From: Escherichia phage mio
Length of the DNA: 64,000 nucleotides
Sequence record: MN850631.1
Direction: 5' to 3' (one strand)
Part shown: in pieces, positions 1 through 64,000 of the stretch
Layout: the number at the start of each line of letters is the position of its first letter
Position numbering within the stretch: position 1 is the first letter of the stretch
The notes under the pieces: generated by a model
Databases searched by the model: none
What the model saw: only the letters and a program-made list of their open reading frames with translations
What the model was told of the DNA's origin: nothing
Translations under genes and position numbers: made by a program

Positions 1-19
1 CACTTTGCAGAAAGTTAAA

Positions 20-349
20 ATGTACTTTAAACAGAAGAACCGTAAAGTGGTCACTATGGTATCTCTTGGTGGTCAGAGTATGTCTGTGATGGAAGATATC
101 AACCCTAAGAGACCGAGTAAAGGTGTTTGTATAAAAATCACAGGGCATGAAGAGTACATCTCAGTGGATGACTTTAGTGCATTCTGTAATGGTTCTGCTG
201 TCTTTAATGGTTTTCACTATGATATCCGAGTGTACCCAATCAAGGGAGATGACATCATGATGCAGGTATTCGATAATAACAATGGATTTACTCATTTTTA
301 TCAGACAACCAAGTCATCATTAAAAACAGTTCTGGAAACACTGATTTAA
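20..349 (+). CDS. hypothetical protein; start uncertain (track start at 5 is TTG; frame is open to window edge so gene may be 5'-truncated)
   Basis: ORF ending TAA 347-349; first ATG at 20; followed by hairpin terminator. Confidence 0.4.
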   Translation: MYFKQKNRKVVTMVSLGGQSMSVMEDINPKRPSKGVCIKITGHEEYISVDDFSAFCNGSAVFNGFHYDIRVYPIKGDDIMMQVFDNNNGFTHFYQTTKSSLKTVLETLI

Positions 350-360
350 AATATCTTAAG

Positions 361-394
361 AGCCTCCTTAATTGGGGGCTTTTTAATTTTTATA
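361..394 (+). terminator. putative intrinsic terminator
   Basis: AGCCTCC-7nt loop-GGGGGCT stem (one G-U pair) followed by TTTTTAATTTTTAT. Confidence 0.45.
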
Positions 395-399
395 AAATT

Positions 400-1650
400 T
401 ATCGGTTGTCCCAACCTCTGGGTCACCATCATATGTGAATAAAATATCTACCCTTCTTAACAACCTTCTTAATCTTACTCTCTATATAGTTATATAGTAC
501 TATATAGTATCTTAGTATCTATCTAGTGGTCTTAATAGCCCATCTGTATAACCCTTCTAAACACTCTTCTAACAAGCCTTCTTAACAGCCTATACAATCA
601 CCTTAACCATCCCTCTACACCTTCTTAGAAGCTCCTATACACCTCTTAATCTCTATGTCAGCTATGACACTCTCTATAGGTGTTCACTAGGTATTACTAA
701 GCCTCTATATAGACTGTTTTAACAAACTTAACAGGAATATCTTTACAGACCTTATCTCACAAGGTCTAACACGGTACTAACAAGGTATCTTATAAGCCTG
801 TTTCTACCTGTATTTTTAAAAGACTGTCTAGGTAATTATTCAGAATTTTAAAATTTTTATAAAATAGGACTATCAAGTCATTTTTTAGGGTCTTTGAAGG
901 AACTCAAAAATATCTGTAGAAGATGTATATCTGCTTGGTAGCCCTTAACAGCTCCCTTACAAGTACTTTGCAAAATTTTAAAATATCCTTAACAATCTCT
1001 TAACGGCTACTACATCCTCTTAACATCTCTTCAGAGGTCTTAACAGATTCTTAACAGAACTAACAAGGCTGTAACAAGTTCTTAACAGATGATACATGGT
1101 CTTTATAGTCTCTTAACAGATGACTAACAAGAGCTAACAAGTTAATTTTTAAGAGTTATTTTGTTAAGATAATTAACAAGTTTCTAACAAGTCTTTAATC
1201 TTTTTAACAAGCTATTAACATGGTCACTATCTCTGGTCTTATCGTTCCCTTTCCCTCTTAGTGATTCTTTAAATAGCCCTCTTAAAAGCTCTCTATAGCT
1301 CTTTGTAAGCTCTTTTAAGCCTCTTCCTAGTAATTACACCCCAACTATGTAGAAAGCTCTTTATAAGGCTTTACAGAGGCTTTAAAGGCTATGTCAAAGA
1401 CTCTTACAAGGCTTTTACGTGGTCTTAACAGAGATTTAACAAGGGACTAACAAGTTGCTAACAAGTGTCTTAAAAGCATAACTATGTAGGGATTGTTAAG
1501 AAATTGTTAAGAAAATGTTAAGGGGGCTAGCATTTACGTAACTTTTAAGCTACTTCAAAGTAACTTTATAGCCCCTTTAACATACTTTTAAGACACTAAC
1601 AAGCCCTTTTTAGTTATTCACAAGAATACTAACGAGATGATAAAGCTTAC
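400..1650. repeat. ORF-free array of short direct repeats (YTAACAR(G) more than 25 copies; TATAGT/CTATAG clusters; AT-rich AATTTTAAAAT stretches)
   Basis: Motifs CTTAACAG, CTAACAAG, TTAACAAG recur on the plus strand, densest 990-1220 and 1425-1475; no ORF of 60 aa or more in any frame between 349 and 2007. Confidence 0.6.
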
Positions 1651-1916
1651 ACCCTTATAAGATTCTTTTAAGGCTCTGGGAAGCTTTATAAAGGACTTTT
1701 TAGGGTGAGTTAATGCAATCCCTTAAGTTAGGTTGATAAGGCCGTTATAGGGCTTTATAGAGCGTTTAAATGGTTGCCCTTCCCTTTCGGGTTATGGGCT
1801 TATATTTAAGTTGATTTGATAAAAGGCTATAGAGTAAGCTATAGAGTTATTGCTTTTTAAGGTCTGATAAGATTCTGGAAAGGAAAGGGAAAGGATTGTA
1901 TAAGGATTGGATAGAC

Positions 1917-1997
1917 GTAAAAAAGCCCCTATGAGATAGATTCTATCGAATCAATATGAAGGGGCTATATAAAGGTATCTGGGGCTAAATAGCCCCG
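1917..1997 (-). terminator. putative terminator region at end of leftward early gene array
   Basis: Hairpin GGGGCTA-AAT-TAGCCCC (1981-1997) and AGCCCCT...AGGGGCT (1924-1966) followed by T-run on the minus strand, just downstream of stop at 2007. Confidence 0.4.
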
Positions 1998-2006
1998 CTG
2001 CGTCGA

Positions 2007-2255
2007 TTAGTTAGTGCCTTCTTTGTCGTAGTACAGGGAGACAATTTTTTCACCCCAATAGTGAAAAGTGTAACCATCTTTAAGAACTTCCTGTTTTGTT
2101 TCTTTCCAGAACTCATCAGAAGGATTATAGTCTTTTATGGTCTGACTGATAAGACCTTTCACCATTTCAAAGGCGTTGTCAGTGCCTACAAGGTCAAATT
2201 TAACATCCAGAGAGGAAAAACCGAACTCGTTAACAGTAGCGCGGATAGTTGCCAT
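2007..2255 (-). CDS. hypothetical early protein (82 aa); track ORF 2007..2513 trimmed
   Basis: ATG at 2253-2255 preceded by AGGAGA RBS in conserved element; longer track ORF reads through the intercistronic element. Confidence 0.55.
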   Translation of the reverse strand: MATIRATVNEFGFSSLDVKFDLVGTDNAFEMVKGLISQTIKDYNPSDEFWKETKQEVLKDGYTFHYWGEKIVSLYYDKEGTN

Positions 2256-2322
2256 TTTTGAATCTCCTAGTTTAAGGGTTTTATTTAGTGGGGAGGTTAT
2301 CGCCTCCCCGTTGATTAGTAAT
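2256..2322 (-). promoter_or_regulatory. conserved intercistronic element, hairpin type A
   Basis: Core CATTTTTGAATCTCCTAGTTTAAGG..TTAGTGG plus perfect stem GGGGAGG-TTATCG-CCTCCCC (2290-2309) then GTTGATTAGTAATTTAC. Confidence 0.5.
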
Positions 2323-2586
2323 TTACTGCATGTTGGCGTATGTTGCAAGCCTTTTTTCGTTGTATTTTGTAAGAATCTCACAAGATAAAACATCGTAATT
2401 TGTAACAGCGTTGCCTTTGTCGAGGTCAAAGAATCCAAATGTTTTACCATCTTTGAATCCGACAACTTCGTAAGACTCTTTGATGATTTCACCATTGAAC
2501 AAATCGCTTTCAATGCGGTGTAATAATGCTACGTTTTCTTTGTCGGTTGCAATTTGTAAAAGTGTGGTTAATTCTACGTTTTTCAT
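2323..2586 (-). CDS. hypothetical early protein (87 aa)
   Basis: ATG at 2584-2586, RBS GGAG; flanked by conserved elements. Confidence 0.55.
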   Translation of the reverse strand: MKNVELTTLLQIATDKENVALLHRIESDLFNGEIIKESYEVVGFKDGKTFGFFDLDKGNAVTNYDVLSCEILTKYNEKRLATYANMQ

Positions 2587-2652
2587 CTTGATAACTCCAG
2601 TTTAGGACTTTATTTAGTGGGGAAGGTCATTCCCTCCCCGTTGATTGACAAT
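2587..2652 (-). promoter_or_regulatory. conserved intercistronic element, hairpin type A (imperfect stem)
   Basis: Core ..CTCCAGTTTAGGACTTTATTTAGTGG plus GGGGAAGG-TCAT-TCCCTCCCC then GTTGATTGACAATTTAC. Confidence 0.45.
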
Positions 2653-3183
2653 TTACAGATTTTTGATTGTCTCGTCAATATCTTTTTCAATATCTTTTAA
2701 AGTTTTTTCTAAGTTCTTGATATTGAACGTTAAACCTTCACCTAGAGTCTTAGAGTAACCGCTAGGGCGTAAATCATGCAGCTTGATTTCTTCCACATTG
2801 GATAAGTTTACCATCTCACCATTTGCAGCATAGGCTATAGATACAGTGTTTTCAGGCGAGTTGTAAAATTTGTTCAAGGACTTGATAGAACGTTCATAAG
2901 CCATTTTATAACCGTTTAAAAGGCTTTTAACGTGATTGTGAACGTTTTTACACTCATCTAGATAAATCTCTAAGAATAACGGTAATAATTCCGCTACAGC
3001 TTGCATAAAGTGAGAAACTACAACAGTAGAAACATTACGACGATGGACGTAATAAGCCCCGTTTTCTGATTTGGTGATTGTTGCAAAATGTACACCATTA
3101 CAACGGAATTCATAGGTATCTTTAACAGGCTTAGACATAACACTATTTGAACGAATGAAGTTGATAGCTTTAAACTTGTTCAT
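2653..3183 (-). CDS. hypothetical early protein (176 aa)
   Basis: ATG 3181-3183 with AGGAGA RBS in conserved element. Confidence 0.6.
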   Translation of the reverse strand: MNKFKAINFIRSNSVMSKPVKDTYEFRCNGVHFATITKSENGAYYVHRRNVSTVVVSHFMQAVAELLPLFLEIYLDECKNVHNHVKSLLNGYKMAYERSIKSLNKFYNSPENTVSIAYAANGEMVNLSNVEEIKLHDLRPSGYSKTLGEGLTFNIKNLEKTLKDIEKDIDETIKNL

Positions 3184-3404
3184 TTTTGAATCTCCTAGTT
3201 TAAGGACTTTACTTAGTGGGGAGGTTATCCCTCCCGTTGATTAGTAATTTACTTGTTTTGATATCTGATTGCAAGCAATTTTTTAAGCTTACCTATAAAG
3301 AATCTTTTAAGTTAATCCCTTTTAAATAAACCCCCCTCGAACAAAGTTACCAATGTCAATAGGGATTGTCAACACTTTTTTAAAAGTTTTTTGTAAGTTG
3401 TTGA
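3184..3404 (-). promoter_or_regulatory. extended intercistronic region: type A element plus additional promoter-like hexamers
   Basis: Type A core and GGGGAGG-TTAT-CCCTCCC hairpin at 3184-3250; minus-strand TTGACA hexamers at 3354-3359 and 3368-3373; 221 bp gap versus ~65-95 bp elsewhere. Confidence 0.4.
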
Positions 3405-3746
3405 TTAACTGATGAATATTTTTTCAGGTTTTACGTAGCTGATACGCTGATTTTTTAGTAGGCTATCCCATAACAAGGCGGCAATGTGCCCATATCCGGC
3501 CTCACGCAGCCCCTTCATCGTTTCAACTCGACTCTCAAAACGATTTGCGTAATACTCGCTATTAAGTGTCGTTTTGTTCCCTTCGTTATCTGTATGGATG
3601 ATTTGCATCACTTGAAAGGGGCTGACATCCTCGCCTTTGTTCCACTGCTCAAAGTATTTTAGGCACTGCATAGGTGACATCTTATCACTGACTTGAGTTG
3701 ACCAAGATGAATTTTCTTTATTGGTAATTACGGTTACATAAGCCAT
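3405..3746 (-). CDS. hypothetical early protein (113 aa)
   Basis: ATG 3744-3746 with RBS in conserved element. Confidence 0.6.
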   Translation of the reverse strand: MAYVTVITNKENSSWSTQVSDKMSPMQCLKYFEQWNKGEDVSPFQVMQIIHTDNEGNKTTLNSEYYANRFESRVETMKGLREAGYGHIAALLWDSLLKNQRISYVKPEKIFIS

Positions 3747-3835
3747 TTTTGAATCTCCAGTTTAGGACTTTACTTAGTGGGGAAGGTCATTCCCTCCCCG
3801 TTGATTGACAATTTACAGACTTTTATCAGGCTTGT
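3747..3835 (-). promoter_or_regulatory. conserved intercistronic element, hairpin type A
   Basis: Core CATTTTTGAATCTCCAGTTTAGGACTTTACTTAGTGG plus GGGGAAGG..TCCCTCCCC then GTTGATTGACAATTTAC. Confidence 0.45.
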
Positions 3836-4069
3836 CTAGTCTTTTTCAATGATAATTTCATATTGACCATCAACACTGTCAAAATAGATTCCATCGTCAT
3901 CTTCTGTCTTAAAGTAACATTGTATGTCATCACTGGCGGGGTAGTCTTGTCTTGCTATCTGACAAACTTGAATAGCATTTTCTTTACTTCCTGTGAACTC
4001 CTCAAGCCCTTTAAAATCGCATGAATGACCATTACAGATGGAAAGGATGAGGTAAACGGTTGTAAGCAT
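3836..4069 (-). CDS. hypothetical early protein (77 aa), Cys-containing, acidic
   Basis: ATG 4067-4069; upstream spacer 4070-4132 lacks the conserved core (divergent element). Confidence 0.5.
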   Translation of the reverse strand: MLTTVYLILSICNGHSCDFKGLEEFTGSKENAIQVCQIARQDYPASDDIQCYFKTEDDDGIYFDSVDGQYEIIIEKD

Positions 4070-4132
4070 GATTTAAGCCCTCTAAATGGCCCTGTATGGG
4101 CCTTAAGTTGGAAATTAGTGTCTTTGTACTGA

Positions 4133-4696
4133 TTAACCTAAAAGGTCTTTTAAATTGCGTTCTGTGATGTTTGCCGTGATTTTATCCAGCAGGTCACAAA
4201 ACACGGAACTATCACCGCTATTCTGTACAATTTTCGCCATACTTAACAAATCATCGTCAACATAGCCTAAATTGCGGTTAGTTGCATCTGGTACAAAGAA
4301 AGGCGCATACATCGCACTAAATTTCGTTGAGTGGATACTAACAATCCAATTTTTATCAAAGTATCCGGTAAAGCTGGCAATTTCGCTCATGTTGTCACAA
4401 GAATAATCGTCCTCAAGTTCTTCCTCTGGGATATCCATTTCGATAACAATCACTTCCTGCGTTTCCATTTGGAAAGCTGCTGTGATAAGCCCCGACTCTA
4501 AGGCGCTTTGAATGCAGCGTTCACGGATATAAGAATCTTCCTCATCTTCCAGACATTCCGTTTTGATAACCTTGTTCATTGGGTAAACGTAGAAACAATC
4601 GTCCATGTAGGAACAGTTCCAGATACCTTCAGGTTTATCGCCACCATTCAGCAGGTTTACAAAGTTTTTGAGTGTAGTTCCGTGATAGCATTTCAT
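4133..4696 (-). CDS. hypothetical early protein (187 aa), acidic
   Basis: ATG 4694-4696 with AGGAGA RBS in conserved element. Confidence 0.6.
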   Translation of the reverse strand: MKCYHGTTLKNFVNLLNGGDKPEGIWNCSYMDDCFYVYPMNKVIKTECLEDEEDSYIRERCIQSALESGLITAAFQMETQEVIVIEMDIPEEELEDDYSCDNMSEIASFTGYFDKNWIVSIHSTKFSAMYAPFFVPDATNRNLGYVDDDLLSMAKIVQNSGDSSVFCDLLDKITANITERNLKDLLG

Positions 4697-4788
4697 TTTT
4701 GAATCTCCTAGTTTAAGGACTTGATTTAGTGGTAAAGCTCTTTATCTGGGGCTTACTTTATCGAACTATAAGCCCCTTGTAAAGTACT
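4697..4788 (-). promoter_or_regulatory. conserved intercistronic element, hairpin type B
   Basis: Core CATTTTTGAATCTCCTAGTTTAAGGACTTGATTTAGTGG plus AAAGCTCTTTATCT-GGGGCTTA-N13-TAAGCCCC-TTGTAAAGTACTTT. Confidence 0.5.
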
Positions 4789-4992
4789 TTATCGGTTATT
4801 TTTGATAACTTTTAAAACTGCGCGGTATCCTAAGCAATAAGAATCACCGAAGAGCGACCGACCCATGAATGAATCCTCTTTGATATCCTTTGCAGTGACA
4901 GTCTTTTCTACGCCGTGAAAAAGAACTATATCGCCAACTTTGATATCTTTGATATGAGTAGTTTCAATGTTTAAACCGTTGATAATAGCCAT
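4789..4992 (-). CDS. hypothetical early protein (67 aa)
   Basis: ATG 4990-4992 with RBS in conserved element. Confidence 0.5.
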   Translation of the reverse strand: MAIINGLNIETTHIKDIKVGDIVLFHGVEKTVTAKDIKEDSFMGRSLFGDSYCLGYRAVLKVIKNNR

Positions 4993-5092
4993 TCTTGAAT
5001 CTCCTAGTTTAAGGACTTTACTTAGTGGGGAGGTTATCCCTCCCGTTGATTAGTAATTTACTTGTTTTAAAAATCAATGTCAACAAAATTTT
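4993..5092 (-). promoter_or_regulatory. conserved intercistronic element, hairpin type A, with sigma70-like hexamers upstream on minus strand
   Basis: Core plus GGGGAGG-TTAT-CCCTCCC; minus strand reads TTGACA-17nt-TAAATT just upstream of hairpin. Confidence 0.5.
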
Positions 5093-5497
5093 TTAGAGTT
5101 CTGCATAAATTGCATCGCAGATACCACGAAAATCATGATTTGTCAAATTACGTTGTAACCAAGTGGCGAAAAAGTCAGCGATTGCAAAGTTAGCGTCATA
5201 CTCGACAGATAGCCACACTTTAACAGCAAACCGAAACATTTTCAAATCAAGCTCTTTATTCATTATCTTAGATTTGCCTAACATGTCGGTCATTTCATAT
5301 TGTGCACCGTCTAGCGTGATACCTGCTGCAACGTCAGCCAATGAGTTTTTTACGTTTTCAACGTCTAAGATAACGCTTTGAATCTTCCCAATAATGTTGT
5401 GCAATGTTTCGTCCGGTGCTGATGACGTAATAACATTAATCCGGTTAACGGTCAAACGTGCTTTTAAGATTGATAACTCGCGATTATTAATAGCCAT
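5093..5497 (-). CDS. hypothetical early protein (134 aa)
   Basis: ATG 5495-5497; RBS in variant core CATTTTTTAGTTCTCCAATTTAGG. Confidence 0.6.
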   Translation of the reverse strand: MAINNRELSILKARLTVNRINVITSSAPDETLHNIIGKIQSVILDVENVKNSLADVAAGITLDGAQYEMTDMLGKSKIMNKELDLKMFRFAVKVWLSVEYDANFAIADFFATWLQRNLTNHDFRGICDAIYAEL

Positions 5498-5583
5498 TTT
5501 TTAGTTCTCCAATTTAGGATTTAGTAGTAAAGCTCTTTATCTGGGGCTTACTTTATCGAACTATAAGCCCCTTGTAAAGTACT
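5498..5583 (-). promoter_or_regulatory. conserved intercistronic element, hairpin type B
   Basis: Variant core plus GGGGCTTA-CTTTATCGAACTA-TAAGCCCC then TTGTAAAGTACTTT. Confidence 0.5.
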
Positions 5584-5856
5584 TTATACTAAATGCAGCT
5601 TTTTGCCTTTTACCATGATGTAACTTGTTGCGCTATTGCTATGCACATCTTGATAAATTCTGCGCAAACGGCCTTCGTAGTATACTTTCCAACTGGTTGG
5701 AATCTTTTTCCCGTATCCTGTAGCAGTTTTTTGGAGTCCTGCAAGTTGCCAATCTAAGATATGTTGTTCGGCTTGTAAATCCTCGAAGTGCATTACACCG
5801 TTCACATAGTGGCGCAAAGTTACATTTAGAGTACGACCGTTGTTAGTAGTATACAT
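5584..5856 (-). CDS. hypothetical early protein (90 aa)
   Basis: ATG 5854-5856 with RBS in conserved element. Confidence 0.55.
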   Translation of the reverse strand: MYTTNNGRTLNVTLRHYVNGVMHFEDLQAEQHILDWQLAGLQKTATGYGKKIPTSWKVYYEGRLRRIYQDVHSNSATSYIMVKGKKLHLV

Positions 5857-5943
5857 TTTCTAATCTCCTAGTTTAAGGACTTTACTTAGTGGGGAGGTCA
5901 TCCCTCCCGTTGATTAGTAATTTACTTGTTTTAAAAACCAAAA
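5857..5943 (-). promoter_or_regulatory. conserved intercistronic element, hairpin type A
   Basis: Core CATTTTCTAATCTCCTAGTTTAAGGACTTTACTTAGTGG plus GGGGAGG-TCAT-CCCTCCC; minus strand TTGATT-17nt-TAAATT upstream. Confidence 0.5.
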
Positions 5944-6276
5944 TCAAGAGAAATTTTTTCGTTTGCTCAATTCTTGAACAATTACAGCGTAGTAGTCTTT
6001 TAAGTCACTGATATTTAAAGCATTTATCAGTGAATTATAATCATCGACTAACTGAAAATCATCTTTGAAGATATCACTTATCTGATAGGTTTTCGCTTTG
6101 AATCTGAAGCTCATTTCTAGCCGCTTTATTTGCTCATCACTTAAACGCTCCAGAAAGCTCATTACAAGGCTACTATTGACCTGTTGCGTGATTGCCTTAC
6201 TTGCCAGATTGTAGGCGCTGTAAGCCTTATAAAGTGCTATAATGGCGATGATTGCAGTGATGCCCATCATTAGCAT
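5944..6276 (-). CDS. hypothetical early protein (110 aa) with N-terminal hydrophobic helix
   Basis: ATG 6274-6276; N-terminus MLMMGITAIIAIIALYKAY; overlaps next ORF by 7 nt. Confidence 0.55.
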   Translation of the reverse strand: MLMMGITAIIAIIALYKAYSAYNLASKAITQQVNSSLVMSFLERLSDEQIKRLEMSFRFKAKTYQISDIFKDDFQLVDDYNSLINALNISDLKDYYAVIVQELSKRKNFS

Positions 6277-6566
6277 GGTGTTACCTCTCTGCGTGATACT
6301 TTACCATTTACAGTTATCTCATAAGCTTCTAATAAATCACTTTCAGATTTAACAGGGCTTTTAAAAGTATCATCATAAACATTAATTTGCAATACAGGCT
6401 TTTTATACTCCCTGCAACTATTCCATAAGCAAATTACTACGCGACGGCCTTTTATTTTGCCGTGTAACCATTCCATAACATCATGACTATTTCTTGATGT
6501 CTCGATAAAATCGATTTTATTGAGTAATTTGCTTAGATTTTCACGCACTTGATTTGATAATTTCAT
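6270..6566 (-). CDS. hypothetical early protein (98 aa)
   Basis: ATG 6564-6566 with RBS in conserved element. Confidence 0.55.
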   Translation of the reverse strand: MKLSNQVRENLSKLLNKIDFIETSRNSHDVMEWLHGKIKGRRVVICLWNSCREYKKPVLQINVYDDTFKSPVKSESDLLEAYEITVNGKVSRREVTPC

Positions 6567-6658
6567 TTTTGAATCTCCTAGTTTAAGGGCTTTATTTGAT
6601 AAATCTCTTTATCTGGGGCTATCCTACCAGCTTGTTAGCCCCGTGTAAAGAAATCTAT
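6567..6658 (-). promoter_or_regulatory. conserved intercistronic element, hairpin type B variant
   Basis: Core CATTTTTGAATCTCCTAGTTTAAGGGCTTTATTTG plus GGGGCTA-N14-TAGCCCC then GTGTAAAGAAATC. Confidence 0.45.
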
Positions 6659-7171
6659 TTAGTTCTTAAAGATATTCATCACTGAATCTTTCAACGATTC
6701 CAAACGTTCTAATACTTCAGATTCTGCGTCTGCGTTGTTCACCTCTTCTTTTAGTCTATCCTCTAAATCATCGCCGTCACGATAGCACCAATCGAAAGCG
6801 TATCCAAGATAAAAACTTTCTAAAACCGTGCTACCGTTTGCATCCACAACTTTCGCGGCAAGGCTATACTCTGAAGCCTCTAAATCTCTTTCTAGTTCTT
6901 TCTGTAAGCTTGTGTAAGCCTCTTTCGATGGATTCTCACGGCCTTGTTTTGCATAGTCACTTGAAAGCTGCTTAAGGCTGTAATGCAAAGGGATTGCATA
7001 TTTAAACTCATTACGCTGACAGTTGGTGTTTTTAATAGTTACACCGCCTTGATGGTCATCTGTAAACTCCCAATTATCCATATTATGGCTTGCTTCGTAG
7101 CAATTAACAGCCTCATAAATGATGGAAAATTTTTCTTTTACAACTTCAAAGGTAGCGTCTACAGTTTTCAT
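6659..7171 (-). CDS. hypothetical early protein (170 aa), acidic C-terminal half
   Basis: ATG 7169-7171 with RBS in conserved element. Confidence 0.6.
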   Translation of the reverse strand: MKTVDATFEVVKEKFSIIYEAVNCYEASHNMDNWEFTDDHQGGVTIKNTNCQRNEFKYAIPLHYSLKQLSSDYAKQGRENPSKEAYTSLQKELERDLEASEYSLAAKVVDANGSTVLESFYLGYAFDWCYRDGDDLEDRLKEEVNNADAESEVLERLESLKDSVMNIFKN

Positions 7172-7266
7172 TTTTGAATCTCCTAGTTTAAGGACTTGAT
7201 TTAGTGGTAAAGCTCTTTATCTGGGGCTTAAGATATCAACTTTTAAGCCCCTTGTAAAGTACTTTA
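7172..7266 (-). promoter_or_regulatory. conserved intercistronic element, hairpin type B
   Basis: Core plus GGGGCTTAA-N13-TTAAGCCCC then TTGTAAAGTACTTT. Confidence 0.5.
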
Positions 7267-7524
7267 TCAGATTAAATTGCCAGTTAATGATAAGTGCATT
7301 TTATAGCCTTTTTTGGTAAAAACGTTCACTTTACCGAGTGATTTTACACCTTTAAAAAGGTTGTTTGAACTGCGTTTTAAGGTTAGTTGCTTATCAGCTT
7401 TCACGCCCCACCTTACAGCAGTTTGTTTTCCGTTGTCAACCACTTTTCCGCATAACTTTTTAGCCATAACGCGAGCGTCATCACGAGTCTTTGCAGTAAT
7501 TACAACGTTTTTGATAATAGCCAT
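7267..7524 (-). CDS. hypothetical early protein (85 aa), lysine-rich; start moved from TTG (7539) to ATG (7524)
   Basis: ATG 7522-7524 with GGAGA RBS inside conserved core; track start codon is TTG. Confidence 0.5.
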   Translation of the reverse strand: MAIIKNVVITAKTRDDARVMAKKLCGKVVDNGKQTAVRWGVKADKQLTLKRSSNNLFKGVKSLGKVNVFTKKGYKMHLSLTGNLI

Positions 7525-7613
7525 TTTTAAGTTCTCCAATTTAGGATTTAGTGGTAAAGCTCTTTATCTGGGGCTTACTTTATCGAACTATAAGCCCCTT
7601 GTAAAGTACTTTA
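7525..7613 (-). promoter_or_regulatory. conserved intercistronic element, hairpin type B
   Basis: Variant core CATTTTTAAGTTCTCCAATTTAGG plus GGGGCTTA-CTTTATCGAACTA-TAAGCCCC. Confidence 0.5.
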
Positions 7614-7994
7614 TTAGTTAATTTTGAAAATTGTCACATAACCATCGCTCCCGATGATTTGTGATACCCCAGCTTTTTCTACTTGATAGCCCATATTTTC
7701 AAGATGGTAAACAGCATCATCGTAACCATATGCGCCACCCTGATAACGTCGCTTATCACATTTTATCAGGTTTTTACCGCGTCCAGCAAGTGCATTCAGT
7801 ACGGCTTTTTCACTTGATAGTGTACCATCTATCATGGTTGCCGTGTAATGGTTGATTTTATTCCCATTAATATCATACTTAAAATTGAATGCGTGAACAA
7901 TAATCAATTTACCGTTAAATTTTTCATCAAGTGACTTCTCCAGTGCGTTGCGGAAGTTGTCTTTATTGATGAATTTCGGTGCACGATAAGCCAT
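7614..7994 (-). CDS. hypothetical early protein (126 aa)
   Basis: ATG 7992-7994 with RBS in conserved element. Confidence 0.6.
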   Translation of the reverse strand: MAYRAPKFINKDNFRNALEKSLDEKFNGKLIIVHAFNFKYDINGNKINHYTATMIDGTLSSEKAVLNALAGRGKNLIKCDKRRYQGGAYGYDDAVYHLENMGYQVEKAGVSQIIGSDGYVTIFKIN

Positions 7995-8082
7995 TTTAGA
8001 ATCTCCTAGTTTAAGGTAAGTTAGTAAAGCTCTTTATCTGGGGCTTAAGATATCAGCTTTTAAGCCCCTTGTAAAGTACTTT
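7995..8082 (-). promoter_or_regulatory. conserved intercistronic element, hairpin type B
   Basis: Core CATTTTAGAATCTCCTAGTTTAAGG plus GGGGCTTAA-N13-TTAAGCCCC then TTGTAAAGTACTTT. Confidence 0.5.
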
Positions 8083-8289
8083 TTATATATCGTAATAGTA
8101 AACCGCTGTCTGTTTTATATGTCGCTTTGTATTCTTTGTTAGGTAGCAATTAGAGTTAATTGCCGTTTCTACATAGTTGCAATAATCAGCTTCTGATATT
8201 CTACGCCATGCGCCGCACACTTGCATATAAAAACGTTTTGCCTTTGTGTTAACGTTGGTTGTAACCATCAATTCGCGACTGTACATCAT
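8083..8289 (-). CDS. hypothetical early protein (68 aa); first gene of the leftward array
   Basis: ATG 8287-8289; upstream partial core CATTTTGGATTCTCCAGTTTAGGAAG. Confidence 0.5.
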   Translation of the reverse strand: MMYSRELMVTTNVNTKAKRFYMQVCGAWRRISEADYCNYVETAINSNCYLTKNTKRHIKQTAVYYYDI

Positions 8290-8539
8290 TTTGGATTCTC
8301 CAGTTTAGGAAGTGGGCTTGCTTGCCCGTCTGATGCAAATATTAGATAACCATACTCAAAGAGTCAATAGGAATTTTAAAAATATTTTTGCAAGAATTGT
8401 AATGAAACGGGTGCGCGCGACTACCACAAAACAGAACTACAATCAAGAATTATTTTTCAATCCGCTACAAATTTTTCTGTTGACTTTTATTTCCAGATGT
8501 GGTAGCCTTGTGAGAAATGGCGACATTCCCACCTGCACC

Positions 8540-8725
8540 CACCTACCTGCACAATTCTAAAATGATTTTTCTTGCCCGACCTGAGTGGGTTCTGCACGTT
8601 TTGAAAATGAAAAAGCTCTTTGGAGATTACCTGCACAGTTTGAAAATGAATTTTCTCTTTGGAGTTCAAAATTCTCTCTACAGATTTCTCTACAGAACTC
8701 TACCTGCACAATTCTAAAATGAAAA
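8540..8725. repeat. direct repeats in ORF-free gap (CTACCTGCACAATTCTAAAATGA twice; two tandem ~38 bp CTGCACNTTTTGAAAATGA...CTCTTTGGAG units)
   Basis: Identical 23-mer at 8543-8565 and 8700-8722; related units at about 8590-8627 and 8628-8665. Confidence 0.55.
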
Positions 8726-8795
8726 AGCCCTCCTTACCTGAAAAATTTACCAGATAAGAAAGGCTTAGTCTATTGTGAATATTCTACAGAGTTTC

Positions 8796-9581
8796 TTAGT
8801 TCTTTGCGTCTAAGAAGGTAACTTCCGGTGAAGAGAAAATTCCCTCAACATCCTCATCAGTTCTTGCATAGATATATGTATCTGCATCACTGCCAAATGT
8901 TACTGCAATTCTGTGATTGCTCTTCGACAGGTGGGTAACTAGAGCGTTACTTAGAGACATCTTTTCAACCGGAGGGTTACTTTGATGTACCTTACCTTTT
9001 CTTCGTCTGAAGAGGGTAACTGCATCGTCAGTGAACACTACTACACCTGCAAAGTATTCTGGTTCACAGTAGTTCTTCCAACCTGAGCGTAACTTGTGGT
9101 ACATCTCTCCTTCGTAGACATATAGATAGACATCTACACTCTTCATCACCTGATTAATGATAACGGTGACGGCTTGAGGGTCAAGTCCACCGATACCTGC
9201 ACCAATCATAGGTAAACCAACTTTCTTCAACTGATTAACTTCACAGTATCTGTTAAGTTGCTTCAAAGATGACTCTAAAGCACTGTATCGGGCATCTTTA
9301 CCAGTCTTAAGCTGAGTGTAAAGATTGGCTATACGGCCTTGTTTTAAACGTGCTACAGAGAAATTGCCTAGCAAATTTTCACAGGGTTTGTGACCTATAC
9401 CACCTGCATACAGATAAACTTCTGTATCGGTCTCATATGCTTTTGGGTAAAGTTTAGAAATCTTATCAGCGATACCTGCACCCATTAAGTTCATACAGTT
9501 GCAACCGTGACCAATGATATCAAACTTACCTTTATCAAATGCGGAGAAGATATCCCCATTGATGATTTTTACAATACCCAT
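8796..9581 (-). CDS. macrodomain protein (TARG1/DarG-like ADP-ribose binding/hydrolase fold) with ~100 aa C-terminal extension
   Basis: N-terminal GDIFSAFDKGKFDIIGHGCNCMNLMGAGIA...GLPMIGAGIGGL matches the macrodomain pattern; ATG 9579-9581 overlaps upstream stop. Confidence 0.65.
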   Translation of the reverse strand: MGIVKIINGDIFSAFDKGKFDIIGHGCNCMNLMGAGIADKISKLYPKAYETDTEVYLYAGGIGHKPCENLLGNFSVARLKQGRIANLYTQLKTGKDARYSALESSLKQLNRYCEVNQLKKVGLPMIGAGIGGLDPQAVTVIINQVMKSVDVYLYVYEGEMYHKLRSGWKNYCEPEYFAGVVVFTDDAVTLFRRRKGKVHQSNPPVEKMSLSNALVTHLSKSNHRIAVTFGSDADTYIYARTDEDVEGIFSSPEVTFLDAKN

Positions 9582-9782
9582 CTAGCATCTCTCCCAAGAT
9601 TCTTTATCTTCTGAAGGTTTTACACGTTGTCCTTCGTGGTCTACCCAGATACATCCACAACCTTCACAGATTACTGGCATTGCATAGCCAGCTTTAAAGT
9701 CATCTTCAGTGATAAGACCTTTTAAGTCACCTGTATCACGTCCAAACATTTCGATAGCACAATCTTTGCAGAAGTCAGCCAT
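9582..9782 (-). CDS. small Cys-rich protein (66 aa), putative zinc ribbon; track start (GTG 9860) replaced by ATG 9782
   Basis: CKDC...CEGCGC motifs; ATG 9780-9782 overlaps upstream stop by 8 nt. Confidence 0.45.
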   Translation of the reverse strand: MADFCKDCAIEMFGRDTGDLKGLITEDDFKAGYAMPVICEGCGCIWVDHEGQRVKPSEDKESWERC

Positions 9783-10002
9783 TGATAATTGCCTCTTGAA
9801 TGATGATACCTTTACCACAACGACTTTTAAAGTCTTCCAATGGCTGGGAGATAAAGCCACGTAAGCAATAACTGAATGCTAATTTTTTCCTGTAGACTAT
9901 CACATCATTTGCTGTAAAAGGAATCACTTCATTCCTTCCAATAAATACTGCTGAACGTACAATCTTGCAGGTCTTTTTATCTCTGGCTAGTATTACTTTC
10001 AT
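9775..10002 (-). CDS. hypothetical protein (75 aa)
   Basis: ATG 10000-10002; part of tightly overlapping leftward operon. Confidence 0.45.
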   Translation of the reverse strand: MKVILARDKKTCKIVRSAVFIGRNEVIPFTANDVIVYRKKLAFSYCLRGFISQPLEDFKSRCGKGIIIQEAIING

Positions 10003-10303
10003 AGTTTACCTTCTCAGTTAGCTCATACAAGTCAACATGCTCAATACTATCAATGTTGATACCAATCTTTTTGAAGCGTTCTATCACTTCGTTGTCAGTC
10101 ATCCATATCAGACACCAATGATTATGGATGGATTCTTCAAGAAGGTCAACACAGTCTTTAAAAGTTTTTGTATCACTTCTTGTTCCGACTACTGCGATTG
10201 TCCCATACAACCACTTACCATTACCATAAGATACTTGTGCTACGCCAACTTCTTTATCTTTCTCGTAGTAAACGGCTACAAAATCTCTTCCGTTAATCTG
10301 CAT
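9977..10303 (-). CDS. hypothetical protein (108 aa); start moved to ATG 10303 (track start TTG 10342)
   Basis: ATG 10301-10303 preceded by AGAGGAA RBS; alternative ATG at 10333. Confidence 0.45.
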   Translation of the reverse strand: MQINGRDFVAVYYEKDKEVGVAQVSYGNGKWLYGTIAVVGTRSDTKTFKDCVDLLEESIHNHWCLIWMTDNEVIERFKKIGINIDSIEHVDLYELTEKVNYESNTSQR

Positions 10304-10607
10304 TTGTAAGTTCCTCTGTTGGTAATTCACCATTCTCAGCAAAGTATTGAAGGTACGGCAACAGTTCTTTTACCTGTTCTTGATTGAGCTTCATTCTTTG
10401 ATTACCTACAAAATCTTTGCCTACTAACGCTGGGATATCAAGTGTTTTCCAGCCACCATCTAGGTACTGAATAGAGACCTCTTTAGCACCTAACCAGATA
10501 CATGGTTCATATGATGAACTTTCTTGTAAAGTACAAATCTCTCCTTTAGCATCTTTAAATTCTGCATAAGAAAATCCACGATTTGTTGGCTGGAATTGCA
10601 TAATCAT
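10293..10607 (-). CDS. hypothetical protein (104 aa)
   Basis: ATG 10605-10607; overlaps neighbours. Confidence 0.5.
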   Translation of the reverse strand: MIMQFQPTNRGFSYAEFKDAKGEICTLQESSSYEPCIWLGAKEVSIQYLDGGWKTLDIPALVGKDFVGNQRMKLNQEQVKELLPYLQYFAENGELPTEELTNAD

Positions 10608-10873
10608 TTCCTCGTTTTAAGAACTGCTAAGATTTCTTTAGAGTCTGGTAAGAACCATGTGTAGTGATTCTCTTTGATTTCTGGATGAGTGTCAACCTTT
10701 ATTTTGCACTCTTTACCAACATGCTTCAGTTGTGCTGTGATGCCTTGCATAAAAATATGACACATCACGTTATCCATAATGGTCGGTGAGAAATCAATTC
10801 GCATATAAGTTTCTTTTGGTCGTGGTAGCAGTAAGTACCCTTCTACATAGAAAGTGTCTTCATTCTCTGTCAT
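10604..10873 (-). CDS. hypothetical protein (89 aa)
   Basis: ATG 10871-10873; ATGA-type overlap with upstream gene. Confidence 0.5.
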   Translation of the reverse strand: MTENEDTFYVEGYLLLPRPKETYMRIDFSPTIMDNVMCHIFMQGITAQLKHVGKECKIKVDTHPEIKENHYTWFLPDSKEILAVLKTRK

Positions 10874-11139
10874 TGCTGTTTGTTCCCTAATAAAAGCATA
10901 TCAATAAGGTTATTAGCTTTGATTGTGCACTGGTAAAAACCATCACGATAAAACTCAAGGGCTGCTGCCACATCACTACCAGTATTACCTTTGACAGTGA
11001 ATCTTGACTCTTCTTGAGTGTACTTGTCACCCTCACTCACTTGGGAGTTTTTGAATGTACTGTTCACTTTGTTCGTTGAACACCCTGACATAATTATCAG
11101 TAACACAAACATTATAAAACTCTGGCTTAGTTTTTTCAT
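10870..11139 (-). CDS. putative lipoprotein (89 aa), o-spanin-like; gene starts inside the upstream TM-protein gene in another frame
   Basis: Signal MKKLSQSFIMFVLLIIMSGC with lipobox-like MSGC; AGAGGT RBS 8 nt upstream of ATG 11137-11139. Confidence 0.45.
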   Translation of the reverse strand: MKKLSQSFIMFVLLIIMSGCSTNKVNSTFKNSQVSEGDKYTQEESRFTVKGNTGSDVAAALEFYRDGFYQCTIKANNLIDMLLLGNKQQ

Positions 11140-11380
11140 ATGTTAGTACCTCTTTTGTATGCTTATTCTTAGCAAGCACATCTTTCAAATCGTTTTTGTA
11201 ATTGGCGCTTAGTGTGGCTAAACCTTCCTGATAAGCATCTTTAGCAACACTTATTAGTTTCTCATTATTTAGCTCAGCTTCAGCAACTTGATAGTCTCGG
11301 TAAGAGTATCCTCCCCAGACACCCGCTCCAACTAAGAAAACAATTATGAAAGTAGCTTGACAGAACTCTTTAAATGTCAT
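11033..11380 (-). CDS. membrane protein with N-terminal TM helix and coiled-coil-like periplasmic part (115 aa), i-spanin-like
   Basis: N-terminus FIIVFLVGAGVWGGYSY hydrophobic; AGGAGA RBS 7 nt upstream of ATG 11378-11380; overlaps lipoprotein ORF by 107 nt. Confidence 0.5.
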   Translation of the reverse strand: MTFKEFCQATFIIVFLVGAGVWGGYSYRDYQVAEAELNNEKLISVAKDAYQEGLATLSANYKNDLKDVLAKNKHTKEVLTYEKTKPEFYNVCVTDNYVRVFNEQSEQYIQKLPSE

Positions 11381-11394
11381 TTAACAATCTCCTG

Positions 11395-11420
11395 AAATGA
11401 AAAAGGCTCCCGAAGGAGCC
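11395..11420 (-). terminator. putative intrinsic terminator
   Basis: GGCTCC-CGAA-GGAGCC hairpin with T-run on the minus strand. Confidence 0.45.
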
Positions 11421-11432
11421 TGTATCTTAACC

Positions 11433-11897
11433 TTAACCGAGGACTTTAGCAAGGACATTTGCAGCCATCGAAGAAGCTTTTGCAGCAGCAGCTACCCCAG
11501 CTTTGACGGTGCTATCCTTGATAGCAGATACCGTTGCAGCATCAGTAAAGAGATAAGTAGTTGTTTTAGAACCACTTGTAAAGGAAAGCATAAGAGCAGT
11601 TTCCAGATTGAAAGAGCGATACGGAGCACCTTCTTTAACAATACCTTCAGCACCTAATTCTGAAGCCATCCCCATATCATAGATAGTCATCAGGTTTTCT
11701 TTGTGTGCTGTCGTTGAGCCAGAACCTTTTACGTGTTTCTTAACATTCAAAAGAGCGCGATACTCTCGAATGTTACCATCTGCTTTTACGTTGACAGCAC
11801 GGAAGATTTTACCCTCAAAGTTGTTCTTGATAATGTTACGAACTACTTCAGATTTGTTTGCCGTAACGTCCAGTGCTACCGTAATGATATTGTTCAT
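11433..11897 (-). CDS. hypothetical protein (154 aa), Ala-rich C-terminus
   Basis: ATG 11895-11897; no recognisable motif. Confidence 0.55.
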   Translation of the reverse strand: MNNIITVALDVTANKSEVVRNIIKNNFEGKIFRAVNVKADGNIREYRALLNVKKHVKGSGSTTAHKENLMTIYDMGMASELGAEGIVKEGAPYRSFNLETALMLSFTSGSKTTTYLFTDAATVSAIKDSTVKAGVAAAAKASSMAANVLAKVLG

Positions 11898-11907
11898 AAG
11901 TTTTCTC

Positions 11908-12603
11908 TCAATGTTTAACTAACATGGTTTTGATGTGTGGAAGGATTCTGTTCACCTTCTGCACATTCTTCTCTGTATCTTCTATAAAACATACTATATT
12001 AAAGTAAGGCAGAATGCAAGACTGAATCATCCTCACTTTCAAACTTTCTGCACTTATAGAGTTAGTCCCAAAACCACGCATAAAAAGCATGTAGTCATGC
12101 TCTGTGTTATGCCTTAAAAACATCTCAGTAGGTATTCTCTGAGATTCACCTCTCGCTGTCAAGAGTCCAACAGCAGCATGATTAGCAATTGCATCAATGA
12201 TATTGAAAACATACGTTGGTTTTGCTCTTACAGAGTCAAGAAGATTAGTGTACTGTAAAAATGAACCATCAGTCAATTCCGTTGAACAATCTTCGTGATT
12301 AAAATTTGTAAGAACACCATCAATATCTGCTAAGATAAGGTTACCTTTCTCTACAAGGTCTTTATTGACTATGACTAAGCTATCACGACTTACACCTATA
12401 GTCTGTCCAGTCTCTTTATCTTCAACATTCACAATTGGCTCTGATGTGTGGAACTCTTCAAGTGAACATACAACTTCTCTCGCAGTGTCTTCAAAATCCC
12501 TGCACTGTTCTGGAGTCCATACACAGGAATCAAGACCTAACTCATGAGGATGTAAGTCATAAGCATGACACAGTACTTCATCAGACTTTCTTAATTTTTT
12601 CAT
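11908..12603 (-). CDS. HAD-superfamily phosphatase-like protein (231 aa) with N-terminal domain of unknown function
   Basis: LADIDGVLTNF (DxDG motif I) and GLLTARGE (motif II-like) in the C-terminal half. Confidence 0.45.
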   Translation of the reverse strand: MKKLRKSDEVLCHAYDLHPHELGLDSCVWTPEQCRDFEDTAREVVCSLEEFHTSEPIVNVEDKETGQTIGVSRDSLVIVNKDLVEKGNLILADIDGVLTNFNHEDCSTELTDGSFLQYTNLLDSVRAKPTYVFNIIDAIANHAAVGLLTARGESQRIPTEMFLRHNTEHDYMLFMRGFGTNSISAESLKVRMIQSCILPYFNIVCFIEDTEKNVQKVNRILPHIKTMLVKH

Positions 12604-13129
12604 GGTTTACCTTAGAAATGTTTGTTGCAAATTCACATTGAGCGATGACTTTCATGTTGTTATAGACATCTTGAGAATATTTCTTAGCTTTAGGGATTCT
12701 GTACGAATACCCAGCATTATATGATGCTAAAACTTTTTGTAAAGTCTTCTTTGACTTTGGCTGACCATGCACCTTTGTCCAAAACTCAAGTTCTTTGTGC
12801 GTTTCCTTTGCAGCATAGTCAAAGTCTTTTAAGAGTTTCTTTTTAGCCACATTAGGACTGATTTTGTTACGCTTTACAACAGTCTTCAAGTGATTCTGGA
12901 AAATACCATAATCATGTGTCTTTTTATTCTCTACCTTCAGACCTAACTCTGACTCTTGTAAGGCTATAGCAGCTAGAGTGATACCCCAACCTTTACCCAT
13001 GTTATTCTCACCATACTGGTAAGCTTTTAACATGTTTACTTTTTGGCTAATTGATAGCTCTGGGCAGTCAACTGCATAAGATAAGTGTGCTGTAAACATT
13101 AAGCACAAACCTAGAATCAATTTCTTCAT
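12581..13129 (-). CDS. secreted lytic transglycosylase (SLT domain) with N-terminal signal peptide
   Basis: Signal MKKLILGLCLMFTAHLSYA; SLT motifs ALQESELG, DYGIFQ, ASYNAGYSY. Confidence 0.7.
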   Translation of the reverse strand: MKKLILGLCLMFTAHLSYAVDCPELSISQKVNMLKAYQYGENNMGKGWGITLAAIALQESELGLKVENKKTHDYGIFQNHLKTVVKRNKISPNVAKKKLLKDFDYAAKETHKELEFWTKVHGQPKSKKTLQKVLASYNAGYSYRIPKAKKYSQDVYNNMKVIAQCEFATNISKVNHEKIKKV

Positions 13130-13184
13130 TGGTTCTCCTGTTTAGTTTATCGTGACAACAATTATACAGCACTCTGCACAAAAT

Positions 13185-13212
13185 ACAAATAAAAAAGGCC
13201 GCCGAAGCAGCC
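13185..13212 (-). terminator. putative intrinsic terminator downstream of rIIB
   Basis: GGCTGC-TTCG-GCGGCC hairpin (minus strand, one G-U pair) followed by TTTTTT. Confidence 0.4.
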
Positions 13213-13229
13213 TTTTAAGAAATTACTTA

Positions 13230-14339
13230 TTAGATTTCACGTTTACGTTGTGAGATAAGTTCTCCAGCAGTGCCAACGATGACATGCAAAGCTTCAGTCT
13301 TGCCATCCCATTCTTTCAGCACTTTACGTTGGTTATCAACGATTGCTGCAACTTCATAACGAGACGAACGCATCTTCATATCGTTGTAATCAGTTGGAAC
13401 AGATACAACATCTCGTGGATGGACACGAACCTTCAGGATTGTATCACCTGAGAAGCAACGAACATAATCCCAAGCACCAACATGAAGACCTTGAGAGCAA
13501 GTTACGTTACGGTTATTATCAACCATCCAACGTGGCATCTCTACAATGTTACCCAAATCATTAGGTACTCTGTAGGTGTGGGAGTCAACCAGCTTGCCTT
13601 CACGAGTAGACACTTTCTTCCAACCAATGATGTAGCCTTCTTCATCAATTTCAACATCAAGGTGAGATACGAATCCCCAAAGTTGTTCTACAGAATCTTT
13701 AGATGGGTTTTCCATCAGTTTTTCGAAGAACATCACAAGGCGTTCAAAACCCTTATCTCCAGTCTTCATCATGTGAAGAATACGGTCAACAAGAGTAGAA
13801 CGCATCTCAACAGCACCGTAGAATAACTTGTCACCTTTGATTGTGATAGCACCTTGAGTGAAGTTTTCGATAGACTTACGAATATTCATCAGTTCAAAGG
13901 CTTTCTTGAACTCACCTTTCACAACATGAACTACAATCTCTTGATAGTTCGGATGAGTAGATTCAACAATTTCAGACTCTGAACCGTAAGTCATAATTAC
14001 AGAGTCACCAGTAATCATGTACTCAATCTTGTCATCTTTCTGCATAGCTTCGTGCAGTTTATTTACTGGAGCTTTCTCTACAGATTCTTTAACAACCTTT
14101 TTAACTGGCTTGTCAGCTTTCTTTTTAAAGGTCTTAGCAACTTGCTTTAAAGTCTTTGTAGCTGGTGTAGAAGTTGCCTTTTTATTCCCTTTTAAGGTTG
14201 CTTCATGACGCTCTACAGCACGACCGACTGAACGGGTTGAGGTGTTAAATTTCTGTGCAATAGCTGTTTTAGTCAGCTTGCCCTCTTTAACCAGTTTGTA
14301 AATTTCTGCGTCAATCTGTGCTTTAGTTTTAGTAGTCAT
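13230..14339 (-). CDS. rIIB: rIIB-like protein
   Basis: 369 aa with N-terminal helix-turn-helix-like region, immediately downstream of the rIIA-like gene (conserved rIIA-rIIB order). Confidence 0.6.
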   Translation of the reverse strand: MTTKTKAQIDAEIYKLVKEGKLTKTAIAQKFNTSTRSVGRAVERHEATLKGNKKATSTPATKTLKQVAKTFKKKADKPVKKVVKESVEKAPVNKLHEAMQKDDKIEYMITGDSVIMTYGSESEIVESTHPNYQEIVVHVVKGEFKKAFELMNIRKSIENFTQGAITIKGDKLFYGAVEMRSTLVDRILHMMKTGDKGFERLVMFFEKLMENPSKDSVEQLWGFVSHLDVEIDEEGYIIGWKKVSTREGKLVDSHTYRVPNDLGNIVEMPRWMVDNNRNVTCSQGLHVGAWDYVRCFSGDTILKVRVHPRDVVSVPTDYNDMKMRSSRYEVAAIVDNQRKVLKEWDGKTEALHVIVGTAGELISQRKREI

Positions 14340-14418
14340 CTTATTACTCTCTCTTGTTAGTTAATAAATCATTTTGTGAGACTATTCTAAGGGGCTTCAA
14401 AGCCCCTTGTCAAGCACT

Positions 14419-16785
14419 TTAATCGTAAACTGTTGTACCTTCTGGAACACATTTCACATTAAAGCCTAAAAACTTACTCACTTCAATAGGTGACACTTTA
14501 TTCCAATCTAAATGGGAAAGCAAGAAGTTTTCTTGTTTTCTTTTTGAAAGGTAGTTTGTCACCTTAATGACCATGCGGTCACCAGCTTTCTTAATTTTCT
14601 TGTACAGCTTTGTATCATTGTCAAGGCATTCTTTCAAAGTTTGCAATCTACTAATGGTGTAAGTGTATGCAAACGGTGCAGCAACATACTGGATTTTACC
14701 GAATATTGCCTCTACAGCCTCTTCGTTACCTTCTAGGAAGATAGTTTTGCTAGTATCTCGTGAATAGCAATAGCCACGAGAAATCTTCTTGTTATTGAAT
14801 GTAAAGTTTCTGGCAATAATCCAACTGCTTGTAAGGTCAAGAACACCATTCATGTAGATGCGTGTCATATACCTGTTATGATTAATCCAGTGAACATCAG
14901 TTAAGCTGTCGTTCAAGAGCTTCTCATCTACTTCAATCCAGTCTTCTGGTATCTTTTTCCAATTTGCTTTTCGGAAAACATAGACTGTCTTCCCTATAAC
15001 ATTAGCAACTGACTTAGCTACATCTTCTGGAGATGAGCAAAAGCATTCACCATCAACTGTGTCACCTACTGCCTTAATGTAAAGCTGAGGTTCTTCAATT
15101 GTGTCTAAGTCTTCTGATACCTCTGTGTATGAGGCTACACCTTCTGCTGGAACAGCTTTCCAGAGTTTTACAACACCCCTTACAGCTTCTTTACGCTGAT
15201 AGTGGTGTTCCTTATCAGACATCTTCACAATCTTTAACAAGCTTTTATCAAGTTTATGCAGATTGATTAAATCATCTAACTCTTTCTCAGTCGAGAATAC
15301 AAACACAATACCATTGTATCTGTGAAACAGACTTGATTCGTTGGCATAGTCTCGACATGCACCACGCAGAATCTGATTGCGGCCTACAGTCTTCTCAGTG
15401 CCATTTTTATTACGACGGTCATTAATCACGAACAAAAACTGTTCAATTTGGCTTTTACGCATTGCACCAAAGATATTGAACATACTCGCCTCTTGAGTGT
15501 AGGAAAGTGCTGTTGCACGAATCTTACTCTCTAAAGAGTTGAACTTAACATAAGCAACTGGATTGTATAGGTAGTCCACTTTAGGAATGTTGTTTCCTTT
15601 ACTGTCAACCTTAATATTACCTTTGCCGTCACGTTCATAGATGACTGAGCCATCTTCTGCGTAGATAATTCCACGACGAATGTTTAGCAATTCTTCTTCC
15701 AGAGAGTCAAGCTTAACACCTCCCCACTCTAGCTTTGGACACACAGCATTAAACATTTCTCGTGAGTTCAAACGTAACTCTGCATAAGCCTGTGCAGCAT
15801 CCATGAGTGTAGGTTGGTTATTAACTCCCTTAATAACGTCCCTTGTAATTGCTTCAGTTATCTTTTTAGTAGCCTCAATGATAACATTTTTTGTCGTATC
15901 ATTCATCTGCAATGCTTCACGAGAAGCTGCAATAGCAACTGAACCAATAGGCATGTAAATGTTTACAAGGTCTACGCTCCTACGGAAAAACTCTGGCAAG
16001 ACTTTGAAGAAATCATCACCAAGTAATGCTTCCATGTTAACAGGGTATGCAATGTTACCCATCACCACATTAAACTCTGTCCTGTTACCACTAGAACGCC
16101 AACTTTGCTTATGAATCATAGCATCATAAACACCCTCTTCACGGGCAATGACGTTCATATCTGCTAACACATCATCATATACAATATTGCTTTCTGGTTT
16201 TACAGCAAAGTATGAATATACGTGACCAGCCTCTTCAAAGAACTTTGAGATACGGTGGTCAGCAACTGCCACACGTACAGCTAAGCCATTAGGTTCATTC
16301 GTTTGGTTAGTAGTAAGCTTAGTTACTTGAGGGATACCATTCTCAAGGTAAACAGAGTACTTATTAACAACACCATCAACATAGCTAGATACTGTGAATG
16401 ACTGAGCAATTGCAAATGGGGATTTTGAGCCGATACCCATTGCACCAATGTAGTCATTAGAGTCATTCTTCGTAGAAGCCCCGTAGTTCAGATACAAACT
16501 CATTACCTTGTCGTGGGTTAAACCAGTTCCAAAATCACGGACTTCAAAGTAAGGCTCAAATCGAGTAGGTAAATGCACATGGAATGGGATGTTCTCTTTT
16601 CCAGCTTCTTTCTGAGCATCCACTGCATTACATGACAGTTCACGAATCACTGCTCGCTCTTTAAATGTGTATACACCAGAACTCAAAAGGCTGAACATTT
16701 CAGGTGTCATTGTAATCTGTGCTTGAGATGTCTCCAAAGAAGTTGAACTCTTAATCACTTCTGCGTGGTCGTTTACCATGCGCAT
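14419..16785 (-). CDS. rIIA: rIIA-like protein (GHKL ATPase-like N-terminus)
   Basis: 788 aa; N-terminal RAVIRELSCNAVDAQKEAG matches the ATPase-like box of rIIA family; AGAGGA RBS before ATG 16783-16785. Confidence 0.75.
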   Translation of the reverse strand: MRMVNDHAEVIKSSTSLETSQAQITMTPEMFSLLSSGVYTFKERAVIRELSCNAVDAQKEAGKENIPFHVHLPTRFEPYFEVRDFGTGLTHDKVMSLYLNYGASTKNDSNDYIGAMGIGSKSPFAIAQSFTVSSYVDGVVNKYSVYLENGIPQVTKLTTNQTNEPNGLAVRVAVADHRISKFFEEAGHVYSYFAVKPESNIVYDDVLADMNVIAREEGVYDAMIHKQSWRSSGNRTEFNVVMGNIAYPVNMEALLGDDFFKVLPEFFRRSVDLVNIYMPIGSVAIAASREALQMNDTTKNVIIEATKKITEAITRDVIKGVNNQPTLMDAAQAYAELRLNSREMFNAVCPKLEWGGVKLDSLEEELLNIRRGIIYAEDGSVIYERDGKGNIKVDSKGNNIPKVDYLYNPVAYVKFNSLESKIRATALSYTQEASMFNIFGAMRKSQIEQFLFVINDRRNKNGTEKTVGRNQILRGACRDYANESSLFHRYNGIVFVFSTEKELDDLINLHKLDKSLLKIVKMSDKEHHYQRKEAVRGVVKLWKAVPAEGVASYTEVSEDLDTIEEPQLYIKAVGDTVDGECFCSSPEDVAKSVANVIGKTVYVFRKANWKKIPEDWIEVDEKLLNDSLTDVHWINHNRYMTRIYMNGVLDLTSSWIIARNFTFNNKKISRGYCYSRDTSKTIFLEGNEEAVEAIFGKIQYVAAPFAYTYTISRLQTLKECLDNDTKLYKKIKKAGDRMVIKVTNYLSKRKQENFLLSHLDWNKVSPIEVSKFLGFNVKCVPEGTTVYD

Positions 16786-16814
16786 AATACTTTCCTCTTA
16801 GTTTACTGTTAAAA

Positions 16815-16991
16815 TTACTTATTAAACATTTTACCAGAACCGCCACACATAGGGCAACAACCTGCTCTTGTATAGCCTTCTCCATTACAGTAGTCACATT
16901 TTTTGTGCTCTGCAAAGTACTTGCAAAGAAGGTAAACAAATACTGCTATGCTACCAAGCGACAGTAAAATTTCTATCCAATATGCTTGCAT
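16815..16991 (-). CDS. small membrane-anchored zinc-finger protein (58 aa), not in ORF track
   Basis: Hand translation MQAYWIEILLSLGSIAVFVYLLCKYFAEHKKCDYCNGEGYTRAGCCPMCGGSGKMFNK; TM helix plus CxxC..CCPMCGG; replaces out-of-frame track ORF 16751..16939. Confidence 0.3.
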   Translation of the reverse strand: MQAYWIEILLSLGSIAVFVYLLCKYFAEHKKCDYCNGEGYTRAGCCPMCGGSGKMFNK

Positions 16992-17308
16992 GACTCACCC
17001 CTCATATTTTTGTAAAGGATAAAACTTCTGTCATGGACGATACTTGTAGACACTGCAAAGTTACTTTCAAGCATCTGTTTGTTTGGATTGTAGAAGCTTT
17101 CTTTAAACTCGTCAAGTGCAAATTGGTGATGTTGTGGAAGACCTTTTACACAGACTTTTATTGTGATTGCTGCTGCAATCTTGCCAGTCAGTTCTTCTTT
17201 AGCTGCTACTAAAATTTTGTTAAGGAACTTTTTACCATCTTCAGGTTTCTTAATGTTCTCCCAACGTTCTTCTAGGACAACGTTAATGTTCATTTCTTTG
17301 ATTTTCAT
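16973..17308 (-). CDS. hypothetical protein (111 aa)
   Basis: ATG 17306-17308 with GGAGAAGA RBS. Confidence 0.5.
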   Translation of the reverse strand: MKIKEMNINVVLEERWENIKKPEDGKKFLNKILVAAKEELTGKIAAAITIKVCVKGLPQHHQFALDEFKESFYNPNKQMLESNFAVSTSIVHDRSFILYKNMRGESCKHIG

Positions 17309-17320
17309 AATCTTCTCCAG

Positions 17321-17346
17321 AAATTAAAAAGGCTCCCGTAGGAGCC
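17321..17346 (-). terminator. putative intrinsic terminator downstream of NAMPT-like gene
   Basis: GGCTCC-CGTA-GGAGCC hairpin with T-run on the minus strand. Confidence 0.45.
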
Positions 17347-17361
17347 TCTTATCATATACTT

Positions 17362-19143
17362 TTAAAGCTGCTTGTCAATATTATTTCGAATATCACCAAG
17401 AGATGTGTAACCGTACTGCTCAGAGTCACTAAAGACTAAACGTAAAGCACAAGCTGGATGTTCAAGTGCATCTGCAAAGCTCTGGAATCCATAGCCATCT
17501 ACAGCTTTCAACTTATCACCATCCCACATAGGTGCTACACCACCAAAAGCAGACTTCTTAACACCACTATCTGTTTTAGGGTCTTTTGCAAGCATAATCT
17601 CTTTACCACCAATGCTTGCAAGAGTTGCTTTAACAGCAAATGCAAAGGTGTCACGAGTCATGTACTGGTAAGTGTAAGAGCCTACGCCAAACACTACGTT
17701 AGAGCTTGCAAAACCCATTTCATACAGACGCTTCAGGATTTCGTTTGCACGTTCCAGCGTGATAGAGTCACCATAGATAAGGCCGATATGCTCATCAAGT
17801 ACCTTAAACCCTTTAGAGTTAATAGTTCCTCCAAAGATGTTGTACAGTGTCTTAATAGCTCCATCAATTTCAGCTACAGGACGTGTTACAACGTTTGCAG
17901 AACCAACCATATAAGCATTTTTCAACATCACTGTATCAGCAACTTCAAAGTCTTCTCTGTCAACAACCATTTCGTAGCCTTCTGACAGTAGCCATCCAGC
18001 AATACCATAGTTGATGTTTTCAAGCTTCATGTTCAGAACAGCATTCAACATTGTGTCACTAGCTTCCAGCTTGCTTAGGTGCTCGTAATAAGCCTTCTTA
18101 GCACACTCTAAGTGGATTGCTTTATAACCTGTGACAATATGTACAGGGTCTCCAGAGTCAGGGCGAATTACCAGCTTACCATCCCGTTCCATAATTTCTT
18201 TACGAAGTGCTGGTAAGATTTCTGACACAGTTCTCCAGAAGTTATAAGTATCTGAAACAATACTTGCAATACCAGTTGGGTAAGTTTCTGTTAAGAAACG
18301 ACGGAAGGTTTGCAACTCACCTTTAAAGCGTCTTTCTTCTTCAATCAACTCATTACCACCTTCCCAAGCAATGTTTGCACACATTACAGAGTGCTCAGTG
18401 GCTGGTACAGAACTACCAATATCAGAGATTGGGTAAGACTGTCCATAGATTCGTTTAGCCGTATACACAGCAGGGAAGCTATCAGTTCCTTTAAAGCTGG
18501 TTAAGTGGCCTACAGCGTTAAATGCGTCATCAGTAAAGCCTGACATACCACGCATAGCAAAGTCATGGCACTGATAAGGTAAATGCAAGTCATTGTCACA
18601 AGTAAGGTCAGCCCACTTCTTACAGGTACGCTTGTAGTGTAATGCAATAGTAGCAATGGTGCAAGCTTTCCAAATCTCAGCAGAGAAAGCATCCTCCAGA
18701 TACCCTGCTACCCAATGGAAACCTGAAACAGTGTTCTGGAAGACAATCATTGGGACACGCATTGGAACAACTGTGCCTTCTTCTACAGCGTATACTTCAA
18801 CTGGTAGATAACCTAAGTCGTGAAGTGCTTCCCAATGCTCTCGACCGATAGCATCTTTACCCAGAACACCATTCATGACTTCTAAGATTTCATCAATTGC
18901 TTCTTTTTTATCACGTTCAAAGAAGGTGGCGTTCCAGTGGTCTATCAAGTAATCTTTAACAAAACGTTGAATACCGAAAGCCACTACACCATCAATTGCT
19001 AAGGGGCTGTTAAACCATTTATCACTACGTGGTGTCAGGTTGAACATCAAGTATTCTGTTGCACTAGGATACTGGTAAACATGACCAGATTTGTAAGCAT
19101 CTGCGTTTAAACCTGCTGGTACTGCATAAAGTGATTTAGTCAT
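17362..19143 (-). CDS. nadV: nicotinamide phosphoribosyltransferase family protein (NAMPT/NadV-like; possibly a Namat-type nicotinamide ADP-ribose transferase)
   Basis: 593 aa, N-terminus ...AYKSGHVYQYP... typical of NAMPT family; adjacent to Prs-like gene. Confidence 0.8.
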   Translation of the reverse strand: MTKSLYAVPAGLNADAYKSGHVYQYPSATEYLMFNLTPRSDKWFNSPLAIDGVVAFGIQRFVKDYLIDHWNATFFERDKKEAIDEILEVMNGVLGKDAIGREHWEALHDLGYLPVEVYAVEEGTVVPMRVPMIVFQNTVSGFHWVAGYLEDAFSAEIWKACTIATIALHYKRTCKKWADLTCDNDLHLPYQCHDFAMRGMSGFTDDAFNAVGHLTSFKGTDSFPAVYTAKRIYGQSYPISDIGSSVPATEHSVMCANIAWEGGNELIEEERRFKGELQTFRRFLTETYPTGIASIVSDTYNFWRTVSEILPALRKEIMERDGKLVIRPDSGDPVHIVTGYKAIHLECAKKAYYEHLSKLEASDTMLNAVLNMKLENINYGIAGWLLSEGYEMVVDREDFEVADTVMLKNAYMVGSANVVTRPVAEIDGAIKTLYNIFGGTINSKGFKVLDEHIGLIYGDSITLERANEILKRLYEMGFASSNVVFGVGSYTYQYMTRDTFAFAVKATLASIGGKEIMLAKDPKTDSGVKKSAFGGVAPMWDGDKLKAVDGYGFQSFADALEHPACALRLVFSDSEQYGYTSLGDIRNNIDKQL

Positions 19144-19188
19144 CTTTTAATCTCTCTCAAAATGGGGCTTTCAAGCCCCTATAAACTT

Positions 19189-20070
19189 TCAATCAAGGTT
19201 TGCTACAGTAACTTGACCATAATGTGTTAAGCCACGGTCTTTAGCTTCGCCTAAAGAGTTTGTAGTGTAAACATGGTCGATACCATTGTCAAGAAGGTTT
19301 TCAACACCTTTAGAGAAGATACCATGTGTTACATAGAGTTCCACACGTTTTGCACCTGCTTCACGTAGGTGTTTTGCTGCTTCTATGAAGGTTCGACCAC
19401 CATCACAGATATCATCCAAAATCATGACGGTTTTATCTGTCAAGTCAACATCATCAAGGATTCGCATACCAGTGATTTCACCAGTCTTAAGGTTGCGTAC
19501 TTTAGACATTGTGATGTATGGTTTATCCACCTCTTTAGCGGTCTCTGCAATCTTCTTAGCAGCACCTGCATCTGGGGCGACTAAGTAATCAACCAGTGGG
19601 TCATTTGCATAGTGGACTGCAATTTCCTTTTGAGGAATACTCTGGAAGCAGTTAAACAGGTTATCTGGTACATAACTGTGAGGGTCAACTGCACAGACTG
19701 CATCAAAACCCATTGCATTAACCTGTTGTGCAAACACTTTCAAAGCTGCTGCATCACCTTTAAACATGTGACGGTCGTAACGTGCATTTGGCAAATAGTA
19801 AAAGATAGCAGTCTTCATAGCAAACTTATGAGGTACTAAATCATCAATTGCTTCTTTAGCAAGTGCCACAGCAAATAATGTGTCTTTGTCATAACCCTTT
19901 ACAATCATAATCACGTTGTTGATGGATGATGCAGCATAAGCAGTAAAATCAACAAACTCTGGTGAAAAATGTCCACCAATCTCACCAGAAGGAAATTGGA
20001 CGATGTTAAACTCTTCTTCATGAGTCCCTTTAGTTGGTGAATGAACTGTAACACGGATAGATGTTTTCAT
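19189..20070 (-). CDS. ribose-phosphate pyrophosphokinase family protein (Prs-like; possibly an ADP-ribose pyrophosphokinase)
   Basis: 293 aa; PRPP-binding loop VMILDDICDGGRT; C-terminus YVTHGIFSKG. Confidence 0.8.
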   Translation of the reverse strand: MKTSIRVTVHSPTKGTHEEEFNIVQFPSGEIGGHFSPEFVDFTAYAASSINNVIMIVKGYDKDTLFAVALAKEAIDDLVPHKFAMKTAIFYYLPNARYDRHMFKGDAAALKVFAQQVNAMGFDAVCAVDPHSYVPDNLFNCFQSIPQKEIAVHYANDPLVDYLVAPDAGAAKKIAETAKEVDKPYITMSKVRNLKTGEITGMRILDDVDLTDKTVMILDDICDGGRTFIEAAKHLREAGAKRVELYVTHGIFSKGVENLLDNGIDHVYTTNSLGEAKDRGLTHYGQVTVANLD

Positions 20071-20085
20071 AGTTTTCTCTCTCTC

Positions 20086-20364
20086 TCAATCAAAAGTTAC
20101 GTTTGTTACTGCCATTGCAGATTTGCATTTTACAGGGTCTACAACGTGGTAAAGTACACTACAGTTACCTGTGCTGTCTGGTACAGGTTTTACCCATTGA
20201 TGCTTTATAGTTGGCTCTCCTAAGTCTTTGTAAGAACCATCCGTAAAGTTGTTTACCATCTCAAGTGCAATTGGTTCTGGAACATGACCACGTATCATGT
20301 ACATCTCACAACCATTACCACCTTCACTGACTAATGGTAAAATCTCCCACTTTTCTTTAGCCAT
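20086..20364 (-). CDS. hypothetical protein (92 aa)
   Basis: ATG 20362-20364. Confidence 0.5.
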   Translation of the reverse strand: MAKEKWEILPLVSEGGNGCEMYMIRGHVPEPIALEMVNNFTDGSYKDLGEPTIKHQWVKPVPDSTGNCSVLYHVVDPVKCKSAMAVTNVTFD

Positions 20365-20872
20365 TGTAAGTTGCCCTATAAACTATCTCGAACTTCAACA
20401 GGAGAGATATTGCCAAATCTGTATAGTTGTTGTCAAGCACATCTGGCATATTATTTTTGATATATTTCTCTTGTTCTTCGTAGGTCATCTTAGGGGTACT
20501 TAGGAGGCTATCTCCTTGCTTCTGGTTATCAGCTTTAGTTTGGATAAACCAGTTTGCACAGTGATGCTCACCACCCTTTGTAACAGGTTTGTGGTGGCCT
20601 AATGTAAATGTTTGCTTACCTGTATACCTGCAAAGATTGTTCAGTGTTGCAATAGTGTTCTTCACAACACACCATTCATACAGGTTATCTATTGTGTAGT
20701 GTGGGTAATAACGGACAAGTGCTCTTTCACGGTAGTTATCACGATTCCAAAGAACCATATGATTAGAATTTGAAGGGTCGTATTGGTGGGAGTCAATGAA
20801 CTCTTGACGTTCCTCAAAGCTGAGTCTTAGAACTGACATTGCAGCCGAACGTTTCAGGTTTGACAGATACAT
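20357..20872 (-). CDS. putative HNH endonuclease
   Basis: LGHHKPVTKGGEHHCANW resembles the HNH core (HH..P..KGG...N). Confidence 0.45.
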   Translation of the reverse strand: MYLSNLKRSAAMSVLRLSFEERQEFIDSHQYDPSNSNHMVLWNRDNYRERALVRYYPHYTIDNLYEWCVVKNTIATLNNLCRYTGKQTFTLGHHKPVTKGGEHHCANWFIQTKADNQKQGDSLLSTPKMTYEEQEKYIKNNMPDVLDNNYTDLAISLLLKFEIVYRATYNG

Positions 20873-20881
20873 TTTATCTCC

Positions 20882-20910
20882 AAAATAAAAAGGGAACCTT
20901 TACAGTTCCC
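20882..20910 (-). terminator. putative intrinsic terminator
   Basis: GGGAAC-N7-GTTCCC hairpin with T-run on the minus strand. Confidence 0.45.
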
Positions 20911-20923
20911 TTATAGTATCTGT

Positions 20924-21244
20924 TTACTGAGCTACTTTCAAGATGCTTGTGAATGAAATCTCACTCTCATCCATAAACTCTTTTGCTTCTCCAGTAACTT
21001 TCACAAAGTTATCTAGGCAGATAATCTTCTTATCCTTCTTGCTGTAGGTTAGCTTAACCTTTTCAATATCTTTCTTAGAGTTTTTCTCTTCATTAAAGAG
21101 CTTCACAGCTTCTTTAAATGGTAGATATGAACCGTCATCATCGCTGATAAAACCTGTGCCACAATAGTAGAAGTTGTATTCTTTAGCCATAAACTGGCAC
21201 AGTACGAAAATCTGTAATTTGCGAGTGTTATAAACTTTGCTCAT
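20924..21244 (-). CDS. hypothetical protein (106 aa)
   Basis: ATG 21242-21244. Confidence 0.5.
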   Translation of the reverse strand: MSKVYNTRKLQIFVLCQFMAKEYNFYYCGTGFISDDDGSYLPFKEAVKLFNEEKNSKKDIEKVKLTYSKKDKKIICLDNFVKVTGEAKEFMDESEISFTSILKVAQ

Positions 21245-21246
21245 GA

Positions 21247-21504
21247 TTATTTAGCCTTCTTGTTACGTTTACGGTTACGAGCTTTCTTAGCTGCTCGTTT
21301 AATAGCTGCTGCACCAGACGGACGGTGGGCTTGTTTCTTACCACCTTTGCCACGGCCTACATAGATACTCTTCATAATCTCATTAGCCAGCTTCTCATCC
21401 ATCTTAAAGTTCTGCATAAGATGAGTCACATCAACACCAGTGAGCATACCTAATGAAGCTAGTGCTGCTTTTACTTTTGATTTAAAGCTATTCCAGATTC
21501 CCAT
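21247..21504 (-). CDS. small protein with highly basic C-terminal tail (85 aa)
   Basis: C-terminus AAIKRAAKKARNRKRNKKAK; ATG 21502-21504 preceded by TTGAGAGAGA motif. Confidence 0.5.
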   Translation of the reverse strand: MGIWNSFKSKVKAALASLGMLTGVDVTHLMQNFKMDEKLANEIMKSIYVGRGKGGKKQAHRPSGAAAIKRAAKKARNRKRNKKAK

Positions 21505-21627
21505 TTCGTATCTCTCTCAATCTTTTCAAAAATGTTTTAAGTCCTTCTTCAGTGACACCAACGGCTAAGTTTGTTCTGTAGAGCATTGTAAAGTGGCCTT
21601 TACCGATAACCTACTTTACAACGAGGT

Positions 21628-22113
21628 TTATTCTGCTCTCCACTGACAATCACCTTGCCACCCATACTCTTTTCTCCAGAGGTTTTGATTATCAGAACCA
21701 CGATACGGTTTAACTGTTGGTTTAGATGAATCATACTTACCATCAATCACCACGTCAACATATTTCATCACATCTAGGTGAATTTTTTCGTGTAACTGAA
21801 AACCTGTCCATAGCCAGATAGACTTCTCTGGGTAAACAGTTTTAATACGTTTGCATATGTTGGTAACCTCTTGAATATTTCTATCATCCAGAGGTTCTCC
21901 ACCAAGTATCGACAACCCACTGACAGCATTATCACCCATTAGCTGGATGATTCCGTAGAGGTTTGCATAAGTAAATACTTTACCAGCATTAAACTTCCAA
22001 GACTCCCTGTTAAAGCAGCCTTCACAGTGATGCTTACAACCAGCTACGAAGAGGCTTACACGAACCCCTTCACCATTAGCTGTATCAAATGGTCGAATCT
22101 CCATGTAATTCAT
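21628..22113 (-). CDS. nrdG: anaerobic ribonucleotide reductase activating protein (radical SAM)
   Basis: CKHHCEGCFN cysteine cluster; lies downstream of nrdD. Confidence 0.8.
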   Translation of the reverse strand: MNYMEIRPFDTANGEGVRVSLFVAGCKHHCEGCFNRESWKFNAGKVFTYANLYGIIQLMGDNAVSGLSILGGEPLDDRNIQEVTNICKRIKTVYPEKSIWLWTGFQLHEKIHLDVMKYVDVVIDGKYDSSKPTVKPYRGSDNQNLWRKEYGWQGDCQWRAE

Positions 22114-22172
22114 CTAGTTACCTCGCCAATACATATAAACGCTCTTTAAACCTTTTCTTCGAATTGTTTTAC

Positions 22173-22568
22173 TCATTCAAACACCACCTGACAGGGAACC
22201 TGTTTAGTAATAAACTCTTCGCAGTGCTCTTTAATGAAGTTTTGTAATGGCACACAGTCTTGTGCACAAGTCATTAGCATAATGTACTCTGGATTCATAA
22301 TGTTTTCAAGACTGTAGAAGACAATATCGTTAGATAGTTCATGACCGTCTTCTTCAGACCAAGTTCCAGTGACTACAGCTAATTTGTCAAGCAATTCATT
22401 AGGCAATGCTACGCCATCTTCTACAGAATCACTTAGAACATTGTCGCCGATATACAATGTGAAGGTTGTGTGGAATGTTGAGTACCTTACGTGATTCTTT
22501 TCGCAAGAGCCACACTCTGAGGCATAATCCTTAATCCACTCTAACTGTTTTTGGCTCAACTTAATCAT
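22173..22568 (-). CDS. hypothetical protein (131 aa), Cys-rich
   Basis: ATG 22566-22568; between nrdD and nrdG. Confidence 0.5.
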   Translation of the reverse strand: MIKLSQKQLEWIKDYASECGSCEKNHVRYSTFHTTFTLYIGDNVLSDSVEDGVALPNELLDKLAVVTGTWSEEDGHELSNDIVFYSLENIMNPEYIMLMTCAQDCVPLQNFIKEHCEEFITKQVPCQVVFE

Positions 22569-22765
22569 AATTTCACCTTAGTCGGTAATGCACTGAATGC
22601 TATAGATAACCCTAAAAATGGTTTGAAGCATGACCATAAATCCATCTGACCATTATATGATAAATTCCATTGTGGGTCTGAAAAACCCCATACCATAGCA
22701 CTAACCCCAAAGAAGAAGATTATAGTGCGGAGTATGTATATCATCGTTTTTGATATCTTAAACAT
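22565..22765 (-). CDS. small hydrophobic membrane protein (66 aa)
   Basis: Two predicted hydrophobic segments; ATG 22763-22765. Confidence 0.4.
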   Translation of the reverse strand: MFKISKTMIYILRTIIFFFGVSAMVWGFSDPQWNLSYNGQMDLWSCFKPFLGLSIAFSALPTKVKL

Positions 22766-22918
22766 TTTAACTTATCTCTCAATTCACAATAAGAGAGTCC
22801 TAAAAAGAACCCTAGTAAGACAGAACCTATGAACAACCCAATAATACTCTCTGCCATATCTAACATCCAATAAAAAGGTGATGTAAGCCTACCAAGACCC
22901 ACATCACCTTGTCAAGTT

Positions 22919-25063
22919 TTACATAGAGACTCTATCACGAATCTCAGCAATTTTTGCATCGTTCATTCGGGATTCGCCTTTAATCTTAGTCCATCCAAGA
23001 TACCCGCACACCCTGTTAATCACAGAGATATCGTGTGAATGACAAACCTCACATTCTTCAACATCAGCCTTTGGCCTGTTACCACAATGTTCACAGATTG
23101 CTAAGTCAAAGTTAAGTCCCTGATAGAAACCTTTCAACATCCCTCTTGTAATACAACTTTTAAGTGCTGTTAAGTTTTCTGGGTTAGCTACCCTGACATA
23201 CTGGATTCTCCCACCTCTACAGATATGGAAGAATGGCTCTTCTAAGTCCTGCTTCTCAAATGGTGAGATGTCTGCTGCAACATTCATATGGAAACTGTTT
23301 GTAAAGTATTCCTTATCAGAAACACCTTTGATAACACCAAACATATCTCTGAACTGTTTTAGCTGAGTTCCGCAAAGTGATTCTGCTGGAGTACCATAGA
23401 CGGCGTATAAGAAGCCATCTTCATTTTTAAACTCTTCAGTTTTCATGTTGATGTATGCCAGAACATCGTATGCAAAACTACAGCTTCCAACTTCATGAAG
23501 TCGTTTACCTTCAGCAAGAACAGATAGCTCATCGAGCGCAGTAACACCAAAAGAAGCTGTGAAGGACTTCACGATATCCCAGCCAACCTTGTCAGTAGGT
23601 TTCTTAGTTCCTTTGTACAGACCACCTTGTGTGAATGCAAGAGGGTTAGAACTTGCTGGCATATTAGCAATCATTTCGTAGCGTTTCTTGTGGAAGCTGC
23701 GAATCATCTCTAGGTACTTATCAAGCTCTTTCCAGAAATCTAAACCATTCTCTTTAGAATACTGGTAAATCATCGGTAAGTTCAAAGATACAGCACCAAT
23801 ATTAGCACGACCAACGTAGAACTCTTCTCCATTCTCGTTAAGATATGGGGATAAGAAAGCTCTGCAACCCATCGGTGAAATTACCTTGCCAGAACGCTCA
23901 AAAGCCTCTGCTACAGCACCATGACCAGATACGCTTAAGAAATCTGGATACATTGCTTTAGAGCAACACTCAATAGCTTTACTGTACAGGTGACCTTGAC
24001 AGATATTTTCATCATGTCTCTTCTGGTCGTAGATATAAACAAGTTTAGGGAATACAACAGGTTTTTTGCTCTTACCTTGTCCATTCATACGAACATCTAG
24101 GAGAGTACTTGCAATCATGTATTGTAGTCGGTTGTCTTCATTAGACATATCTGAGTCAAGTAAACCAAATGTTAAAGTTGTGAATGCAAAATCACCACGG
24201 CTGCAAGGTACAGTATTTAGCTTCATCTCTAGTGACTGGAAGCCTTGAGTTAATTCAATCTGTAGCTGCTCCATGACATAGTTATGGTAATGTTCTTTAG
24301 GAATACCATAAGATGCTGCTTTCTCAGCATGATAGCGTAGAGACTTCTTAGCATACGGTACGAGTACCTTGTCAATCTCTGCTAAAGTAAAGCCACCAAA
24401 TTGCTGTGCAGTTGCTGAAAGAACTACGTCACCAATAACCTGTAAGGCCGACAGTACAGATTTTGGTTCACAATATTCGATGCCAGACATTTCAAAGCCA
24501 CCTTTCAGGACTTTACCAATGTCAAACAGGCAACAGTTGATACCACCAAAAATTAGGTCTCTTAAGTCATGGATGTAGATAAACCCTTTTTCAATGTCTT
24601 CAAGTTCCTCTGGTGTTAAATGGTACTGTTTAAAGATTTCTTTAGTCAGATAACCACGAATAATTGAACCTTTTGTAGAAATTAAACTGCTGTCAAAGTT
24701 AGCATTTTCACGGTCACCTAAGAAGAGTGTGTCTTTAGTCTTTTGGTAAAGCTCATCCCAATTTTGAGCAACCTCTTTACGGTAATTTCTGTATGTTGAG
24801 TAAGACTCATAAATCTCGTGATTAACTTCTGCCAAAGCACCCTCAACAATACTGTGAATATCATTTACTGAAATGAGTAAATTATTCTGCTTAGTGGATT
24901 TTACCAGAATCCTCATAAATGCTGACTCAAGAGCTTGGGTAACATCTGGTGGAAGTTCTTTATATCCAACCCTGTTAGCTGATTTAGTTACTGCTGCTAA
25001 AACTTTTTTGATATCAGGTTCTTCAAGTGAGCCGTTCTTTTTAATAATCTGTACTTTGTTCAT
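22919..25063 (-). CDS. nrdD: anaerobic ribonucleoside-triphosphate reductase
   Basis: 714 aa; C-terminal glycyl-radical motif RVCGYLG and zinc-site cysteines. Confidence 0.9.
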   Translation of the reverse strand: MNKVQIIKKNGSLEEPDIKKVLAAVTKSANRVGYKELPPDVTQALESAFMRILVKSTKQNNLLISVNDIHSIVEGALAEVNHEIYESYSTYRNYRKEVAQNWDELYQKTKDTLFLGDRENANFDSSLISTKGSIIRGYLTKEIFKQYHLTPEELEDIEKGFIYIHDLRDLIFGGINCCLFDIGKVLKGGFEMSGIEYCEPKSVLSALQVIGDVVLSATAQQFGGFTLAEIDKVLVPYAKKSLRYHAEKAASYGIPKEHYHNYVMEQLQIELTQGFQSLEMKLNTVPCSRGDFAFTTLTFGLLDSDMSNEDNRLQYMIASTLLDVRMNGQGKSKKPVVFPKLVYIYDQKRHDENICQGHLYSKAIECCSKAMYPDFLSVSGHGAVAEAFERSGKVISPMGCRAFLSPYLNENGEEFYVGRANIGAVSLNLPMIYQYSKENGLDFWKELDKYLEMIRSFHKKRYEMIANMPASSNPLAFTQGGLYKGTKKPTDKVGWDIVKSFTASFGVTALDELSVLAEGKRLHEVGSCSFAYDVLAYINMKTEEFKNEDGFLYAVYGTPAESLCGTQLKQFRDMFGVIKGVSDKEYFTNSFHMNVAADISPFEKQDLEEPFFHICRGGRIQYVRVANPENLTALKSCITRGMLKGFYQGLNFDLAICEHCGNRPKADVEECEVCHSHDISVINRVCGYLGWTKIKGESRMNDAKIAEIRDRVSM

Positions 25064-25082
25064 TATTGCCTCTTTACATGCT

Positions 25083-25103
25083 AAAAAGGTCTCCGAAGAG
25101 ACC
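25083..25103 (-). terminator. putative intrinsic terminator
   Basis: GGTCTC-CGAA-GAGACC hairpin with T-run on the minus strand. Confidence 0.45.
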
Positions 25104-25111
25104 CTTTCATT

Positions 25112-25318
25112 TTAAATCTTTTTAGAAAACTTTGAAAAGAGTTTTCTTAGTTTTTCAGTGATGCCTAACTGTATCTCTAAGATTTCAAAGATAACCCATA
25201 GTAACATGACTCCAAACAACAAACCTTGTTTAAAGTCAGTAAATAGGTTAGCAATAAGCATACCAATTACAATAACTGGTGCATCAATAACCAAACCTTC
25301 CCAAAGGCGTTTAAGCAT
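25112..25318 (-). CDS. small hydrophobic membrane protein (68 aa)
   Basis: Two hydrophobic segments; ATG 25316-25318. Confidence 0.4.
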   Translation of the reverse strand: MLKRLWEGLVIDAPVIVIGMLIANLFTDFKQGLLFGVMLLWVIFEILEIQLGITEKLRKLFSKFSKKI

Positions 25319-25553
25319 TATTCACCTCTGCCATAAAATTCTGTAGTGTCCCAACAGGTTTTAGGTTTTGTCCATCAGTTTTCATGATGAATGGCATCTG
25401 ACGAACTGGCATCTGTGCAATGTCCATTAGTTCCGATAGCTCATAGTCCTGCCCTAACATTCTCACAACATGGTCAATACCACGAGCTTTTGCAAAATTC
25501 TTTGCAGTCTCACACTGAGGGCATCCAGTTTTGGAGTAAATTACATAAGTCAT
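25311..25553 (-). CDS. glutaredoxin-like protein (NrdH/Grx-type redoxin)
   Basis: CPQC active site near N-terminus; adjacent to nrdB. Confidence 0.7.
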   Translation of the reverse strand: MTYVIYSKTGCPQCETAKNFAKARGIDHVVRMLGQDYELSELMDIAQMPVRQMPFIMKTDGQNLKPVGTLQNFMAEVNNA

Positions 25554-26626
25554 TAAGGAACCTCTAAAAATCCACTATTCAAATCATCTACAACAGTATT
25601 CAACAGGTACGCACCGTTCTGTTGCTCCTGATTAGCATTCTGCTCTTTATCAATTTCCATCTTCTTAATCATGTACTTCAAAGGTGGTTCTTTAGGAGCT
25701 ACAAAGTCTCTTTGAATGCCAAACATGTCATACAGTGGGGCAGCATTATAGTAAACCCACTCATGAAGAAGCTTTGTATTTAAGCCAACTACAGCACGTC
25801 CTTCGGAGAAGATATAATACGACCATTTCTCTTCACTTTCAACTACTTCATCTAGGATTACTTTAATCTCTGGAAGAATTTGTTGAAAAGCTTTCTGCCA
25901 CTCATCATCTCTTAAAGTTTCTTTTAAAACTTCAATATCAATTTTAGTGTGAAGGATTTCGTCAAGCATAATCTTCTGGACAGCTTGAGCAATACCCTGA
26001 AATTTATCTTGAGCATCAAGTGCAAAGGTACATGCAAAGGATGCCATAAAAGATATACCTTCCAGTGCAGTCACTGCAAATAGACCTTTCAGAATCACTT
26101 TATGGAAGTGTAAAGGGTCTTTGTCCAGAAGTGAGTCACGCACATAACTCAGTCGGTAGTTTATACCTTCATCCAGTAATTCTTCAAGAACACGATTCAC
26201 AGTTTTTAATCGGTCTTGCACAGCAACATTCTGGTTAATCTCATCTAAGATTGTTTCAGGGTTTTTAATACATTGCCTTACAATCTCTGAGTAAGTAAGA
26301 GCATGTAGGTTTTCAATCTCAGACTGCTTCATAATTGCAGTTGCATAAATGTCATCAGAGATAAAGGGTGCAAAGGCAAATGCCAAGCTCTTAGCAACTT
26401 GAGTATCTGCTTCCCATTGCCACTTAAGAATCTCAAGCATTACACCTGACATTGATGCTGGGACACTCTCAAAATCAAGACGTGATTGTTCAAAAGGGAA
26501 CTCATCTTCTGACCAGTCTTGTGCTTTTTGTTGTTTATAAAGTTCAAAGATTTTCGGGTAGTGCTTATTAAGAGAGTCAAAAGTTTTTCTCTCACCACCT
26601 AAAAAGATTGGGTGCTGGTTAATCAT
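25553..26626 (-). CDS. nrdB: ribonucleotide reductase small (beta) subunit; start moved to ATG 26626 (track start is TTG)
   Basis: Diiron-site region ...EILHTKIDIE...; ATG 26624-26626 overlaps upstream stop (ATGA). Confidence 0.85.
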   Translation of the reverse strand: MINQHPIFLGGERKTFDSLNKHYPKIFELYKQQKAQDWSEDEFPFEQSRLDFESVPASMSGVMLEILKWQWEADTQVAKSLAFAFAPFISDDIYATAIMKQSEIENLHALTYSEIVRQCIKNPETILDEINQNVAVQDRLKTVNRVLEELLDEGINYRLSYVRDSLLDKDPLHFHKVILKGLFAVTALEGISFMASFACTFALDAQDKFQGIAQAVQKIMLDEILHTKIDIEVLKETLRDDEWQKAFQQILPEIKVILDEVVESEEKWSYYIFSEGRAVVGLNTKLLHEWVYYNAAPLYDMFGIQRDFVAPKEPPLKYMIKKMEIDKEQNANQEQQNGAYLLNTVVDDLNSGFLEVP

Positions 26627-26880
26627 AGCGTGATTTCTCCTTTCTTTATCATTTCTGAGGCTTGTTTTCTGTCTAAAACTTCCCAATTTTCTTTGTTAAA
26701 CATCTCATAAGGTCTTGCGTAGATTTTACCATCTGCTGTAGAGATGTAAGAGATACCAGCAACCCATGAGTCATCCTTTTGTTTTATCATCATATCTGTG
26801 CTACTCACATAGTACATCGTTTTCCGAGGCTTGTGGAGCAAGTATATAGGTCGCTCATGTTCTTCTATTAAGTCTTTCAT
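26623..26880 (-). CDS. hypothetical protein between nrdA and nrdB (85 aa); start moved to ATG 26880 (track start GTG 26946)
   Basis: ATG 26878-26880 with GGAGAG RBS. Confidence 0.4.
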   Translation of the reverse strand: MKDLIEEHERPIYLLHKPRKTMYYVSSTDMMIKQKDDSWVAGISYISTADGKIYARPYEMFNKENWEVLDRKQASEMIKKGEITL

Positions 26881-26935
26881 GGTCTCTCCAAAGTTATTTT
26901 TAGAGGGTCTTTTACGACCCTCGTAGTTATTAAAA

Positions 26936-29170
26936 CTAAACACCACAACCCTCGCAATAAGCGTCTTGCAGTGCAGATTTACCTACACCAATGCGACTGT
27001 TAAGGTAGTACATGGTTTTCATACCTACTGAGTTGGCATAAATCATGTACTTCAAAGCTTGAGCCAATGATACCTTCTTAGACTTTGCATAGTCAACATA
27101 GAAGTCTGAAGAGATAGCTTGACCAGTGAACTTTTGAACAATTGCATAGCAATCAATCAGGTCAAAGGTGTCAATATCCCAAGCAATTTCATAGACATAC
27201 TTTAACTCTTCGTAATCTGGAACAATAAACAGTACGTTACCAGTTGCAGACTTTTTAGTTAAAATAAAGTCACGAATTGGGTACAAGCCATTTGTTGTAT
27301 TGGTTGCCAGTGAAGAACTCTCATTAGGCATGTAGGCTTCTAATACAGAGTTACGGATTCCGCCATTCTCTTTGATACGTTGTGCTAAGTCATCCCAATC
27401 ATAACGAAGTTTTGCATCATGCTTCTCATCAATCTTCCTGTTAGCTGTCTTCGGAGGAACCCAACCTTCAGGATACTTAGTGAACTGCATATACTCAGGT
27501 ACACCACGTTCTTTAGCAAGTCTTAAAGAGGCTTCGTGTAAGTAGTAAGAGTGCATTTCAGCAAGCTCATGAAGCTTAGTCTTACCTGCTCTTGAAGAGT
27601 AGTTCACGTAGTTTTTTGCAAGGTAATGAGCCACATTTGTAAGGCCAATCCCAACAGAACGACGCTTCTGAACATGGTTACGCATCGACGGATACGGATA
27701 ATCCATAAGGTCAATAACGGAGTCAACCATTGCAAGAGCATAATAAGCAACGTCAGCGTATTCATCTTCTGAAATTCTCCCTGCAACCAAACTAGCTAGG
27801 AAGCAAAGAGCTACCTCACCATCCTCTTTTACAGCATCATCTCTGTAAAGGTCTGTTTCTTTCTCAAAGCCGTACACTGGCAACACAATTTCCATACAAA
27901 GGTTTGACATCTTCAAAGGTTCTTTAAATGGTGTATGTGTGTTTGCATTATTTGTGAAGAATGGATACACACGGCCTGTTGCATAACGCTGCTGGATAAA
28001 CAGTTTAGCAATTTCACGAGCCTTTACTCGTCTGTGCTTAACACCTGAATGTACTGCATGACCAACTGCCATAGCAAACTCATCAGCAGATGCTGTGTAG
28101 AACATGTCATAGAGCTTTGGTGCATCCTTGTAAGAGAATAACAACCAGTCTGTATCATATTGAACACACTGCCAGAAGTAATCATTTGTACCAAATGAGT
28201 AGTCCATCTCGTTAATACGTTTCGAAGGAACCGTTGTAGGGTGCTTCAAACGCAGTAAATCTTCAATCTGTGGGTCTAGAGCAGTGTAGAAGTTGTTAGC
28301 TGAACCACCACGACTCTTCTGTTTGTTTGCCTCTACAGATGAACGTACAAGCTTGTAATAAGGTAGTTTACCCATGTGCTCAATAGTATTTTGACGGATA
28401 CCATCACCGATAGTGCGAGTCTCCATCAGCATACCAATACCAGCTTGCTTTGTAGTCATATCATAAGCTACCTTTGCAGCAATACCAAGTGACTCAGCAG
28501 TATCATTCGCCTTAATCAAGCAGCATGACGCATAACCTGATTTAGTGGCTCTTAAACCATTCAGATAAGGCGTAGGAGCGTTAATCTTCAGGTCAGATAG
28601 ATAAGTGTACAGCTTGATAACATCTTGCAGTCTACGGTGCTTTGGTTGCTTCTCAAAGGCTTTCATAGCCATACCCATAAACATAAATTGTGGTGACTCA
28701 AAAAGTCTTCCAGTTTTAATATCACGGATACCATACTTGTCTCTGAACTGTTTCAATACTGCATAGCCGTAAGAGATATCTTTTGAGTGTACGATGTAAC
28801 CTTGCAGATATTCAAGCTCTTCCTGTGAATAGTCCATCTTCTCCCAAAGTCCCGCTCTCTCCATATTTTTAACGAAGGTAACCAGCGTAGGAACCTTAGT
28901 AAAGCCTCCAAAGGCTTCTTTGTAGATAATCCCTAGAAGTAGCCGTCCAGCCATAGCTGAGTGCTCTTGAGTTTGTTTATCAACACAAACATCAATCATG
29001 GCTTGGTGCATCTCTTTTGTAGTGCAACCCTCATAGACACGTTTCAAGGCTTCCATAGTGACTTCTGACCAGATAATACCATGCTTATCTGCCCATGATG
29101 CCCACTTATTCGGTCTTTCTGGGTCAAAGCTTACTACTGTACCGTTTGATTTTTTAATTGTCTTAATCAT
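26936..29170 (-). CDS. nrdA: ribonucleotide reductase large (alpha) subunit
   Basis: 744 aa; N-terminal ATP-cone-like region; Cys pair near C-terminus (CEGCGV). Confidence 0.9.
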   Translation of the reverse strand: MIKTIKKSNGTVVSFDPERPNKWASWADKHGIIWSEVTMEALKRVYEGCTTKEMHQAMIDVCVDKQTQEHSAMAGRLLLGIIYKEAFGGFTKVPTLVTFVKNMERAGLWEKMDYSQEELEYLQGYIVHSKDISYGYAVLKQFRDKYGIRDIKTGRLFESPQFMFMGMAMKAFEKQPKHRRLQDVIKLYTYLSDLKINAPTPYLNGLRATKSGYASCCLIKANDTAESLGIAAKVAYDMTTKQAGIGMLMETRTIGDGIRQNTIEHMGKLPYYKLVRSSVEANKQKSRGGSANNFYTALDPQIEDLLRLKHPTTVPSKRINEMDYSFGTNDYFWQCVQYDTDWLLFSYKDAPKLYDMFYTASADEFAMAVGHAVHSGVKHRRVKAREIAKLFIQQRYATGRVYPFFTNNANTHTPFKEPLKMSNLCMEIVLPVYGFEKETDLYRDDAVKEDGEVALCFLASLVAGRISEDEYADVAYYALAMVDSVIDLMDYPYPSMRNHVQKRRSVGIGLTNVAHYLAKNYVNYSSRAGKTKLHELAEMHSYYLHEASLRLAKERGVPEYMQFTKYPEGWVPPKTANRKIDEKHDAKLRYDWDDLAQRIKENGGIRNSVLEAYMPNESSSLATNTTNGLYPIRDFILTKKSATGNVLFIVPDYEELKYVYEIAWDIDTFDLIDCYAIVQKFTGQAISSDFYVDYAKSKKVSLAQALKYMIYANSVGMKTMYYLNSRIGVGKSALQDAYCEGCGV

Positions 29171-29187
29171 TTTCGAATCCTACAGAT

Positions 29188-29210
29188 GAAAAGAGCCTCC
29201 GAAGAGGCTC
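29188..29210 (-). terminator. putative intrinsic terminator
   Basis: GAGCCTC-CGAA-GAGGCTC hairpin with T-run on the minus strand. Confidence 0.45.
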
Positions 29211-29216
29211 CCTAGT

Positions 29217-29555
29217 TTAAATCTTGAAAATTTGCTCATTCTGCCACATATCGTAAAACTTATCACTTACTTTTGTGACTGAAGAAGTGTGCATACAATT
29301 CAGGGAGAACCATGATGATGTATTATCATCCATAAGTGTTTCAAGTTTTTGTGTGATATTCACATCCATGTCTGCAACAACGTAATTACCTCGCATCTTG
29401 CAAACAATTCTTCCAAACAAGATTGCACTTCTACCTCTTCGGTCATCACAGTACATAACTGTGTCCCCGTGCTTAACATCTTGTCCGATACTATCAACAC
29501 CTAATTTAGCACCTGAGATAATGTCATCATAAGATAGCTTTTTTGCTTTAGACAC
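29217..29555 (-). CDS. hypothetical protein (112 aa), probable GTG start
   Basis: GTG 29553-29555 preceded by GGAGA RBS. Confidence 0.45.
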   Translation of the reverse strand: MSKAKKLSYDDIISGAKLGVDSIGQDVKHGDTVMYCDDRRGRSAILFGRIVCKMRGNYVVADMDVNITQKLETLMDDNTSSWFSLNCMHTSSVTKVSDKFYDMWQNEQIFKI

Positions 29556-29871
29556 GGTATTTCTCCAAGTTTCTTTTTAGATATAACCAACCATAGTCAG
29601 TCCTTTCTACACCCATAAAGAGCGGAGCCATCACAACTTTACCGAAAGTATTCCTGTGTTGGCAGATTTCAAAAGAATACTCTTTCTCAATGTCAATCCC
29701 GTATTTGTACAGGACTGCTTTTAAAACTTGTTCATTATCCAGAAGTGTATCTGGAGTCTCACCATATTTTTCTAGTAACGGGTCATTCATAAACACCGTC
29801 ATAGAAATATTGTAGTTTGAGAAGTGGCTCTTCTGAGCCACACCCTCTTTATTAATGTTCTGTGAATCCAT
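29548..29871 (-). CDS. hypothetical protein (107 aa); start moved to ATG 29871
   Basis: Track start 29880 is TTG; ATG 29869-29871. Confidence 0.45.
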   Translation of the reverse strand: MDSQNINKEGVAQKSHFSNYNISMTVFMNDPLLEKYGETPDTLLDNEQVLKAVLYKYGIDIEKEYSFEICQHRNTFGKVVMAPLFMGVERTDYGWLYLKRNLEKYRV

Positions 29872-30607
29872 TATAACCAACCCCTTTTAACCAGCACTTC
29901 AGGTTATTAGCATCATAATTCAGTTTCGGGTATGAGGTTACATGGAACTGCTCACCATCATAGTAGACAATATCTGCAATCCATAGTCCATTCTCTTTAC
30001 AGAAGTCTTTATCTGCTTTAGAGGTAATTGGATTAACTTCTACAAAACCATCTACACCCAAATCCTTTAAGCTACCTACAATACCTTTGCAGATAACGCA
30101 TGTCTCAGATACTACCACAAAAAGTTCTTGGCTTTCAAGTTCTACAATGTATTCACCAAGCTGTACTTTAGGGAGATTTGATTGCTTCATAATCTTCCCA
30201 TCGGCTGCACGAACAATCGCATACCACTCTTTACCATCAACTACTGACATTCTGATAATACACTCTTGACCAGTACGCTTTTCAATGTCTGCAAGACGTT
30301 TTAAAGCTTCTTCATAGTCATCTGTGTACTTCAGGTCATTATTATGGCAAACAGCTTTCATAGCACCGTTATGGTCATGTTGTGACAGATAAATTAGACC
30401 GTCAAGAACATATTGCAAATCTGCCTGAGCATCCAGTGTCTCAATGGGGTCTTTCTCTTCAATTGCTTTTACAAGCTCTTTTGCTTCTTCAAGCATACAC
30501 AGAGACTGGGATTTCAAAGACTCCCAATACTCATCACTGTAAGGTTGCTTTTGGGTGTTTCCGCAACGAAGATTCCAGTTTTTTACTGATTCTCTTGAGT
30601 TAAACAT
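29852..30607 (-). CDS. hypothetical protein (251 aa)
   Basis: ATG 30605-30607 with AAGGAG RBS. Confidence 0.55.
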   Translation of the reverse strand: MFNSRESVKNWNLRCGNTQKQPYSDEYWESLKSQSLCMLEEAKELVKAIEEKDPIETLDAQADLQYVLDGLIYLSQHDHNGAMKAVCHNNDLKYTDDYEEALKRLADIEKRTGQECIIRMSVVDGKEWYAIVRAADGKIMKQSNLPKVQLGEYIVELESQELFVVVSETCVICKGIVGSLKDLGVDGFVEVNPITSKADKDFCKENGLWIADIVYYDGEQFHVTSYPKLNYDANNLKCWLKGVGYNGFTEH

Positions 30608-30831
30608 TTGGACTCCTTAAAAAATCTGTTAACTTTTAGCTCTCGTGTTTCAATATATTCCAGATGCTCACGTAGCTCTTGACGTTTAAGCATTAGGTGC
30701 TGCATTTGTGATTCAACAGCTTCAACTTCTTTAATTATTGACTCTCTGGCATTTGCAAGAATGCGCTCAAGTTCTTCAATCTTGCTGTCAACTTTTGCTA
30801 CATGACTCACAGCTTTACTTTTGTTAAACAT
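30583..30831 (-). CDS. coiled-coil protein (82 aa); start moved to ATG 30831
   Basis: Track start is TTG; ATG 30829-30831 preceded by TTGAGAGAGA. Confidence 0.45.
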   Translation of the reverse strand: MFNKSKAVSHVAKVDSKIEELERILANARESIIKEVEAVESQMQHLMLKRQELREHLEYIETRELKVNRFFKESKCLTQENQ

Positions 30832-30852
30832 TTTATTCTCTCTCAATAGTTA

Positions 30853-31350
30853 TCAAGCACAGTTTGCTTTCATTACCTTATGGATTCTTTTTTCAGCATC
30901 TTCATAAGTTTCTTTAGTGATAAACTTAATTGCTGCAATGTTGGCATTGTAGAAGAGTCTGAGCTTCGAGTCAATCCTTTTTGTCATTACATCGAACTTA
31001 TGTTGAAGGTTTGCTTCACCATAAACTAGACCACCTTTTGTGTAGTAGGTCTGAATAATGTAAAAGTCAAAAGACTCCTTTCCAAAGCTTTCAATATCTT
31101 TTTTAATATACTCAGAAGAAGTCTCATAAGTCAGCCAATCACTTTCCTTAGTGACTATCTTCTTCCGAGTCTTACCAGCAACTTTTCTTTTGGTCACACT
31201 GTTAAGCTGTTTCTTTCCGATATAGTATTGTCCAGTCTTCTTACAGTGTACTAAATAGACAAAGCCAAAATGTTTAGTGGGGTCAACTTCCCCACATAAA
31301 GATACCCAATGACCATAGGTGGGGCAATTGCCAAATCCTTTAATCTTCAT
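30853..31350 (-). CDS. putative GIY-YIG homing endonuclease
   Basis: N-terminal FGFVYLVHCKKTGQYYIGKK resembles the GIY-(10-11)-YIG motif. Confidence 0.5.
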   Translation of the reverse strand: MKIKGFGNCPTYGHWVSLCGEVDPTKHFGFVYLVHCKKTGQYYIGKKQLNSVTKRKVAGKTRKKIVTKESDWLTYETSSEYIKKDIESFGKESFDFYIIQTYYTKGGLVYGEANLQHKFDVMTKRIDSKLRLFYNANIAAIKFITKETYEDAEKRIHKVMKANCA

Positions 31351-32380
31351 TCATACACGGCTCCCAATTATATTTCTTGAAAGAGAAATTGTCTTTTGGA
31401 TTTCTCTCTTGATAAGCTAGGAAGAAATGCTGTTCCATTAACTCTAATGGTGTTTTGGTAACAGTCTGTCCATCCCATGACACATAGGTATAAGAGTCTT
31501 TTTTAGCATAGAGTTCATAGATAGCGTCAAGGCAATCTTTGTAGGTCTCTTTACCCTCTAAAGCATTCATCACAGCTACTTTACCAGCACCTTTTAGGCC
31601 GAAGTAGTTGTCTGCGTTATCTCCAGCAACAGCCTGATAACACAAGAATTTAAAACCTACACCAACTGTTTTTGCAGATTTTGGTTTTGATTTGATAGGA
31701 CAATCCCAGATATCACCAACATTATTGTCAGCGATAAAGATTAGTGGTGACTTTTCATAAGTCATATCAATACAATAAGTCCCTTCAGCTTGTCGAAGGT
31801 CTTTGTCAATACTCATAAGAGCAGCTTTCTTACCCATCTTCTCAGCTTTAGCAATTACGATTGAATCGGCTTCGAAGCCCCCCTTTAAGAGTTTGAACTC
31901 TGGTCTTGACAGAAGATACTCACGACAAGCAACTAAGTGTGTTGGTGTGACAGCATCTTTACGGTTACCTTGATATTGGTGCTCAAGACCTTTAATGTCT
32001 TTATGTTTATGCACACCTTTCTCTGTTAAATAACCTACCCAAGTTCTTTCTTTACCAACAACCTTAAGCCATTCCTGAAGCACCTGTTGAGTCGCCATGA
32101 TAGCTTCTTTTTCACTCTTAGCTTCTTTCCAAGTCTGTCTTTCCCATTCATCTTCATCAAATGTCAGGCCAAGTTCTTCCACAAGGATTCTCTGGTCTGC
32201 TAACCATCTTGCAGCATCTTTCGCATTATCAAATGGTTCAGATTCTTCTGCTGTGAGTTTATTGACATATTTATATTTTGCTTTCTCAACTACACAAGCA
32301 CCTTTATAGGCAATACTGTCAGAGTCAATAAAAACATGTGTAACTGAATCGGGAAGTTTTGTTAATGTGTACTTCTCCAT
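31340..32380 (-). CDS. RNase H / 5'-3' flap endonuclease (FEN family)
   Basis: N-terminal VFIDSDSIAYKG and central ...FEADSIVIA...SIDKDLRQ acidic clusters as in phage FEN/RNase H. Confidence 0.6.
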   Translation of the reverse strand: MEKYTLTKLPDSVTHVFIDSDSIAYKGACVVEKAKYKYVNKLTAEESEPFDNAKDAARWLADQRILVEELGLTFDEDEWERQTWKEAKSEKEAIMATQQVLQEWLKVVGKERTWVGYLTEKGVHKHKDIKGLEHQYQGNRKDAVTPTHLVACREYLLSRPEFKLLKGGFEADSIVIAKAEKMGKKAALMSIDKDLRQAEGTYCIDMTYEKSPLIFIADNNVGDIWDCPIKSKPKSAKTVGVGFKFLCYQAVAGDNADNYFGLKGAGKVAVMNALEGKETYKDCLDAIYELYAKKDSYTYVSWDGQTVTKTPLELMEQHFFLAYQERNPKDNFSFKKYNWEPCMNED

Positions 32381-32395
32381 TATGGCTCTCCATAT

Positions 32396-32423
32396 GAAAA
32401 AGCCCCATACTGAGTACAGGGCT
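32396..32423 (-). terminator. putative intrinsic terminator downstream of SSB-like gene
   Basis: AGCCC-N13-GGGCT hairpin with T-run on the minus strand. Confidence 0.4.
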
Positions 32424-32442
32424 TTAAAGTAACTTTTAGAGA

Positions 32443-33300
32443 TTAGTCTTCTGTATCGAAGTCTTCATCTTCTTCGTCATCTGGGTCTGGCAAATCTTCA
32501 TCATCACCATCATCAGAAGCATTCGAAGGTTTATGGTCTGTTGCATCTTCTTCAGTGATTTCACCGTTATCTTCAACACCATCAAGACCAAGCATAGCCA
32601 GTTCATCTTCATCCAGTTCAGGTTCACCATTAGCACCGTTACCACCAGTGTAAGGTACAAGGGTATCAATGATAAACTGTTCCTGAATAGGTTTTGTCAG
32701 AACATTGTTCTCAAAAGTGTAGAAGTGAGTAGAAAGAATCACACTACCAAAAGAACCGTTACCAACTGCGATATCTGGATGAATTACGTCATAGTTCTTG
32801 TCATCTTCATGTTTATCAGATGCTTGAGCTTTGATTTTCTTCATCGGCTGCTTAACAGCTACACGCTTACCATTTACTTCTTCAATCAGCATTACAGGGA
32901 ATGACTGTTTAGCTGTCCATACAGCACCATCTTTATAAGCTGCTGCACGACTTACTTTCAAGATGTAGTAAGTGTCTGCTTCAAAAGGTGGTTTACAACC
33001 AAACTTCTCTTCGAAGTCATCTGCATCAACTGCTTCAGTAGTAACTTTATCCCAGCCTTCTGGATTTTTCTTAGACTTAGTAAACTCTTTAAACAGTTTG
33101 TTACCGTCTTCTGCCAGAATTGATACGCTGTAGTTACAATCTTTTCCTGGGAATTTCTTGTCAATGGATTTACCTTTTCCCGGACGTGGTGAAGTGTTCA
33201 GGTAATAAAACCACACATCTTTCAGAAGGTAACGCAGAGTTTGACGTTCAGTACCATTGTACTTCTCTACCGGAGCTTTCATTTTAACAACTTTAGACAT
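32443..33300 (-). CDS. putative single-stranded DNA-binding protein with acidic C-terminal tail
   Basis: 285 aa; C-terminus DDGDDEDLPDPDDEEDEDFDTED; sits between RNase H and primase-helicase. Confidence 0.45.
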   Translation of the reverse strand: MSKVVKMKAPVEKYNGTERQTLRYLLKDVWFYYLNTSPRPGKGKSIDKKFPGKDCNYSVSILAEDGNKLFKEFTKSKKNPEGWDKVTTEAVDADDFEEKFGCKPPFEADTYYILKVSRAAAYKDGAVWTAKQSFPVMLIEEVNGKRVAVKQPMKKIKAQASDKHEDDKNYDVIHPDIAVGNGSFGSVILSTHFYTFENNVLTKPIQEQFIIDTLVPYTGGNGANGEPELDEDELAMLGLDGVEDNGEITEEDATDHKPSNASDDGDDEDLPDPDDEEDEDFDTED

Positions 33301-33372
33301 TATTTAAACCTCTATCTCAATTTATGAAGAGTACCAATTCTAATTTGTTGATACTCTATTGTCAAACATTAA

Positions 33373-33522
33373 TTACTGGAAGTTGTGCTTATCTTTAGAA
33401 GCTGCTTTACGTGCAGTTTTTCCAGTTCTTACACGCTTCTCTTCATAGTATTTTGCTGGTTTTCCAGCAGTGGCTTTTAAGGAATCCCCAAAAACTTTTT
33501 CAAATGCTTTAGAGTGTTTCAT
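33373..33522 (-). CDS. small lysine-rich protein (49 aa), not in ORF track
   Basis: Hand translation MKHSKAFEKVFGDSLKATAGKPAKYYEEKRVRTGKTARKAASKDKHNFQ; ATG overlaps upstream stop (ATGA). Confidence 0.3.
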   Translation of the reverse strand: MKHSKAFEKVFGDSLKATAGKPAKYYEEKRVRTGKTARKAASKDKHNFQ

Positions 33523-33806
33523 GATATTCTCCGATATACTTGATATTCAAACACATTTTCTTTAATTATAAACAGCCAACTAATATTATGCTGAGGTAGT
33601 GCAATGATGACCGTAATCATGCTCTGATGGAAATCTTGTTTTGTCTCAACTTCCCCATCGCATTTCATGTGGAGCATTCTATAGAACCTATCAATCTTTG
33701 TCAAACACTCTTCCTGAAATTTATTTAAACTTTTTTCTTCAAAGAAGGGTGTGAACCCCTCTCTTTTATAACTATCACTCAGTTTCGAATGGGCAGTCAT
33801 CTGCAT
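33519..33806 (-). CDS. hypothetical protein (about 95 aa); start uncertain (ATG 33806 or 33800; track start is GTG)
   Basis: Overlaps the 3' end of the primase-helicase gene. Confidence 0.35.
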   Translation of the reverse strand: MQMTAHSKLSDSYKREGFTPFFEEKSLNKFQEECLTKIDRFYRMLHMKCDGEVETKQDFHQSMITVIIALPQHNISWLFIIKENVFEYQVYRRIS

Positions 33807-35760
33807 CCTCACTTAATACAGGTGGAATCGTTGAGCTTTGACGCTGCTCTTCAGTATAGACTTCACCAGTCTCACGGTCAAATACTTCATCCTCATAATG
33901 TGGCAAAGAGTCATCGTAATGGTCTTCAGTTTCACCAATACCAAACTGTTGGCGAATATTTTCTGCCGCACCATCAATGTCAACTCCACAACCAGAGGCT
34001 TTAATGAGACGTCCTGTATCTGGATTGTACCAAGTATGACCAGCAATACCCGTTGACTTACCGTGACGACGACACTTAGTTAACTTGATTTTTGTCAAGT
34101 TTTTCTTAACAGGGTCTGGGTCAACCTTGTTACGCATTAACAGAATGTTGTTCATAGAAATCTGGAAATACGCACCAGAGCCTTTAATATCCTCTTCAGA
34201 GATATCCCCACCTTCAGAGTTAGCCTTCTGACCACCTGCACTCTTACGAACGTGACAGACGTTCACCTGTGCATACTGGTAGCGTTTGCAACGACGCAAT
34301 AGCTCAGATAAAACTTCCTCTTCATCCGTATCTGAACGTGACAGAGCCAACGTAATAGGGTCAAGAATAATAATCTTGCAGTCTAGACTATTAACAAGAT
34401 AGTCAACAAACTCCAGCAAGTTATCTTGGTCAATTGCCCCTTGATGGTCTACGATGTGGATACGACGGCCTTTAGATAGCTCTGCGTGTGCTTCCTTCAA
34501 TTCATCCCAATCACGTTCGTCATAAGGAATCTCAGAAATCTGCTTGCTCAGGTGGATTGCACAGAGCATCTCCATCAACTCTTCATAGGTATCTTCAACA
34601 GGAATTACACCAATATTGTAATCGGTATCTTTCCAAGCGGTGTAAATCATTTCACGAGTGTATGCTGATTTACCCACTGAAGATGGTGCTGCCAGAGTTG
34701 TAATCTCACCTAAACCGTAACCACCATAAGTCAGTCTGTTCAAATCTCCGAAAGATTCTGGGAAAGGAATCAATGGAATCTGACCACGATTCTTCATTGC
34801 CTCAAAACCATCTGCGAAGTTCTTGATACCAGCAGGACAGTAACGAGGTGCATTGTAGATACGCTGCTTAAATCCTTCCAGAACTGTATCTTTCTCTTTA
34901 TAGAACTTTGTCCACCACTCGTTAAGGTCTTTTACACCCTCTGGGTACTGGAATAAACGAACCTTCTCAATAGGTAGGATACCAGCAGCCTCTTTAGTAG
35001 CTTTAGCACCTGCTTCATCATTATCAAAGCACAAGTAAATCTCATCAAATGATGTAATGTACTGATAGTTATCCTTGATAGACTTGATGTTTGCACCTGA
35101 TGGAACAGATACGTGACAGTAATTCTTACGACGAGACTTGTCCTTAATCGCAAGAGAAGTCATATAGATTGCTGTCGCACATTCCATCTCACCTTCCCAG
35201 ATGAATAGACGGTTACCACCTTCTGGAGCAATCCATGAACCGAACATCGCCAGTTCACCTTTAATGTCTCCAACACCACCTGAGAAGTCTTTTAGCTTAC
35301 CTCGTAGGTGTTCTTTTGGATGGTCTTCTGGATAGCGATGCCGTACACGGTAGCCAACATGTTCTAGCTTACCATCTTCATTACGTTTGTAAGTTGGGTA
35401 GAAATGTGCGTCAATTTCACCGTCACTGTCAATGTCAACCTTGATACCCAAACGCTCAAGGACTTTTGCAGGAATCTTCCTGTCTTTCAAGTCCATTGCT
35501 TCTAGGTTTTCTTTTACATCGTCTAAATCCATTCCACGGAAAGTACGGTTTTTATTGTCTGAACCAGTAGAATAAGTGCTCACGATTTGTCCTTTATCAA
35601 AATCCCACTCTGGGAAACCTTTGTTACAACTAAAGCAAGTCATCGAATAAGAATCATCGTCATGATGATAGATTGAACCAGCATCTGATGAACCACAACG
35701 TGGACATGCACAATGACCAATAAACTGACCAGCCTCTTTCAACTTACGACCTTTAGACAT
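33775..35760 (-). CDS. DNA primase-helicase (T7 gp4-like); start moved to ATG 35760
   Basis: N-terminal zinc ribbon CACPRCG...CFSCNKG; C-terminal DnaB-like helicase with Walker A ...APSSVGKS; track start is GTG. Confidence 0.85.
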   Translation of the reverse strand: MSKGRKLKEAGQFIGHCACPRCGSSDAGSIYHHDDDSYSMTCFSCNKGFPEWDFDKGQIVSTYSTGSDNKNRTFRGMDLDDVKENLEAMDLKDRKIPAKVLERLGIKVDIDSDGEIDAHFYPTYKRNEDGKLEHVGYRVRHRYPEDHPKEHLRGKLKDFSGGVGDIKGELAMFGSWIAPEGGNRLFIWEGEMECATAIYMTSLAIKDKSRRKNYCHVSVPSGANIKSIKDNYQYITSFDEIYLCFDNDEAGAKATKEAAGILPIEKVRLFQYPEGVKDLNEWWTKFYKEKDTVLEGFKQRIYNAPRYCPAGIKNFADGFEAMKNRGQIPLIPFPESFGDLNRLTYGGYGLGEITTLAAPSSVGKSAYTREMIYTAWKDTDYNIGVIPVEDTYEELMEMLCAIHLSKQISEIPYDERDWDELKEAHAELSKGRRIHIVDHQGAIDQDNLLEFVDYLVNSLDCKIIILDPITLALSRSDTDEEEVLSELLRRCKRYQYAQVNVCHVRKSAGGQKANSEGGDISEEDIKGSGAYFQISMNNILLMRNKVDPDPVKKNLTKIKLTKCRRHGKSTGIAGHTWYNPDTGRLIKASGCGVDIDGAAENIRQQFGIGETEDHYDDSLPHYEDEVFDRETGEVYTEEQRQSSTIPPVLSEDADDCPFETE

Positions 35761-35953
35761 TAGCACCTCTTCGTTGTAGTTCTGCTTTTAATCCATTTTC
35801 AATCTTGTCAAGTTCATGAATTTCATCTGCAATCTCTTTCCTTCGCGATTCAACTCTCTTAAGACGTTCAATCATTACCTCATTGGAAAGAGATGAGAGT
35901 TCCACTAAACGGTGGTCAATAACTTTAAAATTGTCTTTTACTCTCATCTTCAT
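35753..35953 (-). CDS. small coiled-coil protein (66 aa)
   Basis: ATG 35951-35953 preceded by AAGAGAGA. Confidence 0.45.
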   Translation of the reverse strand: MKMRVKDNFKVIDHRLVELSSLSNEVMIERLKRVESRRKEIADEIHELDKIENGLKAELQRRGANV

Positions 35954-35961
35954 TCTCTCTT

Positions 35962-36705
35962 TTAAATCTTCAGGATAGCTCTTAACTTGCTCTCAAGGTC
36001 TGCAAGAGTACCATTATTATGAATAATGTCACGCTCATATTTTGTAGAAATGCCATTTTCTGAAACATGTGATGAAACTTTGTTCACATTGTCTCTTTTT
36101 ACTTCAATGGTTTGGTGTGCAAATCTACTCAGCCACTCAGCTTCAGAGTCAAATCTCAAATCACTGATTAAAACAACACCTTCTTGATTTCTAAGTGAGC
36201 ACATTTCATGGAATCTAACCATTCTTTTTTCAAGGTCTTTAGACCAGAACTTGTCGCCCATTACTTTACGGACAACTTCAGTACCCCAAATCTGTTGAAT
36301 TTGTCTTGATGAGAATTTATACTTTTTGCTAAATCCCAGACGTGTCAATAGAGTCGGTTTAGCAACCTTCTTAAGCTCCATGATTAATCGTCCGGTTAAT
36401 TCTGACATAAGCTTGAAGTCCATATGGTAACGTTCATCTCTGAAGGTGAACTCCATAGCTTCCGTAACTTTAAGCATCAGCTCAGGATATGATAAGTCAA
36501 AAACCTGCGGAGCCTCTTTAGTTTCACCGTACAGGTCATTCCAAGTCAAGTCAAATATCTTTGATGCAGATAGTTTAAGGTTGTCTGCAAAGGCCATTAC
36601 TTCAACATTGTAGCCGTACTCATCCTCTAAGATGTTCTTCACAATAGAACATGAGGTGTCTTTTCCAGAACGTGCCTTTCCAGTAAATGCGATGATTTTA
36701 CTCAT
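35962..36705 (-). CDS. deoxynucleoside monophosphate kinase-like protein
   Basis: N-terminal P-loop FTGKARSGKDT as in phage dNMP kinases. Confidence 0.55.
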   Translation of the reverse strand: MSKIIAFTGKARSGKDTSCSIVKNILEDEYGYNVEVMAFADNLKLSASKIFDLTWNDLYGETKEAPQVFDLSYPELMLKVTEAMEFTFRDERYHMDFKLMSELTGRLIMELKKVAKPTLLTRLGFSKKYKFSSRQIQQIWGTEVVRKVMGDKFWSKDLEKRMVRFHEMCSLRNQEGVVLISDLRFDSEAEWLSRFAHQTIEVKRDNVNKVSSHVSENGISTKYERDIIHNNGTLADLESKLRAILKI

Positions 36706-36766
36706 TTTATCTCCATTAATTACTAAAAAGCCCCCAACTAAGGAGGCTTGTAAGATTTATAAAGAC

Positions 36767-37567
36767 TTAGTGCAGTTGGTCAGCAGACTCTTTTTCAGCC
36801 ATAGTTGAGAGTTGCTTCACAAAATCATCACCGAAGTTAATGCGCAGTTTCTCTTCAATGATTGAAGCACCAATATTCACCAAAACATCATTGATTGCTT
36901 GCATACTAACACCACCAGTCATCTCCTCGATGAACTCCATACTCACACCCATCATCTGTGACAGTTGGATTAGTGCAACGATATTCATCATTGTAGAGAT
37001 AGCTGGAATCATCAGTGCAACTTTCACCTGAAGTGGTTCGATGTCAGCAACAGAGTCATTCTCAACAGCTTCTTCCAAAGACTCTTTAGTTTGCTGGATA
37101 ATCTCTTTGATTCGTGGGTTTAGCTCTTCTACACCCCAATCAAGTTTTTCATATCGTGAAAGCTTTTCTTCCATGCGCTTCTCAAGAACAGCCATAACAG
37201 CACTCGTTGATGAGATAAGCATATCAATAATGAAATCAGTGTCCTTAGTCAGCAACAGCTCCTTATCTTCATCTGACATCCTGATATAGTCATTCTTTTG
37301 CATTTCATAAAAAATGAACTCAGCAAGAGCATCAACACCAACTGCAATAGATGCTAGAGCAAGTGTAGTGTCTGTCAACATCATGTTAACCTGTTCTGCA
37401 AAAGCACCGTTATCAGACTTATCTTCAGGCAAGTTATAGCTTGCAGGCATAAACTGTTTTGTGTAGTTGTTCCCACGAAGAATCATAGCCATGCTTTCTA
37501 CGGCATTGATTAAAAATGCCTCGTCAATACCCTTTTCTTCAAGCATCTTTTCTACATCAATATTCAT
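36767..37567 (-). CDS. hypothetical protein (266 aa), acidic
   Basis: ATG 37565-37567 preceded by CTGAGAGAGA. Confidence 0.55.
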   Translation of the reverse strand: MNIDVEKMLEEKGIDEAFLINAVESMAMILRGNNYTKQFMPASYNLPEDKSDNGAFAEQVNMMLTDTTLALASIAVGVDALAEFIFYEMQKNDYIRMSDEDKELLLTKDTDFIIDMLISSTSAVMAVLEKRMEEKLSRYEKLDWGVEELNPRIKEIIQQTKESLEEAVENDSVADIEPLQVKVALMIPAISTMMNIVALIQLSQMMGVSMEFIEEMTGGVSMQAINDVLVNIGASIIEEKLRINFGDDFVKQLSTMAEKESADQLH

Positions 37568-37568
37568 A

Positions 37569-37991
37569 TTATTTCTCTCTCAGTTGGTTAAGTTTCTTTC
37601 TAGAACATTTTAAGTTTTCAGATGAAGAAAAGTCAAGTGTCTTTTCAGAACGTGGATAGTAGTGCCTATCCCAAGAAGTTTCAACATCGTTAATCAGTGA
37701 CGCTAGATTACACAGGTCTGTACCACTTTGCAACTTCTTTTTAAGAGAATCTAGTAAAGCAACTGTGTCTTTAGCTTTACGTCTAGCTGTAGCAACATCT
37801 TTCATATGCTCAAATACAGAGCATTTCAAGTCATCTTCATAGTTTTCAGACAACTCTATTTCATGTTGTATATCAACCATTCTCCTGTGATGGTGAGCAT
37901 ATTCCCGTTGAGCAGCAATGTCAAGTTCTTCCAACTTCTGCAAAGCTCTAACAAAGTCAGCTATGTCTGGGTGAACAAACATTTTCTGCAT
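37569..37991 (-). CDS. hypothetical protein (140 aa)
   Basis: ATG 37989-37991; first gene of leftward block, divergent from DNA polymerase. Confidence 0.5.
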   Translation of the reverse strand: MQKMFVHPDIADFVRALQKLEELDIAAQREYAHHHRRMVDIQHEIELSENYEDDLKCSVFEHMKDVATARRKAKDTVALLDSLKKKLQSGTDLCNLASLINDVETSWDRHYYPRSEKTLDFSSSENLKCSRKKLNQLREK

Positions 37992-38248
37992 GTAAGCCTC
38001 TTTTAAGTAACTATTAAGTTTTAATCTTTTATCTTAACGTATTCTATACGTTATACTTTAAAGCTTTTTAAAAGCTATTAAATAATCTTTTAAGAGTTTT
38101 AAAGTATCTGTATAGTTAAACTGTTAAGTAACCTTTTAAGTAGAAACCCACTTCGCAAAGATTAACACCTTGTCAAGTACATTGTCAACTTGCTTTTTAT
38201 AATTTTTTGCAGTAATGTATGAGGTTAATGATTTTAGAGGGAGTAAAA

Positions 38249-40948
38249 ATGGAAAACGTAGATTTTAAAAACTTACATTTGGTTGGTGATACAGAAACTG
38301 ATGGTTTACTCCTTGAGTTCACTAAAGTTCACGTAATGGCCTTTGCAGACTATAAATCTGACGATGAAGAGCCACCTGTATGGGTCTTTACAGATGAGCC
38401 TATCCTCGGTCACAAGTACACTAAGTACATTAAGGGTGGCTTACGAGAAGGTATTGAGTTTGCGTTAAAGGCAAAACGTCTTTGCATCCATAATGGTCTC
38501 GGTTATGACTGGTGGGTTTTCAATCACATTGCACCTGATTTATGGAACTTTGATAATCCAAAGTGTAAACCGTGGAGTAATTTCTTTCAGGACTCTCTTA
38601 TCCAGTCTCGTGTTCAGTGGATGGATAGACCAACTCCAAAGGGTTATAAAGGTGCTCATGGCTTGGCTGCATGGGGTGCTCGTGTTGGTGTTCGTAAGCC
38701 AGAGATTGAGCATTGGGGTGTGTGGAATGCAGAAATCTTCACTCGTGTTGTAGAGGATATCCGTATTAACGCCAAAACTAAACGGGCACTTGATAATGAG
38801 TATCTCAAGCTTAAGAAGTGTGGCATAGACACTTATGAAACCTATATGCGAGCCAAAGAGACATCTTTCTGGATGAGCCAGCAAGCTATTAATGGTTGGA
38901 AAGCTGATAAAGAGCTTATGGAGTTCCATGTAAAGGAACTTGACAAGTTGACTAATGAGCTTGCTTCAGAGGTTGAACCACATCTGCCTCCAACTATTAA
39001 GACTAAAGGTAAAGTTACTGGAGAAGAGTTTGCAAAAGCTTGGAATGAGTATGTTGAAACATTTGGTCATGCAGATGGACTGAAGAGAATTACCAAGTAC
39101 CCTAAGACAAAGTACCGTCAGCAGGTACGTAATGGTGAGATGCAGACATATGAAATCAAACCATTTGGTAAGCCAACTACAAAGATTTTTAACATTGAAA
39201 AGAGAAATTGCTATACACCAACCAACACTGTAACTGGTGAAGAGTACAAGGAAGGCTTTGTAGCAATGAAGGATGCTCGTGCAATTTGCAATGAGTTGAA
39301 CGCAAAGATTGGTAAGAAATGCAAAGACTGGAAGCCAGTAAAAACAGTCAAAACTGTGAAGTACTATAACAGTCATGTTGTTAACCACTTTGAACTTGAG
39401 TCAAGTCGCTACACAGGTTTGATTGATGCACCATATACACCAATTGAGTTCGAAGTTTCTCGTATGACTCAGGTAGCAGTTGTTAAAGACTACTTGAAAT
39501 CAGTTGGTTGGATTCCAGATGACTGGAACTATAAGAAAGACTCTGATGGTCGCCCTGTCAAAGTTTGTCGTTTCAAAGACAATAAAAAGATGATTACAAA
39601 ACATCCTAAGTGGCAGGAAATGGTTGAGCGGTGTGGTTTGAGCTATGTTGAACATGAAGGTGTCCAGTACATTGAGCATAACTGGTCTGTGAAGAAATAC
39701 ACAGATTTGCTTGAGCCTTGCTTAATCCGTACTTCACCAAAACTTACTGAATCATCTTATGATACGATTGAAGGTGAACTTGGACAGAAGATTGCTAAGT
39801 ACTACACTTTGATGCACCGACGCAGAACTATTGAGAACTCAAAGGATGATGAAAAAGGTTGGTTGAACCAGATTCGCCCTGATGGTCGCCTTAGTGCTGG
39901 CGCAATGGTGTTTGGTACTTCAACTGGACGTATGACACAATATGGTATTGTAAACGTACCGTCTGGTGCTGCTGTCTATGGAGAACCAATGAGGGCAGTG
40001 TGGATTTGTGAGGAAGGTACTAACGTTGTCTCTGTAGATATGAACTCAGCCCAGCTAGTTCTTCTTTGTAACTTTATGGGTGATAAAGACTTCACCAAAG
40101 CGGTAACGCAAGGTAAAGAAGAGATTGAGTTTATTCGTCAAGAAGATGGACGCTATTACTGCAAACATTTTGATGAGTACCTAAACCCAGAGATTGATAA
40201 GTACCTTCGCTATGACTCTGAGAATGACCTGTACGTTGTCTATTCAGGGACTGATGCACATACACTTAACAGTGTTTACTTTAGCTTGAATGATGAGCAG
40301 GATATCTTGACTTGTCGAGCTACTCAGGATGAGAATCTTCTTCATGAGATTAGCAAAGGTCGTAAGAAAGCTAAGAATGGTATCTATGCACTACTGTTCG
40401 GTGCAGGTGATGAGAAGTTTGCTAAGACGATTAAAGCTGCGACTACTCAGGAAGGTGCGCTGACTAAACAGACTTACTTTATACGTTTGCCTAAAATTAA
40501 GAAGCTGTTAGATGACTTGGAAGCTGACTACAAAGCAACTAAAAAGGCGCTTGAAGAGGTGTTTGGTAAGACTGCTGCAATCTCTAAAGGGGGTTTTGTA
40601 AAGGTTGCTGGAGCTTGGTTGTGGTGTAAATCTCCACATAAGTTATTGAATTATTTGCTCATGGGTTCGGAAAGTCAGATTCAGAACGAGGCAATTAACC
40701 TTGCTTGCCGTCGTATGATTGACGAAGGTTTGATGAAGTTGAATGGTCGCAAACCAGCTATAGGTGCTCGTTTATTGTGCTCCTATCACGACGAGACGAG
40801 TTGGGAATGCCCAGAAAGTATGACGGCAGAGGTGAAGGCTGTCACTGATTGGTATTACGGGCAAGCTTCTAAGAACTTAGGTCTTAAGAAAGAAACACTT
40901 GTTACAGGTACTGGTAAGGTTGGCAAAAGCTGGTATGAGGTACACTAA
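38249..40948 (+). CDS. DNA polymerase, family A, with 3'-5' exonuclease domain; start set to ATG 38249
   Basis: Exo motif LVGDTETDGL; Pol motifs DMNSAQL (A), KGRKKAKNGIYALLFGAG (B), YHDETSWECP (C); AGAGGGAG RBS before 38249. Confidence 0.9.
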   Translation: MENVDFKNLHLVGDTETDGLLLEFTKVHVMAFADYKSDDEEPPVWVFTDEPILGHKYTKYIKGGLREGIEFALKAKRLCIHNGLGYDWWVFNHIAPDLWNFDNPKCKPWSNFFQDSLIQSRVQWMDRPTPKGYKGAHGLAAWGARVGVRKPEIEHWGVWNAEIFTRVVEDIRINAKTKRALDNEYLKLKKCGIDTYETYMRAKETSFWMSQQAINGWKADKELMEFHVKELDKLTNELASEVEPHLPPTIKTKGKVTGEEFAKAWNEYVETFGHADGLKRITKYPKTKYRQQVRNGEMQTYEIKPFGKPTTKIFNIEKRNCYTPTNTVTGEEYKEGFVAMKDARAICNELNAKIGKKCKDWKPVKTVKTVKYYNSHVVNHFELESSRYTGLIDAPYTPIEFEVSRMTQVAVVKDYLKSVGWIPDDWNYKKDSDGRPVKVCRFKDNKKMITKHPKWQEMVERCGLSYVEHEGVQYIEHNWSVKKYTDLLEPCLIRTSPKLTESSYDTIEGELGQKIAKYYTLMHRRRTIENSKDDEKGWLNQIRPDGRLSAGAMVFGTSTGRMTQYGIVNVPSGAAVYGEPMRAVWICEEGTNVVSVDMNSAQLVLLCNFMGDKDFTKAVTQGKEEIEFIRQEDGRYYCKHFDEYLNPEIDKYLRYDSENDLYVVYSGTDAHTLNSVYFSLNDEQDILTCRATQDENLLHEISKGRKKAKNGIYALLFGAGDEKFAKTIKAATTQEGALTKQTYFIRLPKIKKLLDDLEADYKATKKALEEVFGKTAAISKGGFVKVAGAWLWCKSPHKLLNYLLMGSESQIQNEAINLACRRMIDEGLMKLNGRKPAIGARLLCSYHDETSWECPESMTAEVKAVTDWYYGQASKNLGLKKETLVTGTGKVGKSWYEVH

Positions 40949-41009
40949 TTAGTATTGACAAGGTGCTCAGGGAAGAGTACCTTATACTATATCTTGTATA
41001 GGAGGTCAC

Positions 41010-41219
41010 ATGACGCTTTCGGAGATTGAAGTTCAGTTGCAATGTGCAGGTTATTCTCAAAAGGAGATTGAAGACATGCTTATTGTTATTTGCAGTGGTT
41101 ATAGAGTAAACCCTGAAGCTCTGCGTATAGCAGATATCTTTATTGCTGGAGGGAAAATCGCAAAAGATAAGACAGGATATTTGAAAGGTGAGCGTGTAGA
41201 CATCGAGAATTTGCTATGA
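41010..41219 (+). CDS. small protein (69 aa), paralog of 41422..41640
   Basis: GGAGG RBS; shares MTL...GGKIAKDKTGYLKGERVDIENLL with the downstream paralog. Confidence 0.5.
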   Translation: MTLSEIEVQLQCAGYSQKEIEDMLIVICSGYRVNPEALRIADIFIAGGKIAKDKTGYLKGERVDIENLL

Positions 41220-41425
41220 GCCACCGTGGAAGAACCCATGCAGCGATGATGAAAGGTGCTTCAAAGGAAACTATCAAGAACCGTAAGCAGAAGTTGTTTG
41301 AGAGAATGAACAGGTTAATTGACAATTCATCTCTTTCAGGTTCTGAGAAGGTTTTCTTGAAAGGTAATCTAAAAAGCATTGCACAAGAACTTGTAGATAT
41401 TGAATATTGGAGACATCAAAAATGA
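41216..41425 (+). CDS. hypothetical basic protein (69 aa)
   Basis: ATGA overlap with upstream gene. Confidence 0.5.
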   Translation: MSHRGRTHAAMMKGASKETIKNRKQKLFERMNRLIDNSSLSGSEKVFLKGNLKSIAQELVDIEYWRHQK

Positions 41426-41640
41426 CACTTGCAGACGTTATTCAGCAACTTCATGATAACTGCTACACTCCAGAGTTAATTCAGGAGATGTCCATTGTAG
41501 TCATGCCTAGCAAGTTCTTAAAAGGTTTTAATCGTGAGGCTTTAAAGGTCGCGCATATCCTTATCGTTGACGGTAAGATTGCAAGAGACCATACAGGTGT
41601 TCTTAAGGGTGAACGTATTGATATCTTGGAATTGCTATGA
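41422..41640 (+). CDS. small protein (72 aa), paralog of 41010..41219; start moved to ATG 41422
   Basis: MTLADVIQQL...DGKIARDHTGVLKGERIDILELL; track start 41407 is TTG. Confidence 0.5.
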   Translation: MTLADVIQQLHDNCYTPELIQEMSIVVMPSKFLKGFNREALKVAHILIVDGKIARDHTGVLKGERIDILELL

Positions 41641-41813
41641 ATAAGTTATATAGTCTCTGGGGAAGGATGGGTAAAGACTCTGACTGGAATCTGCTCAAAA
41701 CAAATGTAAAAAGTAATGAGATAGCGTACTACAAAATTCATTACTACAAAACTTTCAGAGAGCTTGAGTATCGTGAACAACAGACAGGAGAAGTATTATG
41801 TGGAAATCAGTAA
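41637..41813 (+). CDS. small protein (58 aa), not in ORF track
   Basis: ATG 41637 overlaps upstream stop (ATGA); hand-translated open frame to TAA 41811-41813. Confidence 0.3.
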   Translation: MNKLYSLWGRMGKDSDWNLLKTNVKSNEIAYYKIHYYKTFRELEYREQQTGEVLCGNQ

Positions 41814-42034
41814 TTGTGCTTGGTGTTATTTTTCTATCTGGCTGCAACCCTTCTTATGAAGATAAAAATGCTTCTTACAGCCTCCCACCAGAGATGCAAG
41901 ATTGCAGAGTATACAAGTTACATGGTGATGCTATAAGTAGGGATATTGTTGTGGTCAGATGTCCAAACTCTCAAACAACGACATCTTACAGCTATGGCAA
42001 AAATGGACAATCACATACTACGGTTATTGAGTGA
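41798..42034 (+). CDS. putative lipoprotein (78 aa)
   Basis: Signal MWKSVIVLGVIFLSGC with lipobox LSGC. Confidence 0.5.
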   Translation: MWKSVIVLGVIFLSGCNPSYEDKNASYSLPPEMQDCRVYKLHGDAISRDIVVVRCPNSQTTTSYSYGKNGQSHTTVIE

Positions 42035-42044
42035 GGTTTTCACG

Positions 42045-42251
42045 ATGGAAGTCCTAGTAAACTATATCTACTGTTATGATGTTATTCACTCCACTACAAC
42101 CGTAGCTCAACGTAACCCAATCGTCCCACGAGAAGGTGAGTTTGTTCGCATTGATGGTTGTACTTACACTGTGGAAAGCATCATTCATAAGTTTGATGTT
42201 GCTGGCGATGTTCAAGTTATCGACGTAGAGATTGGTGGTAAGAGAAAATGA
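42045..42251 (+). CDS. hypothetical protein (68 aa); trimmed from track ORF 41946..42251
   Basis: ATG 42045 preceded by GAGG; the longer ORF overlaps the lipoprotein gene. Confidence 0.45.
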   Translation: MEVLVNYIYCYDVIHSTTTVAQRNPIVPREGEFVRIDGCTYTVESIIHKFDVAGDVQVIDVEIGGKRK

Positions 42252-42466
42252 CTGTAGAAGATAAATTTAAGAACGCAGTTCTTACAGAAGATGGTGAGCT
42301 TGAAACATTCATTCTTCGTGTTGATGGTAAGCTATTCCGGTGTCGTTGTGGGTCAAACTGTTTTCATAAACCAGATAAAAATGATTTAGAGCTTTACGCA
42401 TGTAATGCTTGCAATACTTGGTATCACTCAGAGGTGAAAAATGACAACACTATACAAACAAAATAA
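42248..42466 (+). CDS. small zinc-finger protein (72 aa)
   Basis: CRCGSNC...CNACN four-cysteine motif. Confidence 0.5.
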   Translation: MTVEDKFKNAVLTEDGELETFILRVDGKLFRCRCGSNCFHKPDKNDLELYACNACNTWYHSEVKNDNTIQTK

Positions 42467-43541
42467 AGATGGCTCTTTCAACGTCTGGTCATGTGTTGCT
42501 GTAGGTGACAAAGTTATTACAACCTACGGTAAAGAAAATGGCAAGATGATGTTTGAAGAGTATACAGCAGAACCTAAAAACATCGGTAAAAAGAATGAGC
42601 GTAACGCTGAACAGCAAGCTCTCTTTGAAGTTGCTGCTAAGTATAAAAAGCAAGTCGACCGTAAGGGTTACGCTTACACAAAAGAGTCTGCACAGAATAC
42701 TGAGAAGGTAGGTGTACAGCTTGCTCATGATGCTGCAAAGGTTAGCCATGCAAAGTATCTGAAGTTCCCTGCTGATGCTCAACCAAAACTTGATGGTGTC
42801 CGTTGTAGAATTTCAAGAGATGCTGATTCAGTCAGTTTCACAGCTTATTCTCGTGAGAATACTGTTTACAACGTTCCAACAGAACTAATCCCAGATTTGC
42901 TTTTGTTGCTTAAATTACATCCACAAGTTGAAGACTTTGACGGAGAGATTTATGCTCATGGTTGGGACTTAGAAGATATTGTATCTATGATTAAGAATGC
43001 TGACAATCCAGACCGTCACCTTCTTAAATTCTACTGGTATGATATCTGTGACAATTCAAAATCTTGGCCTGAGCGTCGTGAAGTTATTGATAACTCACCT
43101 ATTGTCGAGCTTGGTGATACCTGTAGGGTGGTTCCTGTACAGACTATCCGTGTTAACTCTTGGGGAGAGTTTGATGAAGCTCATGATAAGTGGGTTGAAG
43201 CTAAGTTTGAAGGTGCAATGTACCGCTCAATCTCTGAAGAATCTTTCTACGAGTGTGGTCACCGTTCATACTTCTTGATTAAGCACAAGAAGATGCACAC
43301 TGAAGAGTTTAAAGTAACTGGTGTAAAGACTGATAAACGTGGTCATGGTAAGTTCGTCGTAGAGACTCTTCCTAACGTCTTTGTAGATGTCTCATGGAAG
43401 ACTACTCATGAGAAGAAACAGTATCTTGCTGAACACCCTGAAGAGTTTATCGGTAAACCTTTAACGGTTCAGTTCCAGAAGATGACTCGCAAGGGGTCTT
43501 TACAGTTCCCTGTCGGGCTAGTTATTAGGGATTATGAGTAA
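42441..43541 (+). CDS. ATP-dependent DNA ligase
   Basis: Adenylation motif KLDGVRC (KxDG) with downstream nucleotidyltransferase-like region; 366 aa. Confidence 0.8.
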   Translation: MTTLYKQNKDGSFNVWSCVAVGDKVITTYGKENGKMMFEEYTAEPKNIGKKNERNAEQQALFEVAAKYKKQVDRKGYAYTKESAQNTEKVGVQLAHDAAKVSHAKYLKFPADAQPKLDGVRCRISRDADSVSFTAYSRENTVYNVPTELIPDLLLLLKLHPQVEDFDGEIYAHGWDLEDIVSMIKNADNPDRHLLKFYWYDICDNSKSWPERREVIDNSPIVELGDTCRVVPVQTIRVNSWGEFDEAHDKWVEAKFEGAMYRSISEESFYECGHRSYFLIKHKKMHTEEFKVTGVKTDKRGHGKFVVETLPNVFVDVSWKTTHEKKQYLAEHPEEFIGKPLTVQFQKMTRKGSLQFPVGLVIRDYE

Positions 43542-43544
43542 ACT

Positions 43545-43691
43545 ATGTTAAGTACAACCATTCTGTTTGCATTAGTTGTCTTTGTGTTGTCTTACATCAC
43601 AAGTAAACTTTTGAACACATCCTTTGCAATGGGTGTTTTGTTCACAATCTTTTGTTTTGTAACACATATAGCTATCAGGACTTTTATATAA
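43545..43691 (+). CDS. small hydrophobic membrane protein (48 aa), not in ORF track
   Basis: Hand translation MLSTTILFALVVFVLSYITSKLLNTSFAMGVLFTIFCFVTHIAIRTFI; two hydrophobic segments. Confidence 0.35.
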   Translation: MLSTTILFALVVFVLSYITSKLLNTSFAMGVLFTIFCFVTHIAIRTFI

Positions 43692-43698
43692 AAAGTTG

Positions 43699-43726
43699 TT
43701 GACATAGAAAATTTGGTGAGTATACT
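43699..43726 (+). promoter_or_regulatory. sigma70-like promoter
   Basis: TTGACA (43699-43704), 16 nt spacer, TATACT (43721-43726). Confidence 0.4.
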
Positions 43727-43974
43727 GAGCAGCATAAACCAACGGATACTCACCAGCATCACTTAAGAGGCTTCTAAGAGGGTTTTTAAGTAATGTATCG
43801 CACAGTAAGGTGATGTGAAGTCTGGCCTTGCATGGTGTAGTCTGGTATGGAAGGATGGCAGTAGCCTTATAAAAAATCTGCCAAATAAGCTATAAAATCT
43901 GTTGACAAGTCAGGTGTTATAGCTTATTTTTATACTCAATGTAATACAAAATTTAATATAACTTTGAGGTCATT

Positions 43975-44358
43975 ATGAAAAAGATTTTATTAGCTACTGC
44001 AATGGTTATGGCAATGAACTTACCAGTCAATGCAACAGAACTCCCAAATGTGGACTTATCAGGTGTTCCAGAAGACACTTGCCAGATTGTGAAAGGTGTT
44101 GCTTTATCTAATGGTGAGTTACTTAAACCAATCTCTGAAGAGTCTTTGACAGAGATGACTGATAAGGTGACTGACTACCAGTATCGTGTTCTTGCAGAGT
44201 ATTTCCTACAATCTGCAAATATTAAAGAGAAACACCATGATGATATTGATGTACAGGCTATGCTCAATCATCGTATCCAGTTTAAAGAAGATTTGATGCA
44301 AAAAGCTATGTATGGTGTTGAGTATTTCTTAGAAAACAGAAGCTGCACAGGTATTTGA
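43975..44358 (+). CDS. secreted protein (127 aa) with signal peptide
   Basis: MKKILLATAMVMAMNLPVNA signal; GAGG RBS. Confidence 0.55.
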   Translation: MKKILLATAMVMAMNLPVNATELPNVDLSGVPEDTCQIVKGVALSNGELLKPISEESLTEMTDKVTDYQYRVLAEYFLQSANIKEKHHDDIDVQAMLNHRIQFKEDLMQKAMYGVEYFLENRSCTGI

Positions 44359-44359
44359 T

Positions 44360-44572
44360 ATGGCTCTTAAAAAGTTACATCCCAGAAGCGGTTATGGTAA
44401 GATAATTGACGATACAGACGGCTTTACAGTCTTTACAGTTATCTGTCAAGATGATTCACAGATTGAAAAGGCTCTTGATGATTATCTTAATGATGAACGT
44501 GAAAAGGTTAGAGCTACAAACATAGACTCATTGATTGATACTCCACGCAAACGGAAGAAGAAAGATGAATGA
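44360..44572 (+). CDS. hypothetical protein (70 aa)
   Basis: ATG 44360; basic C-terminus. Confidence 0.5.
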   Translation: MALKKLHPRSGYGKIIDDTDGFTVFTVICQDDSQIEKALDDYLNDEREKVRATNIDSLIDTPRKRKKKDE

Positions 44573-44864
44573 GGTTTTTGACCCTTATGCTCCACAAGAT
44601 GATTGGGAGGCTGACAGAGAGGCTGAAATGGAGAGTTATATTTGTCCAATGGATGTAGACGAAATGAGAGACTTCGTTTCACATCGTTTTAAGAGAGAGA
44701 TTAAAACCAGAGGTCTTTCTCAAGAACAAGTTGCTAAAATTTGTGGTATCTCTCAGGCTCGTGTATCTAACATAATCCACCTCACTGGTAATGTCTCTCT
44801 TGAGTATATGTTGGAAGTATGCGAAAAATTTGGTGTTAATTTTAATTTAAGGCTGGCAGATTAA
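44565..44864 (+). CDS. putative helix-turn-helix DNA-binding protein; start set to ATG 44565 (alternative 44535)
   Basis: LSQEQVAKICGISQARVSNIIH resembles XRE-type HTH. Confidence 0.5.
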   Translation: MNEVFDPYAPQDDWEADREAEMESYICPMDVDEMRDFVSHRFKREIKTRGLSQEQVAKICGISQARVSNIIHLTGNVSLEYMLEVCEKFGVNFNLRLAD

Positions 44865-44865
44865 T

Positions 44866-45225
44866 ATGAAACGTGAAAACATTATCCACTCTGAAAACTT
44901 TGCATTAGGCTTTTATGGTGTACCTACTCACCTTGAAAAGTATTATGGTGTGAAGATTCTTTCCAATCTCATTATGGCTTACAAAGATGGTAAGATTAAG
45001 CATACTGAGAAGAAACGTGTCATGGGCTATATGGCTGTAGGCTCAGCAATCTCGAACATCAAGCTGGAAACAACTAGTAGCCAGAGTGTGAAAGACCACT
45101 TCATCAAAGAGCTTTACCATAACCTTGATGGTGTAGATGTTCAGGCTGTTTGGTTGGATGTTGATGGTCACAACTACACAAGCTTTGTTTTCAAAAACGA
45201 TGACATTAAGTGCTTGTTCCCATAA
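44866..45225 (+). CDS. hypothetical protein (119 aa)
   Basis: ATG 44866. Confidence 0.5.
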   Translation: MKRENIIHSENFALGFYGVPTHLEKYYGVKILSNLIMAYKDGKIKHTEKKRVMGYMAVGSAISNIKLETTSSQSVKDHFIKELYHNLDGVDVQAVWLDVDGHNYTSFVFKNDDIKCLFP

Positions 45226-45238
45226 TAGGTGATTAACT

Positions 45239-45754
45239 ATGATTGATGTCTACTTACAAGATGCTCATGCAGATTTCCTTAAAGAGATGCTTAAAAAGTT
45301 TATGGCTTCACAGTATGAAAATGAAGCATCTTTTAAAATAGTTACGTGTGGTGATGAAGCTGGTTTTGTTGAGATTGAGCATGAAGGTACTGGAAAAACT
45401 GTTTGTAAGTTACCTGATAGTATGTTCTCTAAAACGTTCTTAACAAAGACTAGTATAAATGTTAAGCTTGTACCACAGATTGAAACATACTCTGGTACAG
45501 ATTACCCTAAAGGTTTCAAGTCACTGATGAAGTACTTCTTAGATGACTTTGTGAGTAATCTTCTGAGGGAGGTAAAAGAAAGTCGTACAGTGTTAACTGT
45601 AGAGAACATGGGAGGAACTATCAGGGTCACTTCTGACTGTTTTGTTATGAGCCTCTTCGACTTCGTTCCTAAGAACTTTGATGGTATTCTGGATGAAGAA
45701 GATGACTGTGTAGACTTTATATTGGTTCTTGAGCCAGTTTTTGAGGTTAAATAA
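45239..45754 (+). CDS. hypothetical protein (171 aa)
   Basis: ATG 45239. Confidence 0.5.
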   Translation: MIDVYLQDAHADFLKEMLKKFMASQYENEASFKIVTCGDEAGFVEIEHEGTGKTVCKLPDSMFSKTFLTKTSINVKLVPQIETYSGTDYPKGFKSLMKYFLDDFVSNLLREVKESRTVLTVENMGGTIRVTSDCFVMSLFDFVPKNFDGILDEEDDCVDFILVLEPVFEVK

Positions 45755-46015
45755 ATGAAAATTGAACACTGCTATGAGTCTGATGGAACACCTATCCGTT
45801 GTCCACATTGTGGGTGTACAGACTTACAAGGTGAGGTAAGTGAAATAGTCAACGGTCATATTGCTGAAGAAAGTACCCGATGCACAGGGTGTAATGAAAT
45901 TATCGCTTTCTGGGCTTATGGTTCATACCAACCCTCTCCACATTTTATCTACCATCGTAGTAAAGTTGTGAAGAGTGTCATCAACTGGTTCATTAAGAAA
46001 GGGTTTACAAAATGA
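45755..46015 (+). CDS. small zinc-ribbon protein (86 aa)
   Basis: CPHCGC...CTGCN motifs. Confidence 0.5.
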   Translation: MKIEHCYESDGTPIRCPHCGCTDLQGEVSEIVNGHIAEESTRCTGCNEIIAFWAYGSYQPSPHFIYHRSKVVKSVINWFIKKGFTK

Positions 46016-46557
46016 TTAAGCTAATATTTGCAAGTGGTGAAAATGGTGAATTTGGTACACCGACTGGTATGCCGTGGCCTCGACATAAACAGGACATGCA
46101 AGAGTTTAAGAGACTCACTAAAGATAACTTAGTAGTAATGGGTAATGAGACTTTTAAGACTCTGGGGAGTAAACCTTTACCAGAACGTGCAAACCTAATC
46201 TTAACAAATTCTGTACCATATTTAGGTATAGACTTTGGCAAAGATGATGTAATGTATGCTAAGGCCAGTAAAGAATCCTTTGGAGCATTTTTGAAATATC
46301 TTGATAGCTCTATTGATGAAGATGTCTTTGTAATTGGTGGTGCAGGTGTTCTTGTCAATGCTTTGCCGTATGCTGGTGTAGTTTTCCATACAGTTTTCCA
46401 TAAAGTTACTGAAGAGGCCACTGTGCATTTACCTTTTGAAAACTTCTTCGATAAACTGTATGATAGCCGTGTATTTGCAAAGGTGCAGTCAAGACCCTCC
46501 GATGATGGTAAAGCAACCTTTGAGATTTATGTTCCACAAGTAAAAGGACACTTTTGA
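46012..46557 (+). CDS. frd: dihydrofolate reductase
   Basis: N-terminus IKLIFASGENGEFGTPTGMPW and ...VVMGNETFKTLG...LILT; immediately upstream of thymidylate synthase. Confidence 0.85.
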   Translation: MIKLIFASGENGEFGTPTGMPWPRHKQDMQEFKRLTKDNLVVMGNETFKTLGSKPLPERANLILTNSVPYLGIDFGKDDVMYAKASKESFGAFLKYLDSSIDEDVFVIGGAGVLVNALPYAGVVFHTVFHKVTEEATVHLPFENFFDKLYDSRVFAKVQSRPSDDGKATFEIYVPQVKGHF

Positions 46558-46558
46558 T

Positions 46559-47458
46559 ATGTCACAAGCTGATTTGAGTTACAAAAATATCCTGAACCAT
46601 GTTTTATCCGTTGGTGAACTGCGTACTACACGAACTGGAGATGTTATCTCTGCTTTTGCTCCACCTCAGTTTCGTTTTGATATGCGAACTGGTTTCCCAC
46701 TCTTAACATCTAAACAGGTGTTTACACGGCAAGTTATTGGGGAAGCTTTATGGTTCCTGAATGGTGAGAATAAACTTGGTGAACTCCGTTACCGTACTTG
46801 GGATGAAAATGACGGAGAACGCTGGACTATCTGGTCAGATGATTTTAAACGCTGGTTAAGCTCTAATTATTCTTCTGAACAAGACTGGTTAGATGACGCA
46901 GGTGGGAGAATCTACGGGGTTCAGTGGAGAAACTTTGAAGGTCATAATGGTTGTGTTGTAGACCAGTTAGAGACCTTAGTAACGAAGATGAAGGGTGATA
47001 TTACAGACCGCTACATGCTTGTTAATGCTTGGAATGCAGCAGATATTGCATCCAACTCGATGGCTTTAGCACCTTGTCATGTTCTGTTTCAGATTTATAT
47101 CACTAACGAAGGTGAAGTTGACTTACAATGGTATCAGCGTTCTGTGGACACCTTTTTAGGACTTCCGTTTAACATTGCATCCTATGGTTTTATTCTGGAA
47201 GTTCTTTGCAAGATGACTGGATACACTCCACGATATTTGATAGGTGTCTTTGGAGATACTCAGATTTATCAGAACCATATGAAGCAGGTTTATGAACTGA
47301 TGAATAATGAAGAGTTTCATGCACCTACTTTTGAGATTGGTGTACCACTTAACACCCTCAGTGATTTAAAGCATCTTACTGCAAGTGATTTTGTTGGTGG
47401 CATTAACAACTACCAACATGCAGGGAAGATTGAAGCACCTTTGTCAGTAGGTAAGTAA
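46559..47458 (+). CDS. thyA: thymidylate synthase
   Basis: Active-site region ALAPCHVLFQ and overall ThyA-like sequence. Confidence 0.9.
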   Translation: MSQADLSYKNILNHVLSVGELRTTRTGDVISAFAPPQFRFDMRTGFPLLTSKQVFTRQVIGEALWFLNGENKLGELRYRTWDENDGERWTIWSDDFKRWLSSNYSSEQDWLDDAGGRIYGVQWRNFEGHNGCVVDQLETLVTKMKGDITDRYMLVNAWNAADIASNSMALAPCHVLFQIYITNEGEVDLQWYQRSVDTFLGLPFNIASYGFILEVLCKMTGYTPRYLIGVFGDTQIYQNHMKQVYELMNNEEFHAPTFEIGVPLNTLSDLKHLTASDFVGGINNYQHAGKIEAPLSVGK

Positions 47459-47462
47459 AAAC

Positions 47463-47505
47463 AAAAAAAGGCTCCTTTTTACGGGAGCCTTAAAATTTTA
47501 TTTTT
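47463..47505. terminator. putative bidirectional intrinsic terminator between convergent thyA and tail operon
   Basis: AGGCTCC-N8-GGAGCCT hairpin flanked by an A-run upstream and T-rich run downstream. Confidence 0.5.
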
Positions 47506-47869
47506 CAGTATTCTTTGTGTTCTTCTCAGTAATAGCTTGGAGGGCTGATACTGATTGAGCCAGATTGTTCACACTGTCAGAGAATTTATCAAGAGTTTTC
47601 GTCAGTTTTGCATTCTCACCCTTAACATTCTCTAACTGAACTTTCTGGTTCTCCATCCCTAACTGAATAAGTCTCATGTCAGACTGTAAATCACGAATAG
47701 CTGAATAGTTACTACTTGTGTAATTATCTAGCTGCTGTAACTTTGTTTTGACAGACACTTCTTGCTTACCACTTGAAACTTGCATAGTGGTATACATCCC
47801 AATAACACTAAAAATACCAACAACAATTGCACCAATATTATTTTTAAAAGCTTCCTCTAGCCACTTCAT
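47498..47869 (-). CDS. membrane-anchored coiled-coil protein (123 aa)
   Basis: N-terminal hydrophobic helix IGAIVVGIFSVIGMY followed by heptad-like region. Confidence 0.5.
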   Translation of the reverse strand: MKWLEEAFKNNIGAIVVGIFSVIGMYTTMQVSSGKQEVSVKTKLQQLDNYTSSNYSAIRDLQSDMRLIQLGMENQKVQLENVKGENAKLTKTLDKFSDSVNNLAQSVSALQAITEKNTKNTEK

Positions 47870-48064
47870 TTATTTCTCCCCCTTAAAAGCTTTTTCTAAG
47901 TTATCTACGAACTCATCATCAATAGGTGTGTCTGTCTTACCCGCAAGGTATCTTGCAAGCTTAAAGAACACTTTCTCAATCATGTATTCACTCAGAAGGG
48001 ATAAAATGAGTTTCCAGAAGAAGCTACCTAGATTTTTTAGAAGAATTGCTAGGATTGTAGGCAT
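47870..48064 (-). CDS. small membrane protein (64 aa), holin-like size
   Basis: One hydrophobic segment ILAILLKNLGSFFWKLILSLL and charged C-terminus. Confidence 0.4.
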   Translation of the reverse strand: MPTILAILLKNLGSFFWKLILSLLSEYMIEKVFFKLARYLAGKTDTPIDDEFVDNLEKAFKGEK

Positions 48065-48143
48065 TTAATCACCTCATCAGCCAAGATGGTGAGAATACCC
48101 ATAGAGAATATTAACACCATCTTAACAATCAGTCAACAAGGGA

Positions 48144-50492
48144 TTAAGCAGTTCTCACCCAAGCCATTAACTTATAGAACTGGTTAGTTACACTAAATGC
48201 TGAACCAGAACCTGTACTTCCAGTGTTACCACTCACTGTATGGCTGTGAGCACCAATACCAACACTGTGAGCATGGTTACCATTTGATGCAGCAGTACCA
48301 CTTACTGAGTGTGAGTGATTCCCAGCACTACCCGTTTGTACGGTATTCCTGTTACCATCAGAATCCCAATCACCCCTTGTACCACTTGGTTGCGCACCAG
48401 TAGTATAACCATGTGTATGGGCACCTGTTGTGTTCGTTGAACCACTCACTGAGTGGGTGTGAGCACCAGTAGTGTTAGTGGTTTTTGTTCCGTAGTCAAA
48501 AGATGAAGTAGTAGCAGAAAAACTGTGTGTGTGTGATGGTAAGTTACCAACAGCTAACGTCACAGAATCTGAACCACCAGTTGTAGCAACATCTGAACCA
48601 TTTGCTGCTGCAATTCTGATAGTTCTACCAACACCATTATTCAGGTACGTCCAAGTTAGACCAGGCAGTGCTGTATTAGGGTTAACATTACTGTTAAACC
48701 ACGTTACAATACCTACTGGATAGATTTTATTAAGGTCTGTAGAGTCACTTACTGCCTGTGCAATCTTCTGGTCAGTCTCAGTTTTAGTGTATGCACCGAT
48801 GTCTGAAGGGGATGGTTTATCTTGGTCTGTATAGATTTTAGCCCAAGTATTCTCAAATCCATACCCATCTCTCGCTGACCTATACCAAAAACCACCATTC
48901 CTATAGTTAAATTTTAATTGAGCAGATGGTGTAGAGCTACCACCCTGATACATATGGTAGACTAGTTGTGTTGAACCACCAGATTCCCCTGTAACATTAT
49001 ACAGACCAGTTCTAGCAGTCCAAGCGATACCATCACCATCACCTACCTCTGTACCAGTGCCAGAAGAGTAAGCAAACATATACCTAGAGTTTGCGTCAGA
49101 TTTCGTATAATATCTAGCATCTAAGTTAGACCAATCTGAAGGTTGAACCTGTCCAGTGATTGCTAAAGTTGCATTCATTTCAAATGCTGAACCGATGGTA
49201 AGACCTTTACCTGTTTTGTAGTTAAACAGCCTTAAGTTGTTATTGTTATCAGCATCACCATTACCAACATACCACTTAGCTGTCCCATCAGCAGATAACC
49301 CTCTAATGAACAATGTCGTTGCAGTTTTTGCTTTTAACGCAAGAGCTTCACCATCAGAGTTGATAACTTGTCGTACAGAAAATGTATTGACAACATTAGT
49401 TCTTGCAATCGTACTTAATGTTGCTGCCGGAATATATCTAGAGTCAATGTTAGTCCAATCTGAAGGTTGAACTTGACCAGTTACAGTTAGTGTTTTATTG
49501 ATATTAACACTTGTCCCTACAGTAATTTTGCCACCAGTTTTGTAGTTTTCTAGAGCTACGTTATCACCTTCATTACTATTACCAATGTACCATCTGTTGA
49601 CACCTGCGCTATCAATCGCTTTAATGTACAATGGCTGTGCAGCATTGGCATTCTGTAGCCTAATTGCCTCACCATCTTTTTTGAAAATACTTAGTTGGTT
49701 AAACGTGTTAGTGCCAGTGAAATTATTATTAGCAGCTAACTGTGCAAATCTCTGATTAGCTACTGTCTGAGTAAAGTATCTAGCATCTAAGTTGGAGAAG
49801 TCAGAAGGTTGAACTTGACCAGTAATAGCAAGGGTTTTATTAATAGCAACACTTGTGCCTAGAGTAATGGTTGAACCTTGTTCACTCTCAATTTGAACAT
49901 CTCGGCTGCCTTTAATTAGGTTCCCGATAGCCCAAACTTTTTCACTACTAGCATCCCTAGCTACAACAGCAGTGTATGCCTCACTAGCACTTGCAGGGTT
50001 TCTTAGTGTTAGAATCTCCCCATTTGCTGTAATAGTCTGCTTGACGTTAAACGTGTTTGAGTTAGCCAACCTTGCATACCTTGCATCATTCTCTTCATTA
50101 GTTCTCATCCCAAGTTCATTAGGGCTTGGCTTATTCAAAGTATGGTAAACAGTTGCTGACCTTGAAGCATCTGCAATAGTTAGTTTAAGGCCATTTGCGT
50201 TGATTTTAAAAGCCTTTAAAACATCCCCCATAGTAATCTCAGAAGAGCCTGTAGGGTCAAACACTGCCTTACCACCATAAAGTAACTTGACAATTCCTAA
50301 GTCACCAGTCATAGTGCTGCCAGCAATCTGAACAAATCTTTCAAGCTTAAAAGATGCTAAGAAGTCTTGATAGGTCATTCGACGGTCTTCATCACCCAGC
50401 ATTTCAGGTCTCTTTTTAACTCTGACATGGAGAAGGTCGTCTGAACGAATTGTGTCGATTGAGTTTAACTGACTCAATTTGTAATCTGCCAT
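48144..50492 (-). CDS. tail fiber protein with three internal repeat domains and HxH-rich C-terminal tip
   Basis: 782 aa; repeated TGQVQPSDW/F.N.D.RY units; C-terminal TNTTGAHTHSVSGS...GNHSHSVSGTAASNGNHAH. Confidence 0.7.
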   Translation of the reverse strand: MADYKLSQLNSIDTIRSDDLLHVRVKKRPEMLGDEDRRMTYQDFLASFKLERFVQIAGSTMTGDLGIVKLLYGGKAVFDPTGSSEITMGDVLKAFKINANGLKLTIADASRSATVYHTLNKPSPNELGMRTNEENDARYARLANSNTFNVKQTITANGEILTLRNPASASEAYTAVVARDASSEKVWAIGNLIKGSRDVQIESEQGSTITLGTSVAINKTLAITGQVQPSDFSNLDARYFTQTVANQRFAQLAANNNFTGTNTFNQLSIFKKDGEAIRLQNANAAQPLYIKAIDSAGVNRWYIGNSNEGDNVALENYKTGGKITVGTSVNINKTLTVTGQVQPSDWTNIDSRYIPAATLSTIARTNVVNTFSVRQVINSDGEALALKAKTATTLFIRGLSADGTAKWYVGNGDADNNNNLRLFNYKTGKGLTIGSAFEMNATLAITGQVQPSDWSNLDARYYTKSDANSRYMFAYSSGTGTEVGDGDGIAWTARTGLYNVTGESGGSTQLVYHMYQGGSSTPSAQLKFNYRNGGFWYRSARDGYGFENTWAKIYTDQDKPSPSDIGAYTKTETDQKIAQAVSDSTDLNKIYPVGIVTWFNSNVNPNTALPGLTWTYLNNGVGRTIRIAAANGSDVATTGGSDSVTLAVGNLPSHTHSFSATTSSFDYGTKTTNTTGAHTHSVSGSTNTTGAHTHGYTTGAQPSGTRGDWDSDGNRNTVQTGSAGNHSHSVSGTAASNGNHAHSVGIGAHSHTVSGNTGSTGSGSAFSVTNQFYKLMAWVRTA

Positions 50493-50507
50493 TATAAGTT
50501 TTCCTCT

Positions 50508-50528
50508 TAAAAGGGGCTATAAAGCCCC
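50508..50528 (-). terminator. putative intrinsic terminator between the two fiber genes
   Basis: GGGGCT-ATAA-AGCCCC hairpin with T-run on the minus strand. Confidence 0.4.
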
Positions 50529-50538
50529 TGTAAAGAAA

Positions 50539-51705
50539 TTAAGCTGTTCTCTGCCATACATACAGAACAAAGGATGGTTGTTCAACACTGAATGCTTGTC
50601 CAGAACCTGTAGAACCAGTTGTACCAGAATGTGAGTGCTCTGTTGTTGAAATACTCACACTACCACTGTGAGTGTGTGAACCAATATTAGTTACATGGGT
50701 GTGTGAACCAATATTTAAAGTGTGAGCATGGTTACCATTTGATGCAGCAGTACCACTTACTGAGTGTGAGTGATTCCCAGCACTATCCGTTTGTACGGTA
50801 TTTCTGTGACCATCTCTGTCCCAATCTCCAGATGCACCTGTTGATTGATAACCAGTAATATAACCATGCGTATGAGCACCAGTAGTGTTCGTTGAGCCAC
50901 TCACTGAGTGGGTGTGAGCACCAGTAGTGTTAGTGGTTTTAGTTCCGTAGTCAAAGCTAGAGGTTGTCTTAGTCCCATAATCAAAGGAACTAATAGACAT
51001 TGTTGCTCCATGTGTGTGACCACCACCAGTGACGTATACTGAGTGAGTATGTGCAGGGATGTTGTTAACTGTCAGTGCAGTAGTTTGCGAACCAAACGTT
51101 GAACCAACTGGCCTAGAAGCACTATCATAACCCACGAGTGCTCTTCCTTTTGAAACTAACTCCCAAGTACCTCCACAAATTAAATATGTAGAGGGGTTTG
51201 CAGGATTCATAGAGAGATGGATAGTACCTACTGGATAAGAAGCCTGAACAGCCTTGTACAAGTTATTTACTGCTCTTGCTGTAGCGTACTTATCTGCATC
51301 TTCATTATAAAGATTAGATGTTGTCCAGTTCTGGACATTACTCAAACCAACCTGTGCTTTAGTTGTATTGTGTGGGTTACTCTTATCATTAATATGTTGT
51401 TGAACAAGGTTATTAACCTCTTCTGAAGACATAATCTGTAGATTTGCTCTTGCCTCAGCTACATTAGTAACGTCTGATAAGTTGTTTTCAGCAACTAACT
51501 GGAGAGCATTAATAACATTATCTAAACCAATTTGTGTCTTAGTAACACCATGAGGGTTATTTCTCAGGCTTGAGTGTGGAGCAAGTAGTTGCTCAAGAGT
51601 GCATCTCTTATCCTCAATACCCTGCTTAAGATGGAAGATATCACTAAGGTCAATTGGTAAGGCTGCTTGAGGCAAGGCACTAATTTGAATTTCACCTACT
51701 GCCAT
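50539..51705 (-). CDS. tail fiber protein (second, shorter) sharing the HxH-rich C-terminal tip
   Basis: 388 aa; C-terminal TNTTGAHTHSVSGSTNTTGAHTHGY...GNHSHSVSGTAASNGNHAH near-identical to the larger fiber. Confidence 0.65.
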   Translation of the reverse strand: MAVGEIQISALPQAALPIDLSDIFHLKQGIEDKRCTLEQLLAPHSSLRNNPHGVTKTQIGLDNVINALQLVAENNLSDVTNVAEARANLQIMSSEEVNNLVQQHINDKSNPHNTTKAQVGLSNVQNWTTSNLYNEDADKYATARAVNNLYKAVQASYPVGTIHLSMNPANPSTYLICGGTWELVSKGRALVGYDSASRPVGSTFGSQTTALTVNNIPAHTHSVYVTGGGHTHGATMSISSFDYGTKTTSSFDYGTKTTNTTGAHTHSVSGSTNTTGAHTHGYITGYQSTGASGDWDRDGHRNTVQTDSAGNHSHSVSGTAASNGNHAHTLNIGSHTHVTNIGSHTHSGSVSISTTEHSHSGTTGSTGSGQAFSVEQPSFVLYVWQRTA

Positions 51706-51707
51706 TA

Positions 51708-59726
<8,019 letters not shown>

Positions 59727-59727
<1 letters not shown>

Positions 59728-59966
59728 TACATTTTTCCTGCTCTTCTAAGTTCGTTGTAAGCAATTTCCTCTTTATACGACCTCTGAATTTCAAGAAATT
59801 GTCTCAATGATAATAAATCAGAGAATGTCATAGCAAAGAGTTGGTCAAGTGTTTCTTTACACCCTTCCATACCATAAATAGCAAGCACAAATTTCATCTC
59901 GTCTGCTTCTTCATAGGTTGCCTCTACAGCAGCATCAGTTAGTGGTGTCTGTAGAGTGTTACCCAT
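59727..59966 (-). CDS. -1 frame extension ORF of tail assembly chaperone (C-terminal part of the predicted frameshift fusion)
   Basis: Frame is open from slippery site TTTTTTC (60005-60011) through to stop at 59727. Confidence 0.5.
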
Positions 59967-59968
59967 GT

Positions 59969-60367
59969 TTACTGAGAAGTTAGGCTTTTGAAAATGCTTG
60001 CTTCGAAAAAACTTCCGAAGTTTGCCTCCAGCGCAAATGCTAAGTAATCAATAAATTCACCGTAGTTTGCTTGGAAGTACGTATCAATATTAAGTGGGAA
60101 GTCGTCAACAGTTGCCCCTTGAAATAACAGGGTTGCCATCTCTTCAAGGTTAATTTCTTCAATTCTGTCAAAACAAGCTTCAACAAGTTCTTTAAATGGA
60201 ACCGTCGGAGCTTCCTTCTTACTCTTGTCAGTCAGACTTGATAGCATCTGTGCAAAGGTTGGAACAACAATTTTACCCAACTTCATAGACATCTTAATAC
60301 CGTCTCTTGCCCCAAGCAGAACGATATTTACTTTCTTACCATTAATTACTCTAAATTCTGTTTTCAT
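59969..60367 (-). CDS. tail assembly chaperone (132 aa)
   Basis: Directly upstream of tape measure gene; contains slippery heptamer near its 3' end. Confidence 0.55.
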   Translation of the reverse strand: MKTEFRVINGKKVNIVLLGARDGIKMSMKLGKIVVPTFAQMLSSLTDKSKKEAPTVPFKELVEACFDRIEEINLEEMATLLFQGATVDDFPLNIDTYFQANYGEFIDYLAFALEANFGSFFEASIFKSLTSQ

Positions 60368-60392
60368 TGTGATTCCTTAATACTTTTAAAAG

Positions 60393-60428
60393 AAACAAAA
60401 AAGGGGAAGACCTTTTAAAGTCTCCCCC
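60393..60428 (-). terminator. putative intrinsic terminator downstream of tail tube gene
   Basis: GTCTCCCC/GGGGAAGAC hairpin (one bulge) followed by a long T-run on the minus strand. Confidence 0.45.
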
Positions 60429-60440
60429 TTATAGGATTTA

Positions 60441-60887
60441 TTAAACACTTGACGCTGGAATTGTAGAAGTGTAGTCTAACTTCTCACAACCAAAAATCCA
60501 AGTTTTAGAGTTCTGGTCACGACCAAGTTCAATCTGTGGTAACTCCTGCAACCAAGCGTTAATACCAGTTGCCAGAACAGAGCCTGATGGGTCGTAGATT
60601 ACGAAGTTAGAAGAGATATCTTCTTCAAGTTCCATATTGTCTTGTTTAGCTTGAATTGCAGAAAGCATCTGGTTAGAGAGAGAAGTCTGCATTAACTCAA
60701 TCTCAATAGTACCTGTCTTGTCTGCATTTCTTGTCAGAGCAACCTGACCACCTGCACCAACAACTGGTGTCACAAGTGGTGATGTTCTCTGTAGACGCAA
60801 GAATGAGTCTGGGGCAAAGCCTTCAATGGCAATACCATTCCAGCTACATACAACGTCTTTAGGGGAATATTGCTGATACATAGCCAT
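60441..60887 (-). CDS. putative tail tube protein (148 aa)
   Basis: Size and position between sheath and chaperones; followed by terminator. Confidence 0.5.
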   Translation of the reverse strand: MAMYQQYSPKDVVCSWNGIAIEGFAPDSFLRLQRTSPLVTPVVGAGGQVALTRNADKTGTIEIELMQTSLSNQMLSAIQAKQDNMELEEDISSNFVIYDPSGSVLATGINAWLQELPQIELGRDQNSKTWIFGCEKLDYTSTIPASSV

Positions 60888-60902
60888 TCCAATTTACCTC
60901 TA

Positions 60903-62255
60903 TTATTCGTAAGCCACTGTACCTTTCAAGTCAACATCCAAGATAGCCCCTGCTAAGATACCTGCGAAGGTAACATCTTTCAGGATACGTGCTTTCTTGT
61001 CTGCTAAAGCAACTTGAGAGGCTTTAGGAACATTAACTGTGTAAGATGACAGGAAGTTTCTGTTGACTGCTCTTTGCAGAGAGGTTTCAATGACTTGACG
61101 AATACGGGTAATACCAGTATCATCATAAGTAATCTTACCACCCTTCTGGTTAATTAGCAAGTCTCTCAGAGAAGTTTTCAGGTCTGATTCTAACCAGTCA
61201 ACACCACGGACGATATCAATCCATTCCCCACCAGAAGTAATCCCTCTACGAACCACTGGAACACCACCATCAAGGTCAATAAAGTTACAGTGACGTACAT
61301 CTAAAGCAGACTTCTGAATACTTGTCAGAGGTCTCTGATTAGATGGTTGCAGAGAAGCTGCTACACCAGTTAGCTGAGCATTACCCCAAGCAATTGAACC
61401 TGCATCATATGGAGCACCATAAGCAATGTATGCCATCTCTGGATAATCTGCTGCTGCTGCGTGATGCCACAAGCAAACTGTACGAGTGTACATATTCTTA
61501 GCAAGCTGTGCTGGAACATCATTCGCACTGGCTAATTCTGTACCTTGCAGGGCTGTTACATCGGAGTTAGCCGTAAAGAAGATTTTCTTGCGAGCCTGAA
61601 TCTCAGAAGCCATTGCTAAGACAAACTGTTGAGTTCTATCTTCTGCTGCAATGAAATACCAGTCGGTAGAATAAGCTTCGATAGCTGCCAGAGCAGTTGC
61701 TGCTGTATCGGCAGTTGTACTTGCAATATATACAGTCTGTGCTGTGGTTGTTACTTTCACAAAGTCATTATCACCAGCTTTGGTAATAATCATTGTTGCA
61801 GAGCCATTGCTACCAGTTACGTTCACAGAAACCTTATCTTTGATTGTTGGGTCAGCTTCAATCTGTGTTTTAAACTGTTGCAACACGTTTTCAGCAGTGT
61901 CTTCAGCTTGCGCTGTATACTGATATGGTTGAGAAATTCCACCGCCAGCAGCTACAGTAATTGAGTAGTCTGTACTTTCAGCAACGGCATTAGGAATTGA
62001 TACAGTGTACTGCATAGCACGTCTACCAATATAAAGCTGAGTTACTTTAGGAGTCTGACTCCAAAGTTGTTTAGCAGCCTTATATGCAGCAGTATTCTCA
62101 TCGAAATCTTCAGCAACTTCAGTTAAGGAAGTGTAACCACGTACTCTTTCTTCAAAATTATCTGTTGAAGCTAAGAATAGTGGCAAACCAAAACCTTCTC
62201 TTGTAGTTCCTGCGGTGTTCAATGTAATATCTACATTAACAATTGGATTCCACAT
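60903..62255 (-). CDS. putative tail sheath protein (450 aa)
   Basis: Size and position immediately upstream of tube gene. Confidence 0.55.
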   Translation of the reverse strand: MWNPIVNVDITLNTAGTTREGFGLPLFLASTDNFEERVRGYTSLTEVAEDFDENTAAYKAAKQLWSQTPKVTQLYIGRRAMQYTVSIPNAVAESTDYSITVAAGGGISQPYQYTAQAEDTAENVLQQFKTQIEADPTIKDKVSVNVTGSNGSATMIITKAGDNDFVKVTTTAQTVYIASTTADTAATALAAIEAYSTDWYFIAAEDRTQQFVLAMASEIQARKKIFFTANSDVTALQGTELASANDVPAQLAKNMYTRTVCLWHHAAAADYPEMAYIAYGAPYDAGSIAWGNAQLTGVAASLQPSNQRPLTSIQKSALDVRHCNFIDLDGGVPVVRRGITSGGEWIDIVRGVDWLESDLKTSLRDLLINQKGGKITYDDTGITRIRQVIETSLQRAVNRNFLSSYTVNVPKASQVALADKKARILKDVTFAGILAGAILDVDLKGTVAYE

Positions 62256-62855
62256 TTATTTTACCCCTTTGGAGTCTACATCTAGATGGATAGTATATTC
62301 TGGTGGCTCTTGTCCTTCTTCATAAACCAACTCACCATCAACAATGACACGCTCAATAATACTTCCACGTTCATCCTTCAGGACTGAGTTTTTTACAAGA
62401 GTTACAACAAGAGGCGCAGAATTTTCGAAATCTGTATTGAGATAAGTATAGTCATTCGGGATAGCTCCAGTGTCTAGTACTGTAGCCCCTGTTTCTTCAA
62501 GGATTAAATCTCTGACTGAACTCATCTCTAATCGTTGTTTAAGCTCAAGCATAATACTGTGAGCACCTTTACCATTTACCGTAATCAATACAGGAATCTG
62601 AAAAGCAATTCTGTAGCAAACTACATCATCCTCAACAAACTTATCAAGAACCCAACCATAAGGTGTTGCAGCATCTTGACAATATACGGTGATAAATGGC
62701 TGGTCAGGTTTTAAACCTTTGTCATTTGAGTTATCAGAAGGGTAAGCTCTAATTACGTTTGGTCTATTATTTTTATCACGAGCTAATCTGTGACCAATAA
62801 CATCCACTAAGGTTCTAACTAGACCTTTTTCAAGTTCTGCTGTTTCTAACTGCAT
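62256..62855 (-). CDS. hypothetical structural protein (199 aa)
   Basis: Upstream of sheath gene. Confidence 0.4.
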   Translation of the reverse strand: MQLETAELEKGLVRTLVDVIGHRLARDKNNRPNVIRAYPSDNSNDKGLKPDQPFITVYCQDAATPYGWVLDKFVEDDVVCYRIAFQIPVLITVNGKGAHSIMLELKQRLEMSSVRDLILEETGATVLDTGAIPNDYTYLNTDFENSAPLVVTLVKNSVLKDERGSIIERVIVDGELVYEEGQEPPEYTIHLDVDSKGVK

Positions 62856-63231
62856 TCATTTTATCCCTTCTAATAATGATATATTCATAATGGGACGTAT
62901 GGGCTAATTGCTGTGACCAATCCATCGTCATAAATACTTCATACTCATGACCATCAATCATAACAATATCAGACTCATTCCACTCTACATCATCTGAAGT
63001 TCTAAGTTTATATGTGGTATACAGGATTCTTGTATCGGTAAGCCTGATACCTTCCGGTAAAGCAATCTGTGTACCATTCTTTACAGAACCTTTGATATAT
63101 GGCTGGATATTACCTTTGCAGTTAACCTCTACAATATCTTGTGAAGCTACCCAATCACCATCATCATTATAATAACCGTCTTCAGAGACTTTACGCTTTA
63201 CTACAAAGCTGTGTCTGTTTAAGAGTCTCAT
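62830..63231 (-). CDS. hypothetical structural protein (133 aa)
   Basis: Overlapping neighbours in late operon. Confidence 0.4.
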   Translation of the reverse strand: MRLLNRHSFVVKRKVSEDGYYNDDGDWVASQDIVEVNCKGNIQPYIKGSVKNGTQIALPEGIRLTDTRILYTTYKLRTSDDVEWNESDIVMIDGHEYEVFMTMDWSQQLAHTSHYEYIIIRRDKMNAVRNSRT

Positions 63232-63710
63232 TTCTTAATACCCTTCTTAGTAGAAATTTTATAAGCAAGGTTATCTCTTAAGTCACCTGTCTCAACAAGA
63301 GGTGCGTTAAAGCCTTTTTTCTTGACTGTGGAAGGTGCGTTAGGAGGGAGGATAGCAGAATTACCAAAGCCCCTTTTAATTGCCTTTTGAGCATTCTTTG
63401 CAAATGCTTCTAAGGTATCTGAAGGGTCTGTGTTGAGACTGCTAAGTTGCTTATATAGATTCTTCTTAGTCTGCTCTAACAAGGTCTGTTTGGTTAGCAT
63501 CATAGTGATTTCAAACAACCTACGATATACTTTACCAGAAGCTGAAGGAACCCCAATAACTTCTTGTAAATACATTAAAGCAGGATAAGAAAAACCAGAG
63601 CTATGTTGACCTTGTTCTTGAAAATACCCAACTTGAGCATTAGCCGTTTGCAAGTTCTTCATAGCCCCGACTAATTTTGCTCTAGCGGGGTGAATAACCC
63701 TTTTAACCAT
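63228..63710 (-). CDS. hypothetical structural protein (160 aa)
   Basis: ATGA overlap with upstream gene. Confidence 0.4.
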   Translation of the reverse strand: MVKRVIHPARAKLVGAMKNLQTANAQVGYFQEQGQHSSGFSYPALMYLQEVIGVPSASGKVYRRLFEITMMLTKQTLLEQTKKNLYKQLSSLNTDPSDTLEAFAKNAQKAIKRGFGNSAILPPNAPSTVKKKGFNAPLVETGDLRDNLAYKISTKKGIKK

Positions 63711-63973
63711 TATTCATCTCGCTCGATAATAAATACGCCATTAACACGGTTGCAGTAATCTCTACCTTCGTATTTGGCAGCATCACCATATTCTGTGTAT
63801 TTCTTGACAGAGCAAGGATTCTGACGACGCATATCAATATCGCACTGATTAATACCACCTGCATAGGGTAGTCCTGAAACAGAGCTTTTAACAAGGTCGT
63901 CATAAACAGCTTTCAGAGATTTGAATCTGGAAGAGTTACGTAAATAAACACCACCAACCTTCTCATCTCCCAT
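63710..63973 (-). CDS. hypothetical structural protein (87 aa)
   Basis: ATG 63971-63973; near window edge. Confidence 0.4.
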   Translation of the reverse strand: MGDEKVGGVYLRNSSRFKSLKAVYDDLVKSSVSGLPYAGGINQCDIDMRRQNPCSVKKYTEYGDAAKYEGRDYCNRVNGVFIIERDE

Positions 63974-64000
63974 CTTGGCTACTTGAAAGAGTAAATATTT

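What the first reader, a model, noticed from the sequence alone, without database searches (positions are those of the whole stretch)
350..2000. 1.6 kb ORF-free region saturated with YTAACAR(G) iteron-like repeats and AT-rich blocks
No frame has an ORF of 60 aa or more for about 1650 bp, which is unusual for a compact phage genome. The region carries more than 25 copies of CTTAACAG / CTAACAAG / TTAACAAG on the plus strand (densest 990-1220 and 1425-1475), TATATAGT triplets (about 480-510), CTCTATAG-type motifs and AT-rich AATTTTAAAAT stretches (about 845-870 and 970-985). Iterons next to AT-rich blocks are the hallmark of a replication origin; other options are a packaging/terminal-repeat region, a partition-like site, or a binding array for a phage regulator. 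The same motif recurs near 38030-38140 and 48110-48135.
Basis: seen in the sequence. Interest (0 to 1): 0.7.

Follow-up and report, generated by a model that had tools for sequence, protein, structure and literature searches.

The report
Terminal repeat region of Felix-O1-like phage
This gene-free stretch is where the linear DNA of a Felix O1-type phage starts and ends: it holds the ~590-bp terminal repeat, known for this phage group, studded with a short motif placed once per turn of the double helix, which seems undescribed and probably guides DNA packaging.

Summary
Window 350-2006 has no ORF of 60 aa or more. It carries 23 plus-strand YTAACAR copies, against about 1 expected from shuffles.

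The window is a Felixounavirus. Window 937-1527 is homologous to the 580-591-bp segment that sits identically at both ends of terminus-ordered relatives. It is annotated "DTR" in phage UAB_69, and the DTR was mapped experimentally in UAB_Phi87. So the region is the collapsed direct terminal repeat plus its two non-coding flanks, closed off by the terminators of two convergent gene blocks. It shows no specific sign of a replication origin.

Three points seem undescribed:
- Both DTR boundaries carry the same composite site, TGCTW^G(N2-4)CCCTTAACA, on opposite strands and facing inward. It occurs nowhere else in the window.
- The TAACA copies share one helical phase (period 10.4 bp) across the whole DTR. 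This holds in eight genomes from three genera, despite indels.
- Motif columns are more conserved than spacers (92% against 74%). The motif family and a 13-mer just outside the DTR persist in Erwinia phage phiEa21-4.

Best reading: a packaging and end-forming signal array. The binding protein is unknown. The claimed recurrences at 38 kb and 48 kb are at chance level.

The parts
358..389 (+). Intrinsic terminator closing the upstream + strand gene block
   Evidence: 10-bp stem, 6-nt loop and T-run. Annotated as a terminator at the homologous place in KhF2.
350..936 (.). Left non-coding flank: unique DNA next to the DTR. It carries CTTCTTAA / CTTCTAA / YTAACAR repeats.
   Evidence: No ORF. 7 TAACA cores on +. 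Lag-11/12 autocorrelation 0.35-0.36 against 0.28-0.29 in coding DNA. Aligns across three genera.
481..509 (+). TATATAGT triplet, conserved in all eight aligned genomes
   Evidence: It is the only cluster of this word in the window.
759..801 (.). Almost invariant block ACAAGGTCTAACACGGTAYTAACAAGGTATCTTATAAGCCTGT, containing the palindrome CTTATAAG (789-796)
   Evidence: 98% conserved in the distant genera. CTTATAAG occurs only twice in the 64-kb window.
845..868 (.). AT-rich palindromic block; TAAAATTTTTATAAAATAG is invariant across genera
   Evidence: inverted pair with 972-984.
924..936 (+). 13-mer TGTATATCTGCTT immediately outside the DTR. Its last base is the base before the mapped end.
   Evidence: Unique in the window. 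Invariant in 8 genomes. Identical in Erwinia phage phiEa21-4 at the syntenic place and in IMG/VR locus L102.
932..950 (+). Left end-forming site TGCTT^GGTAGCCCTTAACA. The ^ is between 936 and 937.
   Evidence: Genome ends of pEP20, E9 and ZX4221. The pattern TGCTWN{3,5}CCCTTAACA occurs only twice in the window, 0 expected.
937..1527 (.). Direct terminal repeat (591 bp, +/-2 nt), present once here because the assembly collapsed the two end copies
   Evidence: Identical 580/591-bp copies at both ends of E9 and ZX4221 map here. End sequences. UAB_69 'DTR' feature at the homologous position. No second copy in the window.
1039..1141 (+). Array A: 8 TAACA cores (CTTAACAG / CTAACAAG) spaced 9-11 bp, or 31 bp across two degenerate units
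   Evidence: Rayleigh R = 0.97 at period 10.45 bp.
1173..1222 (+). Array B: 4 TAACA cores at 11/20/11-bp spacing
1424..1465 (+). Array C: 4 cores at exactly 11-bp spacing
1492..1525 (-). Array D: 3 CTTAACA copies on the - strand at exactly 11-bp spacing, ending at the right DTR boundary
   Evidence: (95% match, period 11), and (near invariant).
1516..1532 (-). Right end-forming site TGCTA^GCCCCCTTAACA, read on the - strand. The ^ is between 1528 and 1527.
   Evidence: Ends of E9, D4 and ZX4221. Pattern match. The two-site inward-facing arrangement recurs in most Felixounavirus loci.
1528..2006 (.). Right non-coding flank, with conserved blocks at 1636-1700 (including CTTATAAG at 1654-1661) and 1790-1850
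   Evidence: No covariation-supported RNA structure on either strand.
1919..1996 (-). Two hairpins closing the - strand gene block. The first is GGGGCT..AGCCCC (1981-1996). The second is a GCCCC/GGGGC stem plus T-run (1919-1965), whose loop carries a 31-bp insert (1930-1960).
   Evidence: Read from the sequence. Pairs are invariant in the alignments. Relatives without the insert have a plain small-loop terminator.

Best explanation
The region is the physical end region of a Felix O1-like (Felixounavirus) genome.

Shown, by homology to mapped genomes: window 937-1527 is the ~591-bp direct terminal repeat (DTR) that sits at both ends of virion DNA. It is collapsed to one copy in this circular-style assembly. 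It is flanked by 587 and 479 bp of conserved non-coding DNA and insulated by the terminators of two convergent gene blocks.

Inferred mechanism:
1. Replication gives concatemers with one DTR between genome units.
2. The packaging nuclease nicks the strand that reads 5'-TGCTW^G(N2-4)CCCTTAACA-3' at each boundary. These are 936^937 on the top strand and 1528^1527 on the bottom strand.
3. The result is staggered nicks 591 bp apart. Strand-displacement synthesis then gives each genome a full DTR, following the T7 paradigm.
4. The TAACA-core motifs (CTTAACAG / CTAACAAG) are the recognition elements. One copy sits in the same orientation 3-5 nt inside each nick. The other ~25 copies all lie on one face of the helix (period 10.4 bp). 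They form a loading platform that a multimeric phage protein binds or wraps, marking this DNA as the packaging start and stop. That protein could be terminase or an unrecognised small-subunit equivalent.

I put the identity as the DTR/terminus at about 0.95. I put the packaging-signal role of the motif array at about 0.5.
For: Identity of the phage:
- Best hits are Felixounaviruses at 90-93% identity over the whole region.

Termini in relatives:
- Records E9 and ZX4221 carry 100% identical 580/591-bp copies at both ends, mapping to window 937-1527.
- E9, D4, ZX4221 and pEP20 all end at GGTAGCCCTTAACA... / ...TGTTAAGGGGGC.
- The announcement paper for E9 and D4 reports direct terminal repeats from PhageTerm analysis.
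- UAB_69 annotates a 618-bp 'DTR' at the homologous site.
- UAB_Phi87 has a 608-bp DTR, shown by Bal31 digestion plus run-off sequencing. Pr103Blw has a 581-bp DTR by PhageTerm.

Same site at both boundaries:
- The composite site occurs exactly twice in 64 kb, on opposite strands facing inward, with 0 expected.
- It recurs as an inward-facing pair implying a 569-638-bp DTR in related loci.

Motif statistics:
- 23 copies against 1.04 +/- 1.0 in shuffles.
- CTAACAAG 9 against 0.04 expected, and TAACAAG 13 against 0.2.

Helical phasing:
- Spacings are 11, 20-22, 31 and 42 bp.
- The 19 + strand sites of the DTR share one phase at 10.4 bp, R = 0.75. The null 99.9% quantile is 0.68.
- The same period (10.35-10.45 bp, R 0.73-0.86) holds in 8 genomes of 3 genera with DTRs of 569-614 bp.

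Selection:
- TAACA columns are 92% conserved against 74% for other DTR columns in Suspvirus and Mooglevirus. None of 589 circular shifts reaches this difference.
- The non-coding region keeps 77-79% nucleotide identity across genera, while the adjacent gene is only 61-67% identical in protein.

Deep conservation:
- Erwinia phage phiEa21-4 has a syntenic ORF-free gap with TGTTAAGA nine times (0.07 expected), 11-bp spacing and the identical 13-mer.
- In IMG/VR, true relatives have 15-23 TAACA in the 620 nt after the 13-mer (those with the full 620 nt). Chance matches mostly have 0-4, and one unrelated coding contig has 7.
Against: - There are no reads or virion-DNA data for this phage. The ends are placed by homology only, and run-off and PhageTerm boundaries differ by 2 nt on each side.
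- No protein has been shown to bind the motif.
- The family has no recognised small terminase subunit. The genes upstream of TerL in phiEa21-4 give only DUF7217 or unknown-function hits. TerL lies outside this window.
- Most motif copies are hundreds of bp from either cut, so many may serve another purpose.
- The right-boundary site is only partly conserved outside Felixounavirus: AGCTA in SUSP2 and AGTTA in Mordin.
- In the phiEa21-4-like locus the long-range phase is weaker and has a different period (11.5 bp, R = 0.68).
- From memory, not checked here: the short-repeat arrays beside the T7 terminal repeat have no established function.
Confidence: 0.6

Rival explanations
1. Replication origin. 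The repeats are iterons for an initiator and the AT-rich blocks are the unwinding element. This could be instead of, or in addition to, the terminus function.
For: Dense direct repeats lie next to conserved AT-rich palindromes at 845-868 and 966-987. Two of the window's three exact TTATNCACA matches lie in the region. The non-coding DNA is strongly conserved.
Against: - The unit is one helical turn with a 7-8-bp core, not 17-22 bp.
- No initiator-like gene is adjacent: the six flanking ORFs have no Pfam hit and only unknown-function PHROGs.
- The DnaA-box matches are lost in sister genera, and relaxed matches are at chance level window-wide.
- The motif sits in the same orientation just inside both mapped genome ends. 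A pure origin does not predict this.
- GC skew follows gene orientation only.
Confidence: 0.12
2. The array binds a protein unrelated to terminase. Candidates are a host nucleoid protein or a phage end-binding protein. It could protect the ends from exonucleases, condense or anchor the last-packaged and first-ejected DNA, promote DTR-DTR recombination into concatemers, or silence transcription across the ends.
For: One-face phasing over more than 500 bp fits a filament or a curved nucleoprotein. The same motif occurs in phages of Escherichia, Salmonella, Citrobacter, Shigella and Erwinia, so a conserved host factor is possible. Both ends are transcriptionally closed off.
Against: The motif copy fixed at 3-5 nt from each cut, in the same orientation, ties it to end formation. 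No match to a host-factor consensus was tested except DnaA. I found no experimental hint in the literature.
Confidence: 0.18
3. The repeats have no function of their own. They are products of slippage or unequal recombination in dispensable non-coding DNA that tolerates them.
For: Copy number differs between genomes by whole units (11-12 and 22-bp indels).
Against: Motif columns are more conserved than spacers. The phase is preserved through indels in 3 genera. The motif persists in phiEa21-4, where the surrounding sequence has diverged beyond nucleotide similarity.
Confidence: 0.05
4. The region encodes small RNAs or micro-peptides.
For: It is a long, conserved, ORF-poor stretch. Some pipelines-50-aa ORFs here.
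Against: - No Rfam family comes near its gathering score.
- Consensus folds on both strands of the right flank show almost no compensatory changes apart from the terminator hairpins.
- Indels are not multiples of three, and the small called ORFs differ between records.
- Promoter-like hits are at shuffle level: 11 against 7.5 +/- 2.7.
Confidence: 0.03

Closest known systems
Short exact direct terminal repeat of Felixounavirus (UAB_Phi87 608 bp by Bal31 and run-off sequencing; UAB_69 annotated DTR; Pr103Blw 581 bp, and E9/D4, by PhageTerm)
   Same: Homologous sequence at 82-95% identity, in the same place between the same convergent genes, with the same end sequences and a similar length of 569-638 bp.
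   Different: Nothing differs in kind; this is another member. The papers I could read give length and position only. They do not describe the phased TAACA array, the shared boundary site or the conservation in Kolesnikvirus.
T7-group terminal repeat and concatemer junction. From memory, not checked here: a 160-bp TR flanked by arrays of short imperfect repeats (Dunn & Studier 1983), with a hairpin or nick-and-displacement model of TR duplication. Only the titles of the Chung, Nardone & Hinkle 1990 papers were seen, in reference lists.
   Same: A short exact DTR in non-coding DNA, short repeats clustered at the junction, and the need to make two repeats from one.
   Different: Here the repeats lie mostly inside the DTR as well as in the flanks. 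They are helically phased over the whole repeat, and one copy sits next to each cut. The DTR is about 4 times longer. There is no phage RNA polymerase promoter or known small terminase subunit. Genes at both ends point toward the ends.
Terminase recognition sites with repeated binding elements. From memory: lambda cosB R1-R3 plus an IHF site beside cosN; P1 pac with seven TGATCA/G hexamers flanking the cut; SPP1 pacL/pacR with bent DNA.
   Same: Short repeated elements beside a specific cleavage site, DNA bending or wrapping implied, and a non-coding context.
   Different: There are two cut sites about 591 bp apart, used on opposite strands, with far more copies (about 30) spread over 1.1 kb. 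The binding protein is unidentified. There are no GATC sites at all, so Dam control of the P1 kind is excluded.
Iteron-type replication origins (plasmid and lambda ori)
   Same: Multiple direct repeats next to AT-rich DNA.
   Different: The unit is 10.4-11 bp, not 17-22 bp. There is no adjacent initiator gene and no conserved DnaA boxes. The region coincides with the mapped genome ends.

Membership tests
Direct terminal repeat (DTR) region of Felixounavirus / Ounavirinae | Sequence homologous to the segment present identically at both ends of terminus-resolved genomes | tested here: met
   E9 (580 bp) and ZX4221 (591 bp) end copies are 100% identical to each other and map to window 937-1527. 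247 of 254 matching records cover at least 80% of it.
Direct terminal repeat (DTR) region of Felixounavirus / Ounavirinae | Boundaries coincide with mapped physical ends | tested here: met
   Four records from three different submissions (E9 and D4 together, ZX4221, pEP20) end at GGTAGCCC... / ...GGGGGC, which is window 937 and 1527. The UAB_69 DTR feature is 2 nt wider on each side. This is by homology only.
Direct terminal repeat (DTR) region of Felixounavirus / Ounavirinae | Experimental proof of fixed ends and terminal redundancy in a close relative | tested here: met
   UAB_Phi87: Bal31-sensitive end fragments plus run-off sequencing give a 608-bp DTR (PMC4837284). Its homologous locus has the two boundary sites 614 bp apart (L056).
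Direct terminal repeat (DTR) region of Felixounavirus / Ounavirinae | Two-fold read coverage and sharp read starts at 937 and 1527 in this phage's own virion DNA | not testable with these tools
   No reads are available. The window holds a single copy, as expected for a collapsed assembly.
T7-type end formation (staggered nicks at the DTR boundaries plus strand-displacement synthesis) | Equivalent cleavage signals at both boundaries on opposite strands | tested here: met
   TGCTW^G(N2-4)CCCTTAACA at 932-950 (+) and 1516-1532 (-), the only two matches in the window with 0 expected. This is a prediction of the model, not proof of it.
T7-type end formation (staggered nicks at the DTR boundaries plus strand-displacement synthesis) | Concatemers with one DTR per junction, and nicked or hairpin intermediates | not testable with these tools
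   Needs DNA from infected cells.
pac/cos-type terminase recognition site | Repeated short elements adjacent to the cleavage site | tested here: met
   Three - strand copies at 11-bp spacing end at the right cut. One + copy is 5 nt inside the left cut, and the arrays continue inward.
pac/cos-type terminase recognition site | A small terminase subunit or other terminase component that binds the elements | tested here: inconclusive
   The Felix O1 paper reports TerL only. In phiEa21-4 the three genes upstream of TerL hit DUF7217 or unknown PHROGs. TerL is outside this window. Binding is not testable.
Iteron-type replication origin | Tandem direct repeats of about 17-22 bp bound by a cognate initiator | tested here: not met
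   The unit is 10.4-11 bp with a 7-8-bp core.
Iteron-type replication origin | Initiator (Rep-like) gene next to the repeats | tested here: not met
   The six flanking ORFs have no Pfam family and only unknown-function PHROGs.
Iteron-type replication origin | Conserved DnaA boxes or an unwinding element | tested here: inconclusive
   Two exact boxes (434-442, 1614-1622) are not conserved across genera. The AT-rich blocks are conserved, but their role is unknown.
Iteron-type replication origin | Origin activity | not testable with these tools
   Needs marker-frequency or 2D-gel data.
Non-coding RNA locus | Match to a described RNA family, or covariation-supported structure | tested here: not met
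   The best Rfam hits are far below gathering scores. There are 4 of 82 and 1 of 74 pairs with compensatory change, mainly long-range and weak. Only the terminator hairpins are solid.

The most novel reading that the evidence does not exclude
The helically phased TAACA array is the assembly site of a previously unrecognised nucleoprotein complex. An unidentified Ounavirinae protein would coat or wrap one face of the whole ~590-bp terminal repeat. That protein would be a non-canonical replacement for the small terminase subunit in a lineage where none has been found. It would position a strand-specific nick at an identical site at each boundary. This would be a distinct way of recognising and duplicating a terminal repeat, and the complex might also serve as a telomere-like end complex or an origin.
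Probability: 0.2. Interest if true: 0.6.

Novelty: new member of a known kind. Interest (0 to 1): 0.35.

Why it matters
- It fixes where this genome really starts and ends, which matters for correct annotation and for rebooting or engineering it.
- Felix O1-like phages are widely used for Salmonella and E. coli typing, biocontrol and therapy. A defined packaging signal (DTR, boundary sites and arrays) is what is needed to build transducing or reporter particles and synthetic genomes.
- The one-face phasing is preserved through indels in three genera, and the same cut-site motif sits at both boundaries. These give concrete, testable handles on how a phage family with no recognised small terminase recognises its DNA and duplicates its terminal repeat.
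- The general phenomenon is well known, so a specialist would find this tidy and useful rather than surprising.

Tried and rejected
- Replication-origin cues. DnaA boxes: 2 exact matches, not conserved, and relaxed matches at chance. GC skew only tracks gene orientation. No initiator gene.
- RNA. No Rfam family near threshold. Consensus folds of both strands of the right flank show no real covariation.
- Promoters. The sigma-70 scan is at shuffle level. Several 'hits' are just TTAACA read as a -35 element. TATATAGT is not a genome-wide promoter word.
- Recurrences at 38 kb and 48 kb are at chance level.
- A degenerate CTYTWWAAG pattern was tried as a second motif family. It was badly chosen and uninformative.
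- Finding a reader protein. The genes upstream of TerL in phiEa21-4 give only DUF7217 or unknown-function hits.
- Literature on the motif or on this intergenic region found nothing relevant. The Bas63 PhageMaP paper holds no usable data for this locus, and no supplements are held. A search for the T7 short-repeat literature failed, so the T7 comparison rests on memory.
- Pakpunavirus PAK_P1 as a more distant comparison: the record starts at TerL, not at the ends, so I dropped it.
Full report
**What is there**

Window 350-2006 lies between a + strand gene ending at 349 and a - strand gene whose stop codon is at 2007. The only ORF of 30 aa or more inside it is a 31-aa one. Each convergent gene block ends in a terminator. 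On the + strand this is a hairpin plus T-run at 358-389. On the - strand there are two GGGGC/GCCCC hairpins at 1919-1996.

YTAACAR occurs 26 times in 457-1602, 23 of them on the + strand, out of 98 in the whole 64 kb. Dinucleotide-preserving shuffles of the region give 1.04 +/- 1.0 on the + strand, with a maximum of 5 in 1000. CTAACAAG occurs 9 times against 0.04 expected from the rest of the window, and TAACAAG 13 times against 0.2.

The sites fall into two related classes: 15 of CTTAACA(G/A) and 10 of CTAACAAG. The supposed recurrences at 38 kb and 48 kb are single copies or one spaced pair, exactly what chance gives.

**Whose genome, and what the place is**

The region matches 256 phage records, all Felix O1-like. 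The best is Bas63/JohannRWettstein at 93%. In Felix O1 itself it lies between ORF23 and ORF24.

Several GenBank records are ordered by their physical ends.
- vB_EcoM_E9 and ZX4221 each carry a 100% identical 580- or 591-bp copy at both record ends. These copies map to window 937-1527.
- E9, D4, ZX4221 and pEP20 all begin or end with GGTAGCCCTTAACA... / ...TGTTAAGGGGGC.
- The E9/D4 announcement states that PhageTerm found direct terminal repeats.
- Pr103Blw has a 581-bp DTR by PhageTerm.
- The UAB_69 record annotates a 618-bp 'DTR' at the homologous position, 2 nt wider on each side.
- For UAB_Phi87 a 608-bp DTR was shown experimentally by Bal31 sensitivity of two end fragments and run-off sequencing.
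- The original Felix O1 paper had only inferred short terminal repeats from the PFGE size, and did not mention these motifs.

The window holds a single copy. So the finding is the collapsed DTR plus its two unique non-coding flanks. Its first option, a replication origin, has no specific support.

**Anatomy that goes beyond the known DTR**

(a) The two boundaries are the same site in inverted orientation. Reading from outside to inside:
- the left boundary is CTGCTT^GGTAGCCCTTAACA on the top strand;
- the right boundary is ATGCTA^GCCCCCTTAACA on the bottom strand.

The pattern TGCTWN{3,5}CCCTTAACA occurs only at 932-950 (+) and 1516-1532 (-) in the window, with none expected. Related loci show the same inward-facing pair, implying DTRs of 569-638 bp. 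This brackets the published lengths.

(b) The motif is helically phased. Consecutive and non-consecutive spacings pile up at 11, 20-22, 31 and 42 bp. Lag-11 autocorrelation is 0.45 in the DTR against 0.28 in coding DNA. The 19 + strand cores of the DTR share one phase at a period of 10.4 bp, R = 0.75. Random placements reach 0.68 only at the 99.9% quantile, after scanning the same periods.

The same period (10.35-10.45 bp, R 0.73-0.86) is found in eight genomes from Felixounavirus, Suspvirus and Mooglevirus. Their DTRs differ in length (569-614 bp) through 11-, 12- and 22-bp indels.

(c) Polarity. Nearly all copies point the same way. The main exception is three - strand copies at exact 11-bp spacing that abut the right boundary, so the copy nearest each cut has the same orientation relative to the nicked strand. 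One further - strand copy lies at 1162.

(d) Selection. In the distant genera the TAACA columns of the DTR are 92% conserved against 74% for the other columns, and no circular shift of the mask does as well. The whole non-coding region keeps 77-79% nucleotide identity across genera. The neighbouring gene is 61-67% identical at the protein level, and even within the genus has alleles at 55-60%.

(e) Depth. Erwinia phage phiEa21-4 (Kolesnikvirus) was not among the DNA-similarity matches. It has a syntenic 1.2-1.4-kb gene-free gap at the junction of convergent blocks. That gap holds TGTTAAGA nine times (0.07 expected) at 11-bp spacing, an additional CTTCTAA array, and the exact 13-mer AAGCAGATATACA. 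This 13-mer is the reverse complement of window 924-936, the last 13 bases outside the DTR. It is unique in the window.

An IMG/VR scan for that 13-mer followed by TTAAC served as a control. Among loci with the full 620 nt available, true relatives carry 15-23 TAACA cores in the next 620 nt. Chance matches in unrelated contigs mostly carry 0-4, and one unrelated coding contig carries 7. One divergent hit (L102) is phiEa21-4-like with the same layout.

**How it most likely works**

Shown: this is the terminal-repeat region, the ends lie at about 937 and 1527, and the motif array is non-random, phased and under selection.

Inferred, from established knowledge of short-DTR phages (T7 paradigm):
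1. Concatemers carry one DTR per junction.
2. A nick on the strand reading TGCTW^G at each boundary gives the two 5' ends seen in virions.
3. Extension of the two 3' ends by strand displacement supplies a full DTR to both neighbouring genomes.
4. The identical site on opposite strands is what this model predicts.
5. The TAACA copy 3-5 nt inside each nick is the obvious positioning element.
6. The other roughly 25 copies all lie on one face of the helix. They are best explained as a cooperative loading platform, or as a wrapped or curved segment, for a multimeric protein of the packaging machinery. This would be analogous to the repeated elements of lambda cosB, P1 pac or SPP1 pac (from memory).

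Who reads the motif is unknown. The family has no recognised small terminase subunit. The genes upstream of TerL in phiEa21-4 give only DUF7217 or unknown-function hits. TerL lies outside this window.

**Rivals**

- Origin of replication. The unit size is wrong for iterons. There is no adjacent initiator gene. The two exact DnaA boxes are not conserved. Skew is uninformative. Origin activity is not excluded, because it cannot be tested here.
- A non-terminase binder (end protection, condensation, recombination, or a host nucleoid protein). This fits the phasing and the cross-host conservation, but does not explain the fixed motif copy at each cut.
- Neutral slippage products. This is contradicted.
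- Small RNA or peptide. No Rfam hit, no covariation, and inconsistent mini-ORF calls between records.

**Comparison and novelty**

As an object, this is a member of a documented class: the Felixounavirus DTR is annotated or measured at the homologous locus in several relatives. I could not find three things in the searchable literature: a description of the phased TAACA array, the shared boundary site, or their conservation into Kolesnikvirus.

I therefore rate it as a new member of a known kind, with moderate-to-low interest. It is useful for annotation, for engineering Felix O1-like phages, and as a concrete entry point to packaging recognition in a family without a known small terminase. 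It is not surprising in principle.

**Limits**

- All end positions are transferred by homology.
- The packaging role of the array is inference.
- The T7, lambda, P1 and SPP1 comparisons rest on my own knowledge, because the relevant papers were not retrievable.

Noticed in passing
whole window 1-64000: GATC is completely absent: 0 sites against 179 +/- 12.5 expected from dinucleotide-preserving shuffles. This is total avoidance of the Dam / MboI / DpnII / Sau3AI site.
   Followed up: partly
window 1930-1960; also L001, L013 (same place), L014 and L016 (other edge of the region), L009 (about window 1600): A ~26-31-bp element (TATGAGATAGATTCTATCGAATC...) sits in the loop of a GCCCC/GGGGC terminator hairpin here. 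In relatives it appears inside other GGGGC/GCCCC hairpins, while some relatives have the plain terminator. It looks like a small mobile insert that targets terminator loops.
   Followed up: no
absent from the window; L009, L013 and L015 after window ~1139; L015 after ~1166 and ~1621; L013 and L016 at ~1776: A ~22-bp palindromic mini-insert (GGGATTGGTAACAATACCAATTA) is present or absent at different sites of the terminal region in different Ounavirinae. Its length is about two helical turns, so it does not disturb the motif phase.
   Followed up: no
window 789-796 and 1654-1661: The palindrome CTTATAAG occurs only twice in 64 kb. Each copy is inside the most conserved block of a flank, 141 bp outside the left DTR boundary and 127 bp outside the right one, as an inverted ATCTTATAAG pair. 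It may be a second symmetric binding site. This is unexplained.
   Followed up: partly
window 434-442 (-) and 1614-1622 (+): Two of the window's three exact DnaA-box consensus matches (TTATTCACA) lie in the ORF-free region, but neither is conserved in Suspvirus or Mooglevirus.
   Followed up: yes
window 2253-2327, 2579-2656, 3174-3253, 3741-3850: A ~75-110-bp intergenic cassette is repeated between the small - strand genes right of the terminal region. Its hairpin reads GGGGAGG..CCTCCCC and is followed by TTGATT/TTGACA-like words. It shows up as multiple BLAST pieces and in the sequence. It probably relates to the intergenic direct repeats mentioned in the Felix O1 paper.
   Followed up: no
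window 48110-48140: ATTAACACCATCTTAACAATCAGTCAACAAG has two TAACA cores 11 bp apart plus a near-copy 10 bp further on. It lies in the short spacer next to the stop of the 782-aa - strand gene at 48144-50492. It is the only phased pair outside the terminal region and is within chance expectation.
   Followed up: partly
L017 16590-16920 (phiEa21-4); window 452-478 and 548-590: A second repeat family, CTTCTAA(G/A), is present. It occurs 9 times at 11-bp spacing in the Erwinia phage, on the far side of its putative DTR. It appears as a few CTTCTAA / CTTCTTAA copies in the window's left flank.
   Followed up: partly

What the first reader, a model, noticed from the sequence alone, without database searches (positions are those of the whole stretch)
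2007..8310. Array of about 15 small early-gene cassettes separated by a conserved intercistronic element with two alternating hairpin types
Each small leftward ORF (67-187 aa, no recognisable domains) is preceded by a near-identical ~40 nt core (complement of RBS AGGAGA plus CATTTTTGAATCTCCTAGTTTAAGGACTTTAcTTAGTGG) and one of two stem-loops: type A GGGGAGG-N4-6-CCTCCCC (six copies) or type B GGGGCTTA-N13-14-TAAGCCCC flanked by AAAGCTCTTTATCT and TTGTAAAGTACTTT (six copies). On the transcribed strand the hairpins lack a following U-tract, so they look more like 5'-UTR stability, processing or protein-binding elements combined with promoters than simple terminators. Cassette arrays of this kind often hold host-takeover and anti-defence genes and swap by recombination at the repeats.
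Basis: seen in the sequence. Interest (0 to 1): 0.65.

Follow-up and report, generated by a model that had tools for sequence, protein, structure and literature searches.

The report
Promoter-hairpin cassettes in Felix O1-like phage
A Felix O1-type phage carries about 15 small early genes, most preceded by a repeated 90-100 nt control unit (host-type promoter, RNA hairpin, strong ribosome site); related phages gain, lose and reorder genes at these units, much as T4-like phages do at their PeSL elements.

Summary
The window is a Felixounavirus. On the minus strand of 1918-8367 lie 15 small ORFs; 12 have a canonical element (6 type A, 6 type B) and one has an A-like variant. The order is not strictly alternating.

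Type A is TTGnnn-N17-TAAATT, with the hairpin exactly 10 nt after the -10, so it should sit at the 5' end of its own transcript. Type B is CTTTACA-N17-TAnnnT, with the hairpin inside the promoter spacer. In 49 distinct cores, -12T and -11A never vary although the surrounding loop does.

Non-Watson-Crick pairs are G.U on the sense strand only, and compensatory changes occur, so the hairpins are selected as RNA. Type B extends to a roughly 20-bp interrupted helix resembling an RNase III site. No internal hairpin has a U-tract; canonical terminators flank the array.

Across 13 Ounavirinae genomes, whole cassettes are gained, lost, duplicated and reordered, and the junctions are hybrid elements.

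The closest known kind is the PeSL of T4-like phages, but the geometry differs. The repeats were listed without interpretation in the 2010 Felix O1 genome paper. No transcript mapping was found. This is a new variant of a known kind, of moderate interest.

The parts
8290..8367 (-). A-like variant element before the first cassette: TTGACT-N17-TAATAT promoter, GGGC-aagcaa-GCCC hairpin, CTAAACTGGAGA ribosome site
   Evidence: The same hairpin subtype occurs in Moogle and Michonne A elements.
7995..8085 (-). Type B element (extended helix 8022-8085; CTTTACA-N17-TATCTT with TGn; UTR and SD)
7525..7615 (-). Type B element (helix 7552-7615; CTTTACA-N17-TAAAGT)
7172..7268 (-). Type B element (helix 7205-7268; CTTTACA-N17-TATCTT with TGn)
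6567..6659 (-). Type B element, 7-bp-stem subtype (GGGGCTA/TAGCCCC; CTTTACA-N17-TAGGAT with TGn; continuous 13-bp lower stem)
5498..5588 (-). Type B element (helix 5525-5588; TAAAGT)
4697..4793 (-). Type B element (helix 4730-4793; TAAAGT)
5857..5947 (-). Type A element: TTGATT-N17-TAAATT, ACTAATCAAC, GGGAGG-gatga-CCTCCC hairpin, UTR and SD
4993..5083 (-). Type A element: TTGACA-N17-TAAATT, hairpin GGGAGG-gataa-CCTCCC
3747..3838 (-). Type A element: TAGACA-N17-TAAATT, hairpin GGGGAGGG-aatga-CCTTCCCC (contains a G.U pair)
3184..3274 (-). Type A element: TTGCAA-N17-TAAATT, hairpin GGGAGG-gataa-CCTCCC
2587..2678 (-). Type A element: TTGACG-N17-TAAATT (the promoter lies inside the end of the preceding ORF), hairpin GGGGAGGG/CCTTCCCC
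2256..2348 (-). Type A element: TTGCAA-N17-TAAATT, hairpin GGGGAGG-cgataa-CCTCCCC
8083..8289 (-). Cassette ORF, 68 aa (cluster g15)
7614..7994 (-). Cassette ORF, 126 aa (g16)
7267..7524 (-). Cassette ORF, 85 aa (g11)
6659..7171 (-). Cassette ORF, 170 aa (g1)
6270..6566 (-). Cassette ORF, 98 aa (g2)
5944..6276 (-). ORF, 110 aa (g8). It overlaps g2 by 7 nt and has no element of its own, so it is probably translationally coupled.
5584..5856 (-). Cassette ORF, 90 aa (g3)
5093..5497 (-). Cassette ORF, 134 aa (g9)
4789..4992 (-). Cassette ORF, 67 aa (g23)
4133..4696 (-). Cassette ORF, 187 aa (g5), homologue of Bas63 gp107. Weak ADP-ribosyltransferase-like fold; nearly invariant N-terminal HGT.
3836..4069 (-). 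ORF, 77 aa (g6). It is preceded by an unrelated hairpin (GGCCC-ataca-GGGCC) and has no promoter.
3405..3746 (-). Cassette ORF, 113 aa (g13)
2653..3183 (-). Cassette ORF, 176 aa (g4)
2323..2586 (-). Cassette ORF, 87 aa (g21); absent from Bas63, UAB_Phi87 and FO1a
2007..2255 (-). Cassette ORF, 82 aa (g10), last of the array
8725..8766 (-). Canonical intrinsic terminator (17-bp stem plus T-run) after the macro-domain gene, upstream of the array
   Evidence: equals t13 of Felix O1
1918..1966 (-). Compound hairpin plus U6: the intrinsic terminator that closes the array
   Evidence: relatives annotate a terminator at this place

Best explanation
The array is a battery of self-contained early-expression modules, functionally equivalent to the PeSL cassettes of T4-like phages but built differently. 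Each 90-100 nt element supplies a promoter read by the host sigma-70 RNA polymerase, a hairpin that acts in the sense RNA, and a conserved leader with a strong Shine-Dalgarno site (CCT(T)AAACT(A)GGAGAnnnAAAATG).

Type A. An A-tract, a -35 (TTGACA-like), 17 bp and a -10 (TAAATT) are followed after exactly 10 nt by the hairpin. The transcript should therefore start about 2-4 nt before the stem. The hairpin is then a 5'-terminal stem-loop, and its most likely role is to protect the mRNA from 5'-end-dependent decay. It cannot be an efficient terminator, because it would abort its own transcript.

Type B. The -35 (CTTTACA) lies just 5' of the stem, and the -10 (TAnnnT) spans the 3' part of the loop and the first base of the 3' arm. 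The element's own transcript should therefore start right after the hairpin, near the A of AGAUAAAG. The hairpin is made only in RNA that reads through from upstream. There it extends to a roughly 20-bp helix: a 12-position lower stem, a 3x3 internal loop and an 8-9 bp upper stem. I infer that this helix marks and stabilises the 3' end of the upstream message by processing. RNase III is the leading candidate enzyme, as in the T7 early region.

Recombination. Because the elements are near-identical repeats, homologous recombination between them deletes, inserts, duplicates and reorders cassettes. It also homogenises the copies within a lineage.

What is shown and what is inferred. Shown: the repeats, the promoter-like conservation pattern, the sense-strand pairing signature, the covariation, and cassette turnover with hybrid junctions. 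Inferred: promoter activity, transcription start positions, and the stabiliser and processing roles.
For: Identity and context. The window is a Felixounavirus. The array sits after rIIA/rIIB, pnk, the spanins and a macro-domain gene, and before a terminator and a 1.6-kb ORF-free gap.

Type B promoter.
- In 92 distinct elements from Felixouna-, Moogle- and Kolesnikvirus, TAnnnT lies 17 (twice 18) bp after CTTTACA in 91.
- In 49 distinct cores, -12T and -11A have zero entropy and -7T has 0.14 bit, while neighbouring loop positions carry 1.4-1.9 bits. This is the classic information profile of a -10 hexamer.
- TG at -15/-14 accompanies the weaker hexamers.

Type A promoter.
- In 92 distinct elements the -35 is TTGACA, TTGCAA, TAGACA, TTGACG, TTGACT or TTGATT, the spacer is 17 bp, and the -10 is TAAATT in 66. 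There are always 10 nt to the hairpin.
- An A-tract lies upstream of the -35.
- Two of these elements are annotated as promoters in AYO145A.

RNA-level hairpins.
- In the B upper stem, the non-Watson-Crick pairs are 38 G.U and 7 mismatches on the sense strand, against 1 G.U and 44 mismatches on the antisense strand.
- The A hairpins have 18 G.U pairs on the sense strand, all of which are mismatches on the antisense strand.
- The A hairpin sequence differs between subtypes while its position is fixed.
- The two-helix B structure is 97.5% paired in 95 distinct sequences, with GC->UA double changes at two pairs. It beats 500 of 500 shuffles and all slid controls.
- B elements fold at -25 to -26 kcal/mol, z-score -3.6 to -6.5.

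Not terminators. No U-tract follows any internal hairpin, while canonical terminators flank the array.

Constraint. B helices are 94-97% and A elements 92-93% identical to four relatives, against 74-80% at third codon positions.

Shuffling.
- Cassette presence, absence, duplication and order differ among 13 genomes, always in whole ORF-plus-element units.
- Where g21 is missing, the junction is a hybrid A element, with different crossover points in FO1a and UAB_Phi87.
- Michonne has an ORF-less tandem B pair.
- Every B copy in a genus shares a genus-specific stem (GGGGCTTA, GGGGTTTA or GGTGTTTA/TAAGCACC). Identity is 0.81-0.89 within a genus and 0.65-0.82 between genera.

Timing. Felix O1 ORFs 16, 20, 21 and 22 of the array peak at 5 min by RT-PCR (PMC3185647).
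Against: - No transcription start sites, 3' ends or half-lives have been measured for any Ounavirinae phage in the searchable literature.
- All promoter and RNA roles rest on sequence conservation.
- Covariation comes from a few events in related, possibly gene-converted copies. The shuffle statistics therefore overstate independence, as the caveat in the output warns.
- The strict conservation of the B flanks (CTTTACA, AGATAAAGAGCTTTAC) could reflect promoter, RNA helix or protein binding, and these cannot be separated here.
- Felix O1 RT-PCR puts some array genes (17, 19, 23) at 25 min. The timing does not follow element type.
- Type-B-initiated mRNAs would lack a 5' hairpin, so a stabiliser cannot be a universal need.
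Confidence: 0.7

Rival explanations
1. The hairpins, at least those of type B, are transcription terminators or attenuators that insulate each cassette from upstream transcription. This is the role proposed and tested for the stem-loops of T4-type PeSLs.
For: The B stem is GC-rich and lies immediately upstream of the predicted start of the next transcript. PeSL stem-loops (GGGG...CCCC) terminated transcription in reporter assays (PMC2839356). Promoter-coupled terminators are reported to be common in bacteria (bioRxiv 10.64898/2026.08.19.745784).
Against: No U-tract follows any of the 12 hairpins: after B comes AGAUAAAGAGC, and after A comes ACUAAGUAAAG. The terminator scan and the published annotations flag none of them, yet they do flag the two flanking terminators. 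In type A the hairpin lies downstream of its own promoter, so efficient termination there would defeat the promoter.
Confidence: 0.12
2. The inverted repeats are DNA operators for a phage-encoded dimeric regulator that switches the early promoters off, or on. The type B palindrome occupies the promoter spacer and -10, the classic position for a repressor.
For: The 8-bp half-sites have centres 21 bp apart, and they overlap the -10 in B and +4 to +24 in A. The paired G-C to T-A change in both arms in Kolesnikvirus would equally preserve a DNA palindrome.
Against: The departures from symmetry are almost all of the kind that keeps pairing only on the sense strand (38 G.U versus 1). A double-stranded DNA operator does not predict this. 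The A and B stems have unrelated sequences, and the A stems vary between subtypes at a fixed position, so several different regulators would be needed. The lower B stem also shows sense-specific wobble pairs.
Confidence: 0.08
3. The elements are sites for site-specific or single-strand recombination, as attC sites are in integrons. The hairpin is then a folded single-stranded DNA substrate, and expression signals are secondary.
For: The region is an array of small promoter-proximal cassettes bounded by imperfect hairpins. Strand-specific pairing is also expected for folded single-stranded DNA, where G.T is tolerated. The PeSL authors speculated about a recombination protein that recognises GGGG...CCCC.
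Against: Crossover points differ between independent g21 losses: inside the -10 in FO1a, and after CAAC in UAB_Phi87. This fits homologous rather than site-specific exchange. No integrase or recombinase is annotated within about 10 kb of the array in 12 relatives, and the Felix O1 paper does not mention one. The invariant -12T/-11A in the loop has no role in this model.
Confidence: 0.03
4. The repeats are selfish or accidental duplications (MITE-like spread, or a by-product of gene duplication) with no regulatory role.
For: The elements are short, multi-copy, contain inverted repeats and evolve in concert.
Against: They always occur in one orientation and at one place: between a stop codon and the next start, with the SD at the correct distance. 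They are conserved like first and second codon positions across genera that have diverged at the protein level. They show a promoter-type information profile. The flanking ORFs are unrelated to each other.
Confidence: 0.05

Closest known systems
PeSLs (promoter-early stem-loops) of T4-like phages (Arbiol et al. 2010, PMC2839356; Comeau et al. 2014, PMC4122927)
   Same: Both are repeated intergenic composite motifs clustered among small non-essential ORFs of unknown function. Both contain a sigma-70-like early promoter with a 17-bp spacer (T4/PST consensus TTTACW-N17-TAYWAT; type B here has TTTACA-N17-TAnnnT). Both have an AT-rich tract upstream of the -35 (type A), a G-run/C-run stem-loop, and an SD plus ATG at the 3' end. 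Both are associated with insertions, deletions and replacements between close relatives, with chimeric elements at the junctions.
   Different: In PeSLs the stem-loop lies just upstream of the -35 and was shown to terminate transcription. Here it lies inside the spacer and -10 (type B) or at about +3 of the transcript (type A), it has no U-tract, and it shows a sense-RNA pairing signature. The phage lineage is different (Ounavirinae). There are two co-existing architectures that share one leader. Mini-circles have not been examined.
RNase III processing sites of the T7 early region (R0.3-R1.3); established knowledge, not tested here
   Same: Both are intercistronic, roughly 60-nt irregular hairpins (upper stem, internal loop, lower stem; about two helical turns) between small early genes transcribed by host polymerase. 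In T7, cleavage in the internal loop leaves a stabilising 3' hairpin on the upstream message. The B helix has these dimensions.
   Different: T7 sites do not overlap promoters. No cleavage data exist for the B helix, and there is no sequence similarity or Rfam match.
5'-terminal stabilising stem-loops such as the ompA 5' UTR (Emory, Bouvet and Belasco 1992); established knowledge
   Same: A stable hairpin predicted within a few nucleotides of the 5' end, followed by an unstructured leader and an SD. This matches type A.
   Different: The 5' end is predicted from promoter geometry (a fixed 10 nt from the -10), not mapped. No half-life data exist.
Promoter-coupled terminators in bacteria (Fletcher et al., bioRxiv 10.64898/2026.08.19.745784)
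   Same: One short DNA segment encodes both an RNA stem-loop for the upstream unit and promoter elements for the downstream unit, with the two ends about 10 bp apart.
   Different: In those elements the stem-loop DNA supplies the -35, and a T-tract precedes the -10. In type B the -35 is upstream of the stem, the loop supplies the -10, and there is no T-tract.
The 57-bp and 39-bp 'direct repeats' of phage Felix O1 (Whichard et al. 2010, PMC3185647)
   Same: These are the same sequences. The 57-bp repeat is the type B core, and the 39-bp repeat is the promoter half of type A.
   Different: They were reported only as direct repeats between genes 15/16, 19/20, 18/19 and 20/21. No promoter, hairpin, RNA or recombination role was proposed, and the paper states that transcriptional organisation is unknown.

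Membership tests
PeSL (T4-like phages) | Repeated composite intergenic motif clustered in a variable region of small ORFs | tested here: met
   13 elements in 6.4 kb and none elsewhere in the 64-kb window. Gene content is variable.
PeSL (T4-like phages) | Sigma-70-like early promoter (-35, about 17 bp, -10) | tested here: met
   Met at sequence level only: (invariant -12T/-11A, 17-bp spacer). Promoter activity was not measured.
PeSL (T4-like phages) | Stem-loop placed just upstream of the promoter's -35 | tested here: not met
   The stem-loop lies between the -35 and +1 (type B), or 10 nt downstream of the -10 (type A).
PeSL (T4-like phages) | Stem-loop acts as a transcription terminator or attenuator | tested here: inconclusive
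   There is no U-tract, and neither the scan nor published annotation flags the hairpins. The type A geometry argues against this role.
PeSL (T4-like phages) | SD and start codon at the 3' end of the element | tested here: met
PeSL (T4-like phages) | Elements coincide with indels or replacements between related phages, with chimeric junctions | tested here: met
PeSL (T4-like phages) | Formation of cassette mini-circles | not testable with these tools
   Needs inverse PCR on infected cells or virion DNA.
RNase III processing site (T7 early type) | Irregular double-stranded RNA of about two helical turns, with an internal loop between the upper and lower stems | tested here: met
   12-position lower stem, 3x3 internal loop and 8-9 bp upper stem; 97.5% paired in 95 distinct sequences.
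RNase III processing site (T7 early type) | Cleavage by RNase III in vivo or in vitro | not testable with these tools
   No data found.
Intrinsic (Rho-independent) terminator | GC-rich hairpin followed directly by a U-tract | tested here: not met
   The hairpin is present, but the U-tract is absent at all 12 elements. It is present at the two flanking terminators.
5'-terminal mRNA stabiliser hairpin (ompA type) | Stem-loop within about 4 nt of the transcript's 5' end | tested here: inconclusive
   The hairpin starts exactly 10 nt after the -10 in 92 of 92 A elements, which predicts a 2-4 nt 5' overhang. The start site has not been mapped.
Integron attC cassette array | Adjacent tyrosine-recombinase integrase and a fixed crossover point in the hairpin site | tested here: not met
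   No integrase is annotated in the flanks of 12 relatives. Crossover positions vary.
Promoter-coupled terminator (Fletcher et al. 2026) | The stem-loop DNA doubles as the -35, and a T-tract lies in the spacer before the -10 | tested here: not met
   The -35 is 5' of the stem, there is no T-tract, and the -10 is in the loop.

The most novel reading that the evidence does not exclude
Type B would be a truly bifunctional 64-bp sequence. Read as DNA, it is a sigma-70 promoter whose spacer and -10 are built from a palindrome. Read as RNA from upstream, the same bases form an RNase III-type helix whose internal loop coincides with the promoter's start site. Primary and processed mRNAs for the downstream gene would then share the same 5' end, and the upstream mRNA would keep a protective 3' hairpin. 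Together with type A (promoter plus 5' cap-like hairpin), this would make the array a self-insulating, self-shuffling expression platform kept uniform by gene conversion.
Probability: 0.25. Interest if true: 0.6.

Novelty: new variant of a known kind. Interest (0 to 1): 0.45.

Why it matters
Felix O1-type phages are widely used for Salmonella and E. coli typing, biocontrol and therapy, and Bas63 is a model phage of the BASEL collection. Yet their transcriptional programme is unmapped; the 2010 genome paper says so explicitly.

This analysis gives a concrete promoter and RNA-structure map for the most variable early region. It shows that PeSL-style modular shuffling is not confined to T4-like phages. 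It also gives exact, cheap predictions:

- where the primary 5' ends should be;
- which two bases should abolish each promoter when mutated;
- which stem changes should alter mRNA ends or stability.

The elements would also be compact, portable expression units for phage engineering. They mark natural insertion points where foreign genes can be placed without disturbing neighbouring genes.

Tried and rejected
- Rfam scan at E <= 1 over window 1-10000 gave only three sub-threshold chance hits, none at an element.
- Pfam found nothing for the 15 ORFs. PHROGs placed all of them in families of unknown function.
- My first literature search was badly framed and returned nothing relevant.
- Searches for Ounavirinae or Felix O1 transcriptomics and start-site mapping found none. 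A Felix O1 resistance paper and a comparative Felixounavirus genomics paper had nothing on this region.
It did add about 25 Ounavirinae loci, which I filtered with nhmmer.
- A simple-terminator reading was rejected for lack of U-tracts and because of the type A geometry.
- An attC-like reading was rejected because crossover points vary and no integrase is present.
- A DNA-operator reading was down-weighted because of the strand-specific G.U pattern.
- I looked for a link between element type and Felix O1 RT-PCR timing and found none.

Full report
**What the window is.** Megablast of 2007-8310 finds 252 phage records, nearly all Felixounavirus (Felix O1-like myoviruses of E. coli, Salmonella and Shigella). 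The best full-length matches are 88-91% identical, and a partial match to JH2 is 97.6%. In annotated relatives the region follows rIIA, rIIB, polynucleotide kinase, the spanins and a macro-domain gene. That gene is window 8796-9581 (Pfam Macro). After the region come a terminator and a roughly 1.6-kb stretch without genes, and then convergent genes.

**Checking the observation.**
- The minus strand of 2007-8289 holds 15 ORFs of 67-187 aa.
- The shared core, the type B pattern and the type A pattern occur 8, 5 (+1 variant) and 6 times. Zero copies are expected in shuffles, and all copies lie on the minus strand between 2253 and 8085.
- Twelve ORFs have a canonical element. ORF 8083-8289 has an A-like variant. 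ORF 5944-6276 overlaps its neighbour and has no element. ORF 3836-4069 has an unrelated hairpin.
- The order is A', B, B, B, B, -, A, B, A, B, -, A, A, A, A. It is not alternating.
- No ORF has a Pfam domain, and all fall in PHROGs of unknown function.
- Against four relatives, third codon positions are 74-80% identical and first and second positions 90-96%, so the ORFs are real genes. The B helices (94-97%) and A elements (92-93%) are conserved like constrained codon positions.

**Anatomy of type A.** Aligned on the start codon, every type A element reads: an A-tract, a -35 hexamer (TTGACA, TTGCAA, TAGACA, TTGACG or TTGATT), 17 nt, TAAATT, ACTAATCAAC, the hairpin, and then ACTAAGTAAAGTCCTTAAACTAGGAGATTCAAAAATG.

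I collected elements with nhmmer from the window, from 12 annotated loci of Felixouna-, Moogle- and Kolesnikvirus, and from further IMG/VR loci. Among 92 distinct type A elements:
- the spacer is always 17 nt;
- the -10 is TAAATT in 66, and otherwise TAAAGT, TAGTAT or TAATAT;
- the hairpin always begins 10 nt after the -10.

A start about 7-8 nt after the -10 puts the stem 2-4 nt from the 5' end of the RNA.

The hairpin sequence differs between subtypes (GGGGAGGG/CCTTCCCC, GGGAGG/CCTCCC, GGTGAGG/CCTCAC, GGGGG/CCCCC, GGGC/GCCC), but its position does not. Its non-Watson-Crick pairs are all G.U on the sense strand: 18, each of which would be a mismatch on the other strand.

A hairpin placed after its own promoter cannot be an efficient terminator. 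A 5'-terminal stabiliser of the ompA type (established knowledge) is the simplest role.

**Anatomy of type B.** The consensus scan lists all six type B elements as TTTACA-17-TAAAGT, TATCTT or TAGGAT, and the two weaker hexamers are preceded by TGn.

- In 92 distinct type B elements, TAnnnT lies 17 (twice 18) bp after an invariant CTTTACA in 91.
- In 49 distinct cores, the loop positions carry 0.4-1.9 bits of entropy. In contrast, -12T and -11A are invariant and -7T is nearly so, while -10 to -8 are the most variable positions of all. This is the information profile of a sigma-70 -10 element, and nothing about a hairpin loop would produce it.
- The promoter therefore straddles the hairpin, and its transcript should begin at about the A of AGATAAAG, just after the 3' arm.

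The energy is -25 to -26 kcal/mol and the z-score -3.6 to -6.5.

I built a covariance model from 11 copies. It recovers 139 sense-strand copies at 61-90 bits, and their reverse strands at only 28-39 bits. On 95 distinct sequences, 97.5% of cells pair. Two pairs show GC->UA double changes (one in each helix). The structure beats all 500 shuffles and all slid registers. The copies are related, however, so the number of independent events is small.

The upper stem's non-Watson-Crick pairs are 38 G.U and 7 mismatches on the sense strand, against 1 G.U and 44 mismatches on the antisense strand. The commonest pair at one lower-stem position is U.G. Selection has therefore acted on the sense RNA, or less likely on that DNA strand, and not on a double-stranded palindrome.

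**Terminators.** None of the 12 hairpins is followed by a U-tract. Neither my scan nor the published annotations mark them as terminators. Both mark the hairpin plus T-run at 8725-8766, and I find a compound hairpin plus U6 at 1918-1966. The phage therefore uses ordinary terminators at the borders of the array and something else inside it.

**Cassette turnover.** I clustered the ORFs of 13 genomes and placed the elements between them.
- The window has 15 genes, Bas63 14 and Felix O1 (FO1a) 9. Michonne has extra genes, a duplicated gene and an ORF-less tandem B pair.
- The Erwinia phages share six of the gene families but in a different order, interleaved with other genes.
- All differences are whole ORF-plus-element units.
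- Where g21 (window 2323-2586) is missing, the remaining element is a hybrid of the two that flank g21 in the window. The crossover lies inside GTAAATT in FO1a, and after GTCAATCAAC in UAB_Phi87. This is homologous exchange at different points, not site-specific exchange.
- Some B elements combine the 5' flank of one subtype with the 3' flank of another.
- All B copies within a genus share a genus-specific stem, and they resemble each other more (0.81-0.89) than copies in other genera (0.65-0.82). Yet orthologous genes keep orthologous elements. This points to concerted evolution.

**Comparison with what is known.** The closest concept is the PeSL of T4-like phages: a repeated unit of AT-rich tract, GGGG...CCCC stem-loop, sigma-70 early promoter and SD in hyperplastic regions. 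PeSLs have been shown to promote transcription, terminate it, recombine and form mini-circles.
- The Ounavirinae elements share the logic and the evolutionary behaviour.
- They fail the defining geometry, because the PeSL stem-loop lies upstream of the -35. They also show no terminator features.
- I therefore say they work like PeSLs, and I do not file them as PeSLs.

The B helix has the size and shape of the T7 early RNase III sites (established knowledge). A cut in its internal loop would give the same 5' end as the embedded promoter. This is inference only. Promoter-coupled terminators are a looser analogy.

The Felix O1 genome paper listed the B core and the A promoter half as 57-bp and 39-bp direct repeats without comment. 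It stated that the transcriptional organisation was unknown. Its RT-PCR places array ORFs 16, 20, 21 and 22 at 5 min, and 17, 19 and 23 at 25 min. I found no start-site or RNA-seq study of these phages.

**Verdict.** The specific RNA functions and the gene functions are untested. This is a new variant of a known kind of system, of moderate interest.

Noticed in passing
window 8520-8740 (minus strand): Four copies of a ~24-nt motif, TCATTTT(A/C)(G/A)AA(T/C)(T/G)GTGCAGGTA, lie between the macro-domain gene's terminator and the first cassette promoter (repeat finder families D7/D8). No promoter consensus was found on that strand there. Bas63 and UAB_Phi87 annotate two tiny opposite-strand ORFs in the equivalent place.
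   Followed up: no
window ~350-1915: About 1.6 kb between the array's terminator and the convergent genes holds only short ORFs (none longer than about 45 aa). The same gap is present in Moogle, Michonne, Sf13, FO1a and the Erwinia phages. It is rich in short tandem repeats such as TATATAGTA, CCTTCTTAACAG and ATTGTTAAGAA, and it has no Rfam match. It could be an origin, a packaging site or non-coding RNA genes.
   Followed up: partly
[not shown]
   Followed up: partly
window 1981-1996 (minus strand): Just after the last cassette's stop codon lies GGGGCTAtttAGCCCCAGATA. This is a short-loop copy of the type B stem and its 3' flank, without the -35 or -10. It may be a decayed B element, and it sits ahead of the terminal terminator.
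   Followed up: no
L006 (Citrobacter phage Michonne) 6239-6431: Two type B elements stand in tandem with no ORF between them. The junction is ...GGAGAATCTAAAATG|CTTTACA..., and the neighbouring 85-aa gene (g11) is duplicated. This looks like an 'empty cassette', probably left by a microhomology deletion (AAAATG/AAAGTG).
   Followed up: partly
window 3836-4069 and 4133-4696; L003, L007, L008: The gene pairs g5-g6 and g2-g8 are always adjacent and share one element in Felixouna- and Mooglevirus. In the Erwinia-type phages g2 sits next to g6, and g8 is absent. Linkage within a cassette is therefore lineage-specific.
   Followed up: no

What the first reader, a model, noticed from the sequence alone, without database searches (positions are those of the whole stretch)
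8290..8795. Direct-repeat cluster in the 500 bp gap between the early array and the macrodomain operon
An exact 23 bp repeat CTACCTGCACAATTCTAAAATGA occurs at 8543-8565 and 8700-8722, with two tandem ~38 bp related units between them. The two track ORFs here (8312..8560, 8517..8717) look like by-products of the repeats. The site is where rightmost early transcription and the upstream operon meet, so it could be an operator array or a recombination hotspot.
Basis: seen in the sequence. Interest (0 to 1): 0.45.

Follow-up and report, generated by a model that had tools for sequence, protein, structure and literature searches.

The report
Conserved four-repeat array in Felix O1-like phages
A 500-base non-coding gap in a Felix O1-like phage holds four same-direction copies of a ~36-base unit, kept almost unchanged in every genus of the phage subfamily, so it is a real, undescribed control element of unknown job and not a chance repeat.

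Summary
The exact 23-mer lies at 8543-8565 and 8700-8722, with two related units between. All four share the core CTGCACNNTTNNAAAATGA, on the + strand (0.43 matches expected in the window).

The window is a Felixounavirus. The gap lies between the intrinsic terminator of the macro-domain operon and the sigma-70 promoter that opens the early small-gene array; all these genes are on the minus strand.

- **Conservation:** the array is found in Felixounavirus, Suspvirus, Mooglevirus and Erwinia Kolesnikvirus, always in the same orientation. In the Erwinia phage the flanking macro protein is only 45% identical and the rest of the gap does not align.
- **Uniqueness:** the motif occurs only here in the ~86-kb genome.
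- **Context:** an invariant plus-strand TTGACT promoter-like site reads into the array.
- **Excluded:** it is not the terminal repeat (that maps to ~940-1527), not coding, has no conserved RNA fold, and has no bacterial ToxI-like counterpart.

Best reading (0.4): recognition sites on DNA for one sequence-specific protein, acting as an origin-like or promoter-node control element. Rivals are a repeat-containing plus-strand RNA, and a T5 injection-stop-like boundary 7.6 kb from the genome end. Function is unresolved.

The parts
8725..8766 (-). Intrinsic terminator of the macro-domain operon (Felix O1 't13'). Its U-tract (TTTTTCATTTT on the minus strand) is the reverse complement of boxes B/W5 of unit 4.
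   Evidence: 17-pair stem followed by a T-run. Table 2 of PMC3185647 lists it. The minus-strand fold has z = -3.9, driven by this hairpin. The arm on the unit-4 side is invariant, while the loop and the other arm are replaced in Moogle, L167 and Si3.
8701..8737 (+). Unit 4 (core CTGCACAATTCTAAAATGA at 8704-8722); its tail overlaps the terminator stem.
   Evidence: Core mean pairwise identity is 0.90 over 23 distinct gap sequences.
8675..8696 (+). Second small repeat inside the 73-bp spacer: TCTCTACAGA twice, 12 bp apart (8675-8684 and 8687-8696).
   Evidence: Read. Conserved as CTGTAGAGA / CTGTACAGA-type pairs in Felixounavirus, SUSP2 and Si3. Absent from phiEa21-4, where the units abut.
8628..8664 (+). 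Unit 3 (core CTGCACAGTTTGAAAATGA at 8631-8649; tail ATTTTCTCTTTGGAG).
   Evidence: Core identity 0.93, tail 0.97.
8589..8625 (+). Unit 2 (core CTGCACGTTTTGAAAATGA at 8592-8610; tail AAAAGCTCTTTGGAG).
   Evidence: Core identity 0.93, tail 0.97.
8544..8580 (+). Unit 1 (core CTGCACAATTCTAAAATGA at 8547-8565; tail TTTTTCTTGCCCGA).
   Evidence: Core identity 0.93. The following spacer 8581-8591 is only 0.55.
8486..8542 (.). Variable segment with two alleles. This window carries allele A (TGTGGTAGCCT... then C-rich, with an extra CCTGCAC at 8531-8537). Felix O1, wV8, SUSP2 and Moogle carry a G-run allele (GGGGAGAGGGGGAGTAAGAGGGGG...).
   Evidence: Mean pairwise identity 0.60. phiEa21-4 also has G-runs just before its unit 1.
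8480..8508 (+). Plus-strand promoter-like element P(+) that reads into the array: TTGACT (8480-8485), 17-bp spacer ending in TGG, then TAGCCT (8503-8508).
   Evidence: The -35 hexamer is invariant (1.00) and the 33 bp upstream (8447-8479) are 0.94 identical, the best-conserved part of the gap. The G-run allele has TTGACT-17-TAAGAG/TAATAG. phiEa21-4 has TTGACG-18-TATACT in the same orientation. Transcription is not shown.
8418..8446 (-). Possible second minus-strand promoter, back-to-back with P(+): TTGATT (8446-8441), 17-bp spacer ending in TGG, then TAGTCG (8423-8418).
   Evidence: Identity 0.82. The -10 is weak; this is inferred only.
8389..8408 (+). Degenerate fifth copy of the unit (TGCAAGAATTGTAATGAAAC), 23 bp upstream of the -35 of the early promoter.
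   Evidence: Picked up as an extra motif hit about 159 bp before unit 1 in Felix O1-type loci. Its TGCA is not conserved across genera, so it is probably a relic.
8339..8388 (-). Early-array promoter with an A+T-rich upstream element: TTGACT (8367-8362), 17-bp spacer, TAATAT (8344-8339). It drives gene 8289..8083.
   Evidence: TTGAC and TA..T are invariant across all seven genomes including phiEa21-4. It is the 9th least stable 50-bp window of the 64 kb.

Best explanation
The four units are recognition sites on DNA for one sequence-specific protein. That protein is either a core phage protein or a host protein shared by Enterobacterales. The sites form a single cis-acting element per genome, at the inner border of the terminal early-gene block. 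Each unit has three boxes: TGCAC(A/G), then AAAATGA seven bases later, then five A/T bases and a C/G-containing box (CTTTGGAG, CTTGCC(C/A)GA or CCCTCC).

Shown:
- The sites are real and directional.
- They occur only once in the genome.
- They are under purifying selection across four genera.
- They lie between a terminator and a node of sigma-70 promoter-like elements, one of which points into the array.

Inferred: a protein binds them, and the bound array either (a) marks a replication origin helped by transcription from the adjacent promoter, roughly as in lambda or T7; or (b) controls the promoter node, for example by blocking plus-strand transcription from running antisense into the macro-domain operon, or by tuning the first early promoters.

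I put about 0.2 on (a) and 0.2 on (b). No binding protein has been identified.
For: - **Four perfect cores, none elsewhere.** The rest of the window and the remaining ~23 kb of the closest relative, OPT-SAL01, have no other good match.
- **Found in all four genera.** Felixounavirus, Suspvirus, Mooglevirus and Kolesnikvirus carry the same array in the same orientation and the same gene context.
- **The motif transfers across genera.** The motif defined in Felixounavirus hits the phiEa21-4 gap four times, against 0.02 expected. The neighbouring macro protein is only 45% identical there, and the rest of the gap is unalignable apart from the early promoter.
- **Conservation tracks the units.** Unit cores score 0.90-0.93 and tails 0.84-0.97, against 0.55-0.60 for spacer 1-2 and the variable segment.
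- **No RNA-structure signal.** The plus strand folds no better than shuffles (z = -0.6), and nine sequences give no compensatory pairs.
- **Not coding**.
- **Origin-like surroundings.** A+T-rich, low-stability DNA and strong promoters lie within 160-200 bp. The replisome genes are T7-like (family A polymerase, primase/helicase, exonuclease, ligase), and such replisomes can start from transcripts.
Against: - **No binding protein identified.** The neighbouring genes have no Pfam domain apart from Macro, and the first downstream gene differs between relatives.
- **Spacing is irregular.** It is 45/39/73, 45/41/75 or 39/37/37 bp, with no helical phasing, unlike classical iterons or cooperative operators.
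- **No dyad symmetry.**
- **A better origin candidate exists.** The divergent, very A+T-rich region at ~38.0-38.1 kb, next to the replication genes, is at least as good on general grounds. GC skew shows nothing at 8.5 kb.
- **An RNA reading fits equally well.** Strict co-orientation, tolerance of spacer indels, and placement between an invariant promoter-like element and a hairpin would also be expected of an RNA-level element.
- **The array is not fixed.** Si3 is a viable phage with only three units.
Confidence: 0.4

Rival explanations
1. The array works as RNA. P(+) (8480-8508) makes a plus-strand, unstructured non-coding RNA of about 250 nt that carries four copies of CUGCACnnUUnnAAAAUGA and ends near the 8725-8766 hairpin. 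The repeats would bind or titrate an RNA-binding protein or ribonuclease. One version is a decoy laid out like a type III antitoxin (promoter, 37-45-nt repeats each with an A-rich AAAAU site, then a hairpin), comparable to the pseudo-ToxI of phage PhiTE.
For: - The plus-strand -35 hexamer is invariant and its upstream 33 bp are 0.94 identical. A same-orientation promoter-like site exists in phiEa21-4.
- All units are co-oriented in every genus, and spacer length varies freely.
- phiEa21-4 units are contiguous at 37-39 nt. ToxI repeats in E. coli and Pectobacterium plasmids have periods of 35-36 nt.
- The pattern scan happened to recover two genuine Lachnospiraceae toxIN loci whose 37-nt repeats contain TGCACAG..AAAATGA.
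- ToxN/AbiQ genes are common on E. coli and Salmonella plasmids: 55 and 12 records.
Against: - No transcript data exist.
- The -10 of the G-run allele (TAAGAG/TAATAG) lacks the conserved final T.
- The hairpin has no U-tail on the plus strand.
- No conserved fold or covariation.
- No Rfam hit, even at E <= 10.
- No toxin gene lies downstream.
- No similarity to enterobacterial ToxI variants beyond shuffles.
- Nothing similar in 72,556 plasmids or 5,426 E. coli genomes, and no Enterobacterales locus in the genome-collection scan.
- The Lachnospiraceae resemblance was imposed by the search pattern.
Confidence: 0.2
2. The array marks a boundary comparable to the T5 injection-stop signal. The terminal ~7 kb of the genome (the early small-gene array, transcribed toward the physical end) would enter and act first. 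The repeat cluster at its inner edge would hold or mark the DNA, perhaps through a host protein such as DnaA.
For: - The physical end is fixed at about window 940-1527: Pr103Blw has an annotated 581-bp terminal repeat, and at least 7 independent records start exactly at window 1527.
- The array lies 7.6-7.8 kb from that end, about 8.7% of the genome. T5's first-step transfer covers 7.9%.
- Like T5 Repeat Region 3, it is a conserved non-coding repeat region next to poorly conserved small early ORFs.
- phiEa21-4 units begin with CTATGCACA or TTATGCACG, 8 of 9 matches to the DnaA box TT(A/T)TNCACA.
Against: - Two-step DNA transfer has never been reported for Felix O1-like phages.
- Which end enters first is unknown.
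- The Felixounavirus versions (ACCTGCACA) match the DnaA box at only 6 of 9 positions.
- T5's site lies inside a 10-kb terminal repeat, with paired boxes in inverted repeats, and neither holds here.
- A1/A2 homologues were not looked for.
Confidence: 0.05
3. The units have no function of their own. They are relics of repeated duplication of the terminator tail region (GC-rich arm plus TTTTTCATTTT plus downstream sequence), and they persist because relatives recombine often across this gap.
For: - Boxes B/W5 are the reverse complement of the usual terminator tail of this phage (CTTTTTCATTT at t5 and t13).
- Unit 4 overlaps the terminator.
- A degenerate fifth copy exists.
- Copy number is 3 in Si3.
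- Mosaic breakpoints fall at unit edges.
Against: - Four copies each retain 17 of 19 core positions between Felixounavirus and Erwinia phages, although the surrounding non-coding DNA is unalignable and the adjacent protein is 45% identical.
- The TGCAC box is not part of any terminator tail and is absent after t5.
- Spacers inside the array diverge while cores do not.
Confidence: 0.07
4. The gap is the direct terminal repeat or packaging site of the genome. I raised this during the work because two public records (KhF1, TH10) are broken here.
For: - The KhF1 record starts near window 8362 and ends near 8738, with a 377-bp overlap between its two ends.
- The TH10 record ends overlap by 74 nt at window 8441-8488.
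- Felix O1-like phages do have 580-610-bp terminal repeats.
Against: - The KhF1 overlap is only 89.7% identical, whereas true terminal repeats are identical.
- The annotated Pr103Blw repeat and the starts of at least 7 records map to window ~940-1527, 7 kb away.
- TH10's 74-nt overlap looks like an assembler k-mer overlap.
Confidence: 0.02

Closest known systems
Iteron arrays of replication origins (lambda ori with four O-protein sites; P1, F and pSC101 iterons; T4 oriE)
   Same: Three to five direct repeats of about 19 bp in one orientation. They occur once per genome, in or next to A+T-rich DNA and active promoters, and are conserved where the flanks are not.
   Different: Units are 37-45 (and 73) bp apart with no helical phasing. 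There is no internal dyad. No initiator gene is adjacent or recognisable. Origin activity is untested, and another A+T-rich divergent region at ~38 kb is an equally good origin candidate.
T7 primary origin (tandem promoters followed by an A+T-rich stretch, primed by transcription)
   Same: T7-like replisome genes. A promoter-like element points into an A/T-block-rich non-coding stretch near the border of the early region, within about 10-15% of a genome end.
   Different: The promoter here would be a host sigma-70 type. T7's origin has no conserved 19-bp repeats. Nothing is shown experimentally.
ToxI and the pseudo-ToxI locus of phage PhiTE (type III toxin-antitoxin RNA; PMC3475682)
   Same: Promoter, then tandem repeats of about 36-45 nt in one orientation, each with an invariant A-rich motif, then a hairpin. 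It lies in an intergenic region of a lytic myovirus, and copy number varies between relatives.
   Different: No sequence similarity to any enterobacterial ToxI. No cognate bacterial locus was found. No toxin gene, no conserved fold, one spacer of 73 nt, and a hairpin that lacks a U-tail on that strand.
T5 injection-stop region (Repeat Region 3 of the left terminal repeat; Davison, bioRxiv 10.1101/866236)
   Same: A conserved non-coding repeat cluster at the inner edge of a terminal block of small, variable early genes, about 8% from the genome end. DnaA-box-like sequences occur in the Erwinia members.
   Different: It is not inside a long terminal repeat, and it has no inverted-repeat architecture or paired consensus DnaA boxes. 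Two-step transfer is unknown in this group.
Promoter/stem-loop cassettes between early genes (T4-type 'PeSL' cassettes, cited from my own knowledge; wV8 DR_1 to DR_9)
   Same: Repeated non-coding sequence in the early region of a lytic myovirus. The conserved islands serve as recombination joints.
   Different: Those cassettes recur between most early genes. The TGCAC...AAAATGA unit occurs only in this one gap and is not a promoter or a stem-loop.

Membership tests
Iteron-type replication origin | Three or more direct repeats of about 17-22 bp in one orientation | tested here: met
   Four 19-bp cores, all on the + strand. The same holds in four genera.
Iteron-type replication origin | Regular spacing or helical phasing of the repeats | tested here: not met
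   Start-to-start spacings are 45/39/73, 45/41/75, 39/37/37 and 45/75 in Si3.
Iteron-type replication origin | Adjacent A+T-rich unwinding element | tested here: inconclusive
   8339-8388 is the 9th least stable 50-bp window of the 64 kb, but it is the early promoter's upstream element and lies 160 bp from unit 1. Less stable windows exist at 38.0-38.1 kb.
Iteron-type replication origin | Cognate initiator protein, usually encoded nearby | tested here: not met
   The ten neighbouring ORFs have no Pfam domain apart from Macro, and PHROGs gives 'unknown function'. The first half of the Bas63 annotation lists no initiator.
Iteron-type replication origin | Replication initiates here | not testable with these tools
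   This needs marker-frequency analysis, 2D gels or an ori-trap plasmid. GC skew follows transcription and is uninformative.
Type III antitoxin RNA (ToxI-like / pseudo-ToxI) | Promoter, tandem 34-45-nt repeats, then a terminator, all on one strand | tested here: inconclusive
   P(+) is predicted only. Units are 37-45 nt, but one interval is 73 nt. The hairpin has no plus-strand U-tail.
Type III antitoxin RNA (ToxI-like / pseudo-ToxI) | Sequence similarity to a bacterial antitoxin that it could mimic | tested here: not met
   Local alignments to three enterobacterial ToxI types score no better than shuffles. blastn against plasmids and E. coli genomes found nothing. No Enterobacterales locus appeared in the genome scan.
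Type III antitoxin RNA (ToxI-like / pseudo-ToxI) | Toxin gene downstream (for a complete system) | tested here: not met
   The downstream plus strand is antisense to the macro gene, with no ORF.
Type III antitoxin RNA (ToxI-like / pseudo-ToxI) | Match to a curated RNA family or a conserved fold | tested here: not met
   Rfam at E <= 10 gave nothing relevant. RNAalifold gave -7.6 kcal/mol with 0 compensatory pairs.
Direct terminal repeat / packaging end | Coincides with the physical genome ends | tested here: not met
   The ends map to window ~940-1527.
T5-type injection-stop signal | Non-coding repeat region at the inner border of a terminal early-gene block, about 8% from the end | tested here: met
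   It lies 7.6-7.8 kb from the end at ~940, about 8.7% of ~87 kb. This is a positional resemblance only.
T5-type injection-stop signal | Paired consensus DnaA boxes within inverted repeats, inside a long terminal repeat | tested here: not met
   Felixounavirus boxes match 6 of 9 positions and Erwinia boxes 8 of 9. The repeats are direct, not inverted, and the terminal repeat is ~590 bp and elsewhere.
T5-type injection-stop signal | Two-step DNA transfer | not testable with these tools
   No report was found in the searches run here, though none asked specifically about two-step transfer in Felix O1-like phages. It needs an experiment.
Operator array of a transcription regulator | Sites overlap or adjoin the regulated promoter and recur at co-regulated promoters | tested here: not met
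   Units start about 40 bp downstream of the P(+) -10 and lie 100-300 bp upstream of the minus-strand promoters. The motif is absent from all other early promoters.
Tandem sigma-70 promoters | -35 and -10 hexamers at 16-18 bp in each unit, conserved across relatives | tested here: not met
   phiEa21-4 gives TTGCCA-17-TAAAAT/GAAAAT across two unit junctions. In Felixounavirus the same boxes are 25 bp or 73 bp apart at two of three junctions.

The most novel reading that the evidence does not exclude
Ounavirinae phages make a short early non-coding RNA from the plus strand of this gap. Its four 37-45-nt repeats, each with an invariant AAAAUGA, would act as a decoy for a host ribonuclease or RNA-binding defence protein, by the same logic as type III antitoxins and pseudo-ToxI. 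This would be a subfamily-wide, fixed RNA counter-defence rather than a laboratory escape mutation. An alternative novel reading is that the array is a T5-like DNA-entry boundary for a 7.6-kb first-acting early block.
Probability: 0.15. Interest if true: 0.75.

Novelty: new member of a known kind. Interest (0 to 1): 0.45.

Why it matters
Felix O1-like phages are used for Salmonella typing, biocontrol and therapy cocktails. Even so, the Felix O1 genome paper (PMC3185647) says that their temporal control of transcription is unknown, and no origin of replication has been mapped for them in the papers I found.

This array is the only non-coding sequence I found, apart from one early promoter, that is kept from E. 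coli and Salmonella phages to Erwinia phages. It occurs once per genome. It lies at the border of the terminal host-takeover gene block.

That makes it a specific, cheap target for deletion, pull-down and transcript-mapping experiments. Such experiments could identify the group's origin, a master control site, or an RNA counter-defence. People engineering these genomes should also avoid disrupting it.

Tried and rejected
- **Terminal repeat or packaging site.** Suggested by the KhF1 and TH10 record ends. Rejected by the Pr103Blw annotation and the starts of at least 7 records at window 1527.
- **Coding.** Frames are not conserved.
- **Known RNA family.** No relevant Rfam hit; the CRISPR-DR57 match (E = 0.076) lies inside the macro gene.
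- **Structured RNA.** Plus strand z = -0.6; the minus-strand signal is the terminator only; no covariation.
- **Tandem array in the strict sense.** Tandem Repeats Finder finds nothing.
- **Tandem sigma-70 promoters.** They fit phiEa21-4 but not Felixounavirus spacing.
- **Other promoter types or host sites.** Sigma-54, sigma-32, CRP, FNR, IHF, Fis, NtrC, Fur and boxA were compared by eye with consensus sequences from memory. None fits all four units. This is not a formal test.
- **DnaA boxes.** Near-consensus only in Erwinia phages.
- **ToxI mimicry.** Searches found no cognate.
- **GC-skew origin signal.** The skew simply follows gene orientation.
- **Helical phasing.** None.
- **Motif at other promoters or elsewhere in the genome.** None.
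- **More distant phages with the array.** Two scans of viral contigs returned only Ounavirinae plus unrelated repeats.
- **Neighbouring genes as the binder.** No domains, and the first downstream gene is not conserved.
- **Literature.** Nothing on this array, on an origin, or on transcript maps for the group.
Full report
**What is there**

The window is a Felix O1-like myovirus. The best match is Salmonella phage OPT-SAL01, 98.5% identical over 2.5 kb, and 254 related records exist, mostly Escherichia and Salmonella Felixounavirus.

Region 8290-8795 is a 506-bp gap with no credible gene. All flanking genes are on the minus strand. The macro-domain protein (8796..9581; Pfam Macro) ends the upstream operon. 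The 68-aa ORF 8083..8289 is the first gene of a long array of small genes of unknown function.

On the minus strand the gap begins with a strong intrinsic terminator (8766-8725). This is terminator t13 of the Felix O1 paper. The gap ends with a sigma-70 promoter that has an A+T-rich upstream element: TTGACT at 8367-8362, 17 bp, TAATAT at 8344-8339.

**The repeats**

It is part of a four-member family with the common core CTGCACNNTTNNAAAATGA at 8547, 8592, 8631 and 8704, all on the + strand. With up to two mismatches there are 7 window matches against 0.43 expected, and only these four are perfect.

Each unit runs on for about 15 more bases: five A/T, then CTTTGGAG, CTTGCCCGA or CCCTCC. Start-to-start spacing is 45, 39 and 73 bp, so Tandem Repeats Finder is silent.

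Other features in and around the array:
- The 73-bp interval holds a second small repeat, TCTCTACAGA twice, 12 bp apart.
- A degenerate fifth copy lies at 8389-8408.
- Boxes B/W5 (AAAATGAAAAAG) are the reverse complement of the usual terminator tail of this phage, and unit 4 overlaps the terminator stem.
- The TGCAC box is not part of a terminator tail and is absent after terminator t5.

**Conservation**

The gap is conserved in 288 phage records. In the Erwinia phages sampled in that listing, blastn aligns only window ~8548-8650, which is the array.

I fetched the orthologous gaps of wV8, AYO145A, Felix O1, SUSP2 (Suspvirus), Moogle (Mooglevirus) and phiEa21-4 (Kolesnikvirus). Each has the macro gene, a 460-530-bp gap and then small genes, and each has four units in the same orientation. 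Spacings are 45/39/73, 45/41/75 and 39/37/37 bp.

The Felixounavirus motif hits the phiEa21-4 locus four times against 0.02 expected. The adjacent macro protein is only 45% identical there. Apart from the early promoter, the rest of that gap does not align.

Over 23 distinct gaps from Felixounavirus, Suspvirus and Mooglevirus, mean pairwise identity by segment is:

| Segment | Identity |
|---|---|
| Unit cores | 0.90-0.93 |
| Unit tails | 0.84-0.97 |
| Spacer between units 1 and 2 | 0.55 |
| Variable segment 8486-8542 | 0.60 |

Purifying selection on the units is therefore well supported.

The motif occurs nowhere else in the window or in the remaining 23 kb of OPT-SAL01. Scans of viral contigs found it only in Ounavirinae. 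Salmonella phage Si3 has three units, next to a different macro allele and a different terminator.

**An overlooked neighbour**

The best-conserved piece of the whole gap is not the array. It is 8447-8485, with identity 0.94 over 8447-8479 and 1.00 over the hexamer TTGACT at 8480-8485.

On the plus strand this hexamer is followed by a 17-bp spacer ending in TGG and then TAGCCT, a reasonable extended -10 promoter that points into the array. About half of the relatives carry a different, G-run-rich allele, in which the same spacing leads to TAAGAG or TAATAG. phiEa21-4 has TTGACG-18-TATACT in the same orientation.

Back-to-back with it is a weaker minus-strand candidate: TTGATT, 17 bp, TAGTCG.

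On sequence grounds, then, the array lies between a plus-strand promoter-like element and the terminator hairpin, which faces the other way. No transcript data exist for this group.

**What it is not**

- **Not coding.** The two listed ORFs and wV8's gp013 lose their frames in relatives.
- **Not a known RNA.** Rfam gives nothing relevant.
- **Not a structured RNA.** Plus-strand folding equals that of shuffles, and RNAalifold on nine sequences finds no compensatory pair.
- **Not the terminal repeat.** I suspected this because the KhF1 and TH10 records break here and because Felix O1-like phages have 580-610-bp terminal repeats. However, the annotated repeat of Pr103Blw and the first base of at least seven independent records map to window ~940-1527. 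KhF1's 377-bp overlap is only 89.7% identical and looks like an assembly artefact.

This result does fix the physical map. The early array is transcribed toward the genome end, and the repeat cluster lies 7.6-7.8 kb from that end, about 8.7% of the genome.

**The antitoxin idea**

Units of 37-45 nt, each with an invariant AAAAU, placed between a promoter and a hairpin, recall type III antitoxin RNAs and the pseudo-ToxI of phage PhiTE.

A two-unit pattern scan of one genome per bacterial species found 44 loci, none from Enterobacterales. Two of the 44 are genuine Lachnospiraceae toxIN loci, with a promoter, two 37-nt repeats, a terminator and a ToxN/AbiQ gene.

ToxN genes are common on E. coli and Salmonella plasmids, so I read their ToxI repeats. 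The phage array resembles none of them beyond shuffled controls. blastn of the array against 72,556 plasmids and 5,426 E. coli genomes found nothing. The idea survives only as an architectural resemblance.

**Origin or control site?**

For an origin:
- Unique, co-oriented repeats.
- Nearby low-stability A+T-rich DNA and adjacent promoters.
- A T7-like replisome, which can use transcripts as primers.

Against an origin:
- Spacing is irregular and unphased.
- No initiator gene is recognisable.
- The skew profile is silent at 8.5 kb.
- A more A+T-rich divergent region lies at 38.0-38.1 kb, beside the replication genes.

For a promoter-node control site:
- It lies immediately downstream of P(+), upstream of the early promoters, and abuts the terminator.

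Against it:
- There is no dyad symmetry.
- No copies occur at the other early promoters.

**Verdict**

The finding is real and biologically meaningful. It is a subfamily-wide, single-copy, directional array of four (sometimes three) ~36-bp units, and I found no description of it in the accessible literature. wV8's annotated DR_6 lies elsewhere in the gap, and the repeats that the Felix O1 paper spells out are different ones.

My ranking:
- DNA-level protein recognition sites (0.4, split about evenly between origin-like and promoter-node control).
- A repeat-bearing plus-strand RNA (0.2).
- Relic duplications (0.07).
- A T5 injection-stop-like boundary (0.05).
- Terminal repeat (0.02).

The rest is unassigned. 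'Recombination hotspot' is true only in the passive sense that mosaic joints fall at the conserved unit edges.

Noticed in passing
window ~940-1527: This is the direct terminal repeat and physical end of the genome. The annotated 581-bp repeat of Pr103Blw maps here, and at least seven independent GenBank records begin exactly at window 1527 (reading downward) with a second copy at their other end. The early gene array is therefore transcribed toward the genome end.
   Followed up: partly
window ~2200-8100 (e.g. 2250-2315, 3181-3241, 3742-3805, 4694-4792, 5492-5587, 6564-6660, 7169-7267, 7519-7615, 7992-8082): Sixty- to 100-bp intergenic cassettes (stem-loop plus TTTACA/TTGACA promoter) recur between most small early genes. 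They correspond to wV8's DR_1 to DR_9 and to the 57- and 39-bp repeats of Felix O1, and they resemble T4-type promoter/stem-loop shuffling cassettes.
   Followed up: partly
window 8486-8542: This segment next to unit 1 has two alleles. About half of the relatives carry the allele seen here (TGTGGTAGCCT..., C-rich on the + strand). The other half, and the other genera, carry a block rich in G-runs on the + strand, of the kind that can form G-quadruplexes (GGGGAGAGGGGGAGTAAGAGGGGGAGAGGGG). The strand of the G-runs is reversed between the alleles.
   Followed up: partly
L003/L006 (KT184313.1, phage KhF1, record ends): The two ends of the record overlap by 377 bp at only 89.7% identity, across window ~8362-8738. 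This is probably a mis-assembly or a mixed population, not a terminal repeat.
   Followed up: yes
L144 (Salmonella phage Si3) 3560-4560: Si3 has only three units. Its macro-domain allele is divergent, it has a new terminator, and the breakpoint falls right after unit 2. The last unit is still fused to the terminator tail.
   Followed up: yes
L196 ~818-1418 (minus orientation) and L203 555-1145: These are two Lachnospiraceae toxIN loci, found by accident: a sigma-70 promoter, two 37-nt repeats (AGGTGATGCACAGCC(C/T)T(A/T)AAATGAGCGAGT...), a terminator and a ToxN/AbiQ-like ORF.
   Followed up: partly
L199, L208, L216, L230, L234 and similar genome-scan loci: Long tandem arrays of a 21-nt unit, such as TTGCACTTCGTGCAAATGATG in the Eubacteriales loci, turn up in MAGs from several groups (Eubacteriales, Prevotellaceae, Caldilineaceae). 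Their nature is unknown and they are unrelated to the phage array.
   Followed up: no
window 38000-38130: Two of the five least stable 50-bp windows of the 64 kb lie here, at the GC-skew switch between divergent operons. By the gene order of the Bas63 relative, this is probably the gap between the DNA polymerase gene and the primase/helicase operon. It is a plausible alternative origin or early promoter region.
   Followed up: no
window 8984-9020, minus strand: A weak Rfam match to CRISPR-DR57 (22.7 bits, E = 0.076, below the gathering score) lies inside the macro-domain gene. It is most likely chance.
   Followed up: no
window 8796-9581: The macro-domain protein carries a ~110-aa C-terminal extension with no Pfam match. 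The extension does not align between this phage and phiEa21-4, and the Si3 protein differs across its C-terminal part.
   Followed up: no

What the first reader, a model, noticed from the sequence alone, without database searches (positions are those of the whole stretch)
8796..9581. Phage-encoded TARG1/DarG-like macrodomain protein with an extra C-terminal domain
The N-terminal ~160 aa carry the GDIFS...HGCNC..MGAGIA pattern typical of TARG1/DarG-type macrodomains, which remove ADP-ribose from macromolecules. In a lytic phage this is a plausible antidote to host ADP-ribosylating defences (for example DarT-type DNA ADP-ribosyltransferases) or a way to reverse ADP-ribosylation marks. The ~100 aa C-terminal region has no motif I recognise. 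The gene is the last member of a tightly overlapping operon of small ORFs.
Basis: partly seen in the sequence, partly recalled or inferred. Interest (0 to 1): 0.7.

Follow-up and report, generated by a model that had tools for sequence, protein, structure and literature searches.

The report
Phage ADP-ribose-removing enzyme with extra domain
This gene of a Felix O1-type E. coli/Salmonella phage encodes an ADP-ribose-processing macrodomain, related to two recently described phage counter-defence enzymes, fused to a fast-evolving 100-residue domain of unknown fold; the kind is known, the fused variant is unstudied.

Summary
ORF 8796-9581 (- strand, 261 aa) encodes an N-terminal macrodomain (Pfam Macro, above its cut-off; AlphaFold pLDDT 90; best solved-structure matches TARG1, DarG and Poa1p). 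It is followed by about 100 residues with no detectable relative in Pfam, PDB, BFVD or 1.84 billion representative proteins.

The window is a Felixounavirus. The gene is the last of a run of abutting or overlapping small genes and is followed by a strong terminator hairpin.

The macrodomain is 34% identical to T4 Tk.4 (AdfM), whose deletion sensitises T4 to DarTG2, so an anti-DarT role is the best-supported reading.

Two corrections apply:
- The catalytic lysine of TARG1 (K84) and DarG (K80) is an invariant glutamine (Q90) here and in Tk.4, so this is not a TARG1/DarG-type active site.
- The same glutamine-type clade includes Adpp, an ADP-ribose-1''-phosphate phosphatase that feeds the phage NAD+-rebuilding pathway NARP1 against aRES defence. 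This phage carries a NARP1-type gene pair 8 kb away.

The C-terminal domain has no conserved polar residues, diverges twice as fast as the macrodomain, and is swapped or unrecognisable between related phages. This suggests a targeting or partner-binding module. The finding is a new variant of a known kind, of moderate interest.

The parts
8796..9581 (-). Whole gene: 261-aa two-domain macrodomain protein (stop codon TAA at 8796-8798)
   Evidence: ORF list. PHROG 335 at E = 7.5e-113. 99% identical to the 'putative phosphatase' of phage SME50.
9114..9581 (-). Macrodomain, residues 1-156 (Tk.4/Adpp-type, with Gln at the TARG1/DarG lysine position)
   Evidence: Pfam Macro. AF2 model and Foldseek matches to TARG1, DarG and Poa1p. 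34% identity to T4 Tk.4.
9468..9509 (-). H25-G-C-N28-C...M33-G-A-G-I-A38: first ADP-ribose-binding loop with conserved His and Asn. N28 aligns with PhiKZ AdfM N23, whose mutation lowers activity.
   Evidence: Invariant H25, G26, N28, C29, M33, G36 and A38 in 31 homologues. Alignment with PhiKZ gp104 and DarG. N23A result from the paper.
9312..9326 (-). N86-L-Y-T-Q90 motif. Q90 occupies the position of the catalytic Lys of TARG1 (K84) and DarG (K80).
   Evidence: phmmer alignment to TARG1, MAFFT alignments and BLAST against PhiKZ gp104 all agree. N86, L87, T89 and Q90 are invariant.
9186..9212 (-). P124-M-I-G-A-G-I-G-G132: second (diphosphate-binding) glycine-rich loop
   Evidence: P124, G127 and G129 are invariant; I126, A128, I130 and G132 are at least 90% conserved.
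8799..9113 (-). C-terminal region, residues 157-261: helix 158-167, six beta-strands (179-239), helix 242-249. An orphan, fast-evolving domain without conserved polar residues.
   Evidence: AF2 models. No Pfam, PDB, PADLOC or BFVD relatives. The profile search of 1.84e9 proteins finds only macro-fused family members. Only P174, G179 and Y236 are conserved. Pairwise identity 31% against 58% for the macrodomain.
8725..8766 (-). Intrinsic-terminator-like hairpin (17 bp) followed by UUUUUCAUUUU; end of the transcription unit
   Evidence: Pattern scan. RNA fold -26.2 kcal/mol, z = -4.05, 0 of 200 shuffles as stable.
9582..9782 (-). Upstream 66-aa CxxC...CxxC (zinc-ribbon-like) ORF. Its TAG abuts the macro ATG, and a GGGAGAG ribosome-binding site for the macro gene lies in its 3' end.
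   Evidence: PHROG 2210, unknown function. Conserved in the same position in Michonne and BPS17L1.
9775..11380 (-). Remainder of the overlapping gene run: i-spanin 11033-11380, o-spanin 10870-11139, and four small ORFs of unknown function. It is preceded by a terminator-like hairpin at 11404-11421.

Best explanation
The gene encodes a phage counter-defence enzyme against ADP-ribose-based immunity.

Macrodomain (residues 1-156):
- It binds ADP-ribose through the two conserved glycine loops and hydrolyses the bond at ribose C1''.
- The most likely physiological substrate is ADP-ribosyl-thymidine placed on phage single-stranded DNA by host DarT2. On that reading the protein is the Felixounavirus counterpart of T4 Tk.4/AdfM and keeps phage DNA replicable in DarTG2-carrying hosts.
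- Chemistry cannot proceed through the TARG1/DarG lysine, because that residue is glutamine here. Catalysis is inferred to rely on the His25/Asn28 pair and substrate-assisted water activation.
- The same C1''-directed chemistry could also dephosphorylate ADP-ribose-1''-phosphate (see rival 1), so dual use is possible.

C-terminal ~100 residues:
- This is a non-catalytic beta-rich module predicted to pack on the macrodomain.
- It is inferred to direct the enzyme to a partner or substrate (modified DNA or the replisome, or the host toxin itself). Its rapid turnover would track host variation.

What is shown and what is inferred:
- Shown: fold, motif conservation, homology, gene context and evolutionary pattern.
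- Inferred: substrate, catalytic mechanism, expression timing and the C-terminal role.
For: - Macro fold and intact ADP-ribose loops.
- The closest characterised homologue by score and by signature motifs (HGCNC, NLYTQ) is T4 Tk.4: 81 bits, 34% identity. A clean tk.4 knockout sensitises T4 to DarTG2 in E. coli.
- A second phage macrodomain named AdfM (PhiKZ gp104) removes DarT2 ADP-ribose from ssDNA in vitro. It falls in the same PHROG 335 as the window protein and Tk.4.
- The only defence-related profiles hit are DarG: NCBIfam E = 1.2e-12, PADLOC E = 3.7e-13.
- The gene lies in the rIIA/rIIB array, not inside the NARP1 operon.
- Arms-race signature. A 41%-identical allele sits in otherwise 95%-identical Felixounaviruses, with sharp recombination edges. 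The C-terminal domain diverges twice as fast as the macrodomain. In Kolesnikvirus the equivalent 100-residue tail is unrecognisable.
- No invariant polar residue in the C-terminal domain, which argues against a second enzyme.
Against: - No experiment exists on any Felixounavirus protein.
- The T4 evidence is genetic only. The catalytic Lys essential in DarG and TARG1 is Gln in both T4 Tk.4 and this protein, so DNA glycohydrolase chemistry is unproven for this clade.
- Some NARP1-associated macrodomains score as high as Tk.4 (Bobbio, 81.6 bits).
- The neighbour-joining tree does not resolve whether the two-domain clade is nearer Tk.4 or Adpp (14-46% bootstrap).
- The C-terminal domain is not consistently basic (pI 4.6-9.5), which weakens a simple DNA-binding role. 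It shows no similarity to the DarG C-terminal domain.
Confidence: 0.5

Rival explanations
1. It is an Adpp-type ADP-ribose-1''-phosphate phosphatase. Host aRES (RES-domain) defence splits NAD+ into nicotinamide and ADPR-1''-P, which NARP1 cannot use. The macrodomain would remove the 1''-phosphate so that the phage's own Adps and Namat can rebuild NAD+.
For: - Vibrio phage Gary Adpp is a macrodomain that converts ADPR-1P to ADPR and is needed for NARP1-AP to beat aRES. aRES occurs in E. coli, Klebsiella and Enterobacter.
- Adpp and other NARP1-linked macrodomains share the His-x-x-Asn and Tyr-x-Gln motifs with the window protein. They align at 27-33% identity, up to 81.6 bits.
- The window carries Namat-like (17362-19143) and Adps-like (19189-20070) genes on the same strand, 8 kb away. 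NARP1 was discovered in the Felixounavirus Bas63.
- One NARP1-linked macrodomain (Acinetobacter phage phiAbaA1) has the same HGCNC/YTQ signature.
- The long-standing annotation is 'phosphatase'.
Against: - The gene is not within or next to the NARP1 operon, unlike every Adpp listed. No Escherichia or Salmonella phage is in that list.
- Validated Gary Adpp is a weaker match (52.8 bits) than T4 Tk.4 (81 bits), and most Adpp carry HQ[AC]NC / YGQY rather than HGCNC / YTQ.
- T4 has a Tk.4 of this signature. NARP1 genes were not looked for in T4 here; that T4 lacks them is recalled, not tested.
- A small-molecule phosphatase gives no obvious use for a fast-evolving extra domain.
Confidence: 0.3
2. 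It is a non-hydrolytic ADP-ribose binder or sponge. Having lost the TARG1/DarG lysine, it would sequester ADP-ribose-derived immune signals or shield ADP-ribosylated sites, with the C-terminal domain adding binding surface or oligomerisation.
For: - Catalytic Lys and Asp equivalents are absent.
- Both binding loops are intact.
- One database record calls the BPS17L1-type allele a 'high-affinity ADP-ribose binding module'.
Against: - Adpp, which has the same Gln, is catalytically active.
- His25 and Asn28 are invariant. The equivalent Asn matters for catalysis in PhiKZ AdfM.
Confidence: 0.07
3. It is a housekeeping Poa1p-like ADP-ribose-1''-phosphate phosphatase in an RNA-repair pathway. It would work with the nearby PNKP-type phosphatase to clear by-products of 2'-phosphotransferase-dependent RNA ligation after host tRNA or mRNA cleavage.
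For: - The Poa1p-like N-terminal motif HxCNC is present.
- A HAD_PNKP-like gene lies 2.3 kb upstream and is syntenic in distant relatives.
- Phage macrodomains have been linked to RNA-repair contexts in comparative surveys.
Against: - No Tpt1/KptA, 2H phosphoesterase or RNA ligase was seen in the neighbourhood or in the annotated relative.
- The 'PNK' matches only the phosphatase part of the PNK families.
- The allelic turnover fits conflict rather than housekeeping.
Confidence: 0.05
4. It reverses ADP-ribosylation of RNA or protein by other host systems (for example the mRNA ADP-ribosylating CmdTAC-type toxins), or by a phage-encoded transferase.
For: Macrodomains are promiscuous on 1''-linked conjugates. 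The phage invests in NAD+/ADP-ribose conflict.
Against: - No ADP-ribosyltransferase is annotated in the close relative's 128 genes. Many of those genes are unannotated, and the window itself was not scanned exhaustively.
- No homologue is known to have this role.
Confidence: 0.05

Closest known systems
T4 Tk.4 = AdfM (anti-DarT factor, macrodomain)
   Same: - Same PHROG (335).
- 34% identity over the whole macrodomain (E = 8e-24).
- Identical signature motifs HGCNC, NLYTQ and IGAGIG, with Gln in place of the DarG/TARG1 lysine.
- Enterobacterial virulent myovirus.

   Different: - Tk.4 is a single 155-aa domain; the window protein has an added 105-residue C-terminal domain.
- The genomic context differs: tk/vs region in T4, against rIIA-rIIB-spanin array here.
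- The Tk.4 function is known only from genetics.
Adpp, the NARP1-associated macrodomain phosphatase (Vibrio phage Gary KNV71_gp137)
   Same: - Same Gln-type clade, with conserved His-x-x-Asn, Tyr-x-Gln and glycine loops.
- 27% identity to Gary Adpp and up to 33% to other NARP1-linked members.
- The host phage also has a NARP1-type gene pair.

   Different: - Adpp genes sit inside or within two genes of the NARP1 operon and are single-domain.
- Most carry HQ[AC]NC / YGQY.
- The window gene is 8 kb from NARP1 and has the extra domain.
PhiKZ gp104 AdfM and bacterial DarG (DarG2) macrodomain
   Same: Macro fold. Conserved Asn (N23 in PhiKZ, N28 here). Both glycine loops. DarG is the only NCBIfam and PADLOC hit.
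   Different: - These keep the catalytic 'PTK' lysine; the window protein has 'YTQ'.
- Only 24-27% identity.
- DarG has a DarT-binding C-terminal domain and an adjacent darT gene, and neither is present here.
Human TARG1/OARD1
   Same: Best PDB match by sequence (E = 2e-5) and by Foldseek (E = 3.9e-10, target-normalised TM 0.81).
   Different: Catalytic Lys84 and Asp125 are Gln90 and Gly131 here.
Yeast Poa1p (ADP-ribose-1''-phosphate phosphatase)
   Same: The N-terminal HSCNC...GGGIA motif resembles HGCNC...GAGIA. Poa1p also lacks the lysine. Foldseek E = 6e-9.
   Different: Sequence similarity is confined to about 50 N-terminal residues. Poa1p has Ser where Gln90 sits.

Membership tests
Macrodomain superfamily (Pfam PF01661) | Profile score above the curated gathering threshold | tested here: met
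   32.3 bits against a cut-off of 22, E = 1.1e-7, profile positions 2-117 of 118.
Macrodomain superfamily (Pfam PF01661) | Three-layer alpha/beta macro fold | tested here: met
   AF2 pLDDT 90.3. Foldseek probability 1.0 to many solved macrodomains, target-normalised TM 0.8.
Macrodomain superfamily (Pfam PF01661) | Two glycine-rich ADP-ribose/diphosphate-binding loops | tested here: met
   MGAGIA (33-38) and IGAGIGG (126-132) are invariant or at least 90% conserved in 31 homologues.
Phage AdfM (anti-DarT2 macrodomain; T4 Tk.4 type) | Sequence homology to T4 Tk.4 with shared signature motifs | tested here: met
   34% identity, E = 8e-24. HGCNC and NLYTQ are shared. Same PHROG 335.
Phage AdfM (anti-DarT2 macrodomain; T4 Tk.4 type) | Closer to Tk.4 than to functionally different relatives (Adpp) | tested here: inconclusive
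   Scores: Tk.4 81.3 bits, Bobbio NARP1-linked macro 81.6 bits, Gary Adpp 52.8 bits. Neighbour-joining bootstrap at the deep nodes is 14-46%.
Phage AdfM (anti-DarT2 macrodomain; T4 Tk.4 type) | Protects the phage from DarTG2 and removes ADP-ribose from DarT2-modified ssDNA | not testable with these tools
   Needs plaque assays and an in vitro de-ADP-ribosylation assay. No literature on Felixounavirus was found.
Phage AdfM (anti-DarT2 macrodomain; T4 Tk.4 type) | Stand-alone single macrodomain of about 155-165 aa | tested here: not met
   261 aa with an added C-terminal domain.
DarG antitoxin (NCBIfam NF048014, PADLOC DarG) | Equivalog score cut-off | tested here: not met
   47.7 bits against a cut-off of 250. 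Only profile positions 4-153 of 338 are matched.
DarG antitoxin (NCBIfam NF048014, PADLOC DarG) | Catalytic lysine (K80, 'PTK') | tested here: not met
   Gln90 aligns there in three independent alignments.
DarG antitoxin (NCBIfam NF048014, PADLOC DarG) | C-terminal DarT-binding domain | tested here: not met
DarG antitoxin (NCBIfam NF048014, PADLOC DarG) | Adjacent darT toxin gene | tested here: not met
   The ORFs scanned within ±3 kb give no Pfam hit and only unknown-function, spanin or PNK PHROGs.
TARG1/OARD1-type hydrolase | Catalytic Lys84 and Asp125 | tested here: not met
   Gln90 and Gly131 occupy the aligned positions.
Adpp (NARP1-associated ADPR-1''-P phosphatase) | Homology to validated Adpp and shared His/Asn/Gln motifs | tested here: met
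   27% identity and 52.8 bits to Gary Adpp, up to 33% to other members. H25, N28 and Q90 are conserved.
Adpp (NARP1-associated ADPR-1''-P phosphatase) | Encoded within two genes of Adps/Namat | tested here: not met
   NARP1-type genes lie at 17362-20070 and the macro gene at 8796-9581, with rIIA, rIIB and about 12 other genes between.
Adpp (NARP1-associated ADPR-1''-P phosphatase) | Phage genome carries NARP1 | tested here: met
   Namat-like (NAPRTase + NAMPT_N domains) and PRPS-like genes are adjacent. NARP1 was defined in the Felixounavirus Bas63.
Adpp (NARP1-associated ADPR-1''-P phosphatase) | Converts ADPR-1''-P to ADPR | not testable with these tools
   Needs an LC-MS enzyme assay.

The most novel reading that the evidence does not exclude
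The orphan C-terminal domain is a new fold that acts as a second, independent anti-defence module. It might directly bind and block a host ADP-ribosyltransferase or NADase (DarT2, or aRES as aRad1 does), or dock the eraser onto the replisome or ssDNA. The protein would then be a two-pronged functional analogue of DarG, built from an unrelated domain. The swapping of C-terminal modules among Ounavirinae would encode host-defence specificity. The Gln-type active site would also define a lysine-independent mechanism able to cleave both N-glycosidic (thymine) and phosphate substituents at ribose C1''.
Probability: 0.2. Interest if true: 0.7.

Novelty: new variant of a known kind. Interest (0 to 1): 0.45.

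Why it matters
Felix O1-type phages are used in Salmonella and E. coli typing, biocontrol and therapy, so their ability to escape ADP-ribose and NAD+-based immunity affects host range.

This gene links two newly described counter-defence activities that use nearly the same enzyme scaffold: AdfM against DarTG2, and Adpp against aRES. It occurs in a phage that also carries a NARP1-type gene pair, which makes it a good test case for whether one macrodomain serves both roles.

It also shows that the Tk.4/Adpp clade works without the lysine regarded as essential in DarG and TARG1.

The fast-evolving, exchangeable C-terminal module may be a specificity determinant or a new inhibitor domain.

Tried and rejected
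- C-terminal domain occurring elsewhere. A profile search of 1.84e9 representatives found only macro-fused proteins. P0032 is a truncated ORF call. The large hits P0033, P0034, P0036 and P0037 are unrelated multi-domain or repetitive proteins by Pfam, and P0038-P0039 were not examined.
- C-terminal domain as a fused homologue of T4 neighbours Tk.3 or Vs: hhalign probability 0.1 or lower.
- C-terminal domain as DarG-like: unmatched by the DarG profiles.
- Conserved basic DNA-binding surface: pI ranges from 4.6 to 9.5 across the family.
- Separate expression of the C-terminal domain from Met160. A promoter-like site at 9184-9157 and a GAAGGAG motif exist, but the Shine-Dalgarno-like sequence is not conserved in Michonne or BPS17L1.
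- The Kolesnikvirus tail as a homologue of this domain: hhalign probability 0.06.
- Resolving AdfM against Adpp by phylogeny: the neighbour-joining bootstrap is too weak. A first attempt timed out.
- Literature on Felixounavirus and DarTG: none found.
- Residues mutated in Adpp could not be read from the text.

Full report
**What is there**

The ORF at 8796-9581 on the - strand is real and encodes 261 residues.
- Residues 25-141 match Pfam Macro above its curated cut-off (32.3 against 22 bits).
- The whole protein matches PHROG 335 'phosphatase' at E = 7.5e-113.
- An AlphaFold2 model built on 31 homologues is confident (pLDDT 90.3, pTM 0.89).
- Its best solved-structure matches are TARG1, Thermus and Mycobacterium DarG, and yeast Poa1p (Foldseek E = 4e-10 to 6e-9, target-normalised TM about 0.8).

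The window is a Felixounavirus (92-96% nucleotide identity to many Felix O1-like phages). About 250 of 50,697 phage records carry a full-length homologue. About 2,500 carry only the macrodomain, T4 among them.

**Context**

On the - strand, the genes from the i-spanin (11033-11380) down to the macro gene overlap by 4-26 nt or abut. The stop codon of a 66-residue CxxC...CxxC ORF is followed directly by the macro ATG, and a GGGAGAG ribosome-binding site lies in that ORF's 3' end.

Thirty bases after the macro stop codon sits a 17-bp hairpin followed by a U-run (-26 kcal/mol, z = -4.05).

The wider array on the same strand runs: PRPS-like, Nampt-like, rIIA, rIIB, lysin, HAD/PNKP-like phosphatase, spanins, small ORFs, macro. 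The rIIA-rIIB...HAD_PNKP...macro order is kept in distant metagenomic relatives whose macro proteins are only 34-38% identical.

**What kind of macrodomain**

Three independent alignments put Gln90 of the invariant NLYTQ motif at the position of the catalytic lysine of TARG1 (K84, 'ITK') and DarG (K80, 'PTK'). These are phmmer to TARG1, BLAST to PhiKZ gp104 and MAFFT with DarG, TARG1 and Poa1p. TARG1 Asp125 aligns with Gly131. The TARG1 sequence was recalled from memory and checked only over the stretch shown. The Poa1p sequence was verified in full.

The protein also scores far below the DarG equivalog cut-off (47.7 against 250 bits), matches only the macro half of that profile, and has no darT neighbour among the ORFs scanned. 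It is therefore a relative of TARG1 and DarG in fold, but not a member of either catalytic type.

The conserved polar residues are His25 and Asn28. Asn28 aligns with Asn23 of PhiKZ AdfM, whose mutation lowers activity.

**Characterised relatives**

- T4 Tk.4 is 34% identical (E = 8e-24) and shares HGCNC and NLYTQ, including the glutamine. A 2025 preprint found tk.4 as the single hit in a transposon screen on DarTG2 hosts. A clean knockout sensitised T4, and the authors named the protein AdfM.
- PhiKZ gp104, also named AdfM, removes DarT2 ADP-ribose from ssDNA in vitro. It is a true DarG-like protein with the lysine and is only 24% identical to the window protein.
- A 2026 preprint showed that a macrodomain inside some NARP1 operons (Adpp, Vibrio phage Gary) dephosphorylates ADP-ribose-1''-phosphate. 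That compound is the product of the RES-domain defence aRES. Dephosphorylation lets NARP1 rebuild NAD+.

Sequences from that paper's table align with the window protein at 27-33% identity and share the His, Asn and Gln residues. All three validated proteins and the window protein fall in PHROG 335.

The window phage encodes an adjacent Namat-like and Adps-like gene pair. NARP1 was first found in the Felixounavirus Bas63.

**Weighing the two readings**

For AdfM:
- T4 Tk.4 is the best-scoring validated homologue (81 against 53 bits for Gary Adpp).
- The signature HGCNC/YTQ is that of Tk.4, while most Adpp have HQ[AC]NC/YGQY.
- The gene is 8 kb from the NARP1-type genes, whereas every listed Adpp lies within two genes of them, and no enterobacterial phage is listed.

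For Adpp:
- The phage has a NARP1-type pair, and aRES occurs in its hosts.
- One NARP1-linked macrodomain scores the same as Tk.4, and another has the Tk.4 signature.

The neighbour-joining tree supports the two-domain clade (95% bootstrap) but not its placement (14-46%).

Both reactions break a substituent off ribose C1'', so one enzyme could do both. I rank AdfM-like action first (0.5 for the overall statement) and Adpp second (0.3).

**The C-terminal domain**

Residues 157-261 form a helix, six beta-strands and a terminal helix.
- A profile search of 1.84 billion representative proteins found it only fused to this macrodomain.
- Only Pro174, Gly179 and Tyr236 are conserved, so it is unlikely to be an enzyme.
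- Its charge varies (pI 4.6-9.5).
- It diverges about twice as fast as the macrodomain: mean pairwise identity 31% against 58%, lower in 99% of pairs.

Phage BPS17L1 is otherwise 95% identical to the window and has a 100% identical upstream 66-residue protein. Its macro gene body has nevertheless been replaced by an allele only 41% identical. Nucleotide similarity stops near 9439 and resumes near 8743.

In Kolesnikvirus, another Ounavirinae genus, the protein is also 260 residues. Its last 100 residues have no detectable similarity to this domain.

The high pTM, and the rise in confidence of helix 158-167 in the full-length model, suggest that the domain packs on the macrodomain. I could not inspect the coordinates.

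The pattern fits a variable targeting or partner-binding module. That reading is an inference.

**Verdict**

The gene is a known, widely annotated phage macrodomain. The functions of its homologues were worked out only in 2025-2026.

The Felixounavirus form is an unstudied two-domain variant. It has a lysine-free active site, and its substrate is ambiguous between DarT2-modified DNA and ADPR-1''-phosphate. I rate it a new variant of a known kind, interest 0.45.

Noticed in passing
window 17362-20070 (- strand): Adjacent Nampt-like (593 aa; NAPRTase + NAMPT_N domains) and PRPS-like (293 aa) genes. They correspond to the NARP1 pair (Namat + Adps) first described in the Felixounavirus Bas63. They lie on the same strand and in the same gene array as rIIA, rIIB and the macro gene.
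   Followed up: partly
window 9439-8743 compared with L008 (Salmonella phage BPS17L1): Cassette-like allelic replacement. Flanks are 86-95% identical and the upstream 66-aa protein is 100% identical. From about codon 48 to the terminator, the macro gene has no nucleotide similarity and the proteins are 41% identical.
   Followed up: yes
window 9582-9782 (- strand): A 66-aa protein with two CxxC pairs (zinc-ribbon-like; PHROG 2210, unknown function). It abuts the macro gene and is conserved in that position in Felixounavirus and Mooglevirus, but not in Pectobacterium phage Arno18.
   Followed up: partly
window 11908-12603 (- strand): The ORF annotated 'polynucleotide kinase' in relatives matches the broader PNK PHROGs 415 and 505 only over residues 84-219. 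Syntenic homologues carry a weak HAD_PNKP Pfam hit. No Walker A motif was seen by eye and there was no Pfam hit here. It may be a phosphatase only.
   Followed up: partly
window 8544-8737: Four to five copies of TACCTGCACA(A/G)TT..AAAATGA lie in the 500-bp gap downstream of the macro gene, overlapping the terminator region. Their function is unknown; they may be a regulator-binding array.
   Followed up: no
window 7172-7265, 7519-7612, 7989-8082 (partial copy at 6561-6620): A repeated ~94-nt intergenic cassette precedes successive small - strand genes. It contains a GGGGCTT...AAGCCCC hairpin and a TTTACA-like hexamer. These look like repeated terminator/promoter units of the early region.
   Followed up: no
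L011 1998-2780 (Erwinia phage vEam_PM_6, Kolesnikvirus): The syntenic macro protein, directly after the spanins, is also 260 aa. Its C-terminal 100 residues are unrelated in sequence to the Felixounavirus C-terminal domain (hhalign probability 0.06).
   Followed up: partly
window 11404-11421 (- strand): A second terminator-like hairpin (AGGCTCC-TTCG-GGAGCCT plus a T-run) lies just upstream of the i-spanin. This suggests the spanins, four small ORFs and the macro gene form one transcription unit, an unusual pairing of lysis genes with a presumed counter-defence gene.
   Followed up: no
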